Below, one piece after another: positions 1 to 64,000 of a DNA stretch of 64,000 bases; position 1 is the first letter of the stretch, and each line of letters begins with the position of its first letter. A model generated the notes under the pieces. That model was not told where the DNA came from and ran no database searches. It saw only the letters and a list, made by a program, of their open reading frames with translations. The stretch is from Candidatus Portnoybacteria bacterium RIFCSPLOWO2_01_FULL_43_11 (GTDB taxonomy: Bacteria; Patescibacteriota; Minisyncoccia; Portnoybacterales; UBA2143). The position numbers were made by a program, and so were the translations under genes. The stretch lies in assembly GCA_001819605.1 (NCBI GenBank), contig MHNE01000008.1, positions 13,054-77,053 of the forward strand. Reading direction: 5' to 3'.

Positions 1-235
1 AACAATTAACACTCAACATTTAACTTTTGACAAAAAAGAATTTAATTTTCTAAAAAAATTCGTGCTGTTAATTGTCAATTGTAAATTGTTAACTGTCCGT
101 GAGCTGTGCTCACGCAGACGGGCGTTACCCGCTACCCTGCTCCTTGATTAAAAATCAAGGGAGTGCCCGGACTTTCCTCTCCCGCGCTTAGAAAAAACAC
201 GGAAGCGACTATCTGGCTTACCTGCCTGGCGCTGA
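1..235 (-). ncRNA. rnpB: RNase P RNA (bacterial type A), 5' portion; continues past window start
   Basis: Minus strand reads GAGGAAAGTCCGGGCACTCCC, the universally conserved P4 motif, preceded by a P3 hairpin (CGCTT...AAGCG). A downstream GCAGGGTAGCGGGTAACGCCCG resembles the E. coli M1 GGGCAGGGUGCCAGGUAACGCCUGG. The segment is GC-rich within an AT-rich genome. Confidence 0.7.
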
Positions 236-302
236 AATCTTAAGAACTTGAACTATTTTTATATTACCATAAATAAAGTCTTTGTCAAATAATTCCGGAA
301 AC

Positions 303-737
303 CTACAAAAGCATTTGATTCCTGCCTTGGTTGTCCAAAGCTTCGTTGACTAATCTGTCCGCTTCCTGATTTTCTTCTCTTTTAATTTGCTTAAAACTTA
401 CTTTCCCAAAATCCAAAAGCAGATTCCAGATTTTAAGAAATAATTTTCCTAAATTTTCTTCCTGAATTTTATACTGATGATTTAATTGTTTGGCGACGAG
501 CTCGCTGTCTAAGCGAATTTTTATTTCCATGGTCTTGATTTTTTCTTTGCCAAATAAAGCCCTGACTTTTTTCAAGGCAAAAATCACCGCGGAATATTCG
601 GCCTCGTTATTAGTCGCTTCTTCAATGTATTCGGAATATTTTTTTGTCGGCTGATTTTTGTCGTTACAAATAACCACGCCGATAGCGGCCGGTCCCGGGT
701 TGCCCCTTGACCCGCCGTCGGTATAAATAATAATCAC
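303..737 (-). CDS. rnhA: ribonuclease HI; apparent GTG start
   Basis: N-terminal YTDGGSRGNPGPAAIG motif is typical of RNase H1; 144 aa. Confidence 0.85.
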   Translation of the reverse strand: MIIIYTDGGSRGNPGPAAIGVVICNDKNQPTKKYSEYIEEATNNEAEYSAVIFALKKVRALFGKEKIKTMEIKIRLDSELVAKQLNHQYKIQEENLGKLFLKIWNLLLDFGKVSFKQIKREENQEADRLVNEALDNQGRNQMLL

Positions 738-833
738 TAATATTTATCACGAATTCATTCCCGAATATACACGAATAATTGCTCACAAATATAATTATTA
801 TATTCGTGATAATTCGTGTAAAAATTTGAGATT
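738..833. promoter_or_regulatory. intergenic array of ATTCGTG/CACGAAT repeats in both orientations, including a 16-nt motif AATATTTATCACGAAT abutting the rnhA GTG start
   Basis: Direct and inverted copies at about 743-752, 766-772, 800-809, 811-817 and 835-841. The same 16-mer recurs at 50307-50322. Confidence 0.4.
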
Positions 834-2606
834 TTATTCGTGATTTTTCAAATCCACAATCTTCATCTGTAAGTCCCGTCTTCCGTTCCATTCGTCCACT
901 ATAAATTTAAAAACTACATCAATTTTATCGCCTGTTTTAAATCCCTTTATTTTTTCTCCCAAACCAAAACCAATGGCTTTTATTCTTTTAATTAATTTTG
1001 ACTGATGAAGCGCCGCGGTCAATTCCAGCTTTAAATGTTTTCCGTTATTGCCTACCACTTTTATATCGCTAATTTCTAGCCCTCGGACTAAAAATTTTGG
1101 CTCGGGGTTGGCTTGACCAAAAGGAGCGAAAGATTGAATCTGGTCGTAATTTTTAAAAGACATTTCATCTGCTGAAAGTTGGCTGTCAATTTCTAAGACG
1201 GGTTTTAAGTCTTCGTCTTTGAGTCCTTGATCGGCTATGGTTGAAATTAGTTTTTTGAACGGTTCTAAATTTTTTCTTAAAATATTAAAACCGGCGGCGC
1301 CGGGATGACCGCCAAAATCATTTAATAAATCAGCGCCCTTTGAAATTGCTTCAATTATATTAAATTGAGGGATACTTCGGCAAGAAGCAAGAATAAATTC
1401 TTTGTCTAAATGAAAAATAATGCTCGGCCGGTGGTATTTTTCACTGATTTTACCGGCCGCCAATCCAACCACGCCAGCCGGCCACCCCTCGTCTCCTTCA
1501 ATAATAATTTTATTAAGTTTGGAAGAATGATTTAACCGCCTTTCTATTTCCCGAATAACCCTATCTACCAGCTGTTGTCTCTGACGATTAAGCATATCTA
1601 AATGTTTGGCTATGTCTTCCGCTTCTTTCTTTGATTCAGTCATTAAAAGCTGATAAGCGGTGTTGGCGTGGTCAAGCCGATAAGCGACATTAAGCCGAGG
1701 CGCTAAAACAAAACCAAGAGAATAAGCGTCAAGATTCGTAGAAGGCGGCTCGCCGTTTAAAGAATGCTTGGTTATAGCCGGATTCAACCGGGCTATCTTC
1801 ATCAGTTCCTGAAGCCCGATTCTTTTAGTTTGAGCTAAAACTCCTAAACCGTATTTAACCAAGGTTCTGTTTTCTCCGACCAAAGGCATAACATCGGCGA
1901 TAGTGGCTAAGGCAACTAAATCCAAAAACCATTTTTCGCTCTCTTCTTTATAATAAATATTTTTAGAAACACTCTGGTAATTACTTTTTAAAAGAGCTTG
2001 AGCCAGTTTAAAAGCAACGCCGGCGCCGGCTAAGTCTTTAAAAGGATATTTATCGCCGGGCTGATGCGGATTTACGATAACTTTAGCCGCTGGCATTTTT
2101 TTTAGACAGCGGTGATGGTCAACTATAATAAATTCCGCTCCCAAGGAATTAGCCAATTTCACTTCTTTGACATTAGTGATGCCGCAATCTAAAGTAATAA
2201 TCAGTTGCGTCCCCTGACTTATTAATTCCTTAATCGCTTCTGATTTTAAGCCATGGCCTTCTCTGTTTCTGTCAGGAATATAGATATTTAAGTTTTTAGC
2301 CCCGATTCTTCTTAAAGCGGTCATTAAAATAGCGCTTGAAGAAACTCCGTCCGCGTCATAGTCTCCGTAAACTGCTATTTTTTCCTGTTTTTTAACGGCT
2401 TTCAAAATCCGACTAACCGCTTTTTTCATTCCCTTAAATAAAAATGGGTCATGAAGATCCTGCTCGTAATCAGAATTAAAAAACTCATCTATTCGCGGTT
2501 GAGTTTTTAATTCCCGATTATATAAAAGCCGTAAAACCAAAGGGCTGTATTCGGGAAATTGTTTAATAAAATTTTCCGGCGCTTTCGGTTTAAGGTGCCA
2601 GTTCAT
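834..2606 (-). CDS. recJ: single-stranded-DNA-specific exonuclease RecJ (DHH family); ORF extends to 2726 but the likely start is M at 2606
   Basis: DHH/DHHA1 motifs (AVYGDYDADGVSS, DHH, GHGL); about 590 aa. Confidence 0.85.
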   Translation of the reverse strand: MNWHLKPKAPENFIKQFPEYSPLVLRLLYNRELKTQPRIDEFFNSDYEQDLHDPFLFKGMKKAVSRILKAVKKQEKIAVYGDYDADGVSSSAILMTALRRIGAKNLNIYIPDRNREGHGLKSEAIKELISQGTQLIITLDCGITNVKEVKLANSLGAEFIIVDHHRCLKKMPAAKVIVNPHQPGDKYPFKDLAGAGVAFKLAQALLKSNYQSVSKNIYYKEESEKWFLDLVALATIADVMPLVGENRTLVKYGLGVLAQTKRIGLQELMKIARLNPAITKHSLNGEPPSTNLDAYSLGFVLAPRLNVAYRLDHANTAYQLLMTESKKEAEDIAKHLDMLNRQRQQLVDRVIREIERRLNHSSKLNKIIIEGDEGWPAGVVGLAAGKISEKYHRPSIIFHLDKEFILASCRSIPQFNIIEAISKGADLLNDFGGHPGAAGFNILRKNLEPFKKLISTIADQGLKDEDLKPVLEIDSQLSADEMSFKNYDQIQSFAPFGQANPEPKFLVRGLEISDIKVVGNNGKHLKLELTAALHQSKLIKRIKAIGFGLGEKIKGFKTGDKIDVVFKFIVDEWNGRRDLQMKIVDLKNHE

Positions 2607-2611
2607 AAAAA

Positions 2612-3778
2612 TTATTTTAGGGCTTCTATGCCCGGCAATTTCTCGCCAGCCAAAAATTGAAGCATGGCTCCGCCACCGGTGGAGATATGGCTGATTTTTT
2701 CTGTTAAACTTAACTGGCTCAAACAATTCACAGTGTCTCCGCCGCCAACTAAAGAAAAAGCCGAGCTTTGAGCAATGGCTTTTGCTATTTCTTTTGTTCC
2801 TTGAGTAAATTTCTCCGTTTCAAAAAGGCCCATCGGACCATTCCAAATAATTATTTTGGCCTGACTGATAATCCTTTTAAAAAGCTCAATAGTGTCCGGC
2901 CCAATATCTAAAATCATTTCTTCTTTTTGGGTATTGCCAACCGGGGCCACCCTGCTCGGAGCTTGACCGCTTGAATCAACAGAAACAACAACATCTACCG
3001 GAATATGAAGTTTAATATTAGTCAGCTCTAATTTTTGTACTTCCTCTACCATTTCTTCCTCAACGATTGACTTACCAATGGCCAGTCCCTTGGCACCGAT
3101 AACCGTATTGGCCAAAGCGCCGCCCAAAATTAAATCATCTGCCTTATCTAAAAAGTTCTTAATCATTTTAATTTTAGTGGAAATTTTCACTCCCCCAATT
3201 ATCACCGTTAACGGATGTTCGGGTTTCTCTAAAAGAGTAGAAAGAACTTTAACTTCTTTTTCCAAAAGTAAACCAGCGCAACTAGGTAAATATTTAGGCA
3301 GACCAACAAATGAAGCATGAGCCCGATGACTTGTGCCAAAGGCATCGTTGACATATATTTCGCCTAATTTAGCCAAACCCCGAATAAAATCTTCCTGATT
3401 ATTTTTTTCTCCCGGATAAAAACGGATGTTTTCTAATAAAATAATTTCTCCTTTTTGAAGAGCTTTCAACCTTTCTTCGACTTCCCGGCCAAGACAGTCA
3501 TCCAATTTAATAACGGGTCGGCCCAAAAGTTCTTCTAATCTTTGAGCGATTGGATTTAAACGCAAGTTCTCTATAATTTTGCCCTCGGGTCTTCCAAGGT
3601 GAGCTAAAAGAATGATTTTAGCTTTTTGGTTTAATAAATAATTTATAGTCGGAAGAGTTGCTTTTAGGCGCCAATCTTCTTTATCATCAACTCGTCCATC
3701 ATCGCCAAAAGAAACATTAAAATCAGCCCGAACCAGAACGCGTTTATTATAAAAATTAAAATCGCGGAGAAATTTCAT
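2612..3778 (-). CDS. pgk: phosphoglycerate kinase
   Basis: Full-length PGK-like sequence (RADFNV, GGGA motifs); 388 aa. Confidence 0.9.
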   Translation of the reverse strand: MKFLRDFNFYNKRVLVRADFNVSFGDDGRVDDKEDWRLKATLPTINYLLNQKAKIILLAHLGRPEGKIIENLRLNPIAQRLEELLGRPVIKLDDCLGREVEERLKALQKGEIILLENIRFYPGEKNNQEDFIRGLAKLGEIYVNDAFGTSHRAHASFVGLPKYLPSCAGLLLEKEVKVLSTLLEKPEHPLTVIIGGVKISTKIKMIKNFLDKADDLILGGALANTVIGAKGLAIGKSIVEEEMVEEVQKLELTNIKLHIPVDVVVSVDSSGQAPSRVAPVGNTQKEEMILDIGPDTIELFKRIISQAKIIIWNGPMGLFETEKFTQGTKEIAKAIAQSSAFSLVGGGDTVNCLSQLSLTEKISHISTGGGAMLQFLAGEKLPGIEALK

Positions 3779-4553
3779 AAACTCCTTTTACTATTCTTAT
3801 AAACTCGCTCGCATTAAGAGAGGCTCCTCCCACCAATAGCCCGTTCATTCCGGCTTTTTTAATGTAATCAGAGCTATTTTTGGCCGTCACGCTTCCGCCG
3901 TAAAGAATTTTTATTTCTTCGGCCAGCCGGCGGCTGTAGAGTTTGCTTAAAATTTTTTTAATAAATAATCTGGCCTGCATTGCCTCGTCAGAAGAACAGG
4001 AAACCCCGTTATTGGAACTAATGGCCCAAACCGGTTCATAAACAATAATTACATCGTTTATTCGATTGGAAGAAATACCCGCGACAGCTTTCTCTAATTG
4101 CTCTTGAACAATTAAATTCATTTCATTGAGCTGTTTCCCCTCTGAATCAAAAGTATCCTTCGTCTCTTCGCCAAGGCAAAAAATCGGCTTAAGCCGCGCT
4201 TTTAGAGCCGCTTTAATTTTTTTATTAATTATTTCGTCTGTTTCGCCGAAATATCTGCGTCTTTCAGAATGGCCGACAATAACGTACTGACAGCCTAAAT
4301 CTTTTAACATCAAAGGGGAAACTTCGCCGGTAAAAGCGCCTTTCTGCTCCCAGTGGCAATCTTGAGCGCCTAAAATAAAATTTAAAGTCTTAAGATTAAA
4401 ACCCGATAAATAAATATACGGCGGGCAAATAACGACTTCAATATCTTTTGTCAGTTTAATTCCGCCATTGATAACTTTTAAAAGATGCTCCGCTTCTTTT
4501 CTGGTAAGGGGATTGCACTTCCAATTGGCGATGATTAGTGTTTTTTTGTCCAT
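3756..4553 (-). CDS. tpiA: triosephosphate isomerase
   Basis: IANWKCN, GHSERR and YGGS signature motifs. Confidence 0.9.
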   Translation of the reverse strand: MDKKTLIIANWKCNPLTRKEAEHLLKVINGGIKLTKDIEVVICPPYIYLSGFNLKTLNFILGAQDCHWEQKGAFTGEVSPLMLKDLGCQYVIVGHSERRRYFGETDEIINKKIKAALKARLKPIFCLGEETKDTFDSEGKQLNEMNLIVQEQLEKAVAGISSNRINDVIIVYEPVWAISSNNGVSCSSDEAMQARLFIKKILSKLYSRRLAEEIKILYGGSVTAKNSSDYIKKAGMNGLLVGGASLNASEFIRIVKGVYEISPRF

Positions 4554-4560
4554 ATATATT

Positions 4561-5016
4561 TCAAATCACTGAAAAACTAAGACTAATTAAAGTAACTATT
4601 ATACCGGCTATAATAACGCCCAAAGAAATTAAAGGCAGGGCTTTTTTAAAGGGTATGTCAAAAACAAAAGCGGCCACGGCGCCGCTCCAGCCGCCGGTCA
4701 GGGGCAAAGGAATGGCCACAAAAGTAACCAAAGCTAAACCGCCCCAGACTTCAAACTGACGGCTGTGGTTTTTCCGCGTCCTTTCAAAAAGCCAGGCGAA
4801 AAATCGGTTAAAAAAATAATTATGATGGCTTAGATATTTTGATAAAGGCTCTAACAGCCAAAGAAGAAAAATCACAGGGAGAATATTACCTAATACGGCC
4901 CAAAAAAAAGCGTTCAGGGGCGAGAGATTGTAAATTCCCAAAGCCATTGGAATAGCGCCGCGCAGTTCAAAGATCGGCGAAGCCGCTATAAGAAAAGTTA
5001 TTAGTTGAGGAGGCAT
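4561..5016 (-). CDS. small integral membrane protein (small multidrug export-like)
   Basis: 151 aa with four predicted TM helices; annotated by family resemblance only. Confidence 0.45.
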   Translation of the reverse strand: MPPQLITFLIAASPIFELRGAIPMALGIYNLSPLNAFFWAVLGNILPVIFLLWLLEPLSKYLSHHNYFFNRFFAWLFERTRKNHSRQFEVWGGLALVTFVAIPLPLTGGWSGAVAAFVFDIPFKKALPLISLGVIIAGIIVTLISLSFSVI

Positions 5017-5038
5017 AAGTGGATTAGTAATGAGTAAT

Positions 5039-6031
5039 TTATTGTTTTTTCAAAAACTCCGCTGCCTTTTCCGGCTCAATGGTAGAAATCTCTATGCCGG
5101 TGCCTAATTCAAATCCGGCCCAAACCGCGGTCTTTGGCAGAATAATCAAATGCCAATGATAATGCTTATAACTTCCGCTGTCTAAGGGCGCCGTGTGAAA
5201 ATAAAAATTATAAGCCGGATCGTTAAGCCCCTGATAAATCTTGTTTAAAGCGACACGGAAAGCGTCGGTAAAAAAATCTTTTTCTTCTTCGCTCATTTTT
5301 TCAAAATAAGCCGAGTGCTCTTTGGGATAAATTCTGACTTCAAAAGAAACTTGGGAAGCAAAAGGGCAAAGAACAATAAATTTATCGTTTTCATAAACAA
5401 CGCGCTGTCCGTCTTTTATGTCCCAATCAATCATCGCGCAGTAAACGCATTTTCTATTTTTTTGATAATACATCTCCGCCCCTTCTAAACTCCCCCTTAA
5501 ATCCGGATCCATAACCGGAATCGCGATCAATTGAGAGTGCGGATGAGCCACTGTGGCGCCCGCTTCTTTTTTATGATTATGAAAAATAGAAATGTATTTT
5601 ATGAATTTTTCCTTCATCAAGTCTAAATACCTTGACTGGTAAGCGTCAATTACTTCCCTAATTTCTTCTTTGGAAAATTGAGCCATTTGTTTTTTATGAT
5701 CGCGAGTAACAATCACCTCGTGGAAACCAAGGCCGTTCATCGCTTTATTGGGGCCCTCTGTCCGTTCATTAGGCTCTTCTCCTTTAGAAAAAGCCGGATA
5801 TTTGTTGTCCACGACCAATAAACTCCATGAACCGTCCGGTTTATCGTGTCTTAATTTTATTCCTTGTTCTTCTAAAATTTTAGTTTGGCAAAAAGGACAA
5901 TCTTTTTCCAGAATCATCTCTTTGGCTCTTTTATGTTTGGCAAAAGTCTCGGGTCTTTTACCCCGACCGGTGGCAATGACCACCCAGTCATTGGAAACTA
6001 AATCTAAACGTAGTTCTGACGCGGAATTCAT
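5039..6031 (-). CDS. galT: galactose-1-phosphate uridylyltransferase-like (HIT superfamily GalT branch)
   Basis: CPFC zinc motif near the N-terminus and the AHPHSQ active-site motif; 330 aa. Confidence 0.6.
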   Translation of the reverse strand: MNSASELRLDLVSNDWVVIATGRGKRPETFAKHKRAKEMILEKDCPFCQTKILEEQGIKLRHDKPDGSWSLLVVDNKYPAFSKGEEPNERTEGPNKAMNGLGFHEVIVTRDHKKQMAQFSKEEIREVIDAYQSRYLDLMKEKFIKYISIFHNHKKEAGATVAHPHSQLIAIPVMDPDLRGSLEGAEMYYQKNRKCVYCAMIDWDIKDGQRVVYENDKFIVLCPFASQVSFEVRIYPKEHSAYFEKMSEEEKDFFTDAFRVALNKIYQGLNDPAYNFYFHTAPLDSGSYKHYHWHLIILPKTAVWAGFELGTGIEISTIEPEKAAEFLKKQ

Positions 6032-6052
6032 AAATATTTTAAATTTCTAATT

Positions 6053-6796
6053 TTAAATTTTCAATTGATACTTATCCGTAATTAAATTCCATTTAATTTT
6101 AAAAAGCTCGGCAAATGTTTTAAGATACCCCTTCCAATTGACACGGCTGTTTGGATTATTAACCCAATAAACGGGAATAATCGCTATTTTATAACCCAAG
6201 CGTCTGGCCAAAGCCAGTGCTTCAATGTCAAAACCCCAGCGGTCAATCAGGCACTTGGAAAAAATATTTTGGGCCGCTTCGGCTGAAAAAACTTTGAAGC
6301 CGCATTGAGTATCCCAGATGCCCGGCACAGCCACCAGCTGAATTAAAAGATTCGCGGAATTACCCAATTGTCTTTTTAAAAATGATTGAGACACGGCCTG
6401 TTTGGCTCCGGCCGCGTCTTTTCTGTCCCTTGAGCCGATAACCACTTCAAAGCCCTCTTTTAAAAAGGGCCATATTTTTTCCAAATGTTCCACGCTGGTA
6501 GCATTATCCGCGTCCATAAAAAGACGGTATTGGCCTTTGGCCTCAAGCATCCCCCTTCTCACCACATAACCCTTGCCGCGATTGGACTGGTTGTCAATCA
6601 GCCGTAAATTCTTAATTAAATTTTTAAAATTTTCAACTATCTTACCTGTTTTATCTTTTGAGCCGTCGTTCACCACCAAAATTTCATAGGAATAATTTTG
6701 TTTGGAAAGATAATTATCAACAGCCAGCAATGTGTTGCTGATAGACTTTTCTTCGTTGTAAGCCGGAATAATGACTGACAAATGAATTTTGTCCAT
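6053..6796 (-). CDS. family 2 glycosyltransferase (dolichol-phosphate mannosyltransferase-like)
   Basis: VIIPAYNEE...VVNDGSKD...D.D GT2 signature; likely start MDKIHLSV. Confidence 0.8.
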   Translation of the reverse strand: MDKIHLSVIIPAYNEEKSISNTLLAVDNYLSKQNYSYEILVVNDGSKDKTGKIVENFKNLIKNLRLIDNQSNRGKGYVVRRGMLEAKGQYRLFMDADNATSVEHLEKIWPFLKEGFEVVIGSRDRKDAAGAKQAVSQSFLKRQLGNSANLLIQLVAVPGIWDTQCGFKVFSAEAAQNIFSKCLIDRWGFDIEALALARRLGYKIAIIPVYWVNNPNSRVNWKGYLKTFAELFKIKWNLITDKYQLKI

Positions 6797-6875
6797 AGGA
6801 ATTATTTTAGTATAACACACTTCTCCTAATCAGCAAAATCTTGAAAATTATTTGTAGTTCTGTTAGTCTCTAATT

Positions 6876-7011
6876 AATAAGGAGGATGACTTTTGGAAAC
6901 GTGAAAAATCCCCAGCGAGGATTTTTCACTCAAGCTTCCGCTCGCTCTTTCTGCTTCGCAGAAAACCGTGCCCGCTCGCTCCAGATTGTTCCAAAAGTCA
7001 TCCTCCTTATT
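6876..7011. repeat. 136-bp GC-rich element bounded by a perfect 23-bp inverted repeat (AATAAGGAGGATGACTTTTGGAA / TTCCAAAAGTCATCCTCCTTATT) with nested internal hairpins
   Basis: Read directly from the sequence. Inner inverted repeat GTGAAAAATCC/GGATTTTTCAC, a repeated CCGCTCGCTC, and a TCTGC-ttc-GCAGA palindrome. Confidence 0.6.
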
Positions 7012-7022
7012 TAATTATTTTA

Positions 7023-8123
7023 ATGTCCAAATATCATATTATAACCTACGGATGCCAAATGAATAAATCAGACAGCGAACGGATTGCGGCTCAACTGGAA
7101 AAACAAGGCCATCAAGCGGCTCAAAAATTAGCCGAGGCGGATTTAATCGTACTCAATGCTTGTTCAGTCCGCCAATCAGCCATTGACCGGCTTTACGCCA
7201 AAATCAATCAACTCAAAACTAAAAACTCAAAACTAAAAACTATCCTGACTGGTTGTCTGCTTAAAAAAGATAGAGAAAAATTAAAAAACCAGGTTAATGA
7301 ACTCTGGCCTTTCTGCGATTTCTCCATTAAGCCGAAATATCAATCATTAAAAACAGCTTATATGCCGATTATGACCGGTTGTAATAATTTTTGCAGTTAT
7401 TGCGCTGTCCCTTATACGCGCGGCCCGGAACGCTCAAGACCGGCTAAAGAAATTATCAAAGAAGTGAAAGATTTAGTTAAAAACGGCTGTAAAGAAATTA
7501 TTTTACTGGGGCAGAATGTGAATAGTTATAATAACGTCATTCTGAGCGAAGCGAAGAATCTCGCGGCAAATAGTAAATCCACGGGATCCTTCGCTAAAGC
7601 TCAAGATGACAAATTGAAAGGGGTTAGTTTTCCCGGCTTACTCCGGATACTCAACAATATCCCGGGTGATTTCCAACTTAAATTTCTTACTTCTCACCCA
7701 AAAGATATGTCCGATGAATTGATTGAAACAATAAGCCAAAGTAAAAAAATAGCTAAAGAAATCCATCTGCCGATTCAGTCCGGCGATAATCAAATTCTTA
7801 AAAAAATGAACCGGGGCTATACGGTCAGCCATTACAAAAATCTCATAAAAAAAATCCGCCGAAAAATTCCGGAGGTTAAAATTTCAACTGACATCATTGT
7901 CGGCTTTCCCACAGAAACAAAAAAACAATTCCAAAATACGGCTCAACTGATAAAATGGGCTAAATTTGACAGCGCTTACATTGCCCGTTACTCTCCCAGG
8001 CCCGGCACTGCCGCGGCAAAACTAAAAGATAATGTGTCTAACGATGAAAAGAAAAGAAGATGGAAAATTTTACAAGACTTTTTAGACAAAAATAAAAATG
8101 GAGTAGCGAAGCGAACGAAGTGA
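7023..8123 (+). CDS. miaB: radical-SAM methylthiotransferase, MiaB/RimO family (no TRAM domain)
   Basis: N-terminal MTTase domain with the YGCQMN cysteine motif and a radical-SAM CxxxCxxC (CSYCAVPYTRG). Sits directly upstream of miaA. Confidence 0.8.
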   Translation: MSKYHIITYGCQMNKSDSERIAAQLEKQGHQAAQKLAEADLIVLNACSVRQSAIDRLYAKINQLKTKNSKLKTILTGCLLKKDREKLKNQVNELWPFCDFSIKPKYQSLKTAYMPIMTGCNNFCSYCAVPYTRGPERSRPAKEIIKEVKDLVKNGCKEIILLGQNVNSYNNVILSEAKNLAANSKSTGSFAKAQDDKLKGVSFPGLLRILNNIPGDFQLKFLTSHPKDMSDELIETISQSKKIAKEIHLPIQSGDNQILKKMNRGYTVSHYKNLIKKIRRKIPEVKISTDIIVGFPTETKKQFQNTAQLIKWAKFDSAYIARYSPRPGTAAAKLKDNVSNDEKKRRWKILQDFLDKNKNGVAKRTK

Positions 8124-8161
8124 GCTTCGCGATTATCGCGGAGCTTCGCTCCGCTACTCCA
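8101..8161. repeat. GC-rich palindromic repeat element (GGAGTAGCGAAGCGAA...GCTTCGCTCCGCTACTCC) overlapping the miaB stop; homologous copy at 45871-45931
   Basis: Both copies share end motifs GGAGTAGCG[A/G]AGCGAAG and GCTTCGCTACTCC. Confidence 0.65.
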
Positions 8162-8224
8162 GATAATAAAAAAGCGGGCCTTTATAGCCCCAAAAAGAAA
8201 AAAGGAACTGTAGAGAGTTTAGCG

Positions 8225-8520
8225 ATTATGGATGTCTATTAGGACATCCGGCTTTTCGCTACAGTTCCTGTTATTGAAATCGCAGAGGAGGCCGCTGGGC
8301 CTAGTGGATGGTGGTAAGCCGGGCGGAGGGGCCCGTACGGCCACTCTGCGATTTCGTTTTTTTTCGGCGGAGACTGCGCTTAATTATTATAGGTTAACCT
8401 GCGCTTTTCGGATAACCTACACTCAGCACAGGCCGCAGTCCCCCTCTCAAAGAACTAGGTGCCTAACTATTGCCATTATATCCATTCAAAAAACTATGTC
8501 AAGACCCTCCTCTTTTATTT
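8225..8520 (+). ncRNA. GC-rich highly structured intergenic segment (candidate ncRNA or structured repeat); identity unresolved
   Basis: Long hairpin AAATCGCAGAGG...GGCCG...GGGCC...GGCCC...CGGCC...CTCTGCGATTT followed by a T-run. Additional hairpins GGATGTCtattaGGACATCC and GGAGCattaactGCTCC. About 60% GC in an AT-rich genome, with no credible ORF. Confidence 0.35.
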
Positions 8521-8598
8521 GAATAAAATTATAAATAAAAAAAGAGGAGCATTAACTGCTCCATAAATAATTGGAATCACAGAGGAAAGAAAAAATTT

Positions 8599-9510
8599 AT
8601 GTCAAGTGGAAAACCATTTTTAATTGTTATCTTAGGACCAACCGCTTCCGGTAAATCAGCTCTGGCCATTAAATTAGCTGGCCGATTTAATGGTGAAATT
8701 ATTTCTGCGGACTCAAGACAAATTTATAAAGAAATGGATATTGGAACCGCTAAATCATTAGGGTCCGACCCTCGCGAGGGTCAGACCCTAAACTTAATTG
8801 ATATAGTCAGGCCTGATCAAGAATTTACTCTGGCTCAATATAAAAAATTAGCTATTAAAACTATCAATGATATTCACAAGCGAGGTAAATTGCCTTTTTT
8901 GGTCGGCGGCACCGGGTTATACATCTGGGCTGTTGTTGACAATCTAAAAATCCCTAAAGTTAAACCCCAGCCGGAATTAAGGGAAAAAATAGAAAAAGAA
9001 ATAAAACAAAAAGGACTAAAAAAAGTATATCAAAAACTCTTAAAATTAGACCCGGGAGCAAAACATTTTATAGAGCCGGATAATCCGCGAAGAATCATCA
9101 GAGCATTAGAGGTTTGTCTTATTACAAAAAAGCCGTTTTCCAAACAAAGAAAAAAAGGCCGAGCTCTTTTTAATGTATTGCAAATCGGCCTTAAGCCGGC
9201 CAAAAATATTTTTGATAAAAAAATAGACCGGCGAGTGGATAAAATGATCCATGCCGGTCTTATAGACGAAGTAAAAAATTTAGCCAAAAAATATAGTTTT
9301 AATCTGCCTTCAATGAGCGGCATTGGCTATCAAGAAATCGGCCGGTATTTAAGAAATGAAATTGACTTAGAAAAAGCAAAAGAACTAATAAGGCTTCATA
9401 CCCGTCAATACGCCAAGCGCCAGATAAGCTGGTTTAAGCGCGACAAAAGAATCCACTGGATAAAGAATTATCAAGAAGCGGAAAAAATAATAAAAGAATT
9501 TTTAGGATAA
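8599..9510 (+). CDS. miaA: tRNA dimethylallyltransferase
   Basis: P-loop GPTASGKS and DSRQIYKEMDIGTAK motifs. Confidence 0.9.
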   Translation: MSSGKPFLIVILGPTASGKSALAIKLAGRFNGEIISADSRQIYKEMDIGTAKSLGSDPREGQTLNLIDIVRPDQEFTLAQYKKLAIKTINDIHKRGKLPFLVGGTGLYIWAVVDNLKIPKVKPQPELREKIEKEIKQKGLKKVYQKLLKLDPGAKHFIEPDNPRRIIRALEVCLITKKPFSKQRKKGRALFNVLQIGLKPAKNIFDKKIDRRVDKMIHAGLIDEVKNLAKKYSFNLPSMSGIGYQEIGRYLRNEIDLEKAKELIRLHTRQYAKRQISWFKRDKRIHWIKNYQEAEKIIKEFLG

Positions 9511-10959
9511 AAAATCTTTTAAAATTTTACTCACAATTTGCGGATTAGCCTTGCCTTTACTTTCCCGCATTACTTGGCCGACCAAGAATTGTAAAGCGTT
9601 TTCTTTGCCCGCTCTATAATCTTTTACTGATTGTTCATTGTTTTTTATAACTTGTTCAACTATTTTTGTCAATTCATCCTCACTGCTCACCTGTTTAAGC
9701 CCTTTATCTTCAATAATATGAGTCGGGTCAGCGCCGGTTAAAAACATTTCTTTTAAAACAAGCTGGCCAGCGGAGCTGGAGATCTCTCCTTTTTCAATCA
9801 AAACAATAAATTCAGAAAAATTCTCGGCTGTAATTTTTTCCGGCAAACTATAATCAATAATTTTTAAAACGTCGGCAATCCGGGGAATTTCAGTTAATAA
9901 ATAATTAGCGGTTAATTTATATAATTTTTGAAGAGAAAGTTTTTCCTTAGCTTCCTCTGTCTGATTAAATTCAGAGCAAACCCCCTCAAAATAATCGGCT
10001 GATTTTTTTTGATTAACTAAAATCTCAATGTCTTTTTCCGGCAGTTGATATTCCTTTTTAAATCTTTCCCGGCGAGCTTGCGGCAACTCCAAAATAAGAT
10101 TTAAGATTTTAGATTTAAGATTAAAGATTTTGAGCGGCGGCAAGTCCGGCTCCGGAAAATAACGGTAATCTTCCGCTTCTTCTTTAGTTCTTTGAGAAAA
10201 AGTTTTTTGCTTATTATCGTCCCAGCCGCGGGTTTCCTGAATTATTTTCTCGCCGGATTCCAATAAATCCGCTTGTCTTTTGATTTCGTATTCTATGGCC
10301 CGCTCCACTGACCTAAATGAATTAAGGTTTTTAACTTCTACTTTCGTGCCGAGTTTTTTACCCGAGTCCTTAAGCGATATATTCGCTTCCACTCGCATCT
10401 GCCCCTTTTCCATATCAGCGTCAGAAACCCCTAAATATCGTAAAATCAACTGAAGTTCTTGGCTAAATTGCCGCGCTTCTTGAGCCGTTGTAATATCCGG
10501 TTCCGTTACCAATTCCATTAAAGGCACGCCGGCCCGATTAAAATCAACCAAGGAATAATCAGCGCCTTTTGAGTGGATTAATTTTCCGGTGTCTTCTTCT
10601 AAATGAATCCGCGTAATCTTGATTTTTCGGCCGTTTATTTCTAAAAAACCATTCACTGATAATGGCTTATCGTATTGAGAAATTTGATAGCCCTTGGGCA
10701 AATCCGGATAAAAATAATTTTTGCGGTCAAACTTGGAGAATTCCGGAATTTCGCAATTTAGAGCCAAAGCGGTTTTTAAAACATATTCAACTGCTTTTTG
10801 GTTAATAACGGGCAAACTTCCGGGCTGACCAGTACAAATCGGGCAAATATAAATATTCGGCTCTTGAGCCGTTGGGTTATTCGGGCAATCGCAAAACATT
10901 TTGCTCTCTGTTTTTAATTCCGCGTGAATCTCAAGACCGATAGTTGGCTGATATTTCAT
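9502..10959 (-). CDS. gatB: Asp-tRNA(Asn)/Glu-tRNA(Gln) amidotransferase subunit B
   Basis: MKYQPTIGLEIHAEL N-terminus and a GatB/YqeY C-terminus; the ORF start is trimmed to the conserved M. Confidence 0.9.
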   Translation of the reverse strand: MKYQPTIGLEIHAELKTESKMFCDCPNNPTAQEPNIYICPICTGQPGSLPVINQKAVEYVLKTALALNCEIPEFSKFDRKNYFYPDLPKGYQISQYDKPLSVNGFLEINGRKIKITRIHLEEDTGKLIHSKGADYSLVDFNRAGVPLMELVTEPDITTAQEARQFSQELQLILRYLGVSDADMEKGQMRVEANISLKDSGKKLGTKVEVKNLNSFRSVERAIEYEIKRQADLLESGEKIIQETRGWDDNKQKTFSQRTKEEAEDYRYFPEPDLPPLKIFNLKSKILNLILELPQARRERFKKEYQLPEKDIEILVNQKKSADYFEGVCSEFNQTEEAKEKLSLQKLYKLTANYLLTEIPRIADVLKIIDYSLPEKITAENFSEFIVLIEKGEISSSAGQLVLKEMFLTGADPTHIIEDKGLKQVSSEDELTKIVEQVIKNNEQSVKDYRAGKENALQFLVGQVMRESKGKANPQIVSKILKDFLS

Positions 10960-11033
10960 AATTTTTTTCTTAATACAAAAAAGGCTTTCTAAGTTCAAGT
11001 TTATTTTAAACCAGAAAGCCCTTTGGGTCAATT

Positions 11034-11930
11034 TTAGCTCCGTTGACTAGCCAAAAAGACATTTTTCAAAAGCAAGGCTACTGTCAACGGCCCCACTCCG
11101 CCGGGCACTGGCGAAAGCCAACCGGCTTTTTCTCCTACGCTTTCTTTATCAATATTGCCGATGGCTTTTTTGTCTTTTTTAATAAACCCGGCGTCAATCA
11201 AGACAACTTCCTTTTTAATCATTGAGCCCTTAATAAAATTTGGCTTATTCAAAACCGTAATTAAAACATCTGCCTTTTTAACAATATCTTTTATGTCCTT
11301 TTTGTCAAATAAATTATATTCAATCTTTAAGCTGTTTATCTTAAAAAAATCTTTCAATACCCGGCCAAAGACATTTGAATTAACCAAAGCCAATATTTTT
11401 TTATTTTTAAAATTTTTGCCTGATTTTTTAAGAGCGGTTAAAATCGCCGAGGGTAAAACCGGAAAAAAATAAGGTGTCCCCTTTTTTAATAATTTTCTGT
11501 TTAATTTATGAAAACCGTCAATGTCTTTTTTGGGACTGATTGACTGAATAATTTTTTCCGTTTTTAAACCAGTCGGCAGAGGCAATTGAACAATAATGCC
11601 ATCAACTGATTTGTCTTGGTTAAAGTCTTTTATCCTCTGGATAATTTTTAATTCTTTGGCGTTTTTTTGAAATCTTTCCTCAATAACTTCGAGGCCGATT
11701 TTTTCCGCCGCTTCTTTTTTCAATTTAACATAAAGCTCTGAAGCGGGATTTTTACCGACCATGACTATCGCCAATCTAAGTTTCTTTTTATTTTTTTTTA
11801 CCCCGCACTTTTCAAGAGCTATTTTTCTTGATGCCGTAGGCATCGAATACTTGAAAGGTGCGGGGCTTATTTTATTTTTTAAGTCCAGTAAAATTTTCTC
11901 CGCCTCTTTTTTACCATTGAAAATCTTCAT
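11034..11930 (-). CDS. folD: bifunctional methylenetetrahydrofolate dehydrogenase/cyclohydrolase
   Basis: VGKNPASELYVKLK and DGIIVQLPLP motifs. Confidence 0.85.
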   Translation of the reverse strand: MKIFNGKKEAEKILLDLKNKISPAPFKYSMPTASRKIALEKCGVKKNKKKLRLAIVMVGKNPASELYVKLKKEAAEKIGLEVIEERFQKNAKELKIIQRIKDFNQDKSVDGIIVQLPLPTGLKTEKIIQSISPKKDIDGFHKLNRKLLKKGTPYFFPVLPSAILTALKKSGKNFKNKKILALVNSNVFGRVLKDFFKINSLKIEYNLFDKKDIKDIVKKADVLITVLNKPNFIKGSMIKKEVVLIDAGFIKKDKKAIGNIDKESVGEKAGWLSPVPGGVGPLTVALLLKNVFLASQRS

Positions 11931-13182
11931 ATATGGGAAATCTTTTAACTATTTTTCTAACCTCTGATTTAATTTGTTTTTTGATTTTTTGGCTGTTAAT
12001 GTTTTTTATCAATTCCGACATTAAACGGGCAACCTGTCTCGCCTCCTTTTCTTTAAGTCCTCGCGTGGTTATGGCCGGCGACCCTATTCTAACGCCTGAA
12101 GGATTATAAGGCGGCCGAGTATCAAAGGGAATGGCGTTTCTGTTAATATAAAGACCAACTTTACCTAATTCGTCTTGAATTATTTTAGAATCTCCAAAAG
12201 AAGAGACGTCAATAACCATCAAATGATTATCAGTGCCGTTGCTAATTACTTTTAGACCCTGCTTTAAAAATTCGTCAGCCATAATTTTACCGTTTAAAAT
12301 AACTTGTTTCTGATATTTTTTAAAGGAAGGATTCATCGCTTCTTTTAAACAAACCGCTTTGGCGGCAATCACATGCTCTAAGGGCCCGCCTTGAATGCCG
12401 GGAAATACGCCTGAATCAATTTTTTGCGCTAAAGTTTTCTCTTTTGGATTCAGTCGGTCTTTTATTTTTGACAAAATCAAGCCGCCGCGGGGGCCGCGCA
12501 AAGTTTTATGAGTGGTCGTTGTCACCACATCGCAATAAGGAAATGGCTGGGGATGAAGCCCGGCAATAACCAAGCCGGCAATATGAGCAATGTCAGCCAT
12601 TAGATACGCCTTGACTTCGTCGGCAATCTCGCGGAATTTCTTAAAATCAAGCTTCCTTGAATAAGAAGTAGTGCTGGCTAAAATTAATTTTGGCCGAAAT
12701 TTCAAGGCCGCTCTTCTTACTTCTTTAAAATCAATCAATTCAGTTTTCCTATTAACGCCGTAGTAGGAAAAATTATAAATTTTTCCGGAAAAATTAACCT
12801 TTGAACCATGAGTTAAATGTCCGCCGCAAGAAAGGTCAAAGCCCAAAATTTTTTCACCGGAGCCAACCAAAGCCAGATAAACAGCCGCGTTGGCTTGAGC
12901 GCCGGAATGGGGCTGAAGATTGGCGTGCTCCGCTTTAAAGAGTCTCTTCGCCCGCTCAATGCCTATGCTTTCAATTTTATCAATAAATTTATTGCCGCTG
13001 TAATATCTTTTTCCCGGGTAGCCCTCGGAATATTTATTGCTTAAAGGAGTAGCCATGGCCGAAAGAACGGCCGGGCTCGCGTAATTTTCCGAAGCAATCA
13101 AAACCAAGCCGTCTTTTTGACGCTCAATTTCTTTTTTGATTAAATTATAAATTTGCGGGTCGGTTTTTTTGAGATTTTTCAT
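11911..13182 (-). CDS. glyA: serine hydroxymethyltransferase
   Basis: LIASENYASP and T(T)THKTLRGPRGG PLP-lysine motifs. Confidence 0.9.
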   Translation of the reverse strand: MKNLKKTDPQIYNLIKKEIERQKDGLVLIASENYASPAVLSAMATPLSNKYSEGYPGKRYYSGNKFIDKIESIGIERAKRLFKAEHANLQPHSGAQANAAVYLALVGSGEKILGFDLSCGGHLTHGSKVNFSGKIYNFSYYGVNRKTELIDFKEVRRAALKFRPKLILASTTSYSRKLDFKKFREIADEVKAYLMADIAHIAGLVIAGLHPQPFPYCDVVTTTTHKTLRGPRGGLILSKIKDRLNPKEKTLAQKIDSGVFPGIQGGPLEHVIAAKAVCLKEAMNPSFKKYQKQVILNGKIMADEFLKQGLKVISNGTDNHLMVIDVSSFGDSKIIQDELGKVGLYINRNAIPFDTRPPYNPSGVRIGSPAITTRGLKEKEARQVARLMSELIKNINSQKIKKQIKSEVRKIVKRFPIYEDFQW

Positions 13183-13187
13183 AAAAA

Positions 13188-13727
13188 CTAAACTTGCTTT
13201 TCTTTTTTCTTGGCCGTCACCCTTCCTCCCTGCCATTGGCCGCGGTATAAGTTGGTCTTGCCTTTAACCTGAAAAAACATCGCGTGCGCTACCCTTGCTC
13301 CCAATTCTATTTTTACTTCGCATGGACCTAAATTAGCAATGGCAAAAGTTAATTCGCCGCAATACCCGGGAGAACAAGTGGCGGTAAAAAGCATTAAGCC
13401 GGAGCGAAAAAGAGTAGTTCGCGGCGTAAAAAGAATTAAAATATCTTGTGGGGTATTAACTTTCTCAATTGTTTTCATTAAATAATAAGAGCCGGGCTTA
13501 AAAATAAAACTGGTTTTTTTCTTTTCGTTAAATTTGGCCGCTAATTTCGCTTCCGGCGTTTTTCTGTCGTCAATCCCCAAAAAACTTTTTCCCTTAATTT
13601 TATAAACTTCTCCCAGCCGCAAATCAAAACCAGCGCCTTCCGGATTGGTTAATTCGCGCTCGGAAAGATTTTCCACTAATTTCTTTTCTTTAACTAATTT
13701 TAATAATTGATCCACCCCTAAAATCAT
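13188..13727 (-). CDS. dcd: dCTP deaminase (dUTPase fold)
   Basis: GAGFDLRLG and RSGLM...CSPGY...ELTF...NLG align with E. coli Dcd RLGLMVH...DPGWSG. Confidence 0.75.
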   Translation of the reverse strand: MILGVDQLLKLVKEKKLVENLSERELTNPEGAGFDLRLGEVYKIKGKSFLGIDDRKTPEAKLAAKFNEKKKTSFIFKPGSYYLMKTIEKVNTPQDILILFTPRTTLFRSGLMLFTATCSPGYCGELTFAIANLGPCEVKIELGARVAHAMFFQVKGKTNLYRGQWQGGRVTAKKKEKQV

Positions 13728-13728
13728 T

Positions 13729-14217
13729 TTATAGTTTCTTCTCTAAAGTGACAAAGGCATATTTATAAGGATTTTCTTTATCGGGTTGATTTTCAATTCT
13801 CTCCGTCTCTTTCCAGTCATCCCAATCAAATTCTGGAAAATAAGCATCACCGCTAAAATCATGATGTATCAAGGTCAAATACATTCTATTAGCCAGAGGT
13901 AAAAACTGTTCATATATTGAAGCGCCGCCGACAATCATTACCTCCTCATTTCCTTTTACTTTATCCATTACCTCTTTTATGGAATGGGCAATAATACATC
14001 CTTGTTGACGAAAATTAATGTCCTTGGTTAAAATAATATTAGTCCGACCGGCCAAGGGCTTTCCGATAGATTCAAAAGTCCTCTGCCCCATTATTATTGG
14101 TTTCCCAATTGTCAATTCGCGAAAATGCTTCATGTCCGCTGGTAATTTCCAAGGCAAAAAGTTTTTTGTCCCGATAACGCGATTATTGCCTATGGCAACA
14201 ATAATTGAAATAATCAT
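13729..14217 (-). CDS. folA: dihydrofolate reductase
   Basis: IIVAIGNNRVIG..LPW and GRRTFESIG motifs; 162 aa. Confidence 0.9.
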   Translation of the reverse strand: MIISIIVAIGNNRVIGTKNFLPWKLPADMKHFRELTIGKPIIMGQRTFESIGKPLAGRTNIILTKDINFRQQGCIIAHSIKEVMDKVKGNEEVMIVGGASIYEQFLPLANRMYLTLIHHDFSGDAYFPEFDWDDWKETERIENQPDKENPYKYAFVTLEKKL

Positions 14218-14307
14218 AAATATTGTCTTTTTTATCTATTATTGATATTATAATATAAAATGATATTTTACAATATTTTTAAGTATTAAATAGAATCACT
14301 ACATCAT

Positions 14308-14850
14308 ATGAAAGTACAAAAAAATTCCGTTATTTTGGATTATCAGGAACTAAAAAGAAATATTGACGCTCATAAAATTTTGGGCCATAGGATTATCTGC
14401 ACCGTAGGATCTTGGGATATGCTTCATATAGGTCATTTGCGATATCTAATAGAAGCAAAGAAACGCGGGGATGTGCTTATAGTGGGGGTTGATAGCGACC
14501 GGGGAATTAAGTTATATAAAAAAAACGAACTTAGACCCATTATTCCTCAAGAAGAAAGAATGGAAATGCTCAAATATCAAGAATGCGTTGACTATATTAC
14601 TCTGATTGACGACATTGACGATGACGGAAAATGGCAATACGAACTGATAAAAATAATTAAGCCCCATATTTTTGTTACTATTCCTGAAAGTTATCCCGAA
14701 GAACAAATTCAAGATATTAAGTTACATTCTGACGAAGTTTTAATTCTGCCCCGGCAAGCTGAAAATACTTCCACTACGGAAATTATAGAAAGAATGATAA
14801 AAAAACATGTTGAGGCGCTACTCTCCAATATAACCAAAAAAGGACAATGA
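14308..14850 (+). CDS. cytidylyltransferase-like nucleotidyltransferase (TagD / RfaE domain-II family)
   Basis: HIGH-type motif VGSWDMLHIGHLRYL and C-terminal ISTTEIIERM as in glycerol-3-phosphate cytidylyltransferase. Confidence 0.7.
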   Translation: MKVQKNSVILDYQELKRNIDAHKILGHRIICTVGSWDMLHIGHLRYLIEAKKRGDVLIVGVDSDRGIKLYKKNELRPIIPQEERMEMLKYQECVDYITLIDDIDDDGKWQYELIKIIKPHIFVTIPESYPEEQIQDIKLHSDEVLILPRQAENTSTTEIIERMIKKHVEALLSNITKKGQ

Positions 14851-15287
14851 CGAGATTTGTTAATATAAAATACGCAAAGGGGAAAGAATATAAAAAAGTA
14901 ATAAAAAAAATAGCCTTAACAGGCAAATGTCCTTTTTGCAAAGAAAATTTTAAATACCACAAAGAGCCGATTCTTAGGAAAAATAACGGTTGGTTTCTAA
15001 CACACGATAGTTGGCCATACAAAAACAGCCAATATCATCTTATTATTATCGGAGAAAAACATAGAGAACAATTTAATGAATTAACAAAGAAAGATTTTGA
15101 AAGTGTGGCTAATTTAACACAATGGGCAATAAAAAAATACAATATTAAAGGAGGTGCTCTGGCTACGAGATTCGGCGACACAAATTTTACCGGCGCTTCT
15201 GTCGCTCATATCCATTTTCACATAATTTCTCCGAAGCAAGATAAAAAAAGAGAAGGTTCAAAAGTGGTGAACTTCCCCATAGGATAA
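14847..15287 (+). CDS. HIT-family (histidine triad) protein
   Basis: HIHFHIISP histidine triad near the C-terminus. Confidence 0.7.
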   Translation: MTRFVNIKYAKGKEYKKVIKKIALTGKCPFCKENFKYHKEPILRKNNGWFLTHDSWPYKNSQYHLIIIGEKHREQFNELTKKDFESVANLTQWAIKKYNIKGGALATRFGDTNFTGASVAHIHFHIISPKQDKKREGSKVVNFPIG

Positions 15288-15302
15288 TAAACTCTAATTT
15301 AA

Positions 15303-16124
15303 TTAAACGCCTACTTCAGCTTTAATCGGCGGATGAGGATCATATCCCTCTAATTTAAAATCTTCGTAATCAAAATCGAAGATGTTTTTTATTTCAGAAT
15401 TTAAAATCATCTTGGGCAAGGTTTTTGGTTCACGGGTTAACTGCAGTTTCGCCTGCTCTATGTGATTAAGATAAAGATGGGTATCGGATAAAGTATGGAT
15501 AAACTCATTGGCTTTTAATCCTGTCGCCTGCGCCATCATCATTAAAAGCAGTGAATAAGAAGCGATATTAAAAGGAACTCCCAAAAACACATCGGCGCTC
15601 CGCTGAAAAAGATGTAAAGATAATTTTCCTTGCGCGACGAAAAATTTAAAAAAACAATGACAAGGGGCGACAAAGACTTTGTCAACATCTTCCGGATCCC
15701 ATGAAGTGACTACTAAACGTCGGGAGTCTGGAAACTTTTTTATTTCTTCAATCGCTTCGCTTATTTGATCAATTATTCCGCCATCTCTCTTTTTCCACCG
15801 GCGCCACTTTTCTCCGTAAATCGGACCCAATTCTCCGGGCGGGTTCCCGTATTTAGCGCATGCCTCCGGAGTTGCCCATTCGTCCCAAATACTTACCCCA
15901 TGGTCCTTTAAATATTTAACATTAGTATCGCCTTTTAAAAACCAAAGCAATTCATAAATAATTGCTTTTAAATATACTTTCTTGGTAGTCAACAAAGGAA
16001 AACCATTGTCCATCTTAAATCGCATCTGATAACCGCAAACAGCAATATTCCCCACTCCTTGAGGATCTCCTTTTCTCTCTCCGTTTTCTAAAACATGTTT
16101 TAATAAATCTAAATACTGCTTCAT
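15303..16124 (-). CDS. thyA: thymidylate synthase
   Basis: Conserved ThyA sequence with C(H)CF..FQ and GVPFNIASY motifs. Confidence 0.9.
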
Positions 16125-16200
16125 GCTTTAATTTTATTATAAAAAACAAAGAGAGTCAATTACCTTCTCCCTCTCTAAATGTTAAACAACAAATGCGCTT

Positions 16201-16246
16201 ACAACCAGAAAAAATAAATCAACTTTAATTTATTTTTTCTGGTTGT
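16201..16246. terminator. perfect 19-bp-stem hairpin (ACAACCAGAAAAAATAAAT-caacttta-ATTTATTTTTTCTGGTTGT) overlapping the dCMP deaminase stop; probable bidirectional terminator
   Basis: Perfect inverted repeat read directly; T/A runs in both arms. Confidence 0.55.
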
Positions 16247-17072
16247 ACAAAACACGCGTAATTTTAATTCCAACCGCTTCTAAAACTTTTCTTGCGTCAA
16301 AATTAGAGCCGCCTTCCGCGAAATAAATGTTTTTTATACCGGAAAGCGCAATAAGTTTAGCGCAAACAGGACAAGGAAAAGTAGTAACATAAAGCGATGT
16401 TCCTTTAAGTGAAATGCCTTTTTTAGCGGCCTGGGCAACAATATTTTCTTCAGCATGAATTGTACTTGCTAAATCATGCCTTTCTCCGGCTTTGAAAAAA
16501 TCGCGCACTTCGCCAACCTGATACGGCGTATGGTCGCTTGGTAAATCTTTATTATTTCCCCAAAGAATAATTTTTTTATTTTTAACCAATACTGCTCCGA
16601 TTTGTCGCCACCAATCGCTACTCCTTTCGGATTCTCTGTACGCCTCTTTCATTGTTTTAATATCAAAAGAATTTTTGGAAGATATGATATCTTTTAATGG
16701 TTTTTGAGTCAATACCAACTCTTTGTCCCATCGTAAAAAAACTGACTGCCATTCTATTTTTTTCCCCCTTAAATATTTCTGCGCTAAGTTGCGGGATATC
16801 TCGTCCTGAATAAGAATTATCTCTCTATCTCCCAGTTTTTTAAAATTATTTTTAGAAAGAACTAAAATATTCTTAAAACCAATTTTATCTAATAAATCTC
16901 TTACTGTATCAACATCTAATGAAGCGATGTCCGGCTTTATCTCTAAAAGTTCTTTTTGGAGCTTTTCGTCAATTATATATATATTGGAAATTTTATTTAA
17001 ATTCTTTTTAAAAAAATCTAAATAACCTTTATGTATTACAGAAATATGAAGAATAAGATTTTTTTTCTTCAT
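16230..17072 (-). CDS. dCMP (cytidine/deoxycytidylate) deaminase domain with a ~140-aa N-terminal extension
   Basis: HAEENIV...PCPVCAKLI zinc-binding deaminase motifs in the C-terminal half. Confidence 0.75.
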   Translation of the reverse strand: MKKKNLILHISVIHKGYLDFFKKNLNKISNIYIIDEKLQKELLEIKPDIASLDVDTVRDLLDKIGFKNILVLSKNNFKKLGDREIILIQDEISRNLAQKYLRGKKIEWQSVFLRWDKELVLTQKPLKDIISSKNSFDIKTMKEAYRESERSSDWWRQIGAVLVKNKKIILWGNNKDLPSDHTPYQVGEVRDFFKAGERHDLASTIHAEENIVAQAAKKGISLKGTSLYVTTFPCPVCAKLIALSGIKNIYFAEGGSNFDARKVLEAVGIKITRVLYNQKK

Positions 17073-17084
17073 AAGAATAATATT

Positions 17085-17507
17085 TTACTCCACCACAATC
17101 CCCATACTCCTCGCCGTGCCTTCTATTATTCTTACTGCCTCTTCCACGGAATTTGCGTTTAAGTCTTCCATCTTTTTTTCAGCAATTTGCTTAACTTGTT
17201 CTTTACTGACTTTGCCTACTTTATTTTTATGGGGCTCTCCGGAACCTTTGTCAAGACCGGCCGCTTTTTTAAGAAGAAAGGAGGCCGGCGGAGTTTTTAA
17301 TTTAAAAGTATAGGTCCGGTCCTCGTAAACCGTAATTTCAACCGGAATAATATCGCCGGATTTATCTTTAGTCGCCTCGTTAAATCGGCTGCAAAATTCA
17401 GAAATATTTAAACCGTGCTGGCCCAAAGCCGGTCCGACCGGCGGCGCCGGGTTGGCCTGTCCGGCCGGAATCTGCAACTTTACGATTGTTTTAATGGGTT
17501 TTGCCAT
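17085..17507 (-). CDS. rplK: 50S ribosomal protein L11
   Basis: [23 protein letters not shown] motif. Confidence 0.9.
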
Positions 17508-17511
17508 AAGT

Positions 17512-18054
17512 TTATAATTTCTTTACCTGCAAGAAATCAAGCTCCACCGGCGTTTCCCGTCCAAACATAGAAACCAAAACTTTAATCTTTCCTCGGGCTT
17601 CGTCAATTTCAGAGATCTTTCCGTCAAAGTCTTTAAACGGGCCGTCGGTAATTTTTACCGGATCCCCTATTGCCACATCAATTTTATACTTGGGCTCTTC
17701 AACGCCCATTCTTTTTTGAATGGTTTTTATTTCATCCGGAGAAATCGGGGTCGGCACAGTGCCGGCGCCGATAAAGCCGGTTACCCTGGGAGTATTTCTC
17801 ACCACATACCAGGAATCGTCGGTCACTACCATTTCCACCAAAACATAGCCCGGATAAATTTTTTCTTCAACTATCTGTCGTTTGCCCGCTTTAATCTTAA
17901 TCTTTTTTTCTGTCGGCACCAAGACATTAAAAATCTTATCTTCCATTCCCATGCTTTCAATTCTCTGCTTTAAATTTCTGGCCACGGCTTCTTCATAGCC
18001 GGAATATGTATGGAGAACATACCAATTTTTTCCTTGTTCTACTTGTTTCGGCAT
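17512..18054 (-). CDS. nusG: transcription antitermination protein NusG
   Basis: [14 protein letters not shown] domain and C-terminal KOW (GPFKDF.GKI). Confidence 0.9.
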
Positions 18055-18057
18055 AAT

Positions 18058-18258
18058 TTATATCACAAATTTATTCAATAACCAGGTAAACAAAAAATCC
18101 AAGCCGCCTAAAAAAGCGGCTACGGCCAAGCTAAAACCAATCACAATCAAAGTATATTTAATCGTATCCTGCCGCGTTGGCCAAGTCACCCGCTTTAATT
18201 CAATCCTGACTTCTTTAAGAAAATTAATCGCTTTTGACGGTAAACTTGTAATATTCAT
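18058..18258 (-). CDS. secE: preprotein translocase subunit SecE
   Basis: 66 aa with a single TM; conserved secE-nusG-rplK order. Confidence 0.8.
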   Translation of the reverse strand: MNITSLPSKAINFLKEVRIELKRVTWPTRQDTIKYTLIVIGFSLAVAAFLGGLDFLFTWLLNKFVI

Positions 18259-18367
18259 TGGATTTAAAAACCCCGTCAGGGGTTATTTAATTCTATCTTA
18301 GGACTGAATAAAAACTCTGTCAACCCCCTGTGAATCGGTTAAACGTCGGGTGTTAGTTGTCAGAGGA

Positions 18368-20296
<1,929 letters not shown>

Positions 20297-20299
20297 TCA

Positions 20300-22351
20300 T
20301 TATTTTCTTACTTCCCATCCCCCTTCATTTTCCAAAACCGAAACAATCTTATTATGAATTTTCTCAATTTCTTCATTAGTCAAGGTATGGTCATCGGCCT
20401 GATAAATAATGTGAAAAGCCAAATTCTTTTTAGCTTCTCCAATTTCTTCTCCCTCATAAATATCAAATAAATCCACATCCTGAACCAATGCTCCGCCGGC
20501 TGTTTCAATTAAATTTAAAACTTCTTCTACTTTGGCAGCCGGCTCAACAAGGATCGCGATATCCCTTACAACCGCCGGGTATTTTGAAGGCGGCAAATAT
20601 TCCCTTTCTTCCGTGGCTAATTTCACTAATTTCTCAAAATCTATTTCAAAACCGGCTGCTCGCGATTCAATGCCCAGTCCTTTTAGAACTTCCGGATTTA
20701 TTTCTCCCAGCCAGCCGAGCGAATCTTCGCCGACTTTTATTTCAGCCCTTCTTCCCTGATGAAATAAATCTAAAATTCGGAATCTGGAATCTGAAATCTG
20801 ATCGCTATACCAAATATCGCTAATCCGCAACTTATTTAAAAGAGAATCAACTACCCCTTTTAAACTGTAAAACTCTTGGGCCTCTTTTGGTTTATTTTTC
20901 AAAGCGAAAATTCCGGCCGCTCTTTTTATCTCTTCTTTTTCAAATACTTTTCCTATCTCAAATAATTTTATTTCGTTAAAAAACCTCGAATTGTCCTTAA
21001 CATTCTTTAATAAATTTAATATTAAATTTGGCCGTAAATATCTTTGTTCCTGACTGACCGGATTTTCTACTTCAATTAAATCTGAAATTTGCTCGCCCAT
21101 TACCTGTTTTTCACTGATAAACGAATAATTGTAGACCTCACTAAAGCCAACGCCGATTAAAATTTCTCTTATCCTGTTTTCGTAAAACAAAGATTCATTT
21201 CGCTCCGGCAATATTAAAACAGCAGTTGGTAATTGGGCCGGAATTTTTTCATAGCCGTAAACGCGGCCAATTTCTTCAATCAAATCTTCGGGAAGAGTTA
21301 TATCCATTCGCCGGGTAGGTATTGTAATGCGTAATGCGTAATTTGTAACGCGTAACTCAAAACCCAATTCTTCTAAAATATTTTTAATCTCTTTTATTGA
21401 AACATCAATTCCTAATAATCTTTTAGCTTTTTCTATTTCAAGTTTTATTGTTTTTGGCTTTATTTTCTTTGGATAAATATCAATCATTCCTTGAATAACT
21501 TTTCCTCCTCCTATTTCTTGAATTAAACCAGCCAGCCGATCAATGGCTTCTGACGCCAAATTAGGGTCAAAGCCCTGTTCAAAACGGATTGAGGATTCTG
21601 TGCGCAGTCCCAGTTTCTTTGAAGTTTGCCGGATATTTATCGGAGAAAAATTAGCCGACTCTAAAATAATATTTTTCGTGTTCTGGCTGATCTCCGCTTT
21701 TTTCCCTCCTTTAATGCCGGCAATGGCCAAAGGTTCCCGTATATCACTAATAACTAAAATATCCTGATCAAGCTCGTATTTTTCATTTTCTAAAGTAGTA
21801 ATTTGTTCTCCTTTCTTCGCCCTTCGAACAACAATTCCCTTTTCAACTTTATCAAAATCAAAAGCGTGCAGCGGCTGACCAGTTTCAAACATTACGTAAT
21901 TTGTCGCGTCAACTATATTATTAATAGACTTCTGCCCGATTGCTTCAAGCCGCTCTTTTAACCACTTAGGCGAAGGAGCGACTTTGATGTCAGTTATCAC
22001 CCGGGCGCAGTAACGCGGACATAAATTTTTATCCTGAACCTTTACTTCTAAAAAATCTTTTATCTTTTGCGATTTATCTTCTTTTAACGGAGTCCTGCCT
22101 TTAGGCAGAGAATTGTCTCGCCCTAAAGGGCGGTCTCCAATTATCACTGCTATTTCTCTGGCAACTCCAATATGGCTCAAACAATCATGCGTCCGATTAG
22201 GCAAGACATCAATATCCAAAATCCAGTCGCTGCCTTTTTTCTCCGTTCTTTCCACCTCAAAACTATGCATTGTTAAAACTTCAACCAGTTTTTCTGGAGT
22301 AGGAAGCTTTCCTATAAAAAAAGATTGTAGCCAGTTATAACTTACCTTCAT
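20300..22351 (-). CDS. pheT: phenylalanine--tRNA ligase beta subunit
   Basis: 683 aa with B3/B4, B5 and FDX-ACB domains (IYPK, FHIIYQADD). Confidence 0.9.
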   Translation of the reverse strand: MKVSYNWLQSFFIGKLPTPEKLVEVLTMHSFEVERTEKKGSDWILDIDVLPNRTHDCLSHIGVAREIAVIIGDRPLGRDNSLPKGRTPLKEDKSQKIKDFLEVKVQDKNLCPRYCARVITDIKVAPSPKWLKERLEAIGQKSINNIVDATNYVMFETGQPLHAFDFDKVEKGIVVRRAKKGEQITTLENEKYELDQDILVISDIREPLAIAGIKGGKKAEISQNTKNIILESANFSPINIRQTSKKLGLRTESSIRFEQGFDPNLASEAIDRLAGLIQEIGGGKVIQGMIDIYPKKIKPKTIKLEIEKAKRLLGIDVSIKEIKNILEELGFELRVTNYALRITIPTRRMDITLPEDLIEEIGRVYGYEKIPAQLPTAVLILPERNESLFYENRIREILIGVGFSEVYNYSFISEKQVMGEQISDLIEVENPVSQEQRYLRPNLILNLLKNVKDNSRFFNEIKLFEIGKVFEKEEIKRAAGIFALKNKPKEAQEFYSLKGVVDSLLNKLRISDIWYSDQISDSRFRILDLFHQGRRAEIKVGEDSLGWLGEINPEVLKGLGIESRAAGFEIDFEKLVKLATEEREYLPPSKYPAVVRDIAILVEPAAKVEEVLNLIETAGGALVQDVDLFDIYEGEEIGEAKKNLAFHIIYQADDHTLTNEEIEKIHNKIVSVLENEGGWEVRK

Positions 22352-23325
22352 TAGAACTGTTTGAGAAATCTCAAATCCCCGGAATAAAATAATCTGATAT
22401 CGTCAATCTTGTATTTGATCATGGCTAATCTGTCTAAACCCATGCCAAAAGCAAAGCCCTGCCAAAGATTAGGATTGTATTTCACGGCCTTTAAAACATT
22501 AGGATGAACCATACCGGCGCCCATTAACTCAAGCCAGTCTCCTTTACCCCTTTTTATGTCTATTTCAAACCCCGGCTCAACAAAAGGAAAATAACTTGGT
22601 CTCAAACGGATTTTAATTTCCGGGCCGAAAAATCTTTTAAAAAACTCCTGTAAAATTCCTCTGAAATGAGCCGCGGAAACATCTTTGTCAATCATTAATC
22701 CTTCTATCTGATAAAACTGAACATCATGAGACGCGTCAGTGGCTTCGTGACGAAAAACCCGTCCGGGCGCGATAATTCGCAAAGGAGGATTATGGCTTTC
22801 CATGTAACGAATCTGGACTGGTGAGGTATGAGTGCGCAAAAGCAGTTTTTTGTTTTTTAACCAAAAAGTATCGGTCATGTCTCTGGCCGGATGTTCCGGC
22901 GGCGTGTTTAAAGCGTCAAAATTATAATATTCCGTTTCCGCTTCCGGACCTTCGGCCACTGTAAAACCCATTGATTGAAAAATTTCTTCCGCCTGTTGTC
23001 TGATTTTTGTAATCGGATGAAAGTGGCCAAGAGCCGGTAAAATTCCCGGGGCCGTAATGTCAATCCATCCGTCCTGAACTTCGGATTTTAGATTTCTGAT
23101 CTCTGATTTTTTTTGATTAAAAATATTTTCTAATTCCAGTTTTATTTGATTGGCTAATTTACCTTTCTCGCGGCGTTCTTTTTCCGGTAAATCTTTTAAG
23201 GAACGCAAAACAGCCGTTAATTCGCCTTTGCGGCCAAGAAATTGTCTATATAATTCTTCAAGAGTTTTTAAGTCTTTAGCCCCTTGTATTTCTTTAAGGG
23301 CTTTTTGTTTTAATTCGTTAAGCAT
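22351..23325 (-). CDS. pheS: phenylalanine--tRNA ligase alpha subunit
   Basis: Class II aaRS motifs (FRHEATD, GAGMVHP, GLDRLAM). Confidence 0.9.
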   Translation of the reverse strand: MLNELKQKALKEIQGAKDLKTLEELYRQFLGRKGELTAVLRSLKDLPEKERREKGKLANQIKLELENIFNQKKSEIRNLKSEVQDGWIDITAPGILPALGHFHPITKIRQQAEEIFQSMGFTVAEGPEAETEYYNFDALNTPPEHPARDMTDTFWLKNKKLLLRTHTSPVQIRYMESHNPPLRIIAPGRVFRHEATDASHDVQFYQIEGLMIDKDVSAAHFRGILQEFFKRFFGPEIKIRLRPSYFPFVEPGFEIDIKRGKGDWLELMGAGMVHPNVLKAVKYNPNLWQGFAFGMGLDRLAMIKYKIDDIRLFYSGDLRFLKQF

Positions 23326-23356
23326 AAAACAAAAATTATTCTGGTTAGGTTAATTT

Positions 23357-23728
23357 TTAATTCCTCCTCATTGCCCACCACTCCGCTAATCCCGCTATGG
23401 CCAATAAAGACAAAACATTCCACCAAGCCAGTATCTTTTGGCTTTGTAAAAACATGGCGCCGACTAAAATAACAGCCAAAAGAATCCCCTGCCGAAAAGA
23501 TACATTGGCTTGTCTTATGGTAATGCCCCGCCTATGGCTGACTCTTCTTATAAAAAAACCGATTAAAAATAAAGCGCCGCTAAATCCGATAAAAAGACTT
23601 AGATAAAACAAAGCCAAAACAGGTAAATTACTATTTGATGGTTCAAGATAAATTAAAATAGCCGCCAGCGAGGCCCAAGCCAGCAAAGTGGCCAAAGCCA
23701 TACCGACCACATAAATCCGCATGCCCAT
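23357..23728 (-). CDS. hypothetical integral membrane protein
   Basis: 123 aa with four hydrophobic helices. Confidence 0.5.
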   Translation of the reverse strand: MGMRIYVVGMALATLLAWASLAAILIYLEPSNSNLPVLALFYLSLFIGFSGALFLIGFFIRRVSHRRGITIRQANVSFRQGILLAVILVGAMFLQSQKILAWWNVLSLLAIAGLAEWWAMRRN

Positions 23729-23819
23729 ATATTTATATTTTACTCTTTTTTATAGATTAAGACAAGAGTCAGCAAAGATAAAAAACTTGCCTAATTAAAT
23801 TTTTTTGTTATAATAAAAA

Positions 23820-23892
23820 CGCGGGGTGGAGCAATTGGAAGCTCGCTGGGCCCATAACCCAGAGGTTGCCGGTTCGAGTCCGGCCCCCGCAA
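23820..23892 (+). tRNA. tRNA-Met(CAU), initiator-like
   Basis: Cloverleaf with anticodon loop CCCATAA, three consecutive G:C pairs in the anticodon stem, a C1:A72 mismatch, and T-loop GGTTCGAGTCC. No CCA encoded. Confidence 0.8.
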
Positions 23893-23914
23893 CATAAATT
23901 TTTCGCTTTACTAC

Positions 23915-23991
23915 GCCGGGGTAGCTCAACTGGTTAGAGCGTCTGACTCATAAGCAGAAGGTTGTGGGTTCGAGCCCCACCCCCGGTACCA
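23915..23991 (+). tRNA. tRNA-Met(CAU), elongator (or Ile2/lysidine type)
   Basis: GCCGGGGTAGCTCAACTGGTTAGAGC..CTCATAA..GGGTTCGAGCCCCAC..ACCA with an encoded CCA. Confidence 0.8.
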
Positions 23992-23992
23992 T

Positions 23993-24068
23993 GGAGCCGT
24001 AGCGTAGCCCGGTTTAACGCATCTGCTTGTCACGCAGAAGATCGTGGGTTCAAATCCCATCGGCTCCG
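23993..24068 (+). tRNA. tRNA-Asp(GUC)
   Basis: GGAGCCGTAGCGTAGCCCGG..anticodon loop TTGTCAC..GGGTTCAAATCCCATCGGCTCCG. Confidence 0.8.
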
Positions 24069-24235
24069 CCTTTGCCCGCCATAGCTGGCTTCGGCGGACG
24101 CAGTCCGCCAGAAGAACGCGACGGCGGGATTCGCCCGCCATAGCTCCGATAACACCGGAGCGAAGACGACCCGATTTCTATGTTTGAGCCATAAAAACCA
24201 GTATTTAAAGTGCTGGTTTTTTGATTTTAAAAATG
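24069..24235 (+). repeat. GC-rich tRNA-like remnant region with a 13-nt direct repeat (GCCCGCCATAGCT x2), hairpins, and a terminal terminator-like hairpin
   Basis: Direct repeats at 24073-24085 and 24131-24143. T-arm-like GGCGGGATTCGCCCGCC. CCAGTA..TGCTGG followed by TTTTTT. Confidence 0.45.
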
Positions 24236-24253
24236 ATATACTAAAGATAGATT

Positions 24254-24481
24254 ATGGCAAAACCATACTACAAAAAACCTAAATTTGAACTCTATTTAGC
24301 CGACTCTCTTGAGCTTTTAAAAAAGTTTAAGGACAATTCAGTGGATATGATTTTTGCTGATCCTCCCTATTTCCTTTCAAGCGGCACTTTCACCTGTCAA
24401 AATGGCAGAATGGTCAGCGTTAAAAAAGGAGACTGGGATATGAGCAATGGGATAAAAAAAGATTTTGATCTCCACTTTTGA
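24254..24481 (+). pseudogene. truncated N-terminal fragment (75 aa) of a beta-class DNA N6-adenine/N4-cytosine methyltransferase (CcrM/HinfI-like)
   Basis: SVDMIFADPPY motif IV followed by GDWD, closely matching the CcrM N-terminus. The ORF terminates without motif I (FxGxG). Confidence 0.7.
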
Positions 24482-25221
24482 ATGATATGAAGCAACACGA
24501 AGCAGTAATAAAAGTAATGAAACAAAATGGTGGATTTGCGACACTTGGGTATCTAAACCAAGAAGTTTTGAAGGTACCCGATGTTGAGTGGAAAACAAAA
24601 ACACCTTTTGCGAGTATTCGCCGTATTGTTCAAGACGAGCGATTTTTCTTTAAAATTAAGCCAGGACTGTGGGCGTTATTGTCGCACAAAAATAAGTTGC
24701 CGCAAGACATACTGCCGACCGATATGATGCCTAAGCAGGAGCAGGAGCTTTTCAATCATAGTTATTATCAAGGTTTGCTCGTTGAAGTCGGGAAATTGAA
24801 GCGGTATGAAACTTTTGTACCAAATCAAGATAAGAACAAGCGATTCTTAGGAAAGACGCTTGGAGAAATAAGCTCGCAAACGGATTTTTACCAATTTGGC
24901 TACGACCACATTGTACGAAAGGCGAAAACTATTGACGTTTGCTGGTTCAATGTCCGAAAAATGCCAAGCGTGCTTTTTGAGGTTGAACACTCAACGGATA
25001 TCCAAAATTCACTTCTAAAATTTGTGGAATTACAGGACTTCAACACCAACTTTTTTATAGTTGCAGACAAGGCGAGAAAAGCAGAATATACAGGAAAACT
25101 GGCACTCAACGCTTTTGACCCAATCAAAGAGCGTGTGCAGTTTATAGATTACGATAAATTATCCAAATGGCATACAAAAACTTTTGAGATTGCCAGTGTG
25201 GAAAATAGTCTAATTTTTTAA
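24478..25221 (+). CDS. HARE-HTH domain protein with a C-terminal putative PD-(D/E)xK-like nuclease domain (restriction-endonuclease-like)
   Basis: N-terminus GGFATLGYLNQEVL...TPFASIRRIVQDERFFFKIKPGLWAL fits the HARE-HTH pattern. C-terminus TIDVCWF...VLFEVEHS is a candidate nuclease core. Confidence 0.5.
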   Translation: MNDMKQHEAVIKVMKQNGGFATLGYLNQEVLKVPDVEWKTKTPFASIRRIVQDERFFFKIKPGLWALLSHKNKLPQDILPTDMMPKQEQELFNHSYYQGLLVEVGKLKRYETFVPNQDKNKRFLGKTLGEISSQTDFYQFGYDHIVRKAKTIDVCWFNVRKMPSVLFEVEHSTDIQNSLLKFVELQDFNTNFFIVADKARKAEYTGKLALNAFDPIKERVQFIDYDKLSKWHTKTFEIASVENSLIF

Positions 25222-25222
25222 T

Positions 25223-25766
25223 ATGGAAATTACCATTAGCCCGTTTTTCGCAAAACTTATTTTACGACTTAATCCGTTTCGTCGCGCTTTTGTGATGTGC
25301 AAAGGATACAGCGATGACTACGAGAATTTTACCGAACTTGTGTGGGAAGATGACAAAGATTTGGATTTTTACGACCGAGAGACCTACCCCAAATTTCAGC
25401 TATGGTTGCTTTAACCATTCATTTTTTGAAAGTCATTGCTGGAACAAATTAAAATCAATGATCTTTTGCGCGGTTATGTGGCACGGAAAAAATTCCAAAA
25501 AGGCAGAACTATTAGAAGTTGAAAGTTTAGATTTTGCCGAAGATGATCAGCTAATAAATGAAATCAAAGTAGACTATGATCTTATTAGAAAAAAATTAAT
25601 TAAGCATGGTTTTGAAAGCTTAACGGGCAAAGACGGAAAATGGATTCAGACCAGAACAAAAGGGACAGGTGGGATAAATCCACGAACGGGCAAACGCCGT
25701 CCGATTACCCGCGCGTTTTACGCAAGAACAAAATTAGTAAAAAAGATTTTTGAAATGGGAAGATAA
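25223..25766 (+). pseudogene. disrupted gene (two overlapping frames); the second frame carries a Vsr/DUF559-like FSYGCFNH...HC motif
   Basis: ORFs 25223-25414 and 25314-25766 overlap in different frames; the NFSYGCFNHSFFESHC motif resembles the Vsr FxxGCFWHxHxC. Confidence 0.35.
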
Positions 25767-25830
25767 ATCGTTCTAAAACAAAAAGGTCGGTATTAAATTT
25801 ATAAATTTGGTATAATTCTTAATTATTGAG

Positions 25831-26064
25831 ATGAAAAAATATAAAGTCAGTTTAGCATTAAAAATTCCAGCTAATTTTGAAATTGAAATTAATACCAGCA
25901 CAAAGAAAAAAGCGTTGGAAAAGGCGTTAGAAAAATATCACAACGGAAAATTTAATGAGAAAGATATAACGGATCCTGATTGGGGTAACATAGAATTAGA
26001 CATAAACGAAAATAGCAATATAGATGATATTGGCAATGGTATTTTTATTGAAGAGATAAAATAA
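25831..26064 (+). CDS. small acidic hypothetical protein
   Basis: 77-aa ORF in the accessory islet; no recognisable motif. Confidence 0.35.
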   Translation: MKKYKVSLALKIPANFEIEINTSTKKKALEKALEKYHNGKFNEKDITDPDWGNIELDINENSNIDDIGNGIFIEEIK

Positions 26065-26132
26065 ATTTTCAAAAACACTGCTCGTATCAAAAAAGCCCTT
26101 TTGGGGCTTTTTATCTTTCAGGCCATTAATCT

Positions 26133-26678
26133 TCAAAGCGCCATTAAATCTTCAAGGGCTCTTTGATAAATTTTAACGGCGTTTTCAGCGTCTTGACGGG
26201 TGAGGCGGAAATCCGGGTCATGAACAATATTATTCCTGATTTTATGGGCCTGCCAAATCGCGTCAATGTTGGCGATTTGAGCTGAAGTGATTTGCTTTAG
26301 TCTCTCGCCCATATTGTCTCCTTTGTAGCCGGATTTTTTTAGAATATTGTCAAGGATTTTATCCGCTTCAATAATGGCTAATTTTAAATTACTTTCCTCC
26401 CCGCTCTCCAATTTCTTCAAAACCGCGCTCCATTCCCTACTCATTCTTCTTTTTGGCCGGCTTGACGCGCCAACGCTTTTAGTTACTATCTGAACCGAAT
26501 TTTTTATGTCAACCCTTAACTTAATAATCAAAAAAACCAAAGCCGCGAAAAGCATAAAAGAAAGCATTAAAGAAAAACTTTTAATAAATAAAAATGTCCT
26601 CCCCCAATCTGAAGAAGTAAAATGGATTGAAAAATAATCGTAAAGATTAAGAAGTAAAGTCCTCATAAGCTTGAGCAA
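26133..26678 (-). CDS. membrane-anchored protein with a C-terminal domain resembling the DUF4145 HEPN family (Rx4HD motif)
   Basis: N-terminal hydrophobic helix. C-terminus AIIEADKILDNIL...IWQAHKIRNNIVHDPD carries the R-x4-H HEPN signature, recognised by consensus-from-memory resemblance to DUF4145. Confidence 0.55.
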   Translation of the reverse strand: MLKLMRTLLLNLYDYFSIHFTSSDWGRTFLFIKSFSLMLSFMLFAALVFLIIKLRVDIKNSVQIVTKSVGASSRPKRRMSREWSAVLKKLESGEESNLKLAIIEADKILDNILKKSGYKGDNMGERLKQITSAQIANIDAIWQAHKIRNNIVHDPDFRLTRQDAENAVKIYQRALEDLMAL

Positions 26679-28074
26679 TGTCTAAAATTTTCTCTTCGTC
26701 AAAATGTTTGCCGATAATCTGAAGACCGATTGGCAACTGACCGACTTTCCCGCAAGGGATAGAAACAGCCGGCGCTCCGGCTAAATTTATCGGCACTGTA
26801 AAAATATCTGATAAATACATTTGCAACGGGTCGTCTATTTTTTCTCCGATTTTAAAAGCCGGTGTTGGCGAAACCGGCGTCATTATAACATCCACTTTTT
26901 TAAAGGCCTCGTCAAAGTCTTTTTTAATTAAAGTCCGCATTTTTTGAGCTTTTAAATAATACGCTTCATAATAGCCGGCTGACAAAGCGTAAGCGCCAAG
27001 CATTATTCTTCGCTGCGGCTCGCTTCCAAAACCATGCTGGCGCGTCTTTAAATAAACTTCTAAAAGATTATCCCCTTTTTCTGAAAGTCCGTATTTTATC
27101 CCGTCGTAGCGGGCTAAATTTGCCGAGACTTCAGCCGGCATAATAATATAGTAAGCGGCCAGAGCGTATTCGGTATGAGGCAAACTCACCTCTATAATTT
27201 CAGCGCCCATTTTTTCAAATTTAGAAATTGCTTTTTTGATTACTTCTTCTACTTCCGGGTCTAAACCCTTAATAAAATATTCTTTGGGCAGACCAATTTT
27301 TAAATCTTGTAACTTGAAACTTGAAACTTGAAACTTGTTTTTGAATTCTACGCTTGTTGAATCCAGCCCATCTTTTCCGCTAATTGCTTCTAAAACAATT
27401 TTTGCGTCTTTGGCGGTTTTGGTTATTGGCCCAATCTGGTCCAAAGACGAAGCCATGGCCATGAGTCCATATCGCGAAACCCGGCCGTAAGTTGGTTTTA
27501 AACCGACCACGCCGCAAAAACTGGCCGGCTGGCGAATTGAGCCGCCGGTGTCAGAACCAAGAGCGTAAATACACTCATTGGCGGCTACTGCCGCGGCAGA
27601 ACCGCCGGAGCTTCCGCCCGGCACCCTTTCCAAATCATGAGGATTTCTGGTAATTCCAAAAGCGGAATTTTCCGTAGAAGATCCCATGGCAAATTCATCC
27701 AAATTTGTTTTCCCGACTATCACGGCTCCGGCTTTTTTAAATTTTTTAATTACCGTAGCGTCATAAGGCGCGATATGATTTTCTAAAATTTTTGAAGCGG
27801 CCGTGCATTTTACGTCTTCAACTAAAATAACATCTTTAACAGCTACCGGGATTCCTTCTAAAACTCCTATTTCTTCTCTTTTTTTAATTTTCTCATCAAC
27901 TTTTTTCGCTTGCTCTAAAGCCAAGTCTTCAGTAACGGTTAAATATGCCCCAATATCTTTGTCTCGTTTTTTAATCTGCTCTAAAACAGCCTCAGTCAAC
28001 TCTCCTGCGGAAAAATCTTTATTTTTGAGACCCTTATGCGCTTGTTGAATAGTTAGTTGGTTTAATGACATCAA
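26647..28074 (-). CDS. gatA: Glu-tRNA(Gln) amidotransferase subunit A
   Basis: Amidase signature GGSSGGSAAAVA; 475 aa. Confidence 0.95.
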   Translation of the reverse strand: MMSLNQLTIQQAHKGLKNKDFSAGELTEAVLEQIKKRDKDIGAYLTVTEDLALEQAKKVDEKIKKREEIGVLEGIPVAVKDVILVEDVKCTAASKILENHIAPYDATVIKKFKKAGAVIVGKTNLDEFAMGSSTENSAFGITRNPHDLERVPGGSSGGSAAAVAANECIYALGSDTGGSIRQPASFCGVVGLKPTYGRVSRYGLMAMASSLDQIGPITKTAKDAKIVLEAISGKDGLDSTSVEFKNKFQVSSFKLQDLKIGLPKEYFIKGLDPEVEEVIKKAISKFEKMGAEIIEVSLPHTEYALAAYYIIMPAEVSANLARYDGIKYGLSEKGDNLLEVYLKTRQHGFGSEPQRRIMLGAYALSAGYYEAYYLKAQKMRTLIKKDFDEAFKKVDVIMTPVSPTPAFKIGEKIDDPLQMYLSDIFTVPINLAGAPAVSIPCGKVGQLPIGLQIIGKHFDEEKILDIAQAYEDFTS

Positions 28075-28097
28075 GAATTTTTAAATATTTTGAATTT

Positions 28098-28388
28098 TTA
28101 TAGAATCGCTTTCACCTTCACATATCCATCCCTTCTCTTTGGCGCTAATTTTAATATCTTTTCCCGCTGTTCTCTGTTTGTATCCCCTGCCCTGTCTTCC
28201 CTCATCACATTTTGAAGTCCGGTAATATGGGCGGTTGGTTCAACTCCCTTTGTATCCACTTCATTCAATTTTTCCACAAAACCCAAAATAGAAGAAAGTT
28301 CTTTTCCGAATTTCTCCTTTTCTTTTTCCGTTATTCCCAGCCGCGCCAACTTCGCCACATGTTCAACCTGTTGTTTGGAAAGTTTCAT
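28098..28388 (-). CDS. gatC: Glu-tRNA(Gln) amidotransferase subunit C
   Basis: 96 aa; VEHVAKLARLGITEKE..FVEKL motif. Confidence 0.85.
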   Translation of the reverse strand: MKLSKQQVEHVAKLARLGITEKEKEKFGKELSSILGFVEKLNEVDTKGVEPTAHITGLQNVMREDRAGDTNREQREKILKLAPKRRDGYVKVKAIL

Positions 28389-28490
28389 TTTAACTGATTT
28401 TATATTAACAATTTTAAATTAAAGAAGCAACCTAAAAGCCAGCCAAACGGCTGGCGCTTTTTTTATGTTTCGGGTTTCAGGAATTATCTT

Positions 28491-30563
28491 TTAGGTTTTC
28501 ATAATTTTCAAAAACTCTTTCTCGTCAATAATTTTTACTCCCAACTTCTTCGCTTTATCAAATTTTCCGCCCGGCTCTTTACCCACAACAACGAAATCAG
28601 TTTCTTTAGAAACTGAACCGGAAATATCGCCACCTAAGCCCCTTATTTTTTCTTTGGCTTCATCGCGGGTCATTGATTCTAATTCGCCGGTCAAGACAAA
28701 AATTTTATCTTTAAACTTTAAACTTAAAACCTGAAACTTGGGTAATTGAATCCGGAGATTAGCTTTGTCTAATTTTTCTAAAAGTTTGAGGTTGTGTCTA
28801 TTATGGAAATAATCATAAATGCTTTGACCAACCACCGGCCCAATATCTTGGATATTCTGTAAATTTTCTAAAGAAAATTTATTGTAAAATTTAATCAAAT
28901 CATTTATGTTTCGGATTTCGGATTTTGTATTTCGGATTTCCTGCGAAAACATGATGGCTGTTTCTTCACCAACATGTCTAATCCCTAAAGCGTAAATAAA
29001 TTTAGCCAAAGGGATTTTTTTACTTTTTTCAATCGCTTCAACCAAATTCTTGGCCGATTTTTCCGCGAATCTTTCTAGGGGCGCTAAATCTCCTTCTTTT
29101 AAAGCGAAAATATCAGCCGAGTCATTCACCAAACCCTCATCCATTAATTGATTAATAATTTGGGGGCCTAAGCCGACAATATCAAAACCTTTTTTGGAAA
29201 TAAAATGTTCAATTTGTTCTTTTTGCCGGGCTCCGCACTGATTATTGGAACAGCGATGAATTGCCTCGCCGGCCGGTTTAATAACTTTGGCGCCGCAAAC
29301 CGGACATTTTTCAGGCATCTGAAATTTCTTTTCATGGCCGGTTCTCATTTTCTTTAAAACTTTAACTATGTCCGGAATCACATCCCCGGCCCGCTGGATA
29401 ATCACGGTATCGCCTATCCGAACATCCAGCCGCTTAATCTCGTCTTCATTGTGAAGCGTGGCCCTGGTAATGGTCGTGCCGCCCAGCCGCACCGGTTTTA
29501 AAAAAGCCACCGGAGTCAAGGCGCCGGTCCGGCCCACCTGAACAATAATATTTTCCACAATAGTGGTCGCTTCTTTTCCCGGAAATTTAAAAGCGATTGC
29601 TCCTCTTGGCGCTTTGCCAACCACGCCTAATTTTTCAAAAATATTATTGTTATTTACGCTCACCACTATCCCGTCTATTTGGTACGGCAGTTTTTCCCTT
29701 TCTCTTTTTACTTTTTCATAAAAATCAATAACTTCTTTTAAGTTTTTAGAATATTGACCATTGTCGGTCTTAAATCCCAAACATTCGGCAATCTGATGCT
29801 CTTCCTTATGAGTCTTTTGGCCTAAATCCGTGATAATGTCGTAAGCCAAGAAATTTAATTGGCGTGAGCCGGCTATTTTAGAGTCAAGCTGTCTGATGCT
29901 TCCGGCCGCGGTATTTCTTGGGTTGGCGTAAAGCGGCTCGCCTTTTTTCTCCCTTTCCTGATTAATTTTTTCAAAGGATTTAGCGGTCATATAAACTTCG
30001 CCGCGCGCTTCAATCTCGCCTTTATGAATTAAGGCCTGAACTTTCTCTGTTATTTCTTGAGAAGCTAATTTCCGGTGAATTTCTATTCTTAAAGGAATAG
30101 AAGAAATAGTTTTCAAGTTTTGACTGACATCTTCGCCGATTTTTCCGTCGCCGCGCGTTGAACCTTCGCTTAAAATTCCATTTTTATAAACCAAACTAAT
30201 GGCAAAGCCGTCAACTTTCAATTCCGCGAAATAATCTATTTTTTTATCAGGCGCTAATTTCTGAATTCTCTCCCGCCAAGATTCTAATTCTTCCGGGCTA
30301 AAAGCGTCTTCCAAAGAAAGCATCGGAGTTTTGTGTCTGACTTTTTTAAATTTATCCAAGGGCTTACCACCCACCCGCTGGGTCGGCGAATCAGGAGTGA
30401 TTAATTCCGGAAATTGTTTTTCTATTTGTTCTAATTCATGCTTTAAAGAATCAAGAGCCGCGTCGCTGATTTCCGGCTTATCTAAAACATGATAAAGATA
30501 ACGCTGGCGATCAATCTCCTTCCTTAATTGATCAATCCTTTTTCGAGCTTCTGGTTTAGTCAT
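28491..30563 (-). CDS. ligA: NAD-dependent DNA ligase
   Basis: KxDG adenylation motif (ELKVDGFAISL), Zn-finger CPVCGA, HhH and C-terminal BRCT. Confidence 0.95.
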   Translation of the reverse strand: MTKPEARKRIDQLRKEIDRQRYLYHVLDKPEISDAALDSLKHELEQIEKQFPELITPDSPTQRVGGKPLDKFKKVRHKTPMLSLEDAFSPEELESWRERIQKLAPDKKIDYFAELKVDGFAISLVYKNGILSEGSTRGDGKIGEDVSQNLKTISSIPLRIEIHRKLASQEITEKVQALIHKGEIEARGEVYMTAKSFEKINQEREKKGEPLYANPRNTAAGSIRQLDSKIAGSRQLNFLAYDIITDLGQKTHKEEHQIAECLGFKTDNGQYSKNLKEVIDFYEKVKREREKLPYQIDGIVVSVNNNNIFEKLGVVGKAPRGAIAFKFPGKEATTIVENIIVQVGRTGALTPVAFLKPVRLGGTTITRATLHNEDEIKRLDVRIGDTVIIQRAGDVIPDIVKVLKKMRTGHEKKFQMPEKCPVCGAKVIKPAGEAIHRCSNNQCGARQKEQIEHFISKKGFDIVGLGPQIINQLMDEGLVNDSADIFALKEGDLAPLERFAEKSAKNLVEAIEKSKKIPLAKFIYALGIRHVGEETAIMFSQEIRNTKSEIRNINDLIKFYNKFSLENLQNIQDIGPVVGQSIYDYFHNRHNLKLLEKLDKANLRIQLPKFQVLSLKFKDKIFVLTGELESMTRDEAKEKIRGLGGDISGSVSKETDFVVVGKEPGGKFDKAKKLGVKIIDEKEFLKIMKT

Positions 30564-30632
30564 ATACTCTTAATTATAATCTGGTTGCCATTAAAAATAA
30601 AGATGATATAATCTAAATACGAAATCTTTAAA

Positions 30633-30760
30633 TTAACCTAATTTCTAATTAACCTAATTGACCTAATAAAATCCCAATAACCAATGACTAAAATTAGACA
30701 TTAGAAATTCAAGAATTAGACATTGATTAGAAATTAGATATTAGAAATTAGAAATTTTTT
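30633..30760. repeat. divergent ligA/dnaE intergenic region with degenerate tandem repeats (AACCTAATT x3; ATTAGAMATT x5)
   Basis: Read directly: ttaacctaatttctaattaacctaattgacctaat...attagacattagaaattcaagaattagacattgattagaaattagatattagaaattagaaatt. Confidence 0.5.
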
Positions 30761-33700
30761 ATGCGTTTTACCCATCTTCATGTCCACTCTCATTTCAGTC
30801 TCTTAGATGGTCTTCCCAAAATAGACCAGCTTTTGGATTACTGCCATGAACTTAAAATGAGTTCTATCGCTTTAACCGACCACGGCTCTCTGTATGGAGC
30901 GGTGGAGTTTTTTCAAAAAGCCAAAAAAAGAGGAATTAAATCAATAATCGGAAGCGAGATGTATCTGGCCCCCAACGGCATGCGCCAAAGACGGCCGAGT
31001 ATTGACGATAAACGATATCACTTGGTTCTTTTGGTTAAAGATAAGGAGGGATACCGGAATTTAGTAAAATTAACCACCAAAGCTTATTTGGAAGGTTTTT
31101 ATTATAAGCCGAGAATTGATAAGGAATTACTTAAAAAACATTCGGCCGGCTTAATCGGCTTGACCGCCTGTTTAAGCGGAGAAATCCCCAGAGCCATCAC
31201 TAATGGCCGCCTTGACGAAGCGGAAAAAATCGCTCTGGAATATCAGGAAATTTTCGGCCCGGGAAATTTTTATCTGGAACTGGAACATCACCCGGGCCTT
31301 GAAAAGCAAAAAATAGTCAATCAAGAGCTGATTAAAATAGGTAAAAAACATCAAATTCCTTTAGTGGCTACAAATGATGTTCACTATCTTAAGCCCGAAG
31401 ACGCGGAAGCTCAAGATGTTTTAATGGCTATTAACACTGACAAAAAAGCCACTGATGAAAATAGATTAACAATGAAAAGCGATAACTTTTCCCTTCGTTC
31501 GCCGGAAGAAATGAGCGAATTATTTAAAGAAGCGCCGTCAGCGATTACCAATACCCAAAAAATCGTTGAACAATGCAGTTTTGAATTTGAGTTAGGAAAA
31601 ATTCAATTCCCTCATTTTGAAGTGCCAAATGGCCAGACCCCGGACGAATTTCTTAAAAATCTGTGTTTTCAAGGACTTAAAAAACGTTACCAAAATATCT
31701 CAAAAGAAATTTTAGACAGGCTGGATTACGAGCTATCGGTTATCAAACAAACAAAACTCGCTTCTTATTTTTTAATCGTTCAGGATTTTGTCAACTGGGC
31801 CAAATCCCAAAATATTGTCGTGGGCCCGGGCCGTGGCAGCGCGGCCGGTTCTCTGGTTTCTTTCCTTTTAAATATTACCGATGTTGACCCGATAAAATAT
31901 AATTTACTTTTTGAGCGCTTTCTCAATCCGGATCGCATTGAAATGCCTGATATTGATTTGGATTTTGCCGATGATAGGCGAGACGAAGTAATTGAATATG
32001 TCAGAAATAAATACGGCGAAAATCATATGGCGCAAATTATTACTTTTGGGACAATGGCGGCCCGAGCCGCGGTCCGCGATGTGGGCCGCGCCTTAAATTA
32101 TCCCTATAGTTTCTGCGACCAGATAGCCAAAATGATTCCCTTTGGCTTGACTTTGGAAAAAGCCATCTATGAATCCCAGGAACTTCATAAAATTTATGAG
32201 TCGGACGAATCGGCTAAAAGATTGATTGATATGGCCAGAAAACTTGAGGGAGTGGCGCGGCACGCTTCCACTCACGCGGCCGGCGTGGTTATTACCAAAG
32301 AAAATATTGATAATTTAGTCCCCCGCCAGCATCCCACTCAAGACGACCAGACAATTGTCACCCAATACGAAATGTATTCCATCGGCGATTTAGGCCTTTT
32401 AAAAATGGATTTTCTCGGCCTTAAGACCTTAACCGTTATTCAAAACACGGTTAATCAAATCAGAGAACGGCTTGGCCAAAAAATTAATCTGGACGGCCTC
32501 CCCTTAGACGATAAAAAAACTTTTAAATTATTCAGGGAAGCTAATACCACCGGCGTTTTTCAACTGGAAAGCGGGGGCATGAAAAGATATTTAAAAGATT
32601 TAAAACCAACTCAATTTGAAGACATTATGGCGATGGTGGCTCTTTATCGGCCCGGGCCAATGGAGTTTATTCCGGAATTTATCGCCAGAAAACACGGCAA
32701 AAGAAAAATCAAGTATCTTCATCCGAAACTTAAACCGATTCTGGAAAACACATACGGAATCTGCGTTTATCAGGAGCAATTAATGCGCATTGCCCGCGAT
32801 TTAGCCGGCTTTACTCTGGGAGAAGCCGATGTTTTAAGAAAAGCGGTTGGCAAAAAAATCAAAAAACTTTTAGACGAACAGAAAGAAAAAATGATTGAAG
32901 GAATGGTTAAAAATGAAATTGAACCGGAAACCGCAGAAAAGATCTGGCAGTTTATTGAGCCTTTTGCCCGTTACGGCTTTAATCGGGCCCACAGTTGCTG
33001 TTACGCCACTATCGGTTATTGGACCGCTTATCTAAAAGCTAATTTTCCCACTGAATTTATGGCCGCTTTAATGACTTCCGAACAAAACGATATTGAGAGA
33101 ATCGCTTTTTTGGTTAATGAATGCCGGCAAATGGACATCAAGGTGTTGCCGCCGAACATCAACGAAAGCGAAGAAAATTTTACGGTGGTCGGCGACAGCC
33201 AGATTCGCTTCGGCCTTAAGGCAATAAAAAATGTCGGCCATAATATTGTCAGAACCATTGTTTCTGAAAGAAAAAACCTCGGGCAATTTAAATCAATTAC
33301 TGATTTTGTTGAGCGGGTTCAGTCAAGGGATCTGAATAAAAAATCCATGGAAAGTTTGATTAAATGCGGGGCGTTTGATAATTTCGGCGAGAGAAATCAG
33401 TTACTGGCCAGCTTGGAACAAATCCTTAATTTAGCGCGGGAAATCCAAAAAGCCAAACAGAGCAACCAAATCAGCTTATTTGAAAACCAGCCTTCAGTTG
33501 GCGTATCTTCCTTTATTCTTCAGGAAGTGGCGGCCGCCGCTAAAAAAGAAAGACTGACTTGGGAAAAGGAACTGCTCGGCCTCTATGTTTCAGAACACCC
33601 ATTAGAAGATTATCAAGAAAAAATAAATCACGAGACCACTCCCCTAAAAAACCTTTCAAAGGAGCTAAACGGACAACAAATTATTATCGGCGGAATTATC

Positions 33701-33919
33701 AATAAAATTCAGAGAATCAATACCCGCGCCGGCCGGCCAATGCTTTTTGTGGGAATAGAAGATTTAACCGGCAGTATAGAGGTTTTAGTTTTTCCGTCCG
33801 TGCTTGAACAAACCTCAACTACCTGGCAGGAAGACAGAATAGTTATGGTCAGAGGCCGCTTAAGCGACCGGGGCGGAAAGTTGAATCTTTTGTGCGATAG
33901 TGTTAAAGTAATAGAGTGA
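30761..33919 (+). CDS. dnaE: DNA polymerase III alpha subunit
   Basis: N-terminal PHP domain (HLHVHSHFSLLDG), polymerase core and OB fold; 1052 aa. Confidence 0.95.
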   Translation: MRFTHLHVHSHFSLLDGLPKIDQLLDYCHELKMSSIALTDHGSLYGAVEFFQKAKKRGIKSIIGSEMYLAPNGMRQRRPSIDDKRYHLVLLVKDKEGYRNLVKLTTKAYLEGFYYKPRIDKELLKKHSAGLIGLTACLSGEIPRAITNGRLDEAEKIALEYQEIFGPGNFYLELEHHPGLEKQKIVNQELIKIGKKHQIPLVATNDVHYLKPEDAEAQDVLMAINTDKKATDENRLTMKSDNFSLRSPEEMSELFKEAPSAITNTQKIVEQCSFEFELGKIQFPHFEVPNGQTPDEFLKNLCFQGLKKRYQNISKEILDRLDYELSVIKQTKLASYFLIVQDFVNWAKSQNIVVGPGRGSAAGSLVSFLLNITDVDPIKYNLLFERFLNPDRIEMPDIDLDFADDRRDEVIEYVRNKYGENHMAQIITFGTMAARAAVRDVGRALNYPYSFCDQIAKMIPFGLTLEKAIYESQELHKIYESDESAKRLIDMARKLEGVARHASTHAAGVVITKENIDNLVPRQHPTQDDQTIVTQYEMYSIGDLGLLKMDFLGLKTLTVIQNTVNQIRERLGQKINLDGLPLDDKKTFKLFREANTTGVFQLESGGMKRYLKDLKPTQFEDIMAMVALYRPGPMEFIPEFIARKHGKRKIKYLHPKLKPILENTYGICVYQEQLMRIARDLAGFTLGEADVLRKAVGKKIKKLLDEQKEKMIEGMVKNEIEPETAEKIWQFIEPFARYGFNRAHSCCYATIGYWTAYLKANFPTEFMAALMTSEQNDIERIAFLVNECRQMDIKVLPPNINESEENFTVVGDSQIRFGLKAIKNVGHNIVRTIVSERKNLGQFKSITDFVERVQSRDLNKKSMESLIKCGAFDNFGERNQLLASLEQILNLAREIQKAKQSNQISLFENQPSVGVSSFILQEVAAAAKKERLTWEKELLGLYVSEHPLEDYQEKINHETTPLKNLSKELNGQQIIIGGIINKIQRINTRAGRPMLFVGIEDLTGSIEVLVFPSVLEQTSTTWQEDRIVMVRGRLSDRGGKLNLLCDSVKVIE

Positions 33920-33942
33920 ATTGACAACTCGCCACGAATGTT

Positions 33943-35667
33943 ATGCCCTCCTCTGAAATAGAAATAATTCGTCATTCCTTAGCTCATGTTTTAGCGGCCG
34001 CGGTCCGGGAAATATTCTCCGGGACTAAATTTGGTATTGGCCCGGTTATTGAAAACGGGTTTTATTATGATTCTGACTTACCTATTCCCCTTACCCCGGA
34101 AGACCTGCCTAAGATAGAAAAGAAAATGAGAGAACTGATCAAAAAAAATATTGCCTTTGAGAAACAGAAAATCTCAAAAGAAGAAGCTAAAAAACTATTT
34201 AAAGATCAGCCCTATAAATTAGAACTCATCAATGAACTAAAAGAAAAAGAAGCAACTATCTATAAATCAGGAGATTTTATTGATTTGTGCCGCGGCCCTC
34301 ATATCAAATCAACTAAAGAAATCAATCTGGACGCTTTCAAAATAACTAAAATAGCCGGCGCTTACTGGCAAGGCGATGAAAAAAATCCAATGCTGACCAG
34401 AATTTATGGAGTGGCTTTTGACAATAAAAAAGATTTGGATAATTATTTAAAAAACCTTGAAGAAGCAGAAAAAAGAGACCACCGGCAACTGGGCCAAAAA
34501 TTGGACTTATTTCATATTGACGAAGAATTTGGGGCCGGCTTGCCGCTTTGGCACCCAAAGGGCGCTCTTTTAAGACAGATTATTGAAGACTACTGGATTG
34601 GTGAACATTTAAAAAACGGCTATGAATTATTAAGAACGCCTCATATTGCCCGCTTGGGCCTCTGGCAAAAATCGGGACACTGGGATTTTTATCGGGAAAA
34701 TATGTATTCGCCGATGGATATTGAAAATGAAAAGTATATTGTTAAGCCCATGAACTGTCCCGGACATATTTTAATTTATAAAACGCATATCAGAAGCTAC
34801 CGGGATTTGCCGCTTCGCTGGGCAGAATTAGGCACTGTTTATCGCTATGAACGTTCTGGGGTTTTGCACGGGCTTACGCGGGTGCGCGGTTTTACCCAAG
34901 ACGACGCTCATACTTTTTGCGCTCCGGAGCAACTCGGCCAAGAAATTGATTCCACTATTAAATTCGGCCTAAAAATGCTAAAAACTTTTGGTTTTAAAGA
35001 GTATGATATCTGTCTTTCAACGCGGCCGGAAAAATATGTAGGCGCTCTCAAAAACTGGGAAAAAGCTACCAAAGCGCTTGAATATGCTTTAAAAAAACAA
35101 GGGTTAAAATATCAGGTTGATCCGGGCGAAGGAGTTTTTTACGGACCAAAAATTGACATTAAAATTAAAGATTCTTTGGGCCGGGCCTGGCAATGCACTA
35201 CCATCCAAATTGATTTTAATCTGCCGGAAAAATTTGCCGTTGCTTATGTGAATCAAAAAGGTAAAAAACAACAGCCGATTATGATTCACCGCGCCTTACT
35301 CGGCTCCTTAGAACGTTTCACTGGAGTTTTAATTGAACACTACGCCGGCGCTTTTCCAGTTTGGCTTTCGCCGGTCCAAGCCTGGATTATTCCAATAGCC
35401 AACCGCCATAATAAATACGCTGATAAAGTCAATCGGCAACTGACGGCCCATAATTTACGACTGGAAATAAAAAATGAAAACGAAACGGTTTCAAAAAGAA
35501 TCCGCGAAGGCGAACTCCAAAAAATACCCTACATGCTGGTAGTCGGCGACAAAGAAGAAAAAGCCAAATCAGTCGGAGTCAGAGACAGGAAAAAAGGCGA
35601 CATTGGCATGATGAAAATTGAAAAATTTATAGAAAAAATCACTAAAGAAATAAAAAATAAAAAATAA
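33943..35667 (+). CDS. thrS: threonine--tRNA ligase (short form lacking the N-terminal TGS domain)
   Basis: Editing-domain start, class II motifs (FRYE, HRA..GS.ER), and the anticodon-binding domain. Confidence 0.9.
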   Translation: MPSSEIEIIRHSLAHVLAAAVREIFSGTKFGIGPVIENGFYYDSDLPIPLTPEDLPKIEKKMRELIKKNIAFEKQKISKEEAKKLFKDQPYKLELINELKEKEATIYKSGDFIDLCRGPHIKSTKEINLDAFKITKIAGAYWQGDEKNPMLTRIYGVAFDNKKDLDNYLKNLEEAEKRDHRQLGQKLDLFHIDEEFGAGLPLWHPKGALLRQIIEDYWIGEHLKNGYELLRTPHIARLGLWQKSGHWDFYRENMYSPMDIENEKYIVKPMNCPGHILIYKTHIRSYRDLPLRWAELGTVYRYERSGVLHGLTRVRGFTQDDAHTFCAPEQLGQEIDSTIKFGLKMLKTFGFKEYDICLSTRPEKYVGALKNWEKATKALEYALKKQGLKYQVDPGEGVFYGPKIDIKIKDSLGRAWQCTTIQIDFNLPEKFAVAYVNQKGKKQQPIMIHRALLGSLERFTGVLIEHYAGAFPVWLSPVQAWIIPIANRHNKYADKVNRQLTAHNLRLEIKNENETVSKRIREGELQKIPYMLVVGDKEEKAKSVGVRDRKKGDIGMMKIEKFIEKITKEIKNKK

Positions 35668-37238
35668 TGCCCATACTTTCTCAACCAACCGAAGAACTTA
35701 TCCAGGAATTTAAAAGATTTATTTTGACCAAGCCGGAAGAAGGCTCAACTATTCATGTTGACTACATTGCCAGCAAAGTAGCCAGTTTTTACGAACGGAT
35801 CAGAAAGATTTTAGATTATCAGGAAGAACATCTTCTTAGAAAAAATGCCATTGACCGCATGCTTAAAAGAAGATTAATTCTTCAGACAAATAATAAAGGC
35901 GGAATGGCCGAATCTCTAATCTGCGAACTAATCAGGGCCGGCTATCTGCCAAACGACGCCATTCCTGAAAGCGAAATCGGGGCCGTGGAATTAATTATCA
36001 GTAAATATGTATTCCTTATTGATGCTTCGGCTGATCTGCCTCAAAAACAAAGAGAAGGAACATTCAATTGGCTGATTAGCTTGGCCTCTTGCGAGATTGA
36101 AGAAAAATTAGCCCCCCCTCATAAAGACCAAGCCTTGGCTGATTATATGTACGCGGTAATCAAAGAAAGAATCGTTTTAAGAAATACGAATTTAAACCAG
36201 GATGAAAAAGATACGCAAGTCTTTATCGCCATTCAAAAAGCGCTTCTTCGAACTGATCGCGCTTTATTGAATTACCGGCTCCTTAAGTGGCACTATCCCG
36301 AATGGACTCAAACAGACCAGCAGTTTTTAACTGAAATAATCCCTCAAATCGCTTCTATAAAACTTGCCCTATCCCAAAAAATAGATCATCCTTTAGGGCC
36401 AAAATTCTTTAAAATCTGCAATCAATACAACACTCCTTATCTCGTTTTGGGCGATGTGCTTTTGGAAAATTCTGACGCCTTAAATCAGCCGGAAAGACTG
36501 GAAGATTTAATCAAAGAAGCCTATCAGGAAAGGTATAAACGTTCTAAAAATAAATTGCGCCGGGCCGCTGTTTTAAGCACTCTTTCTATTTTTGTGACTA
36601 AAATACTTTTGGCCTTGGCCATTGAAGTGCCCTTTGATCTTTATATCGCCCATCAGCTTATTCTTCTTAATCTCGGCATTAATATTCTCTTTCCTCCTCT
36701 TTTAATGTTTTTAATCGTTAAAAGCATCAAGCCGCCAAAAGAGGAAAACGCGCAAAAGGTCGTTTTGGAAGTAATGAAAATAACCTATCAGACAAAAACT
36801 CAAGACCAATATGAAATAAAAACAGTTGTTGAAAGGAACGTATTTTTAAGAGGAATAATTAACCTGTTCTATCTAATTACATTCCTCGTCACTTTTGGTT
36901 TAATTATTTGGGCGTTGGATAAACTAAATTTCAGTTGGCTAAGTATGGTTATTTTCCTTGTTTTTATCTCTTTAATCTGCTTTGCCGGCTTGAGAATCCG
37001 CCAACGTTCCAAAGAATTAAGCGTGGAAAAAGAAAAAGAGAGCGGCTGGGTCTTCTGGATTGAACTTTTCGCCTTGCCTTTAGTCCGCGTAGGCAAATGG
37101 CTGTCAAATCAATGGACGCGGTTTAACATATTAGTGGTTATTTTTGATTTAATTTTGGAAGTGCCATTTCAAATTTTTGTGCAATTTTTAGAAAATTGGC
37201 GCCGCTTTCTTAAGGAGAAAAAAGAAGAAATACAATAA
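35667..37238 (+). CDS. hypothetical protein with a soluble N-terminal domain and C-terminal TM helices, translationally coupled to thrS and atpB
   Basis: 523-aa ORF whose start overlaps the thrS stop and whose end overlaps the atpB start. Confidence 0.45.
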   Translation: MPILSQPTEELIQEFKRFILTKPEEGSTIHVDYIASKVASFYERIRKILDYQEEHLLRKNAIDRMLKRRLILQTNNKGGMAESLICELIRAGYLPNDAIPESEIGAVELIISKYVFLIDASADLPQKQREGTFNWLISLASCEIEEKLAPPHKDQALADYMYAVIKERIVLRNTNLNQDEKDTQVFIAIQKALLRTDRALLNYRLLKWHYPEWTQTDQQFLTEIIPQIASIKLALSQKIDHPLGPKFFKICNQYNTPYLVLGDVLLENSDALNQPERLEDLIKEAYQERYKRSKNKLRRAAVLSTLSIFVTKILLALAIEVPFDLYIAHQLILLNLGINILFPPLLMFLIVKSIKPPKEENAQKVVLEVMKITYQTKTQDQYEIKTVVERNVFLRGIINLFYLITFLVTFGLIIWALDKLNFSWLSMVIFLVFISLICFAGLRIRQRSKELSVEKEKESGWVFWIELFALPLVRVGKWLSNQWTRFNILVVIFDLILEVPFQIFVQFLENWRRFLKEKKEEIQ

Positions 37239-37936
37239 TGGAAATTCATTTATCAGCCGAAGAAATCTTCGGCTTAAAAAATTTTAATATTACCAATACG
37301 CTGATACTATCCTTTGTTATCACATTGGGCTTTTTGTTTTTTTCTAAAATAATTTCTTCCCGACTGAAGCTTGTTCCCTTAAGATGGCAGAATTTTTTTG
37401 AGGCCCTAATTGAAACGATTCTTAATTTTATGGAAAGTGTCTTGGAAGACAAAAAAAAGGCCAGAAAATTTTTCCCCTTAGTGGCGACTATCTTTATTTT
37501 TGTTATTCTTTCCAATTGGCTGGAAGTTCTGCCGGGCCTCGGCAGTATTTTCCTGCGCTCTCCAAGCAGCGACCTAAACTTTACCTTGGCTATCGCCATA
37601 TCAGCCGTTATCAGCATCCAAGTCTTTGGTATTTTAAGCATTGGTTTCATTAAATACGGCAAACGTTTTATAAATTTTTCAAGTCCGATTAATTTTTTTG
37701 TCGGTATTTTAGAAATAATCAGCGAAGCGGCCAAGATTATTTCTTTTTCTTTCCGGCTTTTTGGCAACATCTTTGCCGGCGAAGTGCTTTTAATCGTCGT
37801 CTATTTTTTAGCGCCCTATATTCTCCCCCTGCCTTTTATGTTTTTGGAAATATTTGTCGGCTTTATCCAAGCCTTGGTTTTTTCAATGCTCACTTTGGTT
37901 TTCCTAAAAATTGCCACCGTTGAAGTTGAACATTAA
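37238..37936 (+). CDS. atpB: ATP synthase F0 subunit a
   Basis: Conserved RLFGNIFAGE with the essential Arg; multi-TM. Confidence 0.85.
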   Translation: MEIHLSAEEIFGLKNFNITNTLILSFVITLGFLFFSKIISSRLKLVPLRWQNFFEALIETILNFMESVLEDKKKARKFFPLVATIFIFVILSNWLEVLPGLGSIFLRSPSSDLNFTLAIAISAVISIQVFGILSIGFIKYGKRFINFSSPINFFVGILEIISEAAKIISFSFRLFGNIFAGEVLLIVVYFLAPYILPLPFMFLEIFVGFIQALVFSMLTLVFLKIATVEVEH

Positions 37937-38077
37937 GCTTGATTTTCGTAATGAAATCAGTATAATTAAAACAACGAAGGTCGTATAAATTAAATCAAAA
38001 TTCAAATCCCAAAAATCAAAATGTAATTTTAAATTTTATTTTTGCATTTTGATTTTTACATTTTGAATTTTTTTATC

Positions 38078-38305
38078 ATGGACATAGAATCAATCAAACT
38101 CTTAGCTTCGGCTATGGCTATAGTCGGCGGCTCTATCGGCCCGGCCCTAGCTATCGGCTGGCTGGCAGGAAAAGCAATGGACGCCATTGGCAGAAATCCG
38201 GAGGCGTCATCCAAAATTCAGACTTCAATGATTTTAGCCATCGCTTTTGCCGAAGCCATTGCCATTTACGCGCTGGTTATCGCGCTGATTATTAAGTTTG
38301 TTTAG
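38078..38305 (+). CDS. atpE: ATP synthase F0 subunit c
   Basis: Two-helix proteolipid with GPALAIG...AIAFAEAIAIYALVIAL (conserved carboxylate E). Confidence 0.85.
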   Translation: MDIESIKLLASAMAIVGGSIGPALAIGWLAGKAMDAIGRNPEASSKIQTSMILAIAFAEAIAIYALVIALIIKFV

Positions 38306-38331
38306 AAAATTAAGGAGCTTTATTTTTTAGC

Positions 38332-38838
38332 ATGGAACTCTTACTGGAAAAACTTGGCCTTGAGCCGCATATTCTTCTTGCTCAAATAATTAATTTTTTG
38401 ATTCTAATTTTTGTTTTGCGCAGATTTCTATACAAACCTTTAATTAAATTTTTAGACAAAAGAAAAGACATTATTGAAAAAGGATTAAATGACGCTCAAA
38501 AAGCCAAAGAGGAATTAAGTAAAATCCAGACTATAAAAGAAGAAAAAATTATTGAGGGTGAAAGAGAAGCTGATAAAATCATAGAAAAATCCAAAAAAAC
38601 GGCCGAACAAAAAAGCGGCTTGATTTTAAAAGAAACGCAGGAAAAATCCGAAGGCATAATCAAAGAAGCGAAACAAATGGCCGAAGAAGAAAAAAAGGAA
38701 GCCAAGCAAAAACTCAAAGAAGAAATTCGCGATTTGGTCTTTCTCGTCTCTTCCAAAATTTTGGAAAAAAATATCGGCCAGAAAGAAAATGAAGAGATTA
38801 TAAATCAGCAATTGAATTTATTGAATAAGAAAGTTTAA
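38332..38838 (+). CDS. atpF: ATP synthase F0 subunit b
   Basis: N-terminal TM followed by a long charged coiled-coil; position in the operon. Confidence 0.8.
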   Translation: MELLLEKLGLEPHILLAQIINFLILIFVLRRFLYKPLIKFLDKRKDIIEKGLNDAQKAKEELSKIQTIKEEKIIEGEREADKIIEKSKKTAEQKSGLILKETQEKSEGIIKEAKQMAEEEKKEAKQKLKEEIRDLVFLVSSKILEKNIGQKENEEIINQQLNLLNKKV

Positions 38839-38853
38839 TTCATATTTTTTACT

Positions 38854-38934
38854 ATGCCCATCAAAGAATTTTTTAGACCGACAAATAAATCAACTTTATA
38901 TTGGCTCATTTTGGGAGCGGTGGTTAAATTTTAA
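38854..38934 (+). pseudogene. 26-codon remnant duplicating the 5' end of the gene at 40113 (part of the 63-bp direct repeat 38863-38925 = 40122-40184)
   Basis: 62/63-nt identity: aaagaattttttagaccgacaaataaatcaactttatattggctcattttgggag[c/t]ggtggtt. Confidence 0.7.
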
Positions 38935-39037
38935 ATTGTAATTTTTAACTTTTCCACTCTGCTAGTTTTTAAATTTACTGTTTCATTTTTTGTTTCAAAA
39001 TGATACAATTACGAATAATATATGATACAATTAAATC

Positions 39038-40111
39038 ATGGAAAAAGTTTATAAATTAACTAAACGACAACTAAATATCCTTGAATTTATCAAAAAAAAT
39101 GGTGGAGCAAGCAATCAGGAAATTAAAAACCGCCTTAAAGAAACTTTTGAAGACATCTCAAGAATTACAATAGTCCGCGACATTAATCTCCTTTTAAAAA
39201 ATAAGCTAATAGATAGAAAGGGTAAGGGAAGAAATGTCCGCTATGAAGAATTTATAAAAAGCGCGGTTTTAGCTTATTTTGATGTTGAGGAATATTTTAA
39301 AAAAGGGCCAGATGAAAGAAAGTTGACTTTTGAATATTTTAATTTTAGGATATTTAGCCAGTTTAAGGAAATTTTCACAGAAGAAGAACTAAAAAATTTA
39401 AAGACGCTAAACGACGGCTACAAAAAAAGAATCAAGAAACTATCGCCCGCGATTTTAAAAAAAGAGTTTGAAAGATTAACCATTGAATTAAGCTGGAAAT
39501 CATCTCAAATTGAAGGAAATACCTACTCTTTGATAGATACGGAGATTCTTATAAAAGAACATAAAGAAGCTGAAGGTCATAAAAAAGAAGAAGCGATAAT
39601 GATTTTAAACCATAAAAAAGCGCTGGATTATATTCTAAACAAAAAAAGCGACTTTAAAAAAATAAATCTGCGAAAAATTGAAAACATACAAAATTTAATA
39701 GTTGACAATCTTGGAATATCAAAAGGAATTAGGAAAAAACTGGTTGGAATCGTGGGGACAAGATACAAGCCGTTAGACAATGAATATCAAATCAAAGAAG
39801 CCTTAGAAAAAATGATAAAAATTATAAACAATTTTAAAGAACCGTTTTCTAAGGCGCTCGCGGCGATTCTGATGATTTCATATATCCAGCCGTTTGAAGA
39901 CGGCAATAAACGAACCGCTCGGCTTTTAGGCGACGCTTTGCTTTTAGCTTACGGCGCCTGTCCCCTTTCTTTCAGAAGCGTTAATGAAACGGACTACAAG
40001 AAAGCGGTAATTATTTTTTACGAACAGAATAGCGCGAGATTTTTCAAAGAATTATTCATCCAGCAATTTGAATTCGCAATTAAAAACTATTTTCTGTTAG
40101 AAAATCAATAA
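39038..40111 (+). CDS. HTH (winged-helix, DeoR-like) - Fic/DOC family protein with a degenerate Fic motif (QPFEDGNKRTAR)
   Basis: N-terminal HTH (LNILEFIKKNGGASNQEI...ITIVRDINLL). C-terminus IQPFEDGNKRTAR corresponds to the canonical HPFx(D/E)GNGRxxR with H->Q and G->K. Confidence 0.7.
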   Translation: MEKVYKLTKRQLNILEFIKKNGGASNQEIKNRLKETFEDISRITIVRDINLLLKNKLIDRKGKGRNVRYEEFIKSAVLAYFDVEEYFKKGPDERKLTFEYFNFRIFSQFKEIFTEEELKNLKTLNDGYKKRIKKLSPAILKKEFERLTIELSWKSSQIEGNTYSLIDTEILIKEHKEAEGHKKEEAIMILNHKKALDYILNKKSDFKKINLRKIENIQNLIVDNLGISKGIRKKLVGIVGTRYKPLDNEYQIKEALEKMIKIINNFKEPFSKALAAILMISYIQPFEDGNKRTARLLGDALLLAYGACPLSFRSVNETDYKKAVIIFYEQNSARFFKELFIQQFEFAIKNYFLLENQ

Positions 40112-40112
40112 T

Positions 40113-40802
40113 ATGAATCTAAAAGAATTTTTTAGACCGACAAATAAATCAACTTTATATTGGCTCATTTTGGGAGTGGTGGTTTTGGTTGCGGGAGGAG
40201 TAATTTGGTGGAGTTGGAATATAACTTCAAAAATCACTGATAGTGAACCTTTGGTTATTCCGAAAACAGAACTCAAAAATAATCAACCTATTGACACTTC
40301 AACTTGGAAAACTTATCGGAATGAGAAGTATGGGTTTGAGGTAAAATATCCGGAAGATTTCACAATTAACGAACGTCTTGGCGGTGGAGAGCAAAATCCA
40401 AACGCCGTTTACTTTAGATCAAAAAGCGATGATTTTTTTATAAAGATTGATAATGGTTATCAAGAGGTAGATCTACTTCCTTTCAAAGACTATGCTATGC
40501 AAATATCTAAAAATGCTTGCGACGCAGATGGTCCAAGCAGTTCTATGCATTGTGAAGAGATATCCGAACTTTCTCCTTTTAATGACATTCGAGTGGCACC
40601 AGCTTATGAAATTTATTTGAATGAAATTATACAAATGCGGGGCAAAAGTAATACACAAAGAACAAAAGGACCAATCATAGCCATCGACATAAGTATTCAC
40701 ACACAAGGTTTGACTAGAGGATTATTTATAAATTTACAAGGTAGCTCTAATAATGAAGAGATGATTAAAAAAATAGCTGCTACCTTTAAATTTATAGAAT
40801 AA
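40113..40802 (+). CDS. hypothetical secreted or membrane-anchored protein (N-terminal TM/signal anchor)
   Basis: 229 aa; hydrophobic segment LYWLILGVVVLVAGGVIWW followed by a soluble domain containing Cys residues. Confidence 0.5.
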   Translation: MNLKEFFRPTNKSTLYWLILGVVVLVAGGVIWWSWNITSKITDSEPLVIPKTELKNNQPIDTSTWKTYRNEKYGFEVKYPEDFTINERLGGGEQNPNAVYFRSKSDDFFIKIDNGYQEVDLLPFKDYAMQISKNACDADGPSSSMHCEEISELSPFNDIRVAPAYEIYLNEIIQMRGKSNTQRTKGPIIAIDISIHTQGLTRGLFINLQGSSNNEEMIKKIAATFKFIE

Positions 40803-40879
40803 TTTTTACCTTGTTAAATAGTCGCAAAGCGAATTTAACGGGGTGAATTTTAAAATTATTGGTTACTCGTCACTTATTT

Positions 40880-41326
40880 ATGCGATACACTTCAAAACAA
40901 TACGCCAAAGCGCTTTGGGAAGTTTGGGAGGAAAAATCGCCGGATAAAAGAACGGCGGTTTTGGGCAGGTTTATAAAACTTCTGAAAAAACAAAGGGCGA
41001 TGAAAAAACTGGACTTTATTATCCAAGAGCTTGAAAAAATTTATTTAATAAAGAATAATTTATTAAAAGCCGGAATAACAGCCCCTTTCCCGCCTTCTAA
41101 GATATCGCTTGAACGGATTAAAAAACTTGTCCCGCATCTTTTTACGGCACAGCAAAAAGGTGCGGGATTTATTTCTTCTTTTTATAAACATCGGCCTGAT
41201 AAAATTATTTTAGAACAAAAAATTGATAAAAATCTAATCGGCGGATTTCAAATTAAAGTAAACGATTATTTAATAGACGGGAGCGTTAGAAATATGTTGG
41301 TAAAATTAAAAAAAACTAATCTATGA
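40880..41326 (+). CDS. atpH: ATP synthase F1 delta subunit (OSCP)
   Basis: YAKALWEV N-terminus and C-terminal [10 protein letters not shown] pattern; lies immediately upstream of atpA. Confidence 0.7.
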
Positions 41327-42837
41327 ACCTCATCATTGAACAATTAAAAAAACAGATAGAAGGATTTAAAAAAGAGCAGGAAATTTCCGAAACCGGCCGC
41401 GTTTTGACTTTAAATGACGGGGTTTGTTCTCTTTCGGGCTTAAATAACGTCTTAATGGGAGAACTCATCTTATTTGAAAAAGACAAAGAAGAAGTTTTCG
41501 GCGTGGTTTTAAATTTGGAAGAAGATTTGGTCGGTGCGATAATTTTGGGCGATTTTACCAAACTCAAGGAAGGCGACATTGCCAAAAGAACGAAAAAAGT
41601 GCTTTCCATCGGCGCTTCCAAAAATTTCATTGGCCGGGTTATAAATCCCTTGGGCGAGCCGCTGGATAAAAAAGGAGAAATAAAATACGAAAAAACCGAA
41701 CCTTTGGAAAAAATAGCTCCCGGAGTGTTAAAAAGAGAACCGGTCAATACCCCTCTTCACACCGGCATTAAATCCGTTGACTCTATGATCCCCATTGGCC
41801 GGGGCCAAAGAGAGCTTATTATCGGCGACCGGCAAATCGGAAAAACCGCTTTGGCGATTGACACAATCATCAACCAAAAACAGGATTCTTTAAAAACTCC
41901 CGTTTGTATTTATGTGGCTATTGGCCAGAAAAGCTCAAAAATTGCCGGAATTGTTGAAAAATTAAAAGAAAAAGGCGCGATGAATTATTCTATCGTGATA
42001 TCGGCAAGCGCTTCAGACCCGGCTCCGCTTTGGTATATCGCCCCATACGCCGGCTGCGCTTTGGGAGAATATTTTATGGACAAAGGCGAAGATGTTTTAA
42101 TTGTCTATGACGATTTATCAAAGCACGCTTGGGCTTACCGCCAGATTTCTTTGCTTTTAAGGCGGCCGCCGGGAAGAGAAGCTTACCCGGGCGATGTTTT
42201 TTATCTCCATTCCCGGCTTTTGGAAAGAAGCGCGAAGCTAAGCTTTGAACTCGGCGGCGGCTCTATTACCGCTCTCCCGATTGTGGAAACCCAGGCCGGC
42301 GATGTTTCAGCTTACATACCAACCAATATTATTTCCATTACTGACGGCCAAATTTACTTGGAGCCGGAGCTTTTTTATCAGGGAATCAGGCCGGCTTTAA
42401 ATGTGGGGCTTTCCGTGTCGCGGGTCGGCTCCGCGGCCCAGACCAAAGCGATGAAAAAAGTGGCTGGCAAGCTCCGTCTTGATTTGGCTCAATTCAGAGA
42501 ATTAGCCAGCTTTGCCCAGTTTAGCTCGGATTTAGACGAAATCACCAAACAAAAAATTGACCGGGGCCAAAGAGTTACGGAAATTCTAAAACAAAGGCAG
42601 TACGCTCCCCTGTCTTTTGAAAAACAGGTCTGTATTCTTTACGCGGCCACTCAAGGAATGTTAGACGACATTGAAGTTTCAGAAATTAAAAATTTTGAAA
42701 ATAAATTTCTGGAGCATCTGGAAAATCAAAATGCAGAATTTCTAAAATCGTTGAGAGAGAAAAAAGACTTAACCGACGAATTGGAAAAAGAACTAAAAAA
42801 TATTATTGAAAATTTTAAGAAAGTTTTTAGAAAATAG
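41323..42837 (+). CDS. atpA: ATP synthase F1 alpha subunit
   Basis: P-loop GDRQIGKT and conserved alpha-subunit sequence; 504 aa. Confidence 0.95.
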
Positions 42838-42839
42838 AT

Positions 42840-43799
42840 ATGGCTCTCAACACTAAAGACATCAAAAGAAGAAGAAAATCAATTTCCAATATTGGCCAGA
42901 TTGCCAAAGCAATGGAGGTTGTTTCAGTGACTAAAATGAGACGAAGCCAAGCTATCGCTTTGGCTACGCGTCCTTATACCCGTGAAGCAATGGAGATTTT
43001 AAAAACCATCAGCCAGAGAACAGACCCGGCTTTTTCTTATTTCTTGGAGCAGAGGCCGGAACAAAAAATAGCCGTCTTGCTTATAAGCGCCGACAAAGGA
43101 CTATGCGGCGGATTAAACAGCAATATTTTCCGTAAAACAGAAGAGATTTTAAACCAACACCCGGATTCTCAAATTGATTTTGTGGTTATTGGCAAAAAAG
43201 GAGCTGAATGGTGCGAGAGGAAAAAATTAAATGTCATAAAATCTTTTTTTAGTTTCGGCGACTATGTTGATTTTGAACAAACCGCGCCGGTTTCGGAATT
43301 TATCATTAATATTTTTAGAGCCCGAAAACACGACGCGGTCTTCGCAATTTACACAAATTTTTTAAGCGCCTTAAAACAGGAAGCAACCGCTAAACTGATT
43401 CTCCCTTTAAAAGAAGAAAGTTTAAAAGAAATAATCACCTCTATCGTGCCGACTTACGGCAGATTCGCCAGTGTAAATCACGGAGAACCGTTCTCCGTTT
43501 TAACGGAGAACGGTTCTCCGCTAGATAAAAAGTTTAAATGGGAATTTGAATATAAATTTGAGCCGGATATAAAAATCATTTTAGACGACCTTTTGTATAA
43601 TTTAACGCAGGTGGAAATTTATTATGTGATTTTGGAAAGCAACGCTTCCGAGCATTCGGCCAGAAGAATGGCTATGAAAAACGCTTCTGACAACGCGGAA
43701 AACATTATCAAAGACTTAAATTTGCTCTATAATAAAGCCAGACAAGCGGCCATCACTCAAGAAATCAGCGAAATCGCCGCCGGAAGCGGCGGGGTATAA
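42840..43799 (+). CDS. atpG: ATP synthase F1 gamma subunit
   Basis: N-terminal IKRRRKSISNIGQIAKAMEVVS and C-terminal ITQEISEI.AG motifs. Confidence 0.85.
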   Translation: MALNTKDIKRRRKSISNIGQIAKAMEVVSVTKMRRSQAIALATRPYTREAMEILKTISQRTDPAFSYFLEQRPEQKIAVLLISADKGLCGGLNSNIFRKTEEILNQHPDSQIDFVVIGKKGAEWCERKKLNVIKSFFSFGDYVDFEQTAPVSEFIINIFRARKHDAVFAIYTNFLSALKQEATAKLILPLKEESLKEIITSIVPTYGRFASVNHGEPFSVLTENGSPLDKKFKWEFEYKFEPDIKIILDDLLYNLTQVEIYYVILESNASEHSARRMAMKNASDNAENIIKDLNLLYNKARQAAITQEISEIAAGSGGV

Positions 43800-45182
<1,383 letters not shown>

Positions 45183-45183
45183 A

Positions 45184-45432
45184 ATGAACAATTTTCTCTT
45201 AAAAATCATCGGTCTCAAAGAGACCCTTTTTGACGGAAGGGCGGTTTCGGTTAATCTTCCCTCTTCCGAGGGCGAACTGACTATTTTAAAAGACCATTTG
45301 CCTTTAATTACCGCCCTAAAAAGAGGTAAAATTAAAGTTAGAGACGAAAACAATCAGGAACATCTTTTTGAAATTCAAAGAGGTTTTTTAGAAGTTAACC
45401 CGAATAAAGTGACCATTTTAAAACATGAATAA
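45184..45432 (+). CDS. atpC: ATP synthase F1 epsilon subunit
   Basis: 82 aa beta-sandwich N-domain (L.I..P...F.G.V..V..P...GE..IL.H); position in the operon. Confidence 0.75.
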   Translation: MNNFLLKIIGLKETLFDGRAVSVNLPSSEGELTILKDHLPLITALKRGKIKVRDENNQEHLFEIQRGFLEVNPNKVTILKHE

Positions 45433-45877
45433 CCACTCCCATAAATTGCCACAGGCCATAGTTCTTTCCTGCATTGATTTTCGTTTTCACGAAAAATTAA
45501 AGCGGGCGCTAAAAAAGGAAAAAATAAATTCTTATGACCTAATATGCTTGGCCGGCGGAGCGAAAAATCTGGTGAGTCCGAATAAAAAAATTTATCAACA
45601 GATTGTCATTGATAACATTAAGCTGGCTCAAAAACTTCACAAAATAAAAACGGTTGTTTTGTGTAATCACATAGACTGCGGCGCTTACTTGCCCGCCGAC
45701 TTGTCCGCCAAAGCTTCAGCGTCGGCGGAAGTATTGGCGCAGACGGGCGGCGGCAGCAGTCAATTCAAAAATCAAAACGAAGAAACAAAGTTCCATCAAG
45801 CTGAACTAAAAAAAGCGGGGAATTTATTAAAAAAATTGTTTCCTGCTTTAAGAATAAAAGTTATCTTGCTGGAGTAG
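45425..45877 (+). CDS. beta-class carbonic-anhydrase-like protein
   Basis: CIDFR and HIDCGA resemble the beta-CA CxDxR / HxxCG zinc-ligand motifs; overlaps the atpC stop. Confidence 0.45.
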   Translation: MNNHSHKLPQAIVLSCIDFRFHEKLKRALKKEKINSYDLICLAGGAKNLVSPNKKIYQQIVIDNIKLAQKLHKIKTVVLCNHIDCGAYLPADLSAKASASAEVLAQTGGGSSQFKNQNEETKFHQAELKKAGNLLKKLFPALRIKVILLE

Positions 45878-45931
45878 CGGAGCGAAGCTCCGCATCTATT
45901 GCGAAGCTCGCTTTGCTCGCTTCGCTACTCC
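45871..45931. repeat. second copy of the GC-rich palindromic repeat (GGAGTAGCGGAGCGAAGCTCCGC...GCTTCGCTACTCC) overlapping a gene stop
   Basis: Shares both termini and internal GAGCTTCGC/GCGAAGCTC blocks with 8101-8161. Confidence 0.65.
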
Positions 45932-45943
45932 AAAATAGAAACA

Positions 45944-45976
45944 GGGCGCTTCGGTTTTGCTGAAGCGCCCTTTTGT
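45944..45976 (+). terminator. rho-independent terminator of the atp operon (GGGCGCTTC-ggttttgct-GAAGCGCCC + TTTTGT)
   Basis: 9-bp GC-rich stem followed by a T-run. Confidence 0.65.
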
Positions 45977-45977
45977 G

Positions 45978-46172
45978 CTAAACTTCGATTAGTTTTTGAT
46001 GCTGTTTTAAAAAATTCTTAATCTCTTTTCTTCTCCCGATAACAACAAGCTCTTGATCTCCGGGAGGACCGATTAGATTCACCGCCGGTCCATAGGGAAT
46101 TGAGATATCGGCTGGATTTATTATCTGTCCTTTTTTAACCTTAAAACATTTAACTTTCCTTCGAAAAAACAT
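45978..46172 (-). CDS. small hypothetical protein, possibly AbrB/MazE-like swapped-hairpin fold
   Basis: 64 aa; VKKGQIINPADISIP...GDQELVVIGRRKEI loosely resembles MazE/AbrB. Confidence 0.3.
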   Translation of the reverse strand: MFFRRKVKCFKVKKGQIINPADISIPYGPAVNLIGPPGDQELVVIGRRKEIKNFLKQHQKLIEV

Positions 46173-46244
46173 TTTCTCTCCCTCCTATAAAAAAGTTAAT
46201 AACCTCTCAATTTTTCGTGTACTGTCCATACTAATACACCTATT

Positions 46245-46988
46245 CTACAATTTTGTCAATACCTCCCCTTTTTCAGTCACGGCCACCGTCTGCTCAAAAT
46301 GAGCTGACAGAAAGCCATCTATTGTTTCAAAACCAAAGCCGTCTTTGGATTTTTTTAATTTCCAGTCGCCCATAGTGACCATTGGCTCAATAGCCAAAAC
46401 CATACCCGGTTTTAGTTCCGGGCCCTTGTGGCGTTTGCCAAAATTGGGGATTTCCGGCGCTTCGTGAAGCTTCCGGCCAATACCATGGCCGCAAAGCTGA
46501 CGCACCACATTAAATCCCTGACCTTCAACATAACTCTCTACAGCTTGGGAAATATCGCCAATGTGCTTGCCCGGCTTAACCCGACTAATAGCTCTTTTAA
46601 GGGCTTTTTTAGTTATCCTGATTAATCGGCCGGCTTCCGGAGAAATTCTACCAACCGGAACGGTTATCGCCATATCTAAATAAAATCCTTTATAAAGAAT
46701 ACCTAAGTCTAAACTTACAATATCGCCCTCCATAAGCCGGCGCTTTGAAGGCGCTGAATGGACAATCTCTTCATTTATTGAAGTACAAAGAACAGCCGGA
46801 AATCCCTGATAGCCCTTAAAAGCCGGCTTTACTCCATATTTAAAAACCAGTTCTTCTGTTAGCTGGTTTAGTTCTTGGGTAGAGATGCCCGGCTTTGCTT
46901 TACTTTTTAACTCTTCCATAATCTTAGCCAGGACCCTACCGCCTTCTCTCATTATTTTGATTTCTTCCGAGGTTTTAATAGGTATCAT
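46245..46988 (-). CDS. map: type I methionine aminopeptidase
   Basis: Metal ligands D..D..H..E..E in the pita-bread fold (CGHGIG, VLAIEPM); 247 aa. Confidence 0.95.
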   Translation of the reverse strand: MIPIKTSEEIKIMREGGRVLAKIMEELKSKAKPGISTQELNQLTEELVFKYGVKPAFKGYQGFPAVLCTSINEEIVHSAPSKRRLMEGDIVSLDLGILYKGFYLDMAITVPVGRISPEAGRLIRITKKALKRAISRVKPGKHIGDISQAVESYVEGQGFNVVRQLCGHGIGRKLHEAPEIPNFGKRHKGPELKPGMVLAIEPMVTMGDWKLKKSKDGFGFETIDGFLSAHFEQTVAVTEKGEVLTKL

Positions 46989-47014
46989 CTTTTAAAATAC
47001 AAGCTCAATAAGTG

Positions 47015-47160
47015 AGGAAATATGTCTTTTGACGACATAGAATTTCGAACAGGCATGGTTCCGAGCTCCGCCAGTTGGCGGAGCGAGGAGAGCGAGAAAT
47101 TATAACGAGCAAAATCCCTCGCTGTGGAATTTTGCGCAGCTGAAAAGTATATCGTCCCGC
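47015..47160. repeat. GC-rich structured spacer between map and adk, related to the GAGCTCCGC/GCGGAGCGA repeat family
   Basis: Hairpins TATGTC..GACATA, CTCCGCC-agtt-GGCGGAG and GCGAGG...CCTCGC; k-mers shared with 8101-8161 and 45871-45931. Confidence 0.5.
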
Positions 47161-47163
47161 TTA

Positions 47164-47847
47164 TCATCCTACAACCTCCAAAATATCTTTATGTACATCT
47201 TCAATGCTCTGCTCTCCTTCCACCTCTTTTATTTTTAACCCCTCTTCTTTAAAATACTCTATTAACGGCTTTGTTCTTTCTTCGTATTCTTTTAACCTTA
47301 CTTTAATATTTTCTTTTTTGTCGTCTTCCCGGACAACTAATTTAGCGCCGCACTTGGGACATTGAGTAAGTTTTTTGGTTTCTTCCGAAGGAAAGATTGG
47401 ACGACGGCACTCTGAACAAGTTCTTCTTCTGGTGTTTCGCCAAATCGTCTGCTCTTTGCTCAACTTAATTAAAATAATCTGAATATTTTTCGGGTCGTAT
47501 AATTTTTTAAGAAGCGGGATAAGTTCTTTTCCTTCGTATAAAGTCCGCGGTGAACCAACCAAAAGTAAACTCTTACCTTGATTAGCCAGCTTTTCTATTT
47601 CTTGCTTAACCCAAAAGGCAACTACCGCCGGCGTCCAGAGAATGCCTTTTTCAGAAAGCTTTTTTTCTTGAGCTAAAGAATATTTTTGGCCATCAATAAC
47701 TACGCAGTCGCCTTTCTTGGCTTGCTTTAATTTGGCCTCCCCAATCTTACTTGTCTCAAAATAAAATAAGCCCAATTTTTCGGCCAGTAATTCCGCTTGC
47801 GTGCCCTTGCCAGAACCCGGCGGGCCAATAAGAATAATTACTTTCAT
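47164..47847 (-). CDS. adk: adenylate kinase (zinc-binding lid)
   Basis: P-loop GPPGSGKGTQ and lid CSECRR...CPKCG. Confidence 0.95.
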   Translation of the reverse strand: MKVIILIGPPGSGKGTQAELLAEKLGLFYFETSKIGEAKLKQAKKGDCVVIDGQKYSLAQEKKLSEKGILWTPAVVAFWVKQEIEKLANQGKSLLLVGSPRTLYEGKELIPLLKKLYDPKNIQIILIKLSKEQTIWRNTRRRTCSECRRPIFPSEETKKLTQCPKCGAKLVVREDDKKENIKVRLKEYEERTKPLIEYFKEEGLKIKEVEGEQSIEDVHKDILEVVG

Positions 47848-47885
47848 TAGATTAAATCTTATAACTTAGACGTAAGAAATCCGAG

Positions 47886-48017
47886 CGTTGTTTACACTAC
47901 CGTCTGTCATTCCCGCGAAAGCGGGAATCCAGTATGCTTATTTTGGCTCTGATGCTTATACTATTTGGTGCCCGCCTTCGCGGGCATGACAGGTCTATAA
48001 CAAAAGTGTAAACAACG
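47886..48017. repeat. ~132-bp imperfect palindromic element between adk and secY, with 13-bp terminal inverted repeats CGTTGTTTACACT/AGTGTAAACAACG and internal GC hairpins
   Basis: Left arm CTGTCATTCCCGC-GAAA-GCGGGAAT is roughly the reverse complement of right arm TGCCCGC-CTTC-GCGGGCATGACAG. Confidence 0.6.
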
Positions 48018-48032
48018 CGTTAAATTCCTACG

Positions 48033-49316
48033 CTAAAATCCCTCGTAATCCCTCATCACTAACTGACTTTTTATCTGACGCACGGTCTCTAAAACCACGG
48101 AAACAACGATTAAAAGCGCGGTGCCGCCGATGACAAAGCCAAAAGCAGTGATGCCGGTAGCGCCCTGAACGACTGAAGGCAGAACCGCTATGGTGCCCAA
48201 AAACACGGCGCCGAAAAGTAAAACTCTGTTTAAAATATAATAAAGAAAACTTGAAGTTGATTGGCCCGGCCGAATGCCCGGAATAAAGCCACCCATTTTT
48301 TGCAGATTATTTGCCACATTCTTTGGGTCAAAAGTAACGGCCGTGTAAAAAAAAGTAAAAAGAACCACTAAAATAAAATAAGATACGCCGTAAAACCAAG
48401 GATTCTGAAAAGCGTTGCTGATAAAACGAGCCGCGTTGGCCAGCCAAGCGGTGCTTGAAGCGGACAAGAAATTAGCCACCATGCCCGGAAAAAGCATAAT
48501 TGACAAAGCGAAGATAATAGGAATAACGCCGGCCGGATTAACGTTTAAAGGAAGATAAGTGGAAACGCCGCCGTAGACCCGATGACCGCGAATCCTTTTA
48601 GCGTAAGAAACCGGAATATTTCTCCGGCCTTCAGTAATAAAAACCACGCCGGCCGTAATAATCAAAGCTAAGACAAAAAAAGCAAGGTAAGACGGAATTT
48701 TTGACGGCTCGTAAGTAATGGCTAATTCTCTGATGGAAATAGGCACGCCGGCCACGATGCCGGCAAAAATCAAAAGAGAAACGCCGTTGCCAATACCTTT
48801 TTCTGAAATTAATTCACCCAGCCACATTAAAAATACAGCCCCGGCCGTAATCATTAAAATAGAGGTTATCCATTGAGTAATGGAAAAACTGCCGGTAATA
48901 CCCTGCCTAGTTAAAATAGTCAGCATTCCATAAGACTGGAGAGCGGCCAAGGGCACGGTCAGCATTCGCGCGTATTGATTGAATTTATGCCGGCCCGCTT
49001 CGCCTTCTTCTTTATAAAGGGCTTCCAGTTGAGGAAAAATCATGGTCAAAAGCTGCATAATAATAGTGGCTGTGATATAAGGACCCAGCCCTAACATAAT
49101 AATAGACATATTACTCATGGCGCCACCGGTAAAAATATTTAAAAGGCCGAATAATTGATTAGCTCCAAAAAACTGCCGGAGTCTCTCGGAGTCAATGCCC
49201 GGCACCGGAACATTGGCCGCAATCCGAAAAACAACCAAAATAAGCAAGACAAAAATTATTTTCTTGCGGAGATCTTTAATTTTAAATATTTGGATGACTT
49301 TTTGATACCAACGCAT
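48033..49316 (-). CDS. secY: preprotein translocase subunit SecY
   Basis: 10-TM SecY with conserved plug and loop motifs (GRRNIPV, GIMPIYI-like). Confidence 0.95.
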   Translation of the reverse strand: MRWYQKVIQIFKIKDLRKKIIFVLLILVVFRIAANVPVPGIDSERLRQFFGANQLFGLLNIFTGGAMSNMSIIMLGLGPYITATIIMQLLTMIFPQLEALYKEEGEAGRHKFNQYARMLTVPLAALQSYGMLTILTRQGITGSFSITQWITSILMITAGAVFLMWLGELISEKGIGNGVSLLIFAGIVAGVPISIRELAITYEPSKIPSYLAFFVLALIITAGVVFITEGRRNIPVSYAKRIRGHRVYGGVSTYLPLNVNPAGVIPIIFALSIMLFPGMVANFLSASSTAWLANAARFISNAFQNPWFYGVSYFILVVLFTFFYTAVTFDPKNVANNLQKMGGFIPGIRPGQSTSSFLYYILNRVLLFGAVFLGTIAVLPSVVQGATGITAFGFVIGGTALLIVVSVVLETVRQIKSQLVMRDYEGF

Positions 49317-49328
49317 AAATTTTTCGCT

Positions 49329-49805
49329 TTACAAAATCAATCCGCCCGCTTTTTTGATTTTTTCCGCGGCGCTTCTTGATAAATCTAAATTTTTAAATTT
49401 TAGATTTTTGAGTTTTAATTCCCCTTTGCCTAAAATTTTTATTTTCGGAGTTATTTTCTTTCTTATTTTACTGATTAAGCCCTTCTTAAGCAAGCTCTCA
49501 AACGAGACAATCTCATTGTCTTTGAATCTTTTACCAATATCTCTTAAATTGATAATAGCCGGTTTTTGACGCAGTCTGAATAACTTAACGCCCTTTTTTA
49601 TTTCTGTCTTTTTGCCCGCGCCGCGCTTCTTGGGAAAACTTTTTAAAGGTATGGTGCCGCCAGCCAGACTAATTCGCGGTTTTCTGCCGGCCCGGGATTT
49701 TTGCCCTTTTATGCCACGGCCGGAATAAGTTCCGCGTTTGCCGCCGCGGCCAACCCGCTTTCTTTTTTTATCATAATGTTTCGGTTTTAGTTCGTGTAGT
49801 TGCAT
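49329..49805 (-). CDS. rplO: 50S ribosomal protein L15
   Basis: KRVGRG.G...GRG.KGQKSR motif. Confidence 0.9.
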   Translation of the reverse strand: MQLHELKPKHYDKKRKRVGRGGKRGTYSGRGIKGQKSRAGRKPRISLAGGTIPLKSFPKKRGAGKKTEIKKGVKLFRLRQKPAIINLRDIGKRFKDNEIVSFESLLKKGLISKIRKKITPKIKILGKGELKLKNLKFKNLDLSRSAAEKIKKAGGLIL

Positions 49806-49836
49806 GAAAATAAAATAATCTAATTAGAATAATTTT

Positions 49837-50304
49837 TTAAGATTTATTTAAGATTTCGGATTTTAAGCTTTTTAGCGCTTCTATCGCTGCCTTAGCGTTA
49901 TTTAGTTTATTCTTGGTTTTTCCTAAAATTTTAGCGGAAATACTTTCAATACCGACTAAATCGCAAACTACCCGAACGGCTCCGCCAGCCACTAAACCGC
50001 GGCCCCGAGGAGCCGGTTTTAATAAAACTTTAGCGCTGCCGTATTTCGCCTCAACCGAATAAGGAATAGTTCCACTTAACAAATGAACTTTAATCAAGTG
50101 TTTTCTGGCTTTTGCCGTTGCTTTGCCTACGGCTGAAGTAACATCTTGTCCTTTGGCCGCGCCTACGCCGACTTTCCCGTTTTTATTGCCAATAACAACC
50201 ACGGCCCGAAACCTAAACCGCCGACCCCCGGCCACCACTCTGGTTACGCGAGCAACATCCAACAATTTAGATTCGTATTCGGTTTTCTCAATATTATTAC
50301 TCAC
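49837..50304 (-). CDS. rpsE: 30S ribosomal protein S5 (apparent GTG start)
   Basis: RVTRVV.GGRRFRFRA and IGVGAAKG motifs. Confidence 0.9.
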   Translation of the reverse strand: MSNNIEKTEYESKLLDVARVTRVVAGGRRFRFRAVVVIGNKNGKVGVGAAKGQDVTSAVGKATAKARKHLIKVHLLSGTIPYSVEAKYGSAKVLLKPAPRGRGLVAGGAVRVVCDLVGIESISAKILGKTKNKLNNAKAAIEALKSLKSEILNKS

Positions 50305-50390
50305 AAATATTTATCACGAATCTATTCACAAATATTCACTAATATTTTATTCGAGTTTATTAGTGAGAAAATTAGTGATTATATTCGCGA
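50305..50390 (-). promoter_or_regulatory. intra-operon spacer carrying the conserved 16-mer ATTCGTGATAAATATT (minus-strand sense) immediately 5' of the rpsE GTG start, plus CACAAATAT copies
   Basis: The same 16-mer precedes the rnhA GTG start (739-754); it is a TGnTAAAT-type extended -10 candidate. Confidence 0.45.
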
Positions 50391-50741
50391 TTAAAAATCT
50401 AGTCCTCCTTCCCTTGCTCCTTCAGCCGCTGCTTTAACTCTTCCGTGATACTTATAGCCGCCTCTGTCAAAAACAACTTCTTTAATGCCTTTCTCTAATG
50501 CTTTCTTGGCGATTAATTGCCCCGTTTCATAAGCTGTCTTGATTTTCCCCGTTTCGCTTTTCTTTTTTATCTCTAAATCGTTAACGCTTATTAAGGTGCG
50601 TCCTTTATCATCGTCTATTAACTGCCCGTAAATATGCCGGTTGCTGCGAAAAACAGAAAACCGTGGACGTTTGGCTGTCCCAAATGTCTTAGCCCGAATG
50701 CGCTTATGCCGTCTATGTCTTTTTTTCTGCTTATTTCGCAT
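50391..50741 (-). CDS. rplR: 50S ribosomal protein L18
   Basis: R.R.K..G...RPRLSVFRSN.HIY.Q.ID pattern. Confidence 0.9.
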
Positions 50742-50753
50742 AAAGAATTAAAA

Positions 50754-51293
50754 TTAAGCCGCCGCCGCTTTCTTTCCCGCCTTTCTTCTGACTATCTCTC
50801 CCAAATAATGAATCCCTTTGCCTTTATAAGGCTCTGGTTTTCTTTTGGCCCGAATATCAGCGGCTATTTGTCCGACTAATTGCTTGTCTATGCCGGAAAC
50901 CGTAATCATATTTTTCTCCATTTTAAATTCAATGTCTTTGGGCGCCTCAACTTCCACCGGATGAGAATAACCTAAATTCAAAACCAACTTATTACCTTGA
51001 AGCGAAGCCCGATAACCAACCCCTTCAATTTCTAATTTCTTTTCAAATCCCTCGGTTACGCCTTTAATCATATTAAAAATCAGGACCCGGAAAAGCCCCC
51101 ACAAAGCGCGGATGCTTTTGGTTTCTTTAATTGGATTAATTCGCAATTCTTTGTCTTTTAATTCCACTTTAATCTCCGGCTTTATCTTTTGAGATAATTC
51201 GCCTTTCGGGCCTTTAACCATAATTAAATCTTCGCTGATTTTAACCTCAACATTTTCCGGAATTTTAATTGGTTGTTTACCGATTCTGCTCAT
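50754..51293 (-). CDS. rplF: 50S ribosomal protein L6
   Basis: MSRIGK.PI.IP..V.V tandem alpha/beta domains. Confidence 0.9.
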   Translation of the reverse strand: MSRIGKQPIKIPENVEVKISEDLIMVKGPKGELSQKIKPEIKVELKDKELRINPIKETKSIRALWGLFRVLIFNMIKGVTEGFEKKLEIEGVGYRASLQGNKLVLNLGYSHPVEVEAPKDIEFKMEKNMITVSGIDKQLVGQIAADIRAKRKPEPYKGKGIHYLGEIVRRKAGKKAAAA

Positions 51294-51336
51294 ACTGTTG
51301 TTAAAATTTGTGACTGCGAATTTTTGGACAAAATTT

Positions 51337-51726
51337 TTACCACACCTCGCAAATCACTTCGCCTCCTAATCCCCTTTTTCTCGCTTCTTTATCAGTTATT
51401 AGTCCTTCGGGAGTGGAAATAACAGCCAAACCGTATCCCTGCTTTATCGGCCGAATCATATTTTTATTTAAATAAATTCTCTGACCGGGTTTGCTGATTC
51501 TTTTTAATTTATTTATAACCGGTTTTTTATTTTTATATTTTAATTTTATCTCAATAATCTTTTTTATTTTTCTTCCCTGAATCAACACTCCCTCGACTAA
51601 ACCTTCTTTTTCTAAGATTTTAGCCAGATTCAATTTAAACTTGGAAAATGGAATACTTACCGTCTCGTGCGAGACGGCTTGAGCATTACGGATGCGAGTT
51701 AACATGTCGCTGATTGGATCGGTCAT
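51337..51726 (-). CDS. rpsH: 30S ribosomal protein S8
   Basis: DPI(S)DMLTRIRNA start and C-terminal GGE..C.VW. Confidence 0.9.
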   Translation of the reverse strand: MTDPISDMLTRIRNAQAVSHETVSIPFSKFKLNLAKILEKEGLVEGVLIQGRKIKKIIEIKLKYKNKKPVINKLKRISKPGQRIYLNKNMIRPIKQGYGLAVISTPEGLITDKEARKRGLGGEVICEVW

Positions 51727-51748
51727 AATTTTTTTGTTATTTTAAAAA

Positions 51749-51934
51749 TTACCAGCTGCTTTTTTTTATTCCCGGAATTTCTCCGCGGTTGGCTAATTCT
51801 CTAAAGCATATCCGGCATAAATCGAACTTTCTCATATAAGCCCTCTTTCGGCCGCAGCGAAAACAACGCCGAATAATTCGGGTGGAAAACTTGGGCTTTC
51901 TTTGCGCTTTAATGACTAATGCCTTTCTGGCCAT
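51749..51934 (-). CDS. rpsN: 30S ribosomal protein S14 type Z (zinc-binding)
   Basis: 61 aa with CxxC...CxxC (RCFRCGR...CRICFRE). Confidence 0.9.
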
Positions 51935-51940
51935 ACTAAT

Positions 51941-52477
51941 TTATTTTATAGGAAAACCCAATAGCCGCAACAGTTCAACTCCTTCTTCCCTTGTTTCGGC
52001 CGTGGTTTTCACGCAAATTTCCAAACCAAATATATTTCTCGCGCTTTCAGCGGAAATCTCCGGAAAAATAATTTGTTCTTTTATGCCGATAGTTAAATTG
52101 CCGTTCTTGTCAATTGATTTTCCTTTTAAACCGCGAAAATCTCTGCTCCGAGGCAGGGCTGTATTAATCAATCTCTCCAAAAAATCATACATTCTTTGGC
52201 CCCGAAGATTAACCGCCAAACCAACTATCATCCCTTTTCTTGTCTTAAAAGTCGCAATGGCTTTTTTAGCTGGTCGGGGAGTTGGTTTTTGTCCGGTAAT
52301 TAAAGCTAAATCTTTTGCTATTTCATCTTGTATCTTTTGGTCTTTTAAGGATTTACCAATACCGGTATTAACTACGACCTTTTCAATTTTAGGCGCGGCC
52401 AAATCATTCTTGTAGCCAAATTTTTCTCTCATTGCCGGAATAACTTGTTTTCTGTATTTATCTTGTAATTCTGACAT
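51941..52477 (-). CDS. rplE: 50S ribosomal protein L5
   Basis: Conserved L5 sequence; position in the operon. Confidence 0.9.
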   Translation of the reverse strand: MSELQDKYRKQVIPAMREKFGYKNDLAAPKIEKVVVNTGIGKSLKDQKIQDEIAKDLALITGQKPTPRPAKKAIATFKTRKGMIVGLAVNLRGQRMYDFLERLINTALPRSRDFRGLKGKSIDKNGNLTIGIKEQIIFPEISAESARNIFGLEICVKTTAETREEGVELLRLLGFPIK

Positions 52478-52496
52478 ATAATTTTATTAAAATCGT

Positions 52497-52802
52497 TTAA
52501 ATCTCCTGTCCGCATTTCCTGCACATCCTATATTTATTCCCTTCAATTAATTTATAACCAATCCGACCGGCTTGTTTACATTTAGGACAGACTAATTTAA
52601 CGTTAGAAACATCAATCGGCTTAGGAATTTCAACAACTTGTCCTTTTTCACCCTCTCTTTTTGGCCGACGGTGTTTTTTAATGACATTCACTCCTTCAAC
52701 TGTAATCTTTCCTTGTTTGGGAAAGACCTCTGAAACTTTTGCTTTCCTGCCGCGGTCCTTGCCGGTAATAACTAAAATTGTATCGTTTTTTTTGATTTTC
52801 AT
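52497..52802 (-). CDS. rplX: 50S ribosomal protein L24
   Basis: KOW domain KIKKNDTILVI.GKDRG; C-terminal CxxC...C..CG insertion. Confidence 0.85.
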   Translation of the reverse strand: MKIKKNDTILVITGKDRGRKAKVSEVFPKQGKITVEGVNVIKKHRRPKREGEKGQVVEIPKPIDVSNVKLVCPKCKQAGRIGYKLIEGNKYRMCRKCGQEI

Positions 52803-52806
52803 AAAT

Positions 52807-53172
52807 TTACAAAACCTCCGGCGCTAAAGAAGCTATCTTGTCAAAACCTTTTTCTTTTAATTCCCGCGGCACCGGACCAAAGATTCGACCGCCTTTGGGA
52901 TTTAGACCGTCTAAAATAATCGCGGCGTTGTCGTCAAAACGGATATACGACCCGTCAGACCGGCGAAAGGATTTTTTTTGCCGGGCAATAACCGCTTTTA
53001 CCACATCTCCTTTTTTAACGGCTTTGCGCGGCTCCGCTTCTTTTACTGAAGCGACAATAATATCTCCTATTCTCGCGTAACGGCGCCGCGTTCCGCCCAA
53101 AACCTTAAAACACCGAATTCTCTTGGCGCCGGTATTATCCGCCACTTTTAAATTTGTCCCTGCTTGTATCAT
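52807..53172 (-). CDS. rplN: 50S ribosomal protein L14
   Basis: MIQ..T.L.VADN.GA....CI.V.GG start. Confidence 0.9.
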
Positions 53173-53195
53173 AATCTTGAAACTTAAAACATATT

Positions 53196-53483
53196 TTAGG
53201 TTTTAGAAATCGCAATCCATCTTTTATCCCTACTCATCGGCCGGCATTCCTGAATAACTGCCTTATCCCCAATTTTATATTCATTTTTTTCGTCATGCGC
53301 TTTATATTTTTTTGTCACCTTATATCTTCTCTTGTATTTAGGGTGCTTCTTTAATCTGGTTACAACTACAACTATAGTCTTATTCATTTTATCTGAAAAT
53401 ACTATCCCTTTTAAAAGACGGGCTTTAGCTTTGGTTTGCGGCTGACGGTTATCCTTTTTATTGTCCATTAGATTTTTCTCCAT
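53196..53483 (-). CDS. rpsQ: 30S ribosomal protein S17
   Basis: OB-fold with [14 protein letters not shown] and K.HAHDE.N....GD.V.I.E.RP.SK.K.W. Confidence 0.85.
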
Positions 53484-53658
53484 TTTTTAATATAGTTAAA
53501 ATTCTCGCTATATCTTTACGGGTCTCTCTAATTTCTCTTACGTTTTTAATTTTCTTTGAGGCTAAATCAAATCCAAACTGACCAAGTCTTTGTTTTTTTT
53601 CGGTCAGCAAGCTCCTTATTTCCCTTCCGGATTTTTGGCGAATTTCTTTGATTTTCAT
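53458..53658 (-). CDS. rpmC: 50S ribosomal protein L29
   Basis: 66-aa helical protein; KIKEIR..S..EL...L pattern. Confidence 0.85.
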   Translation of the reverse strand: MKIKEIRQKSGREIRSLLTEKKQRLGQFGFDLASKKIKNVREIRETRKDIARILTILKNGEKSNGQ

Positions 53659-53746
53659 AAATCTCTAATTAATCTCTAATTTTATCTCTAATCATCACAA
53701 ATATCTATAATTATTAGAGAGAATTCGGGATAGAATTTAGGTTTGA
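53659..53746. repeat. rpmC-rplP spacer with three tandem ~11-nt repeats (ATCTCTAATTA-like) and a CACAAATAT motif copy
   Basis: aaatctctaattaatctctaattttatctctaatcatcacaaatatct read directly. Confidence 0.5.
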
Positions 53747-54151
53747 TTAGCGAGTAATAAATTTCGTCTTGACTGGCAATTTATGTTCGGCTCTTCTCAT
53801 GGCTTCTCTGGCTATTTCTTCTGACACTCCATCCATTTCAAAAAGAATCCGACCCGGCTTAACCGGAAAAACATAATGGTCAACACTGCCTTTTCCGCCG
53901 CCCATCGGCACTTCTGTCCCTTTCTTTGTAATCGGCTTATCAGGAAAAACCCTAATCCAGATTTTTCCTCCTCTTTGAACATATCTTGTCATAGCCCGCC
54001 TGGCCGCTTCAATTTGCCTAGCCGTCAACCATTTAGTCTCTAAGGACTTAAGCCCAAAAGCGCCAAAAGTCAGCTCCGCGCCCCGGGTTTCTTTTCCTCT
54101 TGACCTGCCTTTTTGCCATTTTCTATGTTTAACTTTTTTAGGTGATAACAT
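53747..54151 (-). CDS. rplP: 50S ribosomal protein L16
   Basis: [16 protein letters not shown] start; the ORF is trimmed to the conserved M. Confidence 0.9.
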
Positions 54152-54152
54152 A

Positions 54153-54803
54153 CTACAGCACCTCCCCTTTATATATCCAGACCTTAACTCCCACCGTCCC
54201 GTAAGTAGTGTAAGCGGTAGCTTGAGCGTAGTCAATATTGGAACGCAAGGTCTGAAGGGGAATTTTCCCAGTTTTTGACGATTCTCTTCTGGCTATGTCT
54301 GCTCCGTTCAATCGTCCTTTGATAGTTATCTTAGCCCCCTCTACCTCTTTATTTTGTTTAATTCTATCTAAGGTTCGCTTCATCACTTGGCGATAAGGCA
54401 ATCGTCTTTCTATCTGGTCGGCTATTCCTTGGGACACTACCGCGGCCTGACTCTCCGGCTGTCTGATTTCCTCTACTTCTAACTGTAATTCCGTTTTAGA
54501 TAATTGAGGGTCTTGTTTTTGGATAATTTTCTTTATTTCTTTCTTAAGGTCTTCTATGCCGCTGCCGCCCCGGCCAATCACCAAACCCGGCCTCGCCGTA
54601 TGAATGATGATTCTTAAAGAATTTGCCAAACGCTCTATTTCCACCTGACTTACTCCTGCTTTACCCAACTTTTTCATAATAAAACTCCGCAGTTCAATAT
54701 CCTGCCTTAAGAATTTTTTATATTTTTTTCTGTCAAACCAGCGGGACTGCCAATTTTTTGTGATACCCAAACGGAAAGCTAATGGATGAACTTTTTGTCC
54801 CAT
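54153..54803 (-). CDS. rpsC: 30S ribosomal protein S3
   Basis: MGQKVHP..FRLG..K.W KH domain; 216 aa. Confidence 0.9.
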
Positions 54804-54804
54804 A

Positions 54805-55338
54805 TTATATGCTCTTTCTCCTAAATATTTTTCTCGCTATGTCTTTAAATCCCTTCTTTCTGGGAATAACCTTCTCCGCTTTTTTGACTTTTAACCGCTT
54901 CTTTTTAAGGGGTTTAACCGCTGATTTTTCTTTTTTTTCTTCTTCCGTCTCAATCTTTTCTTCTTTTTTTTCGGCCTTCTTTAACGGCTTTTCTCTTTTA
55001 ACCATTCCAGCCCTTTCGCTTAAAACAATTGTGATATGGCTGGTTCTTTTTAAGATTGGCGTAGCCCGGCCCATGGCTCGCGGCAAAGAACGTTTTAAAC
55101 TCGGCCCGGGATCAACCATGATTTTAGAGATGTAAAGATTTTCTCTGGATAAATTGAAATTATGCTCGGCGTTTGCTATGGCTGAATTCAAAAGTTTTAA
55201 AATCGGGCCAGCCGCTCTTTTGGACAGAAACTTAAGCTGGACTTTTGCTTCTTCGGTCTCCATGCCCCTGATAAGATTAGCTACCAGTCTGACTTTTCTG
55301 GGAGATATTCTTAAGTGTCTTAATTTGGCTGTAATCAT
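54805..55338 (-). CDS. rplV: 50S ribosomal protein L22 with a ~65-aa K/E-rich C-terminal extension
   Basis: N-terminal L22 core ([21 protein letters not shown]); low-complexity lysine-rich tail. Confidence 0.85.
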
Positions 55339-55640
55339 TTTGCCGCTTCTTTTTCCCGCGCCGCCGTTTCCTGTTCTCTCTGCATTTTACCGCCGTGCCT
55401 GGTAAATTTGCGGGTTGGAGAAAATTCGCCTAATTTATGACCAACCATTTCTTCGGTAACATAAACCGAGATATGTTCTCGACCATTATGGACTCCAAAA
55501 GTAAATCCAACCATTTCCGGCGTAATCGTCGAAGCTCGGGCCCATGTCTTGATAACGGTTTTATCGCCCGACCTTAATTTAGCCACCTTCTTTAATAGCT
55601 TGACATCTACATATGGACCCTTTTTAAGACTTCTGCTCAT
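55335..55640 (-). CDS. rpsS: 30S ribosomal protein S19
   Basis: MSRSLKKGP(Y)VD..L..K and GHK.GEF..TR.F..H motifs. Confidence 0.9.
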
Positions 55641-55642
55641 GT

Positions 55643-56470
55643 TTATTTCCTTCTTTTTAATATCATCTTATTGCTCCATTTTTTCTTTTTTCTTGTCTTT
55701 ACTCCGTAAGCCAGTTTACCCCAGGGCGTTTTCGGACCTCTTCTCAAGCCAATGCCTGTCCGACCTTCGCCTCCGCCATGCGGATGATCAACCGGATTCA
55801 TGGCCGAACCGCGAACCGTGGGTCTTCTGCCCATCCAACGGGAACGGCCAGCCTTGCCAATCACCACCGTATTATGCTCCGGGTTGCTCAACTGACCAAT
55901 ACTCGCGAAACAATTCTCTTTAACCATTCTAACTTCGCCTGAAGGAAGTTTCAAATGGGTATAGCCGCCTTCATTGGCTAAAACTTGGGCGCTTGAGCCG
56001 GCTGACCTGACAATCTGGCCGCCCCGGCCCGGTAAAAGTTCTATATTATGAACTTGGGTGCCTGTCGGAATGTTTTTCAGCAACAGACGATTACCTGTTT
56101 TTAAAGCCGCTTTCTCCCGACAAATTATCTCTTGGCCAACTTCCAAATTATGAGGAGCTAAAATATATCTTTTTTCTTTGTCCGGATATTCAATCAGAAC
56201 GATAAAACAGCTCCGATTGGGGTCGTATTCCAAGGCAATAACTTTAGCGGGAATATCCATCTTATCAGTTTGTTTAAAATCAATCAACCGATATTTTCTT
56301 TTATGGCCGCCGCCTTTATGCCGCACCGTGATTCGTCCTTTGTGGCCGCGGCCGGCTTTCCTGATTAATTTTCTGGTCAGTTTTTTTTCCGGTTTTTTCT
56401 TGGTGAGTCCCGAATAATCAATGCCGGTCATCTGCCTTCTCGATGGTGTGGTTGGTTTGTAGTGTTTCAT
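55643..56470 (-). CDS. rplB: 50S ribosomal protein L2
   Basis: GRN..G.IT.RH.GGGHKR.YR and [13 protein letters not shown] motifs. Confidence 0.95.
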
Positions 56471-56473
56471 ATA

Positions 56474-56920
56474 TTATCTTGGCATTATTTCAATCTTTTC
56501 CCCTTTTGCCAAAGTCACAATAGCTTTTTTAAAACCCTTTTTTGATCCCCCTTTCCATCCTTCTGTCCGGCCCAATCTCCGCCTTTTCGGCACAATACGG
56601 ACTATATTTACTTTCTCTACCTTGACTCCGTAAAGACTCTCAACGGCTTTTTGAACTTCGGTTTTATTGGCTCTTGGATAAACTTTAAAAATATATTTGT
56701 TGTTTTCCGCCAAAGCCGCGGCTTTTTCGGTAATGTGGGGCGCTTTAAGAATGCGATAAACATCAGTCTTTGGTTTCCCGATAATTTTTTTTGACTCTAT
56801 TGATTTAGGCTTCTCGTTTGATTTTTCCTCCACTCTTTGAGCTCCTGATTTCTTTGGGTTTTTTTTAAGTTTGCTTAATAAAGACATATTTAGAAATTTA
56901 TTTAAGATATGTTTTCTCAA
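56474..56920 (-). CDS. rplW: 50S ribosomal protein L23 with an N-terminal K-rich extension
   Basis: L23 core (I..P.ITEK....E.N.Y.F.V...A.K.E.K.A.E..Y.VKV..VN). Confidence 0.8.
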   Translation of the reverse strand: MRKHILNKFLNMSLLSKLKKNPKKSGAQRVEEKSNEKPKSIESKKIIGKPKTDVYRILKAPHITEKAAALAENNKYIFKVYPRANKTEVQKAVESLYGVKVEKVNIVRIVPKRRRLGRTEGWKGGSKKGFKKAIVTLAKGEKIEIMPR

Positions 56921-57575
56921 TCACTCCCACCGCCTCCTGCGGCATCAAAAGATATTTAAACGATAAAATATCTACCACATTCAAACTATCAGCTCTGATT
57001 ATTTTTATTTTAGGAATATTTCTCGCGGCTCGAATAATTTTTACATTAGAGGCCGGTAAAACAATTAAAACGCCTGGAGTCCTGCCTTTAGGCAGAGACT
57101 CTTTGTCTTTATTTCTGACTGAAGCTAAGACTCTAAATATATTTCTAAGGATTTCAAACATCTTTTTTGTTTTAGCTTCAACTAATTCCAATTTATCCAA
57201 TAAAACAAACTCTTGATCTCTAACTTTTGACGACAAAGCCATGAAAAGGGCTTTTCTTTTCATTTTTTTATTGATTTTTTTAGAAAATACCCGCTCTTTG
57301 GTCGGCCCAAAAGTTACGCCTCCGCCTTTCCAAATTGGCGAGCGGATTGAACCGTGTCTGGCCCGACCCGTGCCTTTTTGCCGCCACGGCTTTTTCCCGC
57401 CGCCCCTGACTTCGCTTCTGTCTTTAGTATGAGCCAAAACCTGCCTTTTATTTGCCATTTGCGTCACGACGGCCTGATGCACTAAATCATTATTCATTTT
57501 CACGTCAAAAATTTCAGAGGGGAGCTCTGCTTTTCCGATTTCTTTGCCTTGCTGATTGTAAATATTGACAAGCAT
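56898..57575 (-). CDS. rplD: 50S ribosomal protein L4
   Basis: 225 aa; KPWRQKGTGRAR and FGP.PR motifs. Confidence 0.9.
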   Translation of the reverse strand: MLVNIYNQQGKEIGKAELPSEIFDVKMNNDLVHQAVVTQMANKRQVLAHTKDRSEVRGGGKKPWRQKGTGRARHGSIRSPIWKGGGVTFGPTKERVFSKKINKKMKRKALFMALSSKVRDQEFVLLDKLELVEAKTKKMFEILRNIFRVLASVRNKDKESLPKGRTPGVLIVLPASNVKIIRAARNIPKIKIIRADSLNVVDILSFKYLLMPQEAVGVIEKTYLK

Positions 57576-57592
57576 TTTATTGTTGATATAAT
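57565..57592 (+). promoter_or_regulatory. consensus sigma70-type promoter (TTGACA-N16-TATAAT) on the plus strand, inside the 5' end of rplD (coded on the other strand)
   Basis: ttgaca at 57565-57570 and tataat at 57587-57592, read directly. Confidence 0.6.
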
Positions 57593-57641
57593 TTATTTGC
57601 TGTAGTTTAAGTAACTTAATAATTTAAAGGAGGTGTCACTA

Positions 57642-57842
57642 ATGGATTTTGGATCTTCTCTGCTAGACCTATTAAGTGTCTATATCGTAATAGGGGTTCT
57701 CTTTTTAGTTATTGGTTTGCTAATACCTCGAACCCCCCTCTATTCTGACGGAAAACAATTTTGTATGATAATGGGAGGAGTGGTACCGCTTGCTGGAACA
57801 ATCTTTGTGTTATTTATTTTTTTCTTACAATTCTTACAATAG
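57642..57842 (+). CDS. small hydrophobic two-TM protein (about 67 aa) with a strong SD (AAGGAGG)
   Basis: AAGGAGGTG lies 8 nt upstream of the ATG; two predicted TM helices (VYIVIGVLFLVIGLLI; VVPLAGTIFVLFIFFL). Confidence 0.5.
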   Translation: MDFGSSLLDLLSVYIVIGVLFLVIGLLIPRTPLYSDGKQFCMIMGGVVPLAGTIFVLFIFFLQFLQ

Positions 57843-57864
57843 CTTTTAAAGAAAGGAGAAATAA

Positions 57865-58137
57865 ATGAAACAGAAAAACGGAGAAAAAATGTGCCTTACT
57901 TGGTGGAAAAGTGATAAACACTATTCTCTCGATTCATACGACTACGGTGAAGACGATGTCAGAGAAATTATTGGAGAAGTAACCTTAACTAGCGACGCAA
58001 ACAATCTTATCACAGCGTTAATTCTATTAACAGGTATTACAGACGCAGATTGCCAAGAACTTACAGACCCTATCAACGAAATCATTACCAAATACATCAA
58101 GCTAGTCTTAGAAAAACAACATCAGCCTGCTTTTTAA
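57865..58137 (+). CDS. small acidic cytoplasmic protein (90 aa) with a strong SD
   Basis: AAAGGAGAAATAA upstream of the ATG; D/E-rich; lies in the same unit as 57642-57842. Confidence 0.5.
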   Translation: MKQKNGEKMCLTWWKSDKHYSLDSYDYGEDDVREIIGEVTLTSDANNLITALILLTGITDADCQELTDPINEIITKYIKLVLEKQHQPAF

Positions 58138-58159
58138 AATCTATTTCGTCACCATCTCG

Positions 58160-58197
58160 GCACCGGCTCAACGCAGTCGGTGCTTCTCTTTTTTTAT
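58160..58197 (+). terminator. rho-independent terminator (GCACCG-gctcaacgcagt-CGGTGC + TTCTCTTTTTTT)
   Basis: 6-bp GC stem followed by a T-run directly after the 90-aa ORF. Confidence 0.6.
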
Positions 58198-58217
58198 TCT
58201 AAATTTTTAAAGAGTTT

Positions 58218-58862
58218 TTACCCCCTCACTTCCAACAATGTCCCTTTTCTGCCCGGCACCGCGCCTTTGATGGCCAGTAAATTATTTTCTTTATTCACCT
58301 TGATTATTTTCAGACCTTTAATAGTCACTCTGTCGCTCCCCATTCTTCCGGCCATTTTTTTGCCCTTCCAGACCCTTTCCGGAAAAGACGAACCAATTGA
58401 GCCGGGCGCCCGCAAAGTATGCTTTGTTCCGTGGCTGGCTGGCCCGCCTTTAAACCCATGCCGTTTAACCACCCCCTGAAATCCTTTGCCCTTGGAAATT
58501 CCGCTTACTTTTACCTCGTCCCCCTCTTTAAAAACATCAACCGTAATCTCGTCGCCTAATTTTAATTCCGGCTTCTCTATTCTAAACTCTCTTAAATATC
58601 TTGTTCCTGAATTTTGAGATTTGAGATTTGAGATTTGAGATTTTTCAAGATGGCCCTTTAAGGACTTGCTAATATTCTTAAGTTTCTTTTTTCCAAACCC
58701 GACCTGAATTGCTTCGTATCCGTCTTTTTCTTTGGTCTTAATTTGAGTGATAAAGCACGGCCCGGCTTCAACAAGCGTCACTGGAATCACCCGACCATTT
58801 TCATCAAAAACCTGCGACATGCCTAATTTTTTTCCAAGGATAAATTTCATTTTACCAATCAA
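58218..58862 (-). CDS. rplC: 50S ribosomal protein L3
   Basis: KLGMSQVF, conserved L3 sequence; 214 aa. Confidence 0.9.
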   Translation of the reverse strand: MIGKMKFILGKKLGMSQVFDENGRVIPVTLVEAGPCFITQIKTKEKDGYEAIQVGFGKKKLKNISKSLKGHLEKSQISNLKSQNSGTRYLREFRIEKPELKLGDEITVDVFKEGDEVKVSGISKGKGFQGVVKRHGFKGGPASHGTKHTLRAPGSIGSSFPERVWKGKKMAGRMGSDRVTIKGLKIIKVNKENNLLAIKGAVPGRKGTLLEVRG

Positions 58863-58888
58863 AAAGTCGGGATTAGCCCGACTTTTTG
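58862..58888. terminator. hairpin AAAAAGTCGGG-atta-GCCCGACTTTTT between rpsJ and rplC (terminator/attenuator-like on either strand)
   Basis: 8-bp stem flanked by A/T runs, read directly. Confidence 0.45.
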
Positions 58889-58988
58889 GCTAAATAATAA
58901 ATTGTAACCCTCAATTCAAAAATATGCTTTTAACTTTGAATTGTAATTTTTCATTTTTAATTTTGAATTTTTAATTTAGAAATTAAAA

Positions 58989-59324
58989 TCACATTTTAAT
59001 TTCAATATCCACGCCAGCCGGTAAATTCAAATTCGTCAGAGAATCAATTACTTTTGAATTCGGGTTTAAAATATCAATCATCCGCTTATGAACCCGCATC
59101 TCGTACTGCTCTCTTGAATCCTTATGGACAAAAGTGGAACGGTTAACAGTGTATTTATGAATCTGGGTCGGCAAAGGAATCGGCCCGCTGATTAAAGCGC
59201 CGTAACGAGTGGCTGTCTCAATAATCTGCTTAACCGACTGATCAATCACTTTATGGTCGTAAGCCCGAATCTTAATTCTAATCCTTTGTTTAATTTCTTC
59301 TTCTTTCTTTTTAGTTGCTGCCAT
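58989..59324 (-). CDS. rpsJ: 30S ribosomal protein S10
   Basis: [12 protein letters not shown] and GPIPLPT motifs. Confidence 0.9.
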
Positions 59325-59350
59325 TGTAAAAGAATTATTGTCAAATCAAA

Positions 59351-60550
59351 TTATTTCTCTATTTTTGTCACTACCCCGGCTCCCACGGTCTTGCCGCCTT
59401 CTCTTATGGCGAATCTCTGTTTTTCTTCCAAAGCAACCGGAGAAATCAGTTTTACCTTTAGATTAACCGTGTCCCCGGGCATAACCATTTCCGTGCCTTC
59501 AGGCAAAGTAACCTCGCCGGTTACATCAGTGGTCCGGATATAGAATTGCGGTTTATAACCTTTAAAGAAAGGAGTATGCCGGCCGCCTTCTTCTTTGGTT
59601 AAGATATAAATTTCGCCCTCAAATTCATTATGCGGAGTCACGCTCGCGGGCTTGGCTAAAACTTGTCCTCTTTCAATATCCTCTTTCTTTATTCCCCGCA
59701 ATAAAACCCCGGCATTGTCCCCGGCCCGACCTTCATCTAAAGACTTGTTAAACATTTCAATGCCGGTAACCACTGTCTTTTGAGTGTCTTTTAATCCGAT
59801 AATCTCGACCTCTTCATTAGTTTTAACTATTCCTCGTTCAATTCGGCCGGTAACCACCGTGCCCCGACCTTCAATGGAAAAGATATCCTCAATCGGCATT
59901 AAGAATGGTTTTTCCACATCGCGAACCGGCTCTGGAATATTTTCATCCACTGCTTTAATTAAATCTAAAATTGGTTTGCACTTCGGGCAATCCTCTTTTG
60001 CATCAGTACACTCTAACGCCTGAAGAGCTGAACCGCGAATAATGGGAGTTTTATCTCCGTCAAATTCGTATTTATTCAAAAGTTCGCGAATCTCCTGCTC
60101 CACCAAATCAACTAATTCCGGGTCGTCTGCCTGATCAACTTTGTTTAAAAAAACGACTAAAGACGGCAACCCCACCTGACGGGCCAAAAGAATATGCTCT
60201 CTTGTCTGTGGCATGGGGCCGTCCGGCGCTGAAACCACTAAAATAGCGCCATCCATCTGGGCCGCGCCGGTAATCATATTTTTAATGTAGTCGGCGTGTC
60301 CCGGGCAATCAATGTGGGCGTAATGGCGGTTGGCGCTCTCGTATTCAACATGAGAGACTGAAATAGTTAATCCCCGCGCTTTTTCCTCCGGGGCTTTGTC
60401 AATGTCGTCAACCCCTTTTTCTTGAGACTTAAAACCAGCCGCTTTTAAGCATTTTAAAATAGCGGCGGTCAAAGTCGTTTTGCCGTGGTCAACATGACCA
60501 ATGGTCCCCACATTAATATGGGGCTTAGTGCGTTCAAATTTTTCTGCCAT
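59351..60550 (-). CDS. tuf: elongation factor Tu
   Basis: [18 protein letters not shown] and NKVD motifs; 399 aa. Confidence 0.98.
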
Positions 60551-60717
60551 TTTTCTCTTGAAACCCGAAACATAAAACTTGAAACTTTATTTCAAGTTTT
60601 ATTTTTCAAGCTCAAACATTAAGTTAATTATCGGTTTAATGTTTTAAACTTATCAAAAAAGCCCTCGTTTGTCAACCTCTTTCTTAAATTTCTGTCTTTG
60701 GGATTTAATTTTTATCT

Positions 60718-60969
60718 CTAAAACGGCAAGTCCTCAACCTTGACTTCGTCTTCGGGAACTATTTCTTCCAAATTATTTTCGTTTGGATTTTTGAGTCCGG
60801 CAATATCCTGATTAACTTTTTCTATTTCCGTGCTTTCGGACGGATTATCTTTTTCTAACAAATTCTCGTAATCTTTCATTTTCATCACCACATACATCGG
60901 TTTATCGTTCTCTATTATAATACACTTTCCGCTGTCTTTTTGCAATATATTTTTAATAGTTTTCCACAT
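60718..60969 (-). CDS. small acidic hypothetical protein between fusA and tuf, with weak Phd/YefM-antitoxin-like N-terminus
   Basis: 83 aa; KCIIIENDKPMYVVMKMKDYENLLE resembles the YefM beta-alpha pattern; start lies 2 nt after the fusA stop. Confidence 0.35.
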   Translation of the reverse strand: MWKTIKNILQKDSGKCIIIENDKPMYVVMKMKDYENLLEKDNPSESTEIEKVNQDIAGLKNPNENNLEEIVPEDEVKVEDLPF

Positions 60970-60970
60970 A

Positions 60971-63100
60971 TTACTTCTTTCCTCCGCTAATTACTTCCTC
61001 CGCCACATTCTTTGGCACTTCCTCATAACGGCTGAACTCCATAGTGAATGTGGCCCGACCTTGAGTCATAGAACGCAAACGGGTGGCATAGCCAAACATT
61101 TGAACCAAAGGCACTTTGGCGTCTATCACTTTCATCCGACTGATTCCTTCTCCTCTATCCTGCATCTCTTCAATTCTGCCTCTTTTGGAATTAATATCGC
61201 CAATAACATCGCCCATAAAATGCTCCGGAGTCACTGCTTCAAGCTTCATAGTCGGCTCTAATAAAATTAAGTTGGCTCTTTTTACCGCGGCTTGAAGAGC
61301 CATTGAGCCGGCAATTTTAAAAGCCGCTTCCGAGGAATCCACATCGTGATAAGAACCGTCATAAAGAGTCGCTTTCAAATCCACTAAAGGATAACCGGCC
61401 AAAACGCCTTTGTCCATAGCTTCTTTAATTCCTTTTTGAACAGCCGGAATAAATTCATGGGGAATAATCCCGCCTTTAATCGCGTCAACAAATTCAAATC
61501 CCTTACCCTGCTCCTGCGGCTCAACCCTTAACCAAACATGGCCATATTGACCCCGGCCGCCGGTCTGGCGAATATATTTCCCTTCCGCTTCGGCCGTTCC
61601 TTTTATTGTTTCTTTATAAGCCACTTGAGGCGCGCCGACATTAGCCCCCACTTTAAATTCCCTCAACATTCTATCAACAATTATCTCCAAATGCAATTCA
61701 CCCATGCCGGAAATAATGGTCTGACCGGTTTCAATGTCGCCTTTAATGCGAAAAGTCGGATCTTCTTCGGAAAGCCGCCTTAGGGCAATACCCATTCTTT
61801 CCTGATCGGCTTTTGTTTTTGGCTCAATAGCTATTGAAATAACCGGTTCCGGGAAAATGATTTTTTCCAAAATTATCGGGTGGTCCGGGTCACAAAGAGT
61901 GTCGCCGGTTGTGGTCGCTTTTAAACCAACCGCGGCCCCGATGCCGCCGGCGTAAATCTCTTTCACCTCTTCCCGCTTATCAGCATGCATTCTTAAGATG
62001 CGGCCGATTCTTTCTTTCTGACCGGAACTGGAATTTAAAATATAAGAACTGCTGTTTAAAATACCGGAATAAACCCTAAAAAAGGTCAGCTGACCCACAA
62101 AAGGATCTGTGGCCACTTTAAAGGCCAAAGCCGAAAACGGCGCTTCGTCTTTTGACTCGCGAATCATCTTCTTTTTTTCGTCTTTTGGATCAAAACCCTC
62201 AATCGGCGGCAAATCTATTGGCGAAGGCAAATAATCTATTATCCCGTCTAAAAGCAATTGAACGGCTTTATTTTTAAGGGCTGAACCGCAAAAAACCGGC
62301 ACTAATTGATAGTTGATAACGGCTTGCCTCAAAACTCTTCTTAAATCTTCCTCGTTAATTTCCCGTCCTTCCAAATATTTTTCCAATAATTGTTCATCCT
62401 GTTCGGATATTTTTTCCACCAATTCTTTTCTTATTTCCATAACGCCCGCTTTTAATTCGTCTGGAATTTCTTCTTCAAACACATTCTCTCCGAAATCACC
62501 CTGAAATTTATAGGCCTTTATTCTGATTAAATCTATCACTCCCTCGTGCTTATCCTCCAAACCAATCGGAATCTGAACGGCTATTGCGTTAGGAGTCAGT
62601 CTTTCCAAAATAGACTGAAAACTTTTTTCAAAACTGGCGCCGGTCCGATCCAGTTTATTAATAAAGCAAATACGGGGCACTTTGAATTTATCCGCCTGAC
62701 GCCAAACCGTCTCTGATTGCGGCTCTACCCCGGCCACGCCGTCAAAAACAACCACGGCGCCGTCTAAAACTCTTAAAGAGCGCTGGACTTCCACGGTAAA
62801 ATCAATATGGCCGGGCGTGTCAATGATGTTAATCTGATATTCTTCCTTTTTTTCTTTATTACCGGATAAATATTTTCGCGGCGTCCAAAAGCAGGTCGTG
62901 GCCGCTGAAGTGATAGTGATGCCTCTTTCTCTTTCCTGCGCCATCCAGTCCATAATCGCTTCGCCCTCGTGAACCTCGCCGATTTTATGGGAAACGCCCG
63001 TATAAAAAAGCACCCGTTCACTAACGGTCGTTTTCCCGGCATCAATATGAGCGATGATGCCAATGTCCCTAATTTTCTCAATCGGATACTGCCGCGGCAT
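60971..63100 (-). CDS. fusA: elongation factor G
   Basis: [17 protein letters not shown] and NKLD motifs; 709 aa with five domains. Confidence 0.98.
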
Positions 63101-63273
63101 AAACCCAATCTACCAAATTAAAATAAATTTATCAACCCCGCGCCTTTTAAGGATAAGCAAATTCACAAAGTGAATTTGTTTTTTAATAAAAATCCTCAAT
63201 AGGTGCGGGGTCAAGCCTAAAAATAAAAAACCAGGTCGGCTGAAAAAACCGCCTCGTTCTTTTAAAAGTGAAA

Positions 63274-63639
63274 TTACAGAATTTTAACCACGCCTTCTCG
63301 AATAATTATCAATTTGTCCTCTAATTTCTTCAATTTAAACTTCTTTAGAAAAGGAATTAAATAACGAATAACATTCTGCGGAGATTGATCTCTTAATCTT
63401 AATAAAATAACGCCTCTGTGTTTCTGATGAAATTGATGGATAAGATTTCCAAAATCTTTATCATGAGTAATAATAATCCGTTTTTGTTTCTCGGCCAATT
63501 TCAAAATTTCTTCGTCATTCATAGCGTAAAATTTATTCTCTCCGATACCCAAAACATCAAAACCTTTGTCTCTTAGGGTTTTAATAACTATCGGAGCGAT
63601 ATTTTCGTCAGCTATAAAACCCTTCATAAAATCAAGCAA
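63274..63639 (-). CDS. DUF5615 (Mut7-C/PIN-like) putative toxin
   Basis: FIADENIAP.VIK.LR.KGFDV...D.EIL.LA..QKRIIITHDKDFGNL......H.GVILLRL matches the DUF5615 consensus pattern. Confidence 0.6.
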   Translation of the reverse strand: MLDFMKGFIADENIAPIVIKTLRDKGFDVLGIGENKFYAMNDEEILKLAEKQKRIIITHDKDFGNLIHQFHQKHRGVILLRLRDQSPQNVIRYLIPFLKKFKLKKLEDKLIIIREGVVKIL

Positions 63640-63847
63640 AAACTAATTCTTCACGCTTGACTGTCTTGGCCGCGTAATCAATGGCCGCTAAAACATCGGC
63701 TTTTTTAAGACGGGGATATTCCTCGACGATTTCTTCAACGGTCATTCCAGAAGCCAAAAGCTCCAATATAAACTCAACGGAAATGCGAGTTCCTTTTATA
63801 ATCGGTTTGCCGCCAAATATTTTTTTATTGTAAGTAATGCGGTTCAT
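63632..63847 (-). CDS. DUF433 putative antitoxin
   Basis: GGKPIIKGTRISVEFILELLASGMTVEEIVEEYPRLKKADVLAAIDYAA matches the DUF433 consensus pattern; overlaps the downstream gene by 8 nt. Confidence 0.6.
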   Translation of the reverse strand: MNRITYNKKIFGGKPIIKGTRISVEFILELLASGMTVEEIVEEYPRLKKADVLAAIDYAAKTVKREELVFA

Positions 63848-63883
63848 ATATTTAATTCTACCAAATCAAAATAAATTGATCAA

Positions 63884-64000
<117 letters not shown>

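Follow-up and report, generated by a model that had tools for sequence, protein, structure and literature searches.

What does a Fic domain do once it lacks the residue on which its chemistry depends, and why does such a domain, fused to a putative DNA-binding module, lie within an ATP synthase operon? The catalytic histidine is the defining feature of Fic enzymes. Within the window (the whole stretch of DNA that was analysed, 64,000 nt), the open reading frame at 39038-40111 (+) encodes a wHTH-Fic(Q/K) protein of 357 aa, whose active-site motif QPFEDGNKRTAR occupies aa 284-295 (39887..39922, +). A sequence-only reading had spelled this motif as Q-P-F-E-D-G-N-K-R-T-A-R, and a check of the window's open reading frames confirmed frame and motif exactly. 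At the start of HxFx(D/E)GNGRxxR, Q284 replaces the catalytic His, and the sole other change is that of the second Gly to K291; F286, D288, G289, N290, R292, and R295 are invariant or nearly so in the family. In the alignment to human FICD, Q284 pairs with His363 (YI-H-PFIDGNGRTSR) and K291 with the second Gly, and in the same alignment list, the Ala of the FICD H363A trap mutant stands in the column of Q284. A second, His-bearing Fic motif was sought by regular expression and in the alignments, and none occurs anywhere in the protein. Both replacements thus lie in the true active-site loop, as had been proposed, on which the FICD alignment, the Pfam match, and the predicted structure agree.

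The Fic fold itself is borne out by profile search and structure prediction. The Pfam Fic family PF02661 matches with E=1.2e-11, exceeding the gathering score, and the AlphaFold2 model of the 357-aa protein has a pLDDT of 89.5 and a pTM of 0.85. The best matches of this model in Foldseek are FICD, Caenorhabditis elegans FIC-1, BtFic (3CUC), and SoFic (3EQX), with a probability of 1.00 for FICD, BtFic, and SoFic. Human FICD/HYPE and the other three proteins are also the best matches in sequence, with an identity of about 19-21%. The motif S-S-Q-I-E159-G (aa 155-160; 39500..39517, +), which lies N-terminal to the core in the same chain, aligns with the inhibitory-helix motif TVAIEG of FICD, with E159 corresponding to Glu234. 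Glu234 of FICD is needed for deAMPylation. S155-S-Q-I-E159-G160 follows the class II pattern [ST]xxxE[GN], which is present in essentially all homologs. A flap is formed by a β-hairpin at aa 231-245 (IRKKLVGIVGTRYKP; 39728..39772, +), for which the model shows β-bridges at residues 231 and 244, and in which R232, G237, G240, and P245 are invariant. Alignment and model together strongly indicate a FICD-type class II Fic domain that has a flap and carries its inhibitory Glu in the same chain. The class II AMPylases named above have the motif loop and the flap in common with it, and their inhibitory helix likewise precedes the core; however, all of them read HPFxDGNGRxxR, and their extra domains are TPR or C-terminal wHTH domains.

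The winged helix that had been proposed for the N terminus was recovered as well. It spans aa 5-72 (39050..39253, +), and the predicted topology of aa 9-71 consists of three helices and a two-stranded wing. Pfam gives weak matches to FUR and Penicillinase_R, at or near the cut-off, whereas profile searches matched BlaI and the wHTH at the C terminus of Coxiella burnetii Fic2 (PDB 8CIL; query aa 3-69 to chain aa 302-370). The putative recognition helix S41-R42-I43-T44-x-x-R47 is encoded at 39158-39178 (+); its covariation with an operator, described below, further supports the assignment. The N-terminal wHTH is kept from CPR members to proteobacterial members of ~460 aa, and Pfam finds no extra domains in the longer members of the family.

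Is the Q/K motif then an accident of one genome? Inspection covered the 120 homologs closest in sequence and the top 150 representatives of clusters. Q...K is present in 120/120 of the former and, at 50% identity clustering, in 107 of the 109 motif-bearing representatives among the latter, which places the variant beyond chance. It recurs in distant members of ~440 aa and in the plasmid copies of cultured Proteobacteria and Bacteroides. The Gln codon at position 284 is CAG at 49 loci and CAA at 36, and never CAY; K291 is encoded by AAA at 51 loci and by AAG at 34. In the family alignment, D288, N290, K291, R292, R295, and E159 are invariant, and distant members carry V, I, or L at the motif G position. 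With at least 8000 matches, 531 clusters at 50% identity with E<=1e-30, and at least 569 species genomes, non-CPR phyla included, the Q/K variant is supported by sequence comparison as a coherent, very large, uncharacterised family. The sequence-only reading had asked whether QPFxDGNKR homologs form a clade; ranked by similarity, the sequences do group together. The family is especially common in CPR bacteria and rare in viruses: among 2.9 million viral contigs, only 10 distant matches were found, and carriage by phages was rejected on these grounds. A search for literature on Fic proteins in CPR/Patescibacteria returned nothing relevant.

Loss of the catalytic His may be the mark of a decaying pseudogene, the dead remnant of a Fic toxin, and a few members (P0178, P0236, P0257, and P0268) do show further degraded motifs. 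However, the open reading frame is intact, the family alignment retains a mean column identity of 71% across phyla with about 90 invariant columns, and conserved codons vary synonymously, so that decay can practically be dismissed. The same follows from the fixation of Q and K, from Gln codons that are never His codons, and from the invariance of pocket, inhibitory Glu, and flap. That the enzyme is merely dead is likewise argued against by the strict conservation of the Gln and of all phosphate- and metal-binding residues.

The motif class as such was described in silico by Khater and Mohanty in 2015 (Sci Rep 5:10804) as clade D2, with the consensus Qx[F|Y]x[D|E][G|V]NKR and 45 sequences; the authors grouped it with Doc, called it 'usually single-domain', and argued that selection on the clade implies function. 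QPFEDGNKR fits Qx[FY]x[DE][GV]NKR, meaning that the motif class is identical, but the family described here is orders of magnitude larger, is of the FICD-like class II with inhibitory helix, flap, and final Arg, and always carries an N-terminal wHTH. The single-domain, Doc-like architecture is therefore contradicted, from CPR to proteobacterial members. Doc of the phage P1 Phd/Doc pair (HxFx(D/N)(A/G)NKR) does share the Lys at the second Gly, within an identical NKRTA. It differs in keeping the His, in having neither flap nor inhibitory helix nor last Arg, in its length of about 125 aa, and in its antitoxin partner Phd. In a profile search of the PDB, no Doc chain matched the family profile at E<=10, and the match to a Doc-like PHROG family is as weak as E=0.009. 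On the PDB profile search and the fold, the placement of the clade in the Doc subfamily by the 2015 paper was rejected. In Doc, the Lys accompanies an inverted orientation of the ATP and kinase chemistry.

Can such a pocket still modify proteins with AMP? With the general base absent from the motif, it appears unlikely that AMP is transferred from ATP to the hydroxyl group of a target. A conventional AMPylase or deAMPylase of weak or specialised activity, with the Gln or another residue (the invariant H181 or H192) acting as the base, would have in its favor that the inhibitory Glu, the residue needed for FICD-type deAMPylation, is invariant. Further precedents are the residual activity of the IbpA His-to-Ala mutant and a His-to-Gln alcohol dehydrogenase (Khater and Mohanty). 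However, VopS, CccR, and FICD lose their activity when the His is mutated, and the alignment places H181 and H192 on the dimer-relay helix of FICD and not in the active site. In Doc, moreover, a Lys in place of this Gly is reported to invert the nucleotide and switch the chemistry. We regard this explanation as improbable.

More can be said about the DNA that the winged helix would bind. Upstream of the gene lie two reverse operator half-sites, TTACTGTTTCA and TTTTTGTTTCA (38975..38997, +), each matching the reverse complement of the box at 8/11 positions. They are followed by a forward box TGATACAATTA (39001..39011, +), which contains the extended -10-like element TG-n-TACAAT, and by a second forward box TGATACAATTA (39023..39033, +), which follows the first by 22 nt and leaves 4 nt to the start codon. 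The second reverse half-site and the box at 39001 form a palindrome with a 3-nt gap, and the two forward boxes form an exact 12-mer repeat with a spacing of 22. This arrangement recurs throughout the family: a repeated 10-mer (>=9/10) precedes the ATG at 48/83 loci versus 11/240 control windows (shared ancestry ignored), with a spacing of exactly 22 nt in 46 of those 48; a palindromic partner (>=7/9, 3-4 nt gap) is present at 51/72 loci, and a correctly spaced -35 element (>=4/6) at 39/72 loci versus 118/850 in the null. The identity of helix residue 42 (R/K) goes with that of box base 7 (A/G), at 41/5 versus 4/20 (p=2e-9), and at residue 43, M occurs with T in 5/5 loci and F with C in 3/4; like the repeat statistics, this covariation ignores shared ancestry, and L004/L007 and L059/L064 probably represent one event each. 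No known RNA element was found 5' of the gene in Rfam at E<=1.

Most likely, the wHTH binds four half-sites, two reverse and two forward, and would thereby cover a palindrome situated between -35 and -10 as well as a box immediately 5' of the start codon. From this placement of the predicted half-sites, the protein would repress its own promoter, and autoregulation is argued for by a conserved operator that overlaps the gene's own promoter and covaries with the recognition helix. The earlier idea of a DNA-binding regulator has thereby gained strong comparative support, through the promoter-overlapping operator of palindrome and direct repeat and through the helix covariation. A precedent is found in CccR of Yersinia pseudotuberculosis (PDB 7XUX; Nat Commun 2022), a Fic-HTH effector that also represses its own gene, through a palindrome located between -35 and -10. 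CccR, which is among the structural and sequence matches of our protein, resembles it as a Fic-HTH fusion but has a canonical, essential His192 and GNGR, AMPylates FtsZ, carries its HTH at the C terminus, and is secreted by a T6SS. In Coxiella burnetii Fic2, whose wHTH is homologous, the Fic domain changes state under the control of DNA binding; in contrast to the family here, Fic2 is a host-targeted effector with a canonical His and a C-terminal HTH, and acts as AMPylase and deAMPylase on histone H3.

Is regulation then all that the protein does? In a pure pseudo-enzyme, the Fic domain would sense a nucleotide or metabolite and only tune DNA binding by the wHTH, yielding a ligand-gated transcription factor, perhaps with host targets. 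The absent base combined with fully retained ligand-binding residues, the comparative support for DNA binding, and the coupling of DNA binding and Fic state in CbFic2 all agree with this. Moreover, His-to-Gln normally abolishes Fic catalysis, and a binding or sensor role fits the pattern of conservation equally well. On the other hand, a horizontally mobile single gene whose only target is itself offers selection nothing to act on, and operator specificity drifts with the protein, as self-contained modules typically show and regulators of a host regulon do not. Elsewhere in the 64-kb window, the operator box does not occur above chance, and conservation of the flap, the element that docks the target, matches that of the pocket. 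We therefore consider the pseudo-enzyme a serious but rather unlikely candidate.

The second part of the question concerns the operon. The Fic gene sits between atpF (ATP synthase b subunit; 38332..38838, +; Pfam ATP-synt_B E=1.1e-22) and atpH (delta subunit; 40859..41326, +; Pfam OSCP E=1.9e-14), with the gene of a 229-aa protein following it before the operon resumes. The true start of atpH is probably an internal ATG at about 40880, as the atpH of the nearest relative, L177, starts MKYTSKQY. The position in the operon described by the sequence-only reading is thus correct, but the link to ATP synthase that it implied did not hold. For a regulator or accessory factor of the operon speak the location itself, the lack of predicted terminators on either side, and the recurrence of the arrangement in one relative; a bound repressor or the cassette's promoter could incidentally affect expression of atpHAGDC. 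However, in 0/78 other genomes does the gene lie inside an atp operon, the site being common to L177 only (87% identity), equally close cassettes adjoin rplY and other genes, a 76-nt duplication flanks the gene as the mark of an insertion, and operator boxes do not occur above chance in the remainder of the window. Since only the nearest relative shares the insertion site, a functional link is not supported and was rejected, a role in ATP synthase regulation being highly improbable.

The flanks show how the gene came to lie there. The upstream copy of a direct repeat (38850..38925, +; 76 nt) is 91% identical to the downstream copy (40109..40184, +), with a 63-nt core containing one mismatch. 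The downstream copy starts at the Fic stop codon and supplies the working start of the gene of the 229-aa protein (40113..40802, +), which has an N-terminal transmembrane segment and a weak PsbP_2 match. The upstream copy is the displaced original start of that gene and is now a stub of 26 codons (38854-38934, MPIKEFFRPTNKSTLYWLILGAVVKF*), also present, in decayed form, in L177. These flanks strongly indicate that the cassette inserted at the 5' end of a gene for a small membrane protein, located between atpF and atpH; because the first ~24 codons were duplicated, an intact copy of the target gene was rebuilt right after the Fic stop codon. An insertion that duplicates the start of its target gene makes the operon position a scar and not a functional link. 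At odds with this, the two copies of the window repeat still share 98% identity, the insertion being older than the divergence from L177. The 229-aa protein belongs to a large CPR paralog family; for an empty site, its relatives in metagenome contigs were searched, which yielded 414 distant relatives and none that is close (best 32% identity). The search recovered no empty site and gave only an analogous gene at another position in another CPR atp operon.

Between the upstream repeat and the operator lies the left part of the inserted DNA (38926..38974, +), which is not conserved between cassettes; at the nucleotide level, similarity to cassettes that sit elsewhere does not set in before about 38982. 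Cassettes of 80-87% identity were found in four different contexts, and GC is 31% here versus 39% for the window. Flanking repeats occur at 11/69 loci versus 7/209 control genes (OR 5.5, p=8e-4; kinship ignored), with scores exceeding every score of the mismatched-flank null. They vary in length from 28 to 240 nt, and the duplicated targets include the starts of fpg and of a GT2 gene. All-versus-all clustering of neighbours found no family in more than 6/79 loci, meaning no conserved neighbour, partner, or antitoxin gene. These comparisons strongly indicate that the open reading frame and its own operator/promoter move horizontally as a one-gene cassette of ~1.1 kb, with no partner. At CPR loci, the family mostly lies amid housekeeping genes and not in recognisable defence islands.

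As to how the cassette moves, the 1.1-kb unit contains no transposase or recombinase gene, and neither terminal inverted repeats nor an operator-like box at the right end was found. An insertion sequence or transposon was rejected for these reasons and for the variable duplications of 28-240 nt, and tRNA-targeted, integrase-type integration was rejected as the duplicated targets are not tRNA genes. A wHTH-Fic(Q/K) protein that mobilises its own cassette, by binding the operator at the left end while the Fic pocket breaks and joins DNA, would account for a one-gene unit without recombinase, for the enrichment of target duplications around it, for a conserved left boundary that coincides with the predicted binding sites, and for a right end nearly fixed at the stop codon with a variable left end. 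However, the right end has neither box nor inverted repeat, the lengths of the duplications fit no known transposase, and we know of no Fic protein that acts on DNA. The flanking repeats are, moreover, seen at only 16% of loci and also at other accessory genes (DUF3800 and NYN-ASCH), which argues that the mobility mechanism is not specific to this cassette. Self-mobilisation thus seems very improbable.

Taken as a whole, the locus is probably best explained, with a confidence moderately above even, as a mobile, self-repressing wHTH-Fic(Q/K) cassette whose operon position is an insertion scar and whose Fic domain is a latent effector. The effector part is put forward more tentatively, somewhat short of an even chance: from its residues, the domain may be non-AMPylating, still bind a Mg-nucleotide or phosphate ligand, and serve a conflict module by a chemistry that needs no general base. 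Such an effector, comparable to SoFic and CccR, would serve defence or addiction and would stay silent through autorepression and the inhibitory Glu. One option is a Doc-like inverted donor, suggested by the Lys at the second-Gly position, with transfer to an already anionic acceptor; the other is tight, ligand-dependent binding of a universal target. Among defence systems, the best PADLOC matches are the anti-phage system SoFic (4e-18) and the candidate system PDC-S04 (9e-17), and both reflect generic Fic similarity as judged from sequence. SoFic resembles the cassette as a single-gene Fic with a wHTH but has a canonical His, a C-terminal wHTH, and AMPylation-based abortive infection. A FicTA-type toxin-antitoxin pair was rejected, as no neighbour family exceeds 6/79 loci and the inhibitory helix is present in cis.

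A bolder version holds that Q/K Fic proteins are active enzymes with a chemistry new to the Fido superfamily, in which the donor binds inverted, as in Doc, and transfer proceeds without a general base, and that they form one-gene, self-repressing conflict elements. The acceptor could be, for example, a phosphate or carboxylate, or the transfer could occur onto or within nucleic acid; the cassette would spread among streamlined CPR genomes through insertions that leave long duplications of the target, and in the extreme version, the protein itself would take part in the insertion. This is unlikely, although if true, the cassettes would be among the smallest autonomous conflict elements known. 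In a family whose diversity equals or exceeds that of many enzyme families, the long retention of the other pocket residues together with the fixed Gln and Lys implies a function outside the repertoire of AMPylation, phosphocholination, and kinase activity.

The Q/K motif class has been known in silico since 2015, whereas the promoter operator with its helix covariation, the lack of a conserved neighbour, the ~1.1-kb cassette with target duplications, and the insertion site are new here. With the gene no longer a candidate ATP synthase regulator, a false lead is removed. The locus further illustrates a mode by which compact genomes would gain accessory genes, namely by insertion into the 5' end of a gene that is rebuilt by the duplication, which leaves core operons transcriptionally threaded through foreign, self-regulated DNA. 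The operator, the point mutants Q284H, K291G, and E159G, and the compact cassette render the family experimentally tractable. For the operator, a specificity swap is predicted, with R42K paired to A-to-G at box base 7, so that TGATACGAT would be preferred over TGATACAAT.

The open reading frame at 39038-40111 (+) encodes a protein of 357 residues, of which residues 210-302 match the Fic/DOC domain of Pfam (E=1.2e-11, 45.7 bits against a cut-off of 24). Translation of nucleotides 39887-39922 gives the active-site motif QPFEDGNKRTAR. Human FICD chains are the top-ranked solved relatives; when the query segment YIQPFEDGNKRTARLL is aligned on FICD YIHPFIDGNGRTSRLL, Q284 falls on His363 and K291 on the second Gly, and the H363A trap mutant of FICD in the same list places Ala at the Q284 column. 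The segment SSQIEGNT is aligned on TVAIEGNT of FICD, the site of the inhibitory Glu234. An AlphaFold2 model made with 30 homologs (pLDDT 89.5, pTM 0.85) shows a winged helix of three helices and two strands (residues 9-71), followed by a helical linker and the Fic core, whose flap is a β-bridge at residues 231/244. Foldseek matches of the model to the PDB include FICD, Caenorhabditis elegans FIC-1, BtFic (3CUC), SoFic, CccR (7XUX), and CbFic2 at a probability of 1.00 each; Doc is absent from them. The N-terminal domain has borderline Pfam matches to FUR and Penicillinase_R, and in profile searches it matches BlaI, AspA, and the C-terminal winged helix-turn-helix (wHTH) domain of Coxiella Fic2. 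Hence the feature reported in the sequence-only reading is real, with regard to the Fic fold and the N-terminal winged helix as well as the replacement of the catalytic His by Gln and of the second Gly by Lys.

The protein is identical to a hypothetical protein from a Candidatus Portnoybacteria MAG, and a word-indexed search for homologs returned at least 8000 candidates. Among the matches listed, all 120 homologs (63-95% identical) carry Q-[PMS]-F-x-D-G-N-K-R-x-x-R and likewise S-S-x-[IML]-E-G. An alignment of 30 homologs has a mean column identity of 71% and about 90 invariant columns, among them E159, Q284, D288, G289, N290, K291, R292, R295, and several flap residues. Exhaustive profile searching of 1.84 billion 50%-identity representatives yielded 531 clusters at E<=1e-30; within the best 150 of these, 107 of the 109 clusters with a recognisable motif have Q...K, and none of the 109 has His at the catalytic position. 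Gln and Lys are also kept in distant members of this Q/K family (~440-470 residues) and in plasmid-borne copies of cultured Cereibacter, Aromatoleum, Rhizobium, and Bacteroides, where the first Gly is V, I, or L; the sole annotation of the plasmid copies is "Fic family protein." At 85 loci, Gln is encoded by CAG (49) or CAA (36); the His codons CAT and CAC, a single transversion away, do not occur at this position. Both synonymous codons are in use for the Lys and the inhibitory Glu as well. This codon pattern, together with the conservation across the family, argues that Gln itself is held by purifying selection. Decay of the active site was considered and ruled out, given that homologs, clusters, and synonymous codons mark the variant as a fixed family trait. 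In one cluster representative (P0207, 259 residues), a Y-type, canonical-like Fic motif (YPFADGNGRVGR) occurs together with a Q-type one (IQPFGDGKKRISR); this protein may result from chimeric assembly or from the fusion of two kinds of Fic.

The window protein belongs to a motif class that is already in the literature in silico and is uncharacterised. Under the name "clade D2 of the Doc subfamily," Khater and Mohanty (2015, Sci Rep 5:10804) described Qx[F|Y]x[D|E][G|V]NKR as a fifth class of Fic/Doc motif, with 45 usually single-domain sequences that, in the authors' view, were possibly not catalytically dead; a literature search for experimental studies of this motif class found none. A PDB search with the Q/K family profile recovers FICD at 1.6e-12, whereas at a threshold as loose as E<=10 it recovers no Doc chain. 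Both groups have Lys at the second-Gly position, whereas the inhibitory helix, the flap, and the final Arg are present in the Q/K family and absent from Doc. The Doc-subfamily placement of clade D2 is revised on these grounds: judged by profile and motif, the family is assigned to class II Fic, and Doc's Lys would have been acquired by convergence or borrowing. Contrary to the single-domain description, the wHTH is found throughout the family. Both the class II assignment and the obligatory wHTH at the N terminus appear to be new.

The Fic gene indeed lies between atpF (38332-38838) and atpH (40859-41326), and it is followed by the gene of a 229-residue membrane protein (40113-40802, +). It is flanked by a 76-nt direct repeat (38850-38925 and 40109-40184, 91% identical) with a 63-nt core containing one mismatch. 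The downstream copy runs from the Fic stop codon and provides the working start of the 229-residue gene (MNLKEFFRPTNKSTLYWLILGVVV...), and the upstream copy forms a stub of 26 codons (MPIKEFFRPTNKSTLYWLILGAVVKF*), 15 nt past atpF. In L177, a locus of another genome with the order atpF (82%), Fic gene (87% identical), and atpH (80%), the same stub is present as a decayed remnant and the 229-residue gene is lost. The repeat layout and this remnant point to an ancestral order of atpF, 229-residue gene, and atpH, into which a cassette of operator, promoter, and Fic gene would have inserted at about codon 24 of the 229-residue gene before the two lineages split. The cassette has a GC content of 31% compared with 39% for the window. 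The implied link to ATP synthase is not supported, and the ATP-synthase context is an insertion scar: in none of 79 fetched loci does the Fic gene lie within an atp operon, and in two of them atp genes are found 2-8 kb away on the opposite strand. The window and L177 cassettes share 83% nucleotide identity, the insertion being older than their split, and the repeat copies at 38862-38925 and 40121-40184 nevertheless differ by a single base (98% identity), which suggests gene conversion between them or constraint on the stub.

Close relatives are placed elsewhere, namely after rplY (L084, 83% identical to the window protein) and in further, different contexts (L178, 84%; L179, 80%). Nucleotide homology among cassettes from differing contexts extends from ~38982 to ~40093 of the window, covering operator, promoter, and reading frame. 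The cassette encodes no recombinase gene, and no terminal inverted repeats were found. Local alignment of 400 nt upstream with 400 nt downstream scored above all of ~400 mismatched flanks in 11 of the 69 loci whose flanks were complete, compared with 7/209 control genes of 250-500 residues from the same loci (odds ratio 5.5, p=8e-4). In 8 of the 11 repeat-flanked loci, the downstream copy starts -3 to +32 nt from the stop codon; upstream copies end 48-188 nt ahead of the ATG. Among the duplicated targets are codons 1-13 of fpg (L042) and the 5' end of a GT2 glycosyltransferase gene (L004 and L007); others are terminator-like hairpins, and none of the targets is a tRNA gene. We read this as a duplication that rebuilds the disrupted host gene, with Fic cassettes as frequent users of this route. 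The strongest controls, a DUF3800 gene (L012:6464-7270) and an NYN-ASCH nuclease gene (L070:2735-3604), are both accessory cargo, and flank-duplicating insertion may be a general entry route of accessory genes into these compact genomes. A mobile one-gene cassette with long target duplications appears to be new.

The family occurs in at least 569 genomes by a scan of one genome per species that by design sought Q-type sequences only. Carriers among the matches listed include Gastranaerophilales, rumen Alphaproteobacteria, Holosporaceae, Endomicrobium, Akkermansia, and Synergistaceae; viral contigs seldom carry the family. Clustering of all neighbouring reading frames gave no neighbour family in more than 6 of 79 loci and thus no partner gene. 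In 4/79 loci (L029:5320-6610 and three others), the cassette has an AbiEi/AbiEii-like toxin-antitoxin pair no more than 5 kb away, and on proteobacterial plasmids (L081-L083), the family adjoins integrases and ParDE, HipA, and RES-Xre modules.

Directly 5' of the ATG, the window reads TTACTGTTTCA-T-TTTTTGTTTCA-AAA-TGATACAATTA-N11-TGATACAATTA-N4-ATG, with two copies of the exact 12-mer ATGATACAATTA 22 nt apart. A repeated 10-mer (>=9/10) within 90 nt before the ATG is found in 48/83 loci versus 11/240 control windows, at a spacing of exactly 22 nt in 46 of the 48. A box pair could be scored in 72 loci. Of these, 51 show a palindromic partner (>=7/9) across a gap of 3-4 nt, and 39 show a -35-like hexamer (>=4/6) 16-18 nt upstream of the TAC[AG]AT that lies in the first forward box (null, 118/850). 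This spacing places the palindrome between the predicted -35 and -10, with the last box just past the likely transcription start. CccR, an HTH-Fic protein, was shown by experiment to repress its own promoter via a palindrome at the same position (Nat Commun 2022). The box, an operator half-site, varies with the recognition helix: TGATACAAT accompanies S-R-[IV]-T, TGATACGAT S-K-x-T, TGCTACAAT both S-R-F-[ST] and D-R-T-T, TGTTAC[AG]AT [RK]-M-T, and TGATATGAT P-R-I-T, and the GC-rich Cereibacter copy has GATCG[TC]GACAT repeats. Residue 42 (R/K) is associated with box base 7 (A/G) at 41/5 versus 4/20 (Fisher p=2e-9, uncorrected for phylogeny). Elsewhere in the 64-kb window, the only occurrence is a one-mismatch match within chance expectation. 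Such a pattern is the predicted signature of a self-contained autorepressor, and a conserved, co-varying operator of this kind appears to be new. Terminator prediction gave no candidate site between atpF and atpH. Transcripts of the operon probably continue across the cassette, whose promoter might conceivably add to the expression of the 229-residue gene and atpHAGDC.

In Fic enzymes, the motif His acts as the base that takes the proton from the acceptor hydroxyl, the D/E coordinates Mg2+, and the GNG(R) turn and Arg residues bind phosphates. Motif-less Fido proteins such as AvrB use other nucleotide-linked donors, and in Doc, Lys at the second-Gly position reportedly accompanies an inverted ATP and phosphoryl transfer. 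For the window protein, it is established that the pocket lacks only the base, that conservation extends to the inhibitory Glu and the flap, and that Gln and Lys are under selection. The earlier view that it is no conventional AMPylase is reasonable, and residual conventional Fic activity is improbable. A pure ligand-gated repressor, that is, a sensor with no effector role, is rather unlikely: a mobile single gene repressing only itself would have no selectable phenotype, and the operator drifts together with the protein, unlike a host regulon. For these reasons, and because tight autorepression typically goes with a toxic or conflict-related product, we tentatively favour a latent non-AMPylating effector that would act by base-independent transfer or by ligand-dependent sequestration of a universal target. 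The top PADLOC matches (SoFic and PDC-S04) and a match to the unannotated PHROG phrog_11900 (E=1.5e-28) would fit a conflict role but are not evidence of one.

A relative of the 229-residue gene (49% over a short stretch) lies between atpA and atpG on a CPR contig (L150:1426-6812), and small membrane-anchored proteins of this large paralog family may recur inside CPR atp operons. A 523-residue multi-pass membrane protein (35667-37238) has only a weak DUF5685 match; its reading frame starts on the last base of thrS and ends with a stop codon that overlaps the start codon of atpB (37238), an arrangement suggestive of translational coupling to the atp operon at the usual atpI position. The atpH reading frame as listed has a TTG start. 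In L177, atpH begins at the Met (MKYTSKQY...) whose equivalent is internal to the window frame, and the actual start codon is thus probably near 40880. The Pfam OSCP match of atpH covers model positions 64-170 only, which suggests a delta subunit with a short or divergent N terminus.

Follow-up and report, generated by a model that had tools for sequence, protein, structure and literature searches.

A bicistronic small-protein unit predicted antisense within the rplC–rplD spacer of a Portnoybacteria S10 operon

The locus

The stretch of DNA analysed here (the window, 64,000 nucleotides) comes from an uncultured groundwater bacterium, Candidatus Portnoybacteria (CPR/Patescibacteria). It carries an S10 operon in which gene calls on population contigs, assigned to Pfam families, place tuf-rpsJ-rplC-rplD-rplW-rplB-rpsS-rplV-rpsC-rplP in conserved order on one strand. 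The spacer between rplC and rplD measures 642 bp, compared with a median of 18 bp across 79 related Patescibacteria loci. Its plus strand holds a promoter, two open reading frames each led by a Shine-Dalgarno (SD) site, and a one-way terminator:

56898..57575, minus strand: rplD (uL4), the downstream flank (ORF list; Pfam Ribosomal_L4, E 3.8e-65)
57565..57592, plus strand: sigma-70 promoter, TTGACA-N16-(TG)TATAAT
57627..57633, plus strand: SD site AAGGAGG of ORF1, 8 nt before the ATG
57642..57842, plus strand: ORF1, 66 aa with two hydrophobic segments (ORF list; Kyte-Doolittle)
57853..57858, plus strand: SD site AAGGAG of ORF2, 6 nt before the ATG
57865..58137, plus strand: ORF2, 90 aa, mildly acidic and soluble (homologues in the same slot)
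58159..58198, plus strand: intrinsic terminator, a 10-bp GC-rich stem (58159–58184) with a 6-nt loop, and a T run
58218..58862, minus strand: rplC (uL3), the upstream flank (ORF list; Pfam Ribosomal_L3, E 2.3e-17)

An earlier note, made from the letters alone, had described a self-contained plus-strand unit of promoter, two SD-led ORFs and terminator lying antisense within the S10 operon. That description is borne out, and all four elements lie between rplD and rplC where the note had located them. It had also taken the unit to be transcribed convergently into rplD, which is wrong: the antisense −35 hexamer sits in rplD codons 2–4 (CTT GTC AAT), and the unit runs away from rplD toward the 3′ end of rplC, ending 21 nt from the rplC stop codon. 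The module is invariant across seven population contigs, which are clonal and hold no polymorphism usable for dN/dS. Comparison of the rplD–rplC junction, which the note had proposed, found homologues of ORF2 at the same site in a few lineages only, the junction being tight in most relatives.

Promoter, Shine-Dalgarno sites and terminator

Promoter, SD sites and terminator are predicted as consensus matches. The putative promoter matches the sigma-70 consensus at 12 of 12 positions; it includes a TG extension and puts the inferred transcription start near 57599. It is the sole 12/12 match in the 10 kb scanned and one of two on both strands of the 64 kb, and a composition-based estimate gives a chance expectation of ~0.09. 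At locus L088 the same TTGACA-N16-TATAAT occupies the corresponding place with respect to the start of uL4, and related versions occur at L041 and L051. On the minus strand, no promoter-like site of at least 9/12 was found within 57576–58217, and neither strand of the spacer gave a meaningful Rfam match.

Native genes were said in the earlier note to lack SD sequences almost throughout, and the counts agree: an SD-like 5-mer near any early start is absent from 54 of the 60 long ORFs in the window, and any SD at all precedes just 13 of 406 r-protein and tuf starts in relatives (~3%). Tsurumaki et al. reported the anti-SD motif in just 48% of Parcubacteria (PMC9297842). The 5′ UTR and ORF1 initiation region (57599–57670) folds at −7.6 kcal/mol, weaker than shuffled sequences (z +1.5), and the predicted fold leaves the SD of ORF1 exposed rather than sequestered.

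The terminator folds at −16.4 kcal/mol on the plus-strand RNA (z −5.6) and at −12.1 on the minus-strand RNA, and it is one-way, the minus strand having no U tract. The hairpin is kept at L008, where a compensatory change replaces A-U with G-C and a G·U wobble is retained, and L010 carries a related stem.

ORF2, ORF1 and their relatives

ORF2 encodes a protein of pI 4.6 in which 16 residues are acidic and 9 basic; its size and AAGGAG site are as the earlier note gave them, and the acidity that it called high is moderate. An exhaustive HMMER search of 1.84e9 representatives identified a single true homologue, P0005 (L088), at E 1.4e-9 and 43% identity, and the L008 homologue is ~29% identical. 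A word-indexed search of 5.8e9 protein clusters returned ORF2 alone, and use of a profile added P0005 and the L008 protein. Four further HMMER matches were regarded as compositional: they are long, acidic, repeat-containing proteins in which many stretches matched weakly. Pairwise Smith-Waterman z scores among the window, P0005/L088 and L008 proteins are 25, 10 and 5.8; the same comparison led to rejection of the L049 and L041 ORFs as homologues.

These three proteins share the features by which the family was defined, namely a length of 74–95 aa, the C-terminal motif D-x-I-[ND]-E-I-[IV]-x-x-[CY]-I and an antisense position between rplC and rplD, and the family comprises three lineages, one of them known from a 1-kb contig. 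All three keep the antisense orientation in the rplC–rplD slot. At L088, the same 12/12 promoter lies across the start of uL4, and the homologue has an AAGGAGG site; at L008/L089/L111, it has the same slot and orientation and the same terminator hairpin with its compensatory change. Neither the L088 nor the L008/L089/L111 homologue is accompanied by a transmembrane (TM) peptide gene. A protein-pattern scan of metagenomes for the family returned nothing, and a degenerate DNA pattern returned 26 loci, of which two were real, both from the L008 species. No member was seen outside the slot in the cluster, HMMER and metagenome searches.

Values of pN/pS for ORF2 are 0.46–0.61 with synonymous sites saturated, by which ORF2 is judged to be under purifying selection; the earlier note had allowed that the ORFs might show no coding conservation (dN/dS about 1), and for ORF2 this is contradicted. 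A three-sequence alignment gave an AF2 model of beta3-alpha2 topology at pLDDT 72, so that ORF2 is predicted to form a three-stranded sheet plus two helices; the single-sequence model (pLDDT 45) was useless. The sole match in a PDB sequence profile search was a designed helical bundle (E 0.002). ORF2 is probably the older core of the module, and it is a fast-evolving orphan protein.

ORF1 has hydrophobic segments at residues ~8–28 and ~40–64 (Kyte-Doolittle) and ends in FFLQFLQ. The earlier note's two-TM peptide with an AAGGAGG site therefore stands in its segments and its SD, at 66 aa and not the 67 it had counted. An ATG-initiated ORF as long as this arises in 1 of 1000 shuffles, and T makes up 58% of second codon positions, a strong codon-position bias. 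A word-indexed search of 5.8e9 protein clusters found no homologue, the self match alone being returned, and ORF1 is absent from L008 and L088. Homology with the TM peptide of L051, which likewise begins MDF, was rejected (z 0.07). ORF1 looks like a gain specific to this lineage, placed between the promoter and ORF2.

Antisense cassettes at other ribosomal-protein junctions

A survey of r-protein loci in relatives located further antisense cassettes at the following junctions:

L3–L4: L041, L049, L051, L010
L2–S19: L036, L039, L043, L050
S19–L22: L016
S10–L3: L053

In gaps of 200 bp or more, nine antisense ORFs were detected whose SD spans 5 nt or longer, and all nine have both a terminator and a 9–12/12 promoter; the sense-strand candidate ORFs in the survey have no terminator. 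The cargo consists of unrelated small orphan ORFs, mostly TM peptides. Small hydrophobic cargo is found in window ORF1, L051, L043, L050, L036, L039, L016 and L010, and soluble proteins alone in L008, L088, L041, L049 and L053; at L051 the TM peptide, non-homologous to ORF1, stands by itself without ORF2. ORF1, ORF2 and a further nine cassette ORFs had no significant match in Pfam, PHROGs, PADLOC or NCBIfam.

Where L3–L4 and L2–S19 cassettes were read, their TTGACA lies across the opening codons of the r-protein gene downstream. The S19 gene starts with ATGTCAAG, whose antisense is TTGACA, in four of four cassette-bearing genomes and in 11 of 70 others. The window, L008 and L010 have a common GGCGCCGG...TCGGCGCC hairpin and different ORFs; L036, L039 and L043 have a common TTGACA/TATTAT promoter and CTCGCGA..TCGCGAG terminator, with ORFs of 25, 100 and 77 aa. 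In both clades the promoter/terminator frame is better conserved than the ORFs. Frames that outlast their ORFs are no less compatible, and perhaps more so, with a function at the level of RNA or transcription. Alignment of L009 and L010, without and with the cassette, gave no insertion ends, the uL3 C-terminal tails being too divergent. Judged by these comparisons, the window module is one case of a recurrent S10-operon architecture of Patescibacteria with unrelated cargo.

A model of inverse expression

On balance, the module is probably a genuine and self-contained bicistronic small-protein unit, antisense and insulated in the rplC–rplD spacer of the S10 operon, and a member of this recurrent pattern. 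ORF2 would have been kept in the same slot, or exchanged there by recombination via the conserved flanks, in at least three species-level lineages. With a promoter at the start of rplD and a one-way terminator 21 nt short of rplC, the antisense RNA would cover the spacer only, so that sense transcription could read through. A gene with a strong terminator of its own would survive inside an essential operon in antisense orientation only. Its promoter would fire head-on against the r-protein RNA polymerase and be run over by it, and the small proteins would be made mainly when S10-operon transcription is low, in slow growth or under stress; antisense transcription would in turn damp the expression of rplD and downstream genes. 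The window module and its kin are probably expressed inversely to the S10 operon. This model of interference and anti-correlation is one that we purely infer, and the lack of overlap between the antisense RNA and r-protein coding sequence could just as well reflect selection to keep any interaction to a minimum.

It is also conceivable, if doubtful, that the cassettes constitute an undescribed Patescibacteria class of SD-dependent antisense mini-genes in r-protein operons, acting as a switch coupled to ribosome synthesis. The mini-gene promoter and the operon polymerase would then exclude each other, and the membrane peptides or acidic proteins would appear only once r-protein transcription collapses, where they might enforce or stabilise a non-growing state or abort phage infection. 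In a variant of this proposal, ORF2 may be an acidic protein dedicated to binding or regulating uL4 or uL3, its gene lying next to that of its target.

Alternative explanations

Selection could instead have acted on antisense transcription itself, the module being an excludon-like cis-regulator of the S10 operon with its ORFs secondary. A strong promoter at the rplD start would set a polymerase roadblock, cause head-on collisions and generate an RNA duplex over the L3–L4 spacer as a target for RNase III; rplD and the genes downstream would be uncoupled or throttled, and the ORFs would serve to keep the RNA translated and Rho-resistant, or would be young de novo genes. In silico, the 12/12 promoter and the −16.4 kcal/mol terminator do define a transcript antisense to the operon. 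The conservation of frames around ORFs that turn over (window/L008/L010 and L036/L039/L043) and the overlap of the −35 element with the downstream r-protein gene start, among the L3–L4 and L2–S19 cassettes that were read, both speak for such a regulator. Every cassette, however, has a near-perfect, correctly spaced SD in a genome that otherwise hardly uses SDs, which speaks for selection on translation; the ORF2 protein sequence is conserved (pN/pS below 1); and the antisense RNA starts outside rplD and terminates before rplC with no coding overlap, all of which leaves this account unlikely. Far less credible is the view that the ORFs have no function and arose by chance within an AT-rich spacer that has expanded. 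The restriction of ORF1 to one clonal population would suit it, but ORF2 is conserved under purifying selection, ORF1 combines its 1/1000 length with strong codon-position bias, and both ORFs have the correctly spaced strong SDs that are otherwise very rare. The earlier note's impression that the module looks foreign fares no better, and a recent arrival of foreign or mobile DNA (cargo of a phage, plasmid, IS or MITE) that landed by chance between rplC and rplD is very improbable. Its expression signals are E. coli-like and unlike those of native genes, MITE-like palindromes adjoin the cassettes in L088 and L051, and the distribution over the L3+L4 tree is patchy. Yet the module has a host-like GC content (0.36–0.37, within 1 SD of the 0.39 ± 0.04 of host genes) and a GC3 within ~1.3 SD of theirs. 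Neither terminal repeats, direct or inverted, nor target-site duplications were found around it, nor a recombinase or homology to mobile DNA, and collections of phages, viral contigs and plasmids gave no match. A sister species has ORF2 and the terminator hairpin in the same slot, and the ORF2 family was never seen in another genomic context.

The earlier note had likened the pair to toxin/immunity, holin-like or bacteriocin/immunity systems. ORF1 would then damage membranes and ORF2 would be its acidic neutraliser, in a type II-like toxin–antitoxin (TA), toxin/immunity, holin/antiholin or bacteriocin/immunity arrangement. A small membrane peptide and a small acidic protein, predicted to be co-transcribed, have the right shape for it; a DUF433/DUF5615 (PIN-like) TA-type pair is already found in the same r-protein supercluster, as is an 83-aa ORF weakly resembling Phd, so that addiction-type modules do lodge there. 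Against it, the two genes are not linked in evolution: at L008 and L088, ORF2 has no TM gene beside it, and at L051 a TM peptide stands without ORF2, and the occurrence of ORF2 without a TM peptide in two other species means that the pair is not obligate. The HMM and structure-based searches that the note had suggested returned no toxin or antitoxin domain, no family or defence profile (PADLOC, Pfam, PHROGs, NCBIfam) and no fold match. No lysin, bacteriocin precursor or transporter lies nearby. As a class II holin, ORF1 would be expected to have a charged C-terminal tail; it ends in FFLQFLQ, its neighbours are r-protein genes and it has no PHROG match. Such a pair is accordingly quite improbable, and a type I-like arrangement seems about as improbable. 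Here the TM peptides, ORF1 among them, would act as membrane toxins, and the abundant, fully complementary S10 transcript would keep their mRNA in check; when ribosome synthesis stops, through starvation or phage shut-off, toxin would be made and bring on dormancy or abortive infection. Most cassette cargo is indeed small hydrophobic peptides, the cassettes always lie antisense to a very highly transcribed operon, and their promoters and SDs are strong as consensus matches. A classical type I toxin usually has fewer than 60 aa and a single TM segment, whereas the cassette peptides have 58–155 aa and at least two, and ORF1, though hydrophobic, has 66 aa and two hydrophobic segments. No dedicated antisense sRNA promoter was found, leaving the r-protein polycistron as the sole antisense RNA; the 5′ UTR does not sequester the SD in a structured fold (z +1.5); and L008, L088, L041, L049 and L053 encode soluble proteins alone.

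Implications and comparison with known systems

Few gene arrays in biology are as conserved as the S10 operon. It is unusual for protein-coding genes to lie backwards within it, and no description of such genes was found in the literature searched. The cassettes may provide a built-in link between ribosome production and the expression of small proteins, often membrane peptides. They offer a testable set of about a dozen loci and one new conserved orphan family (ORF2), and a natural system both for the tolerance of autonomous genes within essential operons, through antisense orientation and a one-way terminator, and for small-gene turnover within a conserved promoter/terminator frame. Should the proteins be ordinary lineage-specific accessories, the pattern would still supply a useful annotation rule for CPR genomes.

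In excludons, described in Listeria and others (PMC7154746, PMC12288877), the mRNA of one gene set is likewise antisense to a neighbouring operon, and transcriptional interference, RNase III processing and mutually exclusive expression would be expected in both. Excludons lie between divergent neighbours, whereas the predicted window unit is nested inside an operon, would overlap an intercistronic spacer only and is bounded tightly by its own terminator. Type I TA systems (Hok/Sok, TisB/IstR-1, Fst, TxpA/RatA, AapA/IsoA) resemble ORF1 in that the mRNA for a small hydrophobic peptide is complementary to an RNA from the opposite strand. The window unit differs from them in its longer peptide (66 aa) with two TM segments, its exposed SD, the lack of a dedicated sRNA, the predicted co-transcription of a second, soluble gene, and the existence of cognate cassettes in relatives without any TM gene.

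Like the module, the DUF433/DUF5615 pair, located between rpsG and fusA in the same window, is a small two-gene accessory at a junction of the str/S10 supercluster. That pair is on the sense strand, has no terminator of its own and is recognisable by Pfam, whereas the module is antisense, autonomous and orphan. Class II holins and other small two-TM proteins (about 60–95 aa) are similar to ORF1 in size and in having two hydrophobic helices; they differ from it in their charged C-terminal domain, adjacent endolysin or phage genes and family matches.

A parallel for the SD sites is rpsU in Flavobacteriia, an SD-led gene in bacteria whose anti-SD is normally occluded. There, as in the window module, a few strong-SD genes occur in an SD-poor genome, although the lineage and genes differ, and a strong SD on few genes of such a genome suggests a special translational regime. 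Taken with the near-perfect SDs, the recurring architecture and its unrelated cargo point to a distinct small-protein expression class in CPR bacteria.

Anatomy of the antisense module

The minus strand carries a canonical str/S10 array (rpsG, fusA, tuf, rpsJ, rplC, rplD, rplW, rplB and so on), and the 642-bp spacer between rplC and rplD holds a plus-strand unit. Its promoter, two ORFs led by Shine–Dalgarno (SD) sequences and terminator all lie where the earlier note placed them:

56898-57575 (-): rplD
57565-57592 (+): promoter, TTGACA-N16-(TG)TATAAT, 12/12 consensus match
57642-57842 (+): ORF1, 66 aa, ATG 8 nt after AAGGAGG
57865-58137 (+): ORF2, 90 aa, ATG 6 nt after AAGGAG
58159-58198 (+): terminator, 10-bp GC-rich hairpin and T run, -16.4 kcal/mol, z -5.6
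58218-58862 (-): rplC

No other 12/12 match occurs in the 10 kb scanned, and the full 64 kb, counting both strands, contains just one more. Because the promoter's -35 element sits within rplD codons 2–4, transcription of the unit leaves rplD behind and heads for the 3′ end of rplC, which reverses the earlier description of transcription convergent into rplD. The unit ends 21 nt short of the rplC stop codon, and its predicted RNA is confined to the spacer by the promoter and terminator bounds. Folding indicates that the translation-initiation regions are unstructured. As minus-strand RNA the terminator hairpin reaches -12.1 kcal/mol, versus -16.4 kcal/mol on the plus strand; since the terminator appears one-way, sense transcription from rplC to rplD is not expected to stop. 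Judged by sequence, the module looks autonomous, with consensus signals around a core gene that is conserved and bound to this slot.

The small proteins and the ORF2 family

Both small proteins are 'hypothetical protein' entries at NCBI for the source MAG, Candidatus Portnoybacteria (Parcubacteria/CPR) bacterium RIFCSPLOWO2_01_FULL, and neither matched Pfam, PHROG, PADLOC, NCBIfam or PDB sequences. ORF1 is a small peptide with two hydrophobic stretches by hydropathy, as described earlier, except that it has 66 rather than 67 residues; it forms a bare two-transmembrane (TM) hairpin with no charged tail. ORF2, previously called highly acidic, is moderately so (pI 4.6, net charge about -7). Its AF2 model, built from a three-sequence alignment, is moderately confident (pLDDT 72, pTM 0.54) and has strands at residues 8–14, 19–23 and 33–40 and helices at 43–55 and 60–85.

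Comparison of the junction in relatives, proposed in the earlier note, covered 80 genome loci around homologues of uL4 (the rplD product). It revealed an ORF2 homologue in the same slot of one of them, L008, and a mostly tight junction elsewhere: the gap between uL4 and uL3 (the rplC product), measured in 79 loci, has a median of 18 bp and reaches at least 200 bp in only seven. L008 belongs to the sister species Portnoybacteria RIFCSPHIGHO2_02_FULL_39_12, whose uL4 and uL3 are 79% and 81% identical to those of the window. Its 383-bp gap encodes, on the antisense strand, a 74-aa ORF with AAGGAG that is homologous to ORF2 (pairwise BLASTP E 0.001; Smith–Waterman z 5.8). In the terminator hairpin shared with the window, an A-U pair has become G-C by compensatory change and a G.U wobble persists; this wobble and the T run place hairpin function on the strand of the antisense unit.

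Exhaustive HMMER searching of 1.84 billion representatives returned a single further true homologue, P0005, a 95-aa protein with 43% identity to ORF2 (E 1.4e-9); the L008 ORF compares with it at Smith–Waterman z 10–12. The sole contig of P0005, the 1-kb L088, is laid out as in the window: uL4 start, TTGACA-N16-TATAAT overlapping uL4 codons, AAGGAGG, the 95-aa gene and the uL3 3′ end. Further protein-cluster and metagenome scans found no members beyond these three. ORF1 is absent from L008 and L088, and the alignment shows it as an extra block of roughly 250 nt, downstream of the promoter and ahead of the ORF2 ribosome-binding site. By sequence comparison ORF2 is a new family of three lineages, and ORF1 and ORF2 are both orphans. 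In a rough NJ tree of uL3 and uL4, the window and L008 are sisters and L088 groups with another relative, L051, in a separate clade, with many tight-junction genomes in between; this patchiness implies either repeated loss of the slot content or its transfer by recombination via the conserved flanks.

In the source population, the same arrangement was seen in all places returned (7 of 24 contigs read), and over the module the five contigs that could be compared without indels match the window exactly. An ORF2 population variant, P0003 (SRR3989344), carries Y77C, the Cys of the other two family members at that position; with Lys in place of the stop codon, the gene call reads on through the terminator to 204 aa.

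Pairwise Nei–Gojobori pN/pS among the three ORF2 genes is 0.46–0.61, with synonymous sites saturated, and marks ORF2 as a real, fast-evolving coding gene under purifying selection; shuffling the segment 1000 times gave an ORF as long as ORF1 only once, and 58% of ORF1's second codon positions are T. That the ORFs are spurious is very improbable. Recent arrival of foreign DNA, as the earlier note suspected, is just as improbable. GC and GC3 are 0.36 and 0.31 for ORF1 and 0.37 and 0.35 for ORF2, against 0.39 ± 0.04 and 0.38 ± 0.05 for host genes (within 1 SD and about 1.3 SD, respectively); no terminal direct or inverted repeats were found around the unit, and phage, viral-contig and plasmid collections gave no match to the module.

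Shine–Dalgarno usage

Native genes mostly lack SDs, as first noticed: among 60 long ORFs in the window, 54 lack an SD-like 5-mer close to any of their early starts, and correctly spaced 6-mers before ATG ORFs are very rare there. Across the 80 related loci, 13 of 406 r-protein or tuf starts have a 5-mer SD and four a 6-mer. Tsurumaki et al. detected the anti-SD motif in only 48% of Parcubacteria 16S rRNAs (PMC9297842). The universal strong SD of the mini-genes, in genomes otherwise not using SDs, suggests a separate translational regime. A further orphan ORF (45978-46172, minus strand; 64 aa), preceded by AGGAGG and 8 nt before its ATG, lies in an ordinary intergenic gap, matches nothing in Pfam and shows no promoter-like site in the 800 bp scanned.

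The same architecture at other junctions

Further expanded uL3–uL4 gaps hold unrelated antisense ORFs that are built alike, and similar cassettes occur at other junctions.

Antisense cassettes in related loci
L051, uL3–uL4: TTGACA-N17-TATACT overlapping the uL4 start, AAGGAGG, 58-aa two-TM peptide, strong terminator
L041, uL3–uL4: TTGCCA-N17-TATGAT, AAGGAGG, 63-aa ORF, terminator
L049, uL3–uL4: AAGGAGG, 82-aa ORF, terminator
L010, uL3–uL4: 180-aa low-complexity TM protein; terminator stem matches the window and L008, G.U wobble included
L043, L050, L039, L036, L2–S19: antisense cassettes
L016, S19–L22: antisense, 12/12 promoter, 155-aa TM protein
L053, S10–L3: antisense cassette

In gaps of at least 200 bp, nine antisense ORFs with an SD of 5 nt or more were detected, and every one has a terminator (-9 to -20 kcal/mol) plus a 9–12/12 promoter; no cargo protein of any cassette has a family match. 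The L2–S19 cassettes constitute a second slot-bound antisense frame. Reverse complemented, the S19 start ATGTCAAG gives their TTGACA; this start is present in 4/4 cassette genomes versus 11/70 others. A CTCGCGA..TCGCGAG terminator is common to L036, L039 and L043, that of L050 differing, and the TM ORFs of L036, L039, L043 and L050 (25, 100, 77 and 66 aa) look unrelated. In two clades (window/L008/L010 and L036/L039/L043), conservation is stronger in the promoter/terminator frame than in the enclosed ORF.

Two uL3–uL4 gaps hold sense-strand insertions without terminators, identified by reading the sequences, and palindromic MITE-like elements separate the antisense cassette from the uL3 stop in two loci, so this junction also takes small mobile repeats.

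Other insertions at uL3–uL4 (locus positions)
L027, 2034-4000 (sense): nucleotidyltransferase (MNT) and HEPN/DUF86-like pair, HD-domain protein
L044, 1716-2466 (sense): HD-domain protein
L088, 470-640: MITE-like element GTCATTGCGAG...CTCGCAATGAC
L051, 3490-3600: MITE-like element GTCATTCC...GGAATGAC

Other features of the window

8502-8475 (-): sole other perfect TTGACA-N16-TATAAT
8195-8502 (-): that promoter and, after it, a GC-rich stretch of about 270 nt ending in a hairpin and T run
23820-24068 (+): three clustered tRNA genes, the sole Rfam gathering-threshold matches
58615-58642 (-): heptanucleotide tandem repeat TGAGATT x4 inside rplC, in the uL3 region encoding ...KSQISNLKSQNS...
60718-60969 (-): 83-aa ORF in the fusA–tuf interval, same strand as the operon
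63277-63847 (-): TA-type pair of DUF433 and DUF5615 (PIN-like/Mut7-C), inserted in sense orientation between rpsG and fusA

The GC-rich stretch (MFE -108 kcal/mol, z -7.3) lacks any ORF or SD, matches nothing in Rfam at a cut-off as loose as E<=1, and is a candidate structured ncRNA of no known family. A slip of one TGAGATT unit would frameshift rplC, an essential gene. The 83-aa ORF has only a sub-threshold Phd/YefM antitoxin-like match (E 0.003), and L089, a locus of the sister species, has an 85-aa ORF at the corresponding place.

Possible function and alternatives

We lean towards reading the modules as real, insulated nested antisense small-protein genes, maintained vertically or by recombination. 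A gene with its own strong intrinsic terminator would be tolerated inside an essential polycistron in antisense orientation only, which would account for both the orientation bias and the terminator-less sense insertions. A function of the transcription or RNA itself, with incidental ORFs, is unlikely: conservation of the frame over its cargo favours it, but the SDs and the selection on ORF2 speak against it. Less likely still is the toxin/immunity-type pair first proposed, as the partners do not co-occur and show no homology of any kind to such a system. Equally weak is the case for a type I-like toxin restrained by r-protein mRNA; TM peptides are many among the cargo, but peptide sizes, the exposed SD and the soluble cargos do not fit.

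For the nested small-protein genes, an anti-correlation with ribosome synthesis can be envisaged, a mechanism clearly more doubtful than their maintenance. The strong promoter, with a polymerase footprint over the rplD start, would fire head-on into the most heavily transcribed operon of the cell. It would be occluded while the S10 operon is active and free otherwise, and the small proteins would be made preferentially when ribosome synthesis is low; module transcription would in turn damp rplD and downstream genes.

The literature searched yielded no account of protein-coding mini-genes lying antisense within CPR r-protein operons. The logic proposed here resembles that of the excludon (PMC7154746, PMC12288877). 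Unlike an excludon, the module is nested within an operon, overlaps no coding sequence and recurs with turnover of its cargo.

Follow-up and report, generated by a model that had tools for sequence, protein, structure and literature searches.

A DUF433/PIN-like toxin-antitoxin pair predicted at a variable rpsG-fusA junction of a Portnoybacteria genome

The pairing of DUF433 proteins with PIN-like proteins was predicted in 2009 (Makarova 2009, PMC2701414) and the family has been partly validated since. One such locus, a type II toxin-antitoxin (TA) system of the PIN-COG2442 kind, is vapBC10 (ssr2962/slr1767), found in Synechocystis sp. PCC 6803: its PIN protein arrests the growth of E. coli and is neutralised in a complex with the DUF433 protein, an antitoxin that also binds the promoter of vapBC10 (PMC3834315). 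Within the PIN-like superfamily the COG4634, PIN_10 and Mut7-C domains are grouped together, and the PIN-like domains of the Mut7-C group are predicted toxins paired with DUF433 antitoxins (PMC5499597). The DUF433 domain of Rv2018, in VapBC45 (Rv2018/Rv2019) of Mycobacterium tuberculosis, is fused to an additional winged-helix domain (PMC2701414).

We describe here a pair of this type in a window of 64,000 nt (the whole stretch of DNA that was analysed) from a groundwater member of Candidatus Portnoybacteria; loci used for comparison are given L numbers. The genes of this locus are all encoded on the minus strand. The window edge cuts rpsG, the gene for ribosomal protein S7, so that only its 3′ end is included (63884..64000; Pfam Ribosomal_S7, E 1.1e-11); the full gene is present in L001. 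The rpsG end is followed by a 36-nt spacer, a gene for a 71-aa DUF433 (COG2442) protein, the predicted antitoxin (63632..63847), a gene for a DUF5615 PIN-like protein of the Mut7-C group (COG4634-type), the predicted RNase toxin (63274..63627), a 173-nt spacer, fusA encoding EF-G (60971..63100; assigned from the ORF and from the Pfam domains of the identical L001 gene), an 83-aa ORF (orf83) and tuf. The rpsG C-terminus and the fusA start are both where the original prediction had placed them. Of the two same-strand small genes that it described between them, the 71-aa DUF433-like gene stands as called, while the second, given as 121 aa and overlapping the first, is shorter. According to public gene calls and to the N-termini of 30 homologues, translation starts at the ATG at 63627, which yields 117 aa and leaves a gap of 4 nt after the DUF433 stop. 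The alternative TTG start upstream, at 63639, gives the 121-aa product and an 8-nt overlap with DUF433; an exact look-up of this product returned no record, because gene callers choose the ATG. Two small, adjacent, closely spaced and co-directional genes with the antitoxin first make the layout typical of a TA module. The arrangement recurs unchanged in several samples, on at least 24 contigs, all with an identical DUF433 protein; one of them belongs to GCA_001821675.1 (Candidatus Portnoybacteria bacterium RIFCSPLOWO2_01_FULL_43_11).

Profile searches bear out the DUF433 and DUF5615 assignments made originally. The smaller protein matches PF04255 (E 4.5e-25; 87.7 bits against a cut-off of 23.6) over model positions 1-56 of 56. 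The toxin matches PF18480 (E 8.2e-24; 84 bits) and also exceeds the Pfam gathering scores of PF01927 Mut7-C (27.7 bits, cut-off 23.3) and PF18478 PIN_10 (27.0 bits, cut-off 26.2). Neither protein matched an NCBIfam model, PADLOC had no defence-system model for the pair, for orf83 or for the unfamiliar ORFs of the sister species described below, and no phage homologue of the toxin was found. The acidic residues expected of a PIN-like active site are conserved in sequence: among 30 homologues with 30-90% identity, D7, D38, D56 and D58 are invariant and E8 is conserved in at least 90%. An AF2 model of the toxin (pLDDT 89) gave no significant PIN match in a Foldseek search against the PDB, the best match being a CheY-like fold with E 0.016; the PIN-like assignment therefore comes from the sequence profiles alone. 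The missing match agrees with the literature, in which the Mut7-C/COG4634 branch has a reduced fold and no solved structure (PMC5499597). A search of the PDB by sequence yielded no relative of the toxin and a weak match of the DUF433 protein to the DUF433 structure 2ga1.

Judged by these profiles, the pair is a new but ordinary representative of a known family, the DUF433/PIN-like VapBC type, and its context is unusual. As in VapBC10, a small DUF433/COG2442 gene is located immediately upstream of a PIN-type gene and the two make a two-gene unit. The toxin, however, belongs to the reduced Mut7-C/COG4634/DUF5615 branch (it is set apart from VapC10 by family, not by direct comparison), the host is a member of the Patescibacteria, the site is the rpsG-fusA junction and the promoter-like elements are duplicated. 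The likeness to VapBC45 and to DUF433-PIN_10/COG4634 pairs lies in the toxin, which passes both the PIN_10 and the Mut7-C cut-offs; the difference lies in the antitoxin, a minimal 71-aa DUF433 protein here, in contrast to Rv2018 with its added winged-helix domain. We consider it likely that the pair is a functional type II TA module of the DUF433(COG2442)/PIN-like(COG4634-DUF5615) VapBC type, residing at the rpsG-fusA junction as a self-contained cassette. By analogy with vapBC10, the DUF433 protein would bind and neutralise the PIN-like nuclease, and loss of the antitoxin, for example through proteolysis or a stop in its synthesis, would leave the toxin free to cleave RNA and arrest growth.

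The same pair is present at the junction in L098, where the toxin is 90% identical at the amino acid level and the DNA is 84% identical to the window over the pair and 87% over the fusA 5′ end. Between the window and L098 the dN/dS ratio is 0.12 for DUF433 (dS 0.67) and 0.06 for DUF5615 (dS 0.88), as for functional genes under purifying selection; the dS values are similar to that of the fusA 5′ end (0.68), which argues for vertical inheritance at this site since the split of the two species. The comparison indicates that the pair consists of functional genes kept at this site since the two species diverged. Chromosomal TA loci often decay, and the array of the sister species contains an apparently truncated NTase gene without a HEPN partner; one could suppose on these grounds that the pair is a neutral or decaying passenger whose toxin activity is gone. 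Such a reading is very improbable given that both frames are intact, that the acidic residues are invariant, that the protein is identical across many samples and that dN/dS is this low at dS of ∼0.7-0.9.

The proposal that the pair is an insertion was assessed in a scan with EF-G as the query, for which each species was represented by one genome. Eighty loci (L009-L088) were kept, ∼70 of which hold both S7 and EF-G. Neither DUF433 nor DUF5615 was detected anywhere in these 80 loci of other species, and in the nearer relatives (76-79% EF-G identity) only 5-11 nt separate the S7 stop from the fusA start. The spacing comparison supports, in agreement with the original prediction, an insertion rather than a lineage core gene: both families are recognised by their profiles and the pair, far from universal at this locus, is missing in ∼70 genomes. 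The insert does not stand out as foreign by base composition, its GC content of 34.5% being within the normal range of the window (39.2 ± 4.1%). The family as a whole has the patchy spread of accessory genes, with DUF433/DUF5615 pairs in other contexts and also on three plasmids. In Nealsonbacteria and other Patescibacteria, homologous pairs (56-64% identity) lie co-directionally between housekeeping genes, for example between YqeY and FtsA-FtsZ or between a carbohydrate kinase and thioredoxin reductase; wedging between core genes is thus normal for this family in these compact genomes.

The larger rpsG-fusA gaps found in other Patescibacteria (L020, L030, L043, L044, L049 and L081) contain ORFs without a TA family. 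The insert in L049 (2071-3228) carries a 385-aa antisense gene that resembles, by eye only, fructose-1,6-bisphosphate aldolase/phosphatase, and the insert in L043 (2668-3994) carries ORFs of 160 and 313 aa without a family. In L030 (JAGGVK010000053, 3959-4236) unrelated sequence follows the fusA 5′ end and the match to EF-G resumes ∼240 nt further on; this break in fusA may be an insertion or an intron at the G1 motif.

In the closest relatives the junction holds other genes. The sister species, Portnoybacteria RIFCSPHIGHO2_02_FULL_39_12 (L009, L089, L092 and L093; EF-G 86% and S7 94% identical to the window), has ∼3.7 kb after rpsG, with genes for MNT (E 7e-18) and HepT (E 2e-32), unassigned ORFs of 111 and 220 aa, the apparently truncated NTase gene, and genes for HicB (E 8e-12) and HicA (E 4e-20), followed by fusA. 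The overlap of L092 and L093 is identical at 1760 of 1760 bases, so the array is contiguous. In L108 (S7 82%) rpsG is followed by HEPN, MNT and NUDIX genes and then fusA; in L098 by HEPN and MNT genes, orf85, the DUF433/DUF5615 pair and orf85b, and then fusA. What follows rpsG is an MNT gene in L111 (S7 85%), an NTase-like fragment in L106 (S7 92%), a gene for a tRNA_bind protein in L110 (S7 84%) and 147 nt of hairpins with no gene in L109 (S7 80%). As judged from this handful of short metagenomic contigs and from consensus-level predictions, the rpsG-fusA junction is a lineage-specific variable spot of TA cassettes in this subclade. The context that had seemed striking for the pair is not unique to it, since close relatives bear MNT/HepT, HicBA and HEPN/MNT at the same junction. 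We found no published description of a variable TA islet in the rpsG-fusA junction.

A separate observation concerns the NTase gene of the sister species (L092 1400-1832). Its 119-aa product starts at position 17 of 93 of the model, after a mini-ORF of 21 codons; the gene is probably a frameshifted, decaying cassette.

Horizontal-transfer hot spots and defence or TA islands are known to hold variable accessory content between conserved core genes. The junction is similar to them in that accessory content varies between the same two core genes in related genomes. It differs in its very small size (0.75-3.7 kb), in its position inside a normally contiguous operon and in its repeated terminator-plus-promoter module, which would preserve expression of the essential genes downstream. 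A single junction of the otherwise conserved rpsL-rpsG-fusA-tuf cluster forms, within an ultra-small and streamlined genome, a small variable islet with different RNase-type TA modules in closely related species, and we regard this islet with its repeated module as more interesting than the pair itself.

The insert is bracketed by a 29-nt direct repeat that the original prediction had missed. Copy 1, TTGATCAATTTATTTTGATTTGGTAGAAT (63855..63883, minus strand), directly follows the rpsG stop, and 7 nt separate it from the DUF433 ATG; copy 2, TTGATAAATTTATTTTAATTTGGTAGATT (63107..63135, minus strand), ends 6 nt before the fusA ATG. The copies differ at three positions and are the only two matches in 64 kb, with none expected. 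Both fit the sigma-70 consensus (a consensus match only): TTGATC in copy 1 and TTGATA in copy 2, a 17-nt spacer, TAGAAT in copy 1 and TAGATT in copy 2 (TAGAWT), and a TG extension before the second hexamer. With a position weight matrix made from ten copies of the element, copy 2 scored 41.2 bits and copy 1 37.5 bits, as against 11.5 bits for the next best site in the window; given this difference we rejected the idea that the element is the generic promoter of the genome. The spacer is conserved far more than a promoter requires, and the element may have another role. The distance between the end of the second hexamer and the start codon is 6-11 nt in most copies, with no Shine-Dalgarno sequence present, from which we infer leaderless mRNAs. 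The element is a candidate for a strong, probably leaderless promoter in a group without genetic tools.

In the sister species, L107 and L111, too, the rpsG stop is followed directly by the element. In the sister array it precedes the NTase gene, hicB and fusA, and the first 27 nt of copy 2 are identical upstream of the sister fusA; in L098 it follows the pair. Each unit is bounded by copies of this one specific element, usually after a terminator-like hairpin. Ten small ORFs of the window, checked for other TA pairs bearing the element, proved to encode ATP synthase subunits, GatC and similar housekeeping proteins. Among unrelated metagenome contigs, a few carry the element ahead of small genes; it is absent from viral contigs. 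In L091 (1847-1873) the genes for tRNA-Ala and tRNA-Ser come just before it, and an XRE-HTH gene and a gene for a 109-aa protein come after it. L096 (283-309) has an exact 27-nt copy, located after a terminator and ∼230 nt upstream of an S14-like gene.

The spacer between the toxin gene and fusA was described in the original prediction as a structured stretch of ∼170 bp with a palindrome inside a CCCCGC...GCGGGG stem. This description holds: the 173 nt fold at −57.1 kcal/mol versus −33.5 kcal/mol for shuffled sequences (z = −6.3, 0 of 200 shuffles as good), and the stem spans 63210..63136. A search of Rfam with positions 62900-64000 gave only sub-threshold matches at chance level, and the spacer corresponds to no described RNA family. 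Its parts, in order, are a terminator-like hairpin, a palindromic element and the second copy of the 29-nt element before fusA. The terminator-like hairpin (63218..63262, minus strand; identified by a scan and by folds) has a GC-rich stem, GGCGG/CCG-CC with one bulged A, followed by GTTTTTTATTTTT; the consensus scan matches at 63251..63237 and the predicted fold has −16.9 kcal/mol. By pattern and by predicted folds, a GC-rich hairpin directly before a T run is what an intrinsic terminator has. A hairpin with a T run follows the cassette in four species (the window, the sister species, L098 and L096), with different sequences. Since the window hairpin is modest, with its −16.9 kcal/mol and a bulge, some read-through into fusA might occur.

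The palindromic element (63136..63214, minus strand; fold −37.6 kcal/mol) has the stem CCCCGCACCTATTGAGGAT / ATCCTTAAAAGGCGCGGGG and, within it, an apical hairpin CAAATTCAC-TTT-GTGAATTTG at 63178..63158. It has TTGA on either side, and the modules of L098 and L096, which are homologous in other respects, lack it; it thus has the look of an insertion into the first hexamer region of copy 2. The outer stem has 17 of 19 positions paired in the window and a perfect 19 in the sister species, where two positions are changed on both sides. The apical hairpins of the two species differ in sequence and have the same shape. A second copy of the palindrome, with the stem CCCCGCAC...GTGCGGGG and another interior, is found in a different intergenic gap of the window (11795-11870; −32.9 kcal/mol), which suggests a small dispersed family of the REP or MITE type. 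Such a family would be consistent with a hairpin that has a conserved stem and a variable interior at at least two intergenic sites of the window and, at the locus described here, TTGA/TTGA flanks; unlike typical members, it has only two copies in 64 kb, no linked transposase and no clear target duplication at the second copy. In the sister species another hairpin, a perfect 17-bp stem with a T run, stands between the promoter-like element and the fusA ATG (L092 2745-2797). It is flanked by duplicated TATGAGAG and looks like a small palindromic insertion that places a terminator-like structure into the fusA leader.

With respect to expression, we propose that copy 1, after the rpsG stop, would drive the pair, probably together with read-through from rpsL-rpsG. 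The mRNA of the pair would probably be leaderless, because the second hexamer ends 7 nt before the ATG. Transcription would end after the toxin gene at the hairpin and T tract, and copy 2 would re-start transcription of fusA, orf83 and tuf, which would protect the essential genes downstream against polar effects. The insertion would then have split the ancestral str operon with the essential downstream genes still expressed and, if the elements are active, fusA and tuf depend on an acquired promoter. Co-transcription of the pair with translation factors, as put forward in the original prediction, is weakened by these features. The two promoter-like copies and the terminator-like hairpin suggest that the pair is probably a separate transcription unit and not simply a co-transcript of fusA; as far as the sequence can indicate, read-through from rpsG into the pair is plausible and joint transcription with fusA is doubtful.

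A functional tie to the str operon would take the opposite course. The pair would be co-transcribed with rpsL, rpsG and fusA, and the RNase would tune the mRNAs of translation factors and ribosomal proteins, thereby linking ribosome synthesis to growth arrest. The pair is indeed on the same strand, 36 nt after rpsG with no terminator between, has been held at the site across two species under purifying selection, and several RNase-type TA families gather at this junction in relatives. Still, we consider such a tie quite improbable. The pair is missing in most relatives, and the sister species has unrelated cassettes instead; a promoter-like element of its own, the terminator-like hairpin and the second promoter-like copy for fusA speak against a shared transcript; and homologous pairs elsewhere in Patescibacteria, lying between unrelated housekeeping genes, argue against a specific tie to translation genes.

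Chromosomal integron arrays contain TA cassettes with their own promoters, have repeated structured DNA between cassettes and vary in content among close relatives. The islet is similar to such arrays in having several unrelated TA pairs in one co-directional array, with their own promoter-like elements and repeated structured DNA. It differs in that no integrase occurs within 10 kb and no attC-like architecture is seen, and in that it lies between two essential translation genes and not downstream of attI. The integron/attC reading was rejected on the architecture and on the lack of an integrase; the comparison with attC was made by eye, on hairpins with 17 of 19 bp paired in the window and 19 of 19 in the sister species. 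A related explanation is a site-specific cassette platform, integron-like without a nearby integrase, in which recombination would take place at the module made of terminator, hairpin and 29-nt element, and each cassette would pass between genomes as a unit. Copies of the 29-nt element bound the cassettes, the whole module is present twice in the sister array with 98% identity over 225 nt, and the element, which is not a promoter in general use in this genome, stands before small accessory genes on unrelated contigs, once beside tRNA-Ala and tRNA-Ser. We nevertheless find this explanation unlikely. No recombinase family is present among the called genes up to 10 kb on either side (by precomputed Pfam families), the hairpin is a near-perfect duplex without attC bulges and the boundary reads GTTGATA, not GTTRRRY. 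Moreover, some boundaries of the sister array and of L108 have no 29-nt element, the large hairpin, absent in L098 and L096, is unneeded at a boundary, and homologous recombination via conserved flanks explains the same pattern.

For the TA cassette that we favour, the most likely route of exchange would be the one just named, homologous recombination, acting via the repeated promoter/terminator module or via the conserved rpsG and fusA flanks. We put forward more tentatively, as a possibility rather than an expectation, that the portable module of terminator and 29-nt element lets accessory cassettes settle in essential operons and prevents polar damage there; the junction would thereby have become an integrase-free exchange platform in one Portnoybacteria subclade, with TA modules of at least four families gained, lost and swapped by recombination at the repeated module. 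The locus offers a concrete, testable case of the way in which essential operons of Patescibacteria may come to be colonised by accessory genes.

Two further observations concern small ORFs in the translation gene clusters of the window. The acidic 83-aa product of orf83 is encoded on the minus strand (60718-60969) directly between fusA and tuf, and the ORF is kept at the same place in relatives of the Portnoybacteria clade (46-66% amino acid identity); its sole family match is a sub-threshold one to the Phd/YefM antitoxin (E 0.0027). Two other small ORFs, of 66 and 90 aa, are located on the plus strand (57642-57842 and 57865-58137) between rplC and rplD, antisense to the S10 operon, and make a second unusual insertion in a ribosomal operon. 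Neither has a Pfam or PADLOC family; both are called as genes in all contigs of the population, and the sister species has a 90-aa ORF of equal length at the corresponding place (L092 8276..8004), the likeness being one of length and position.
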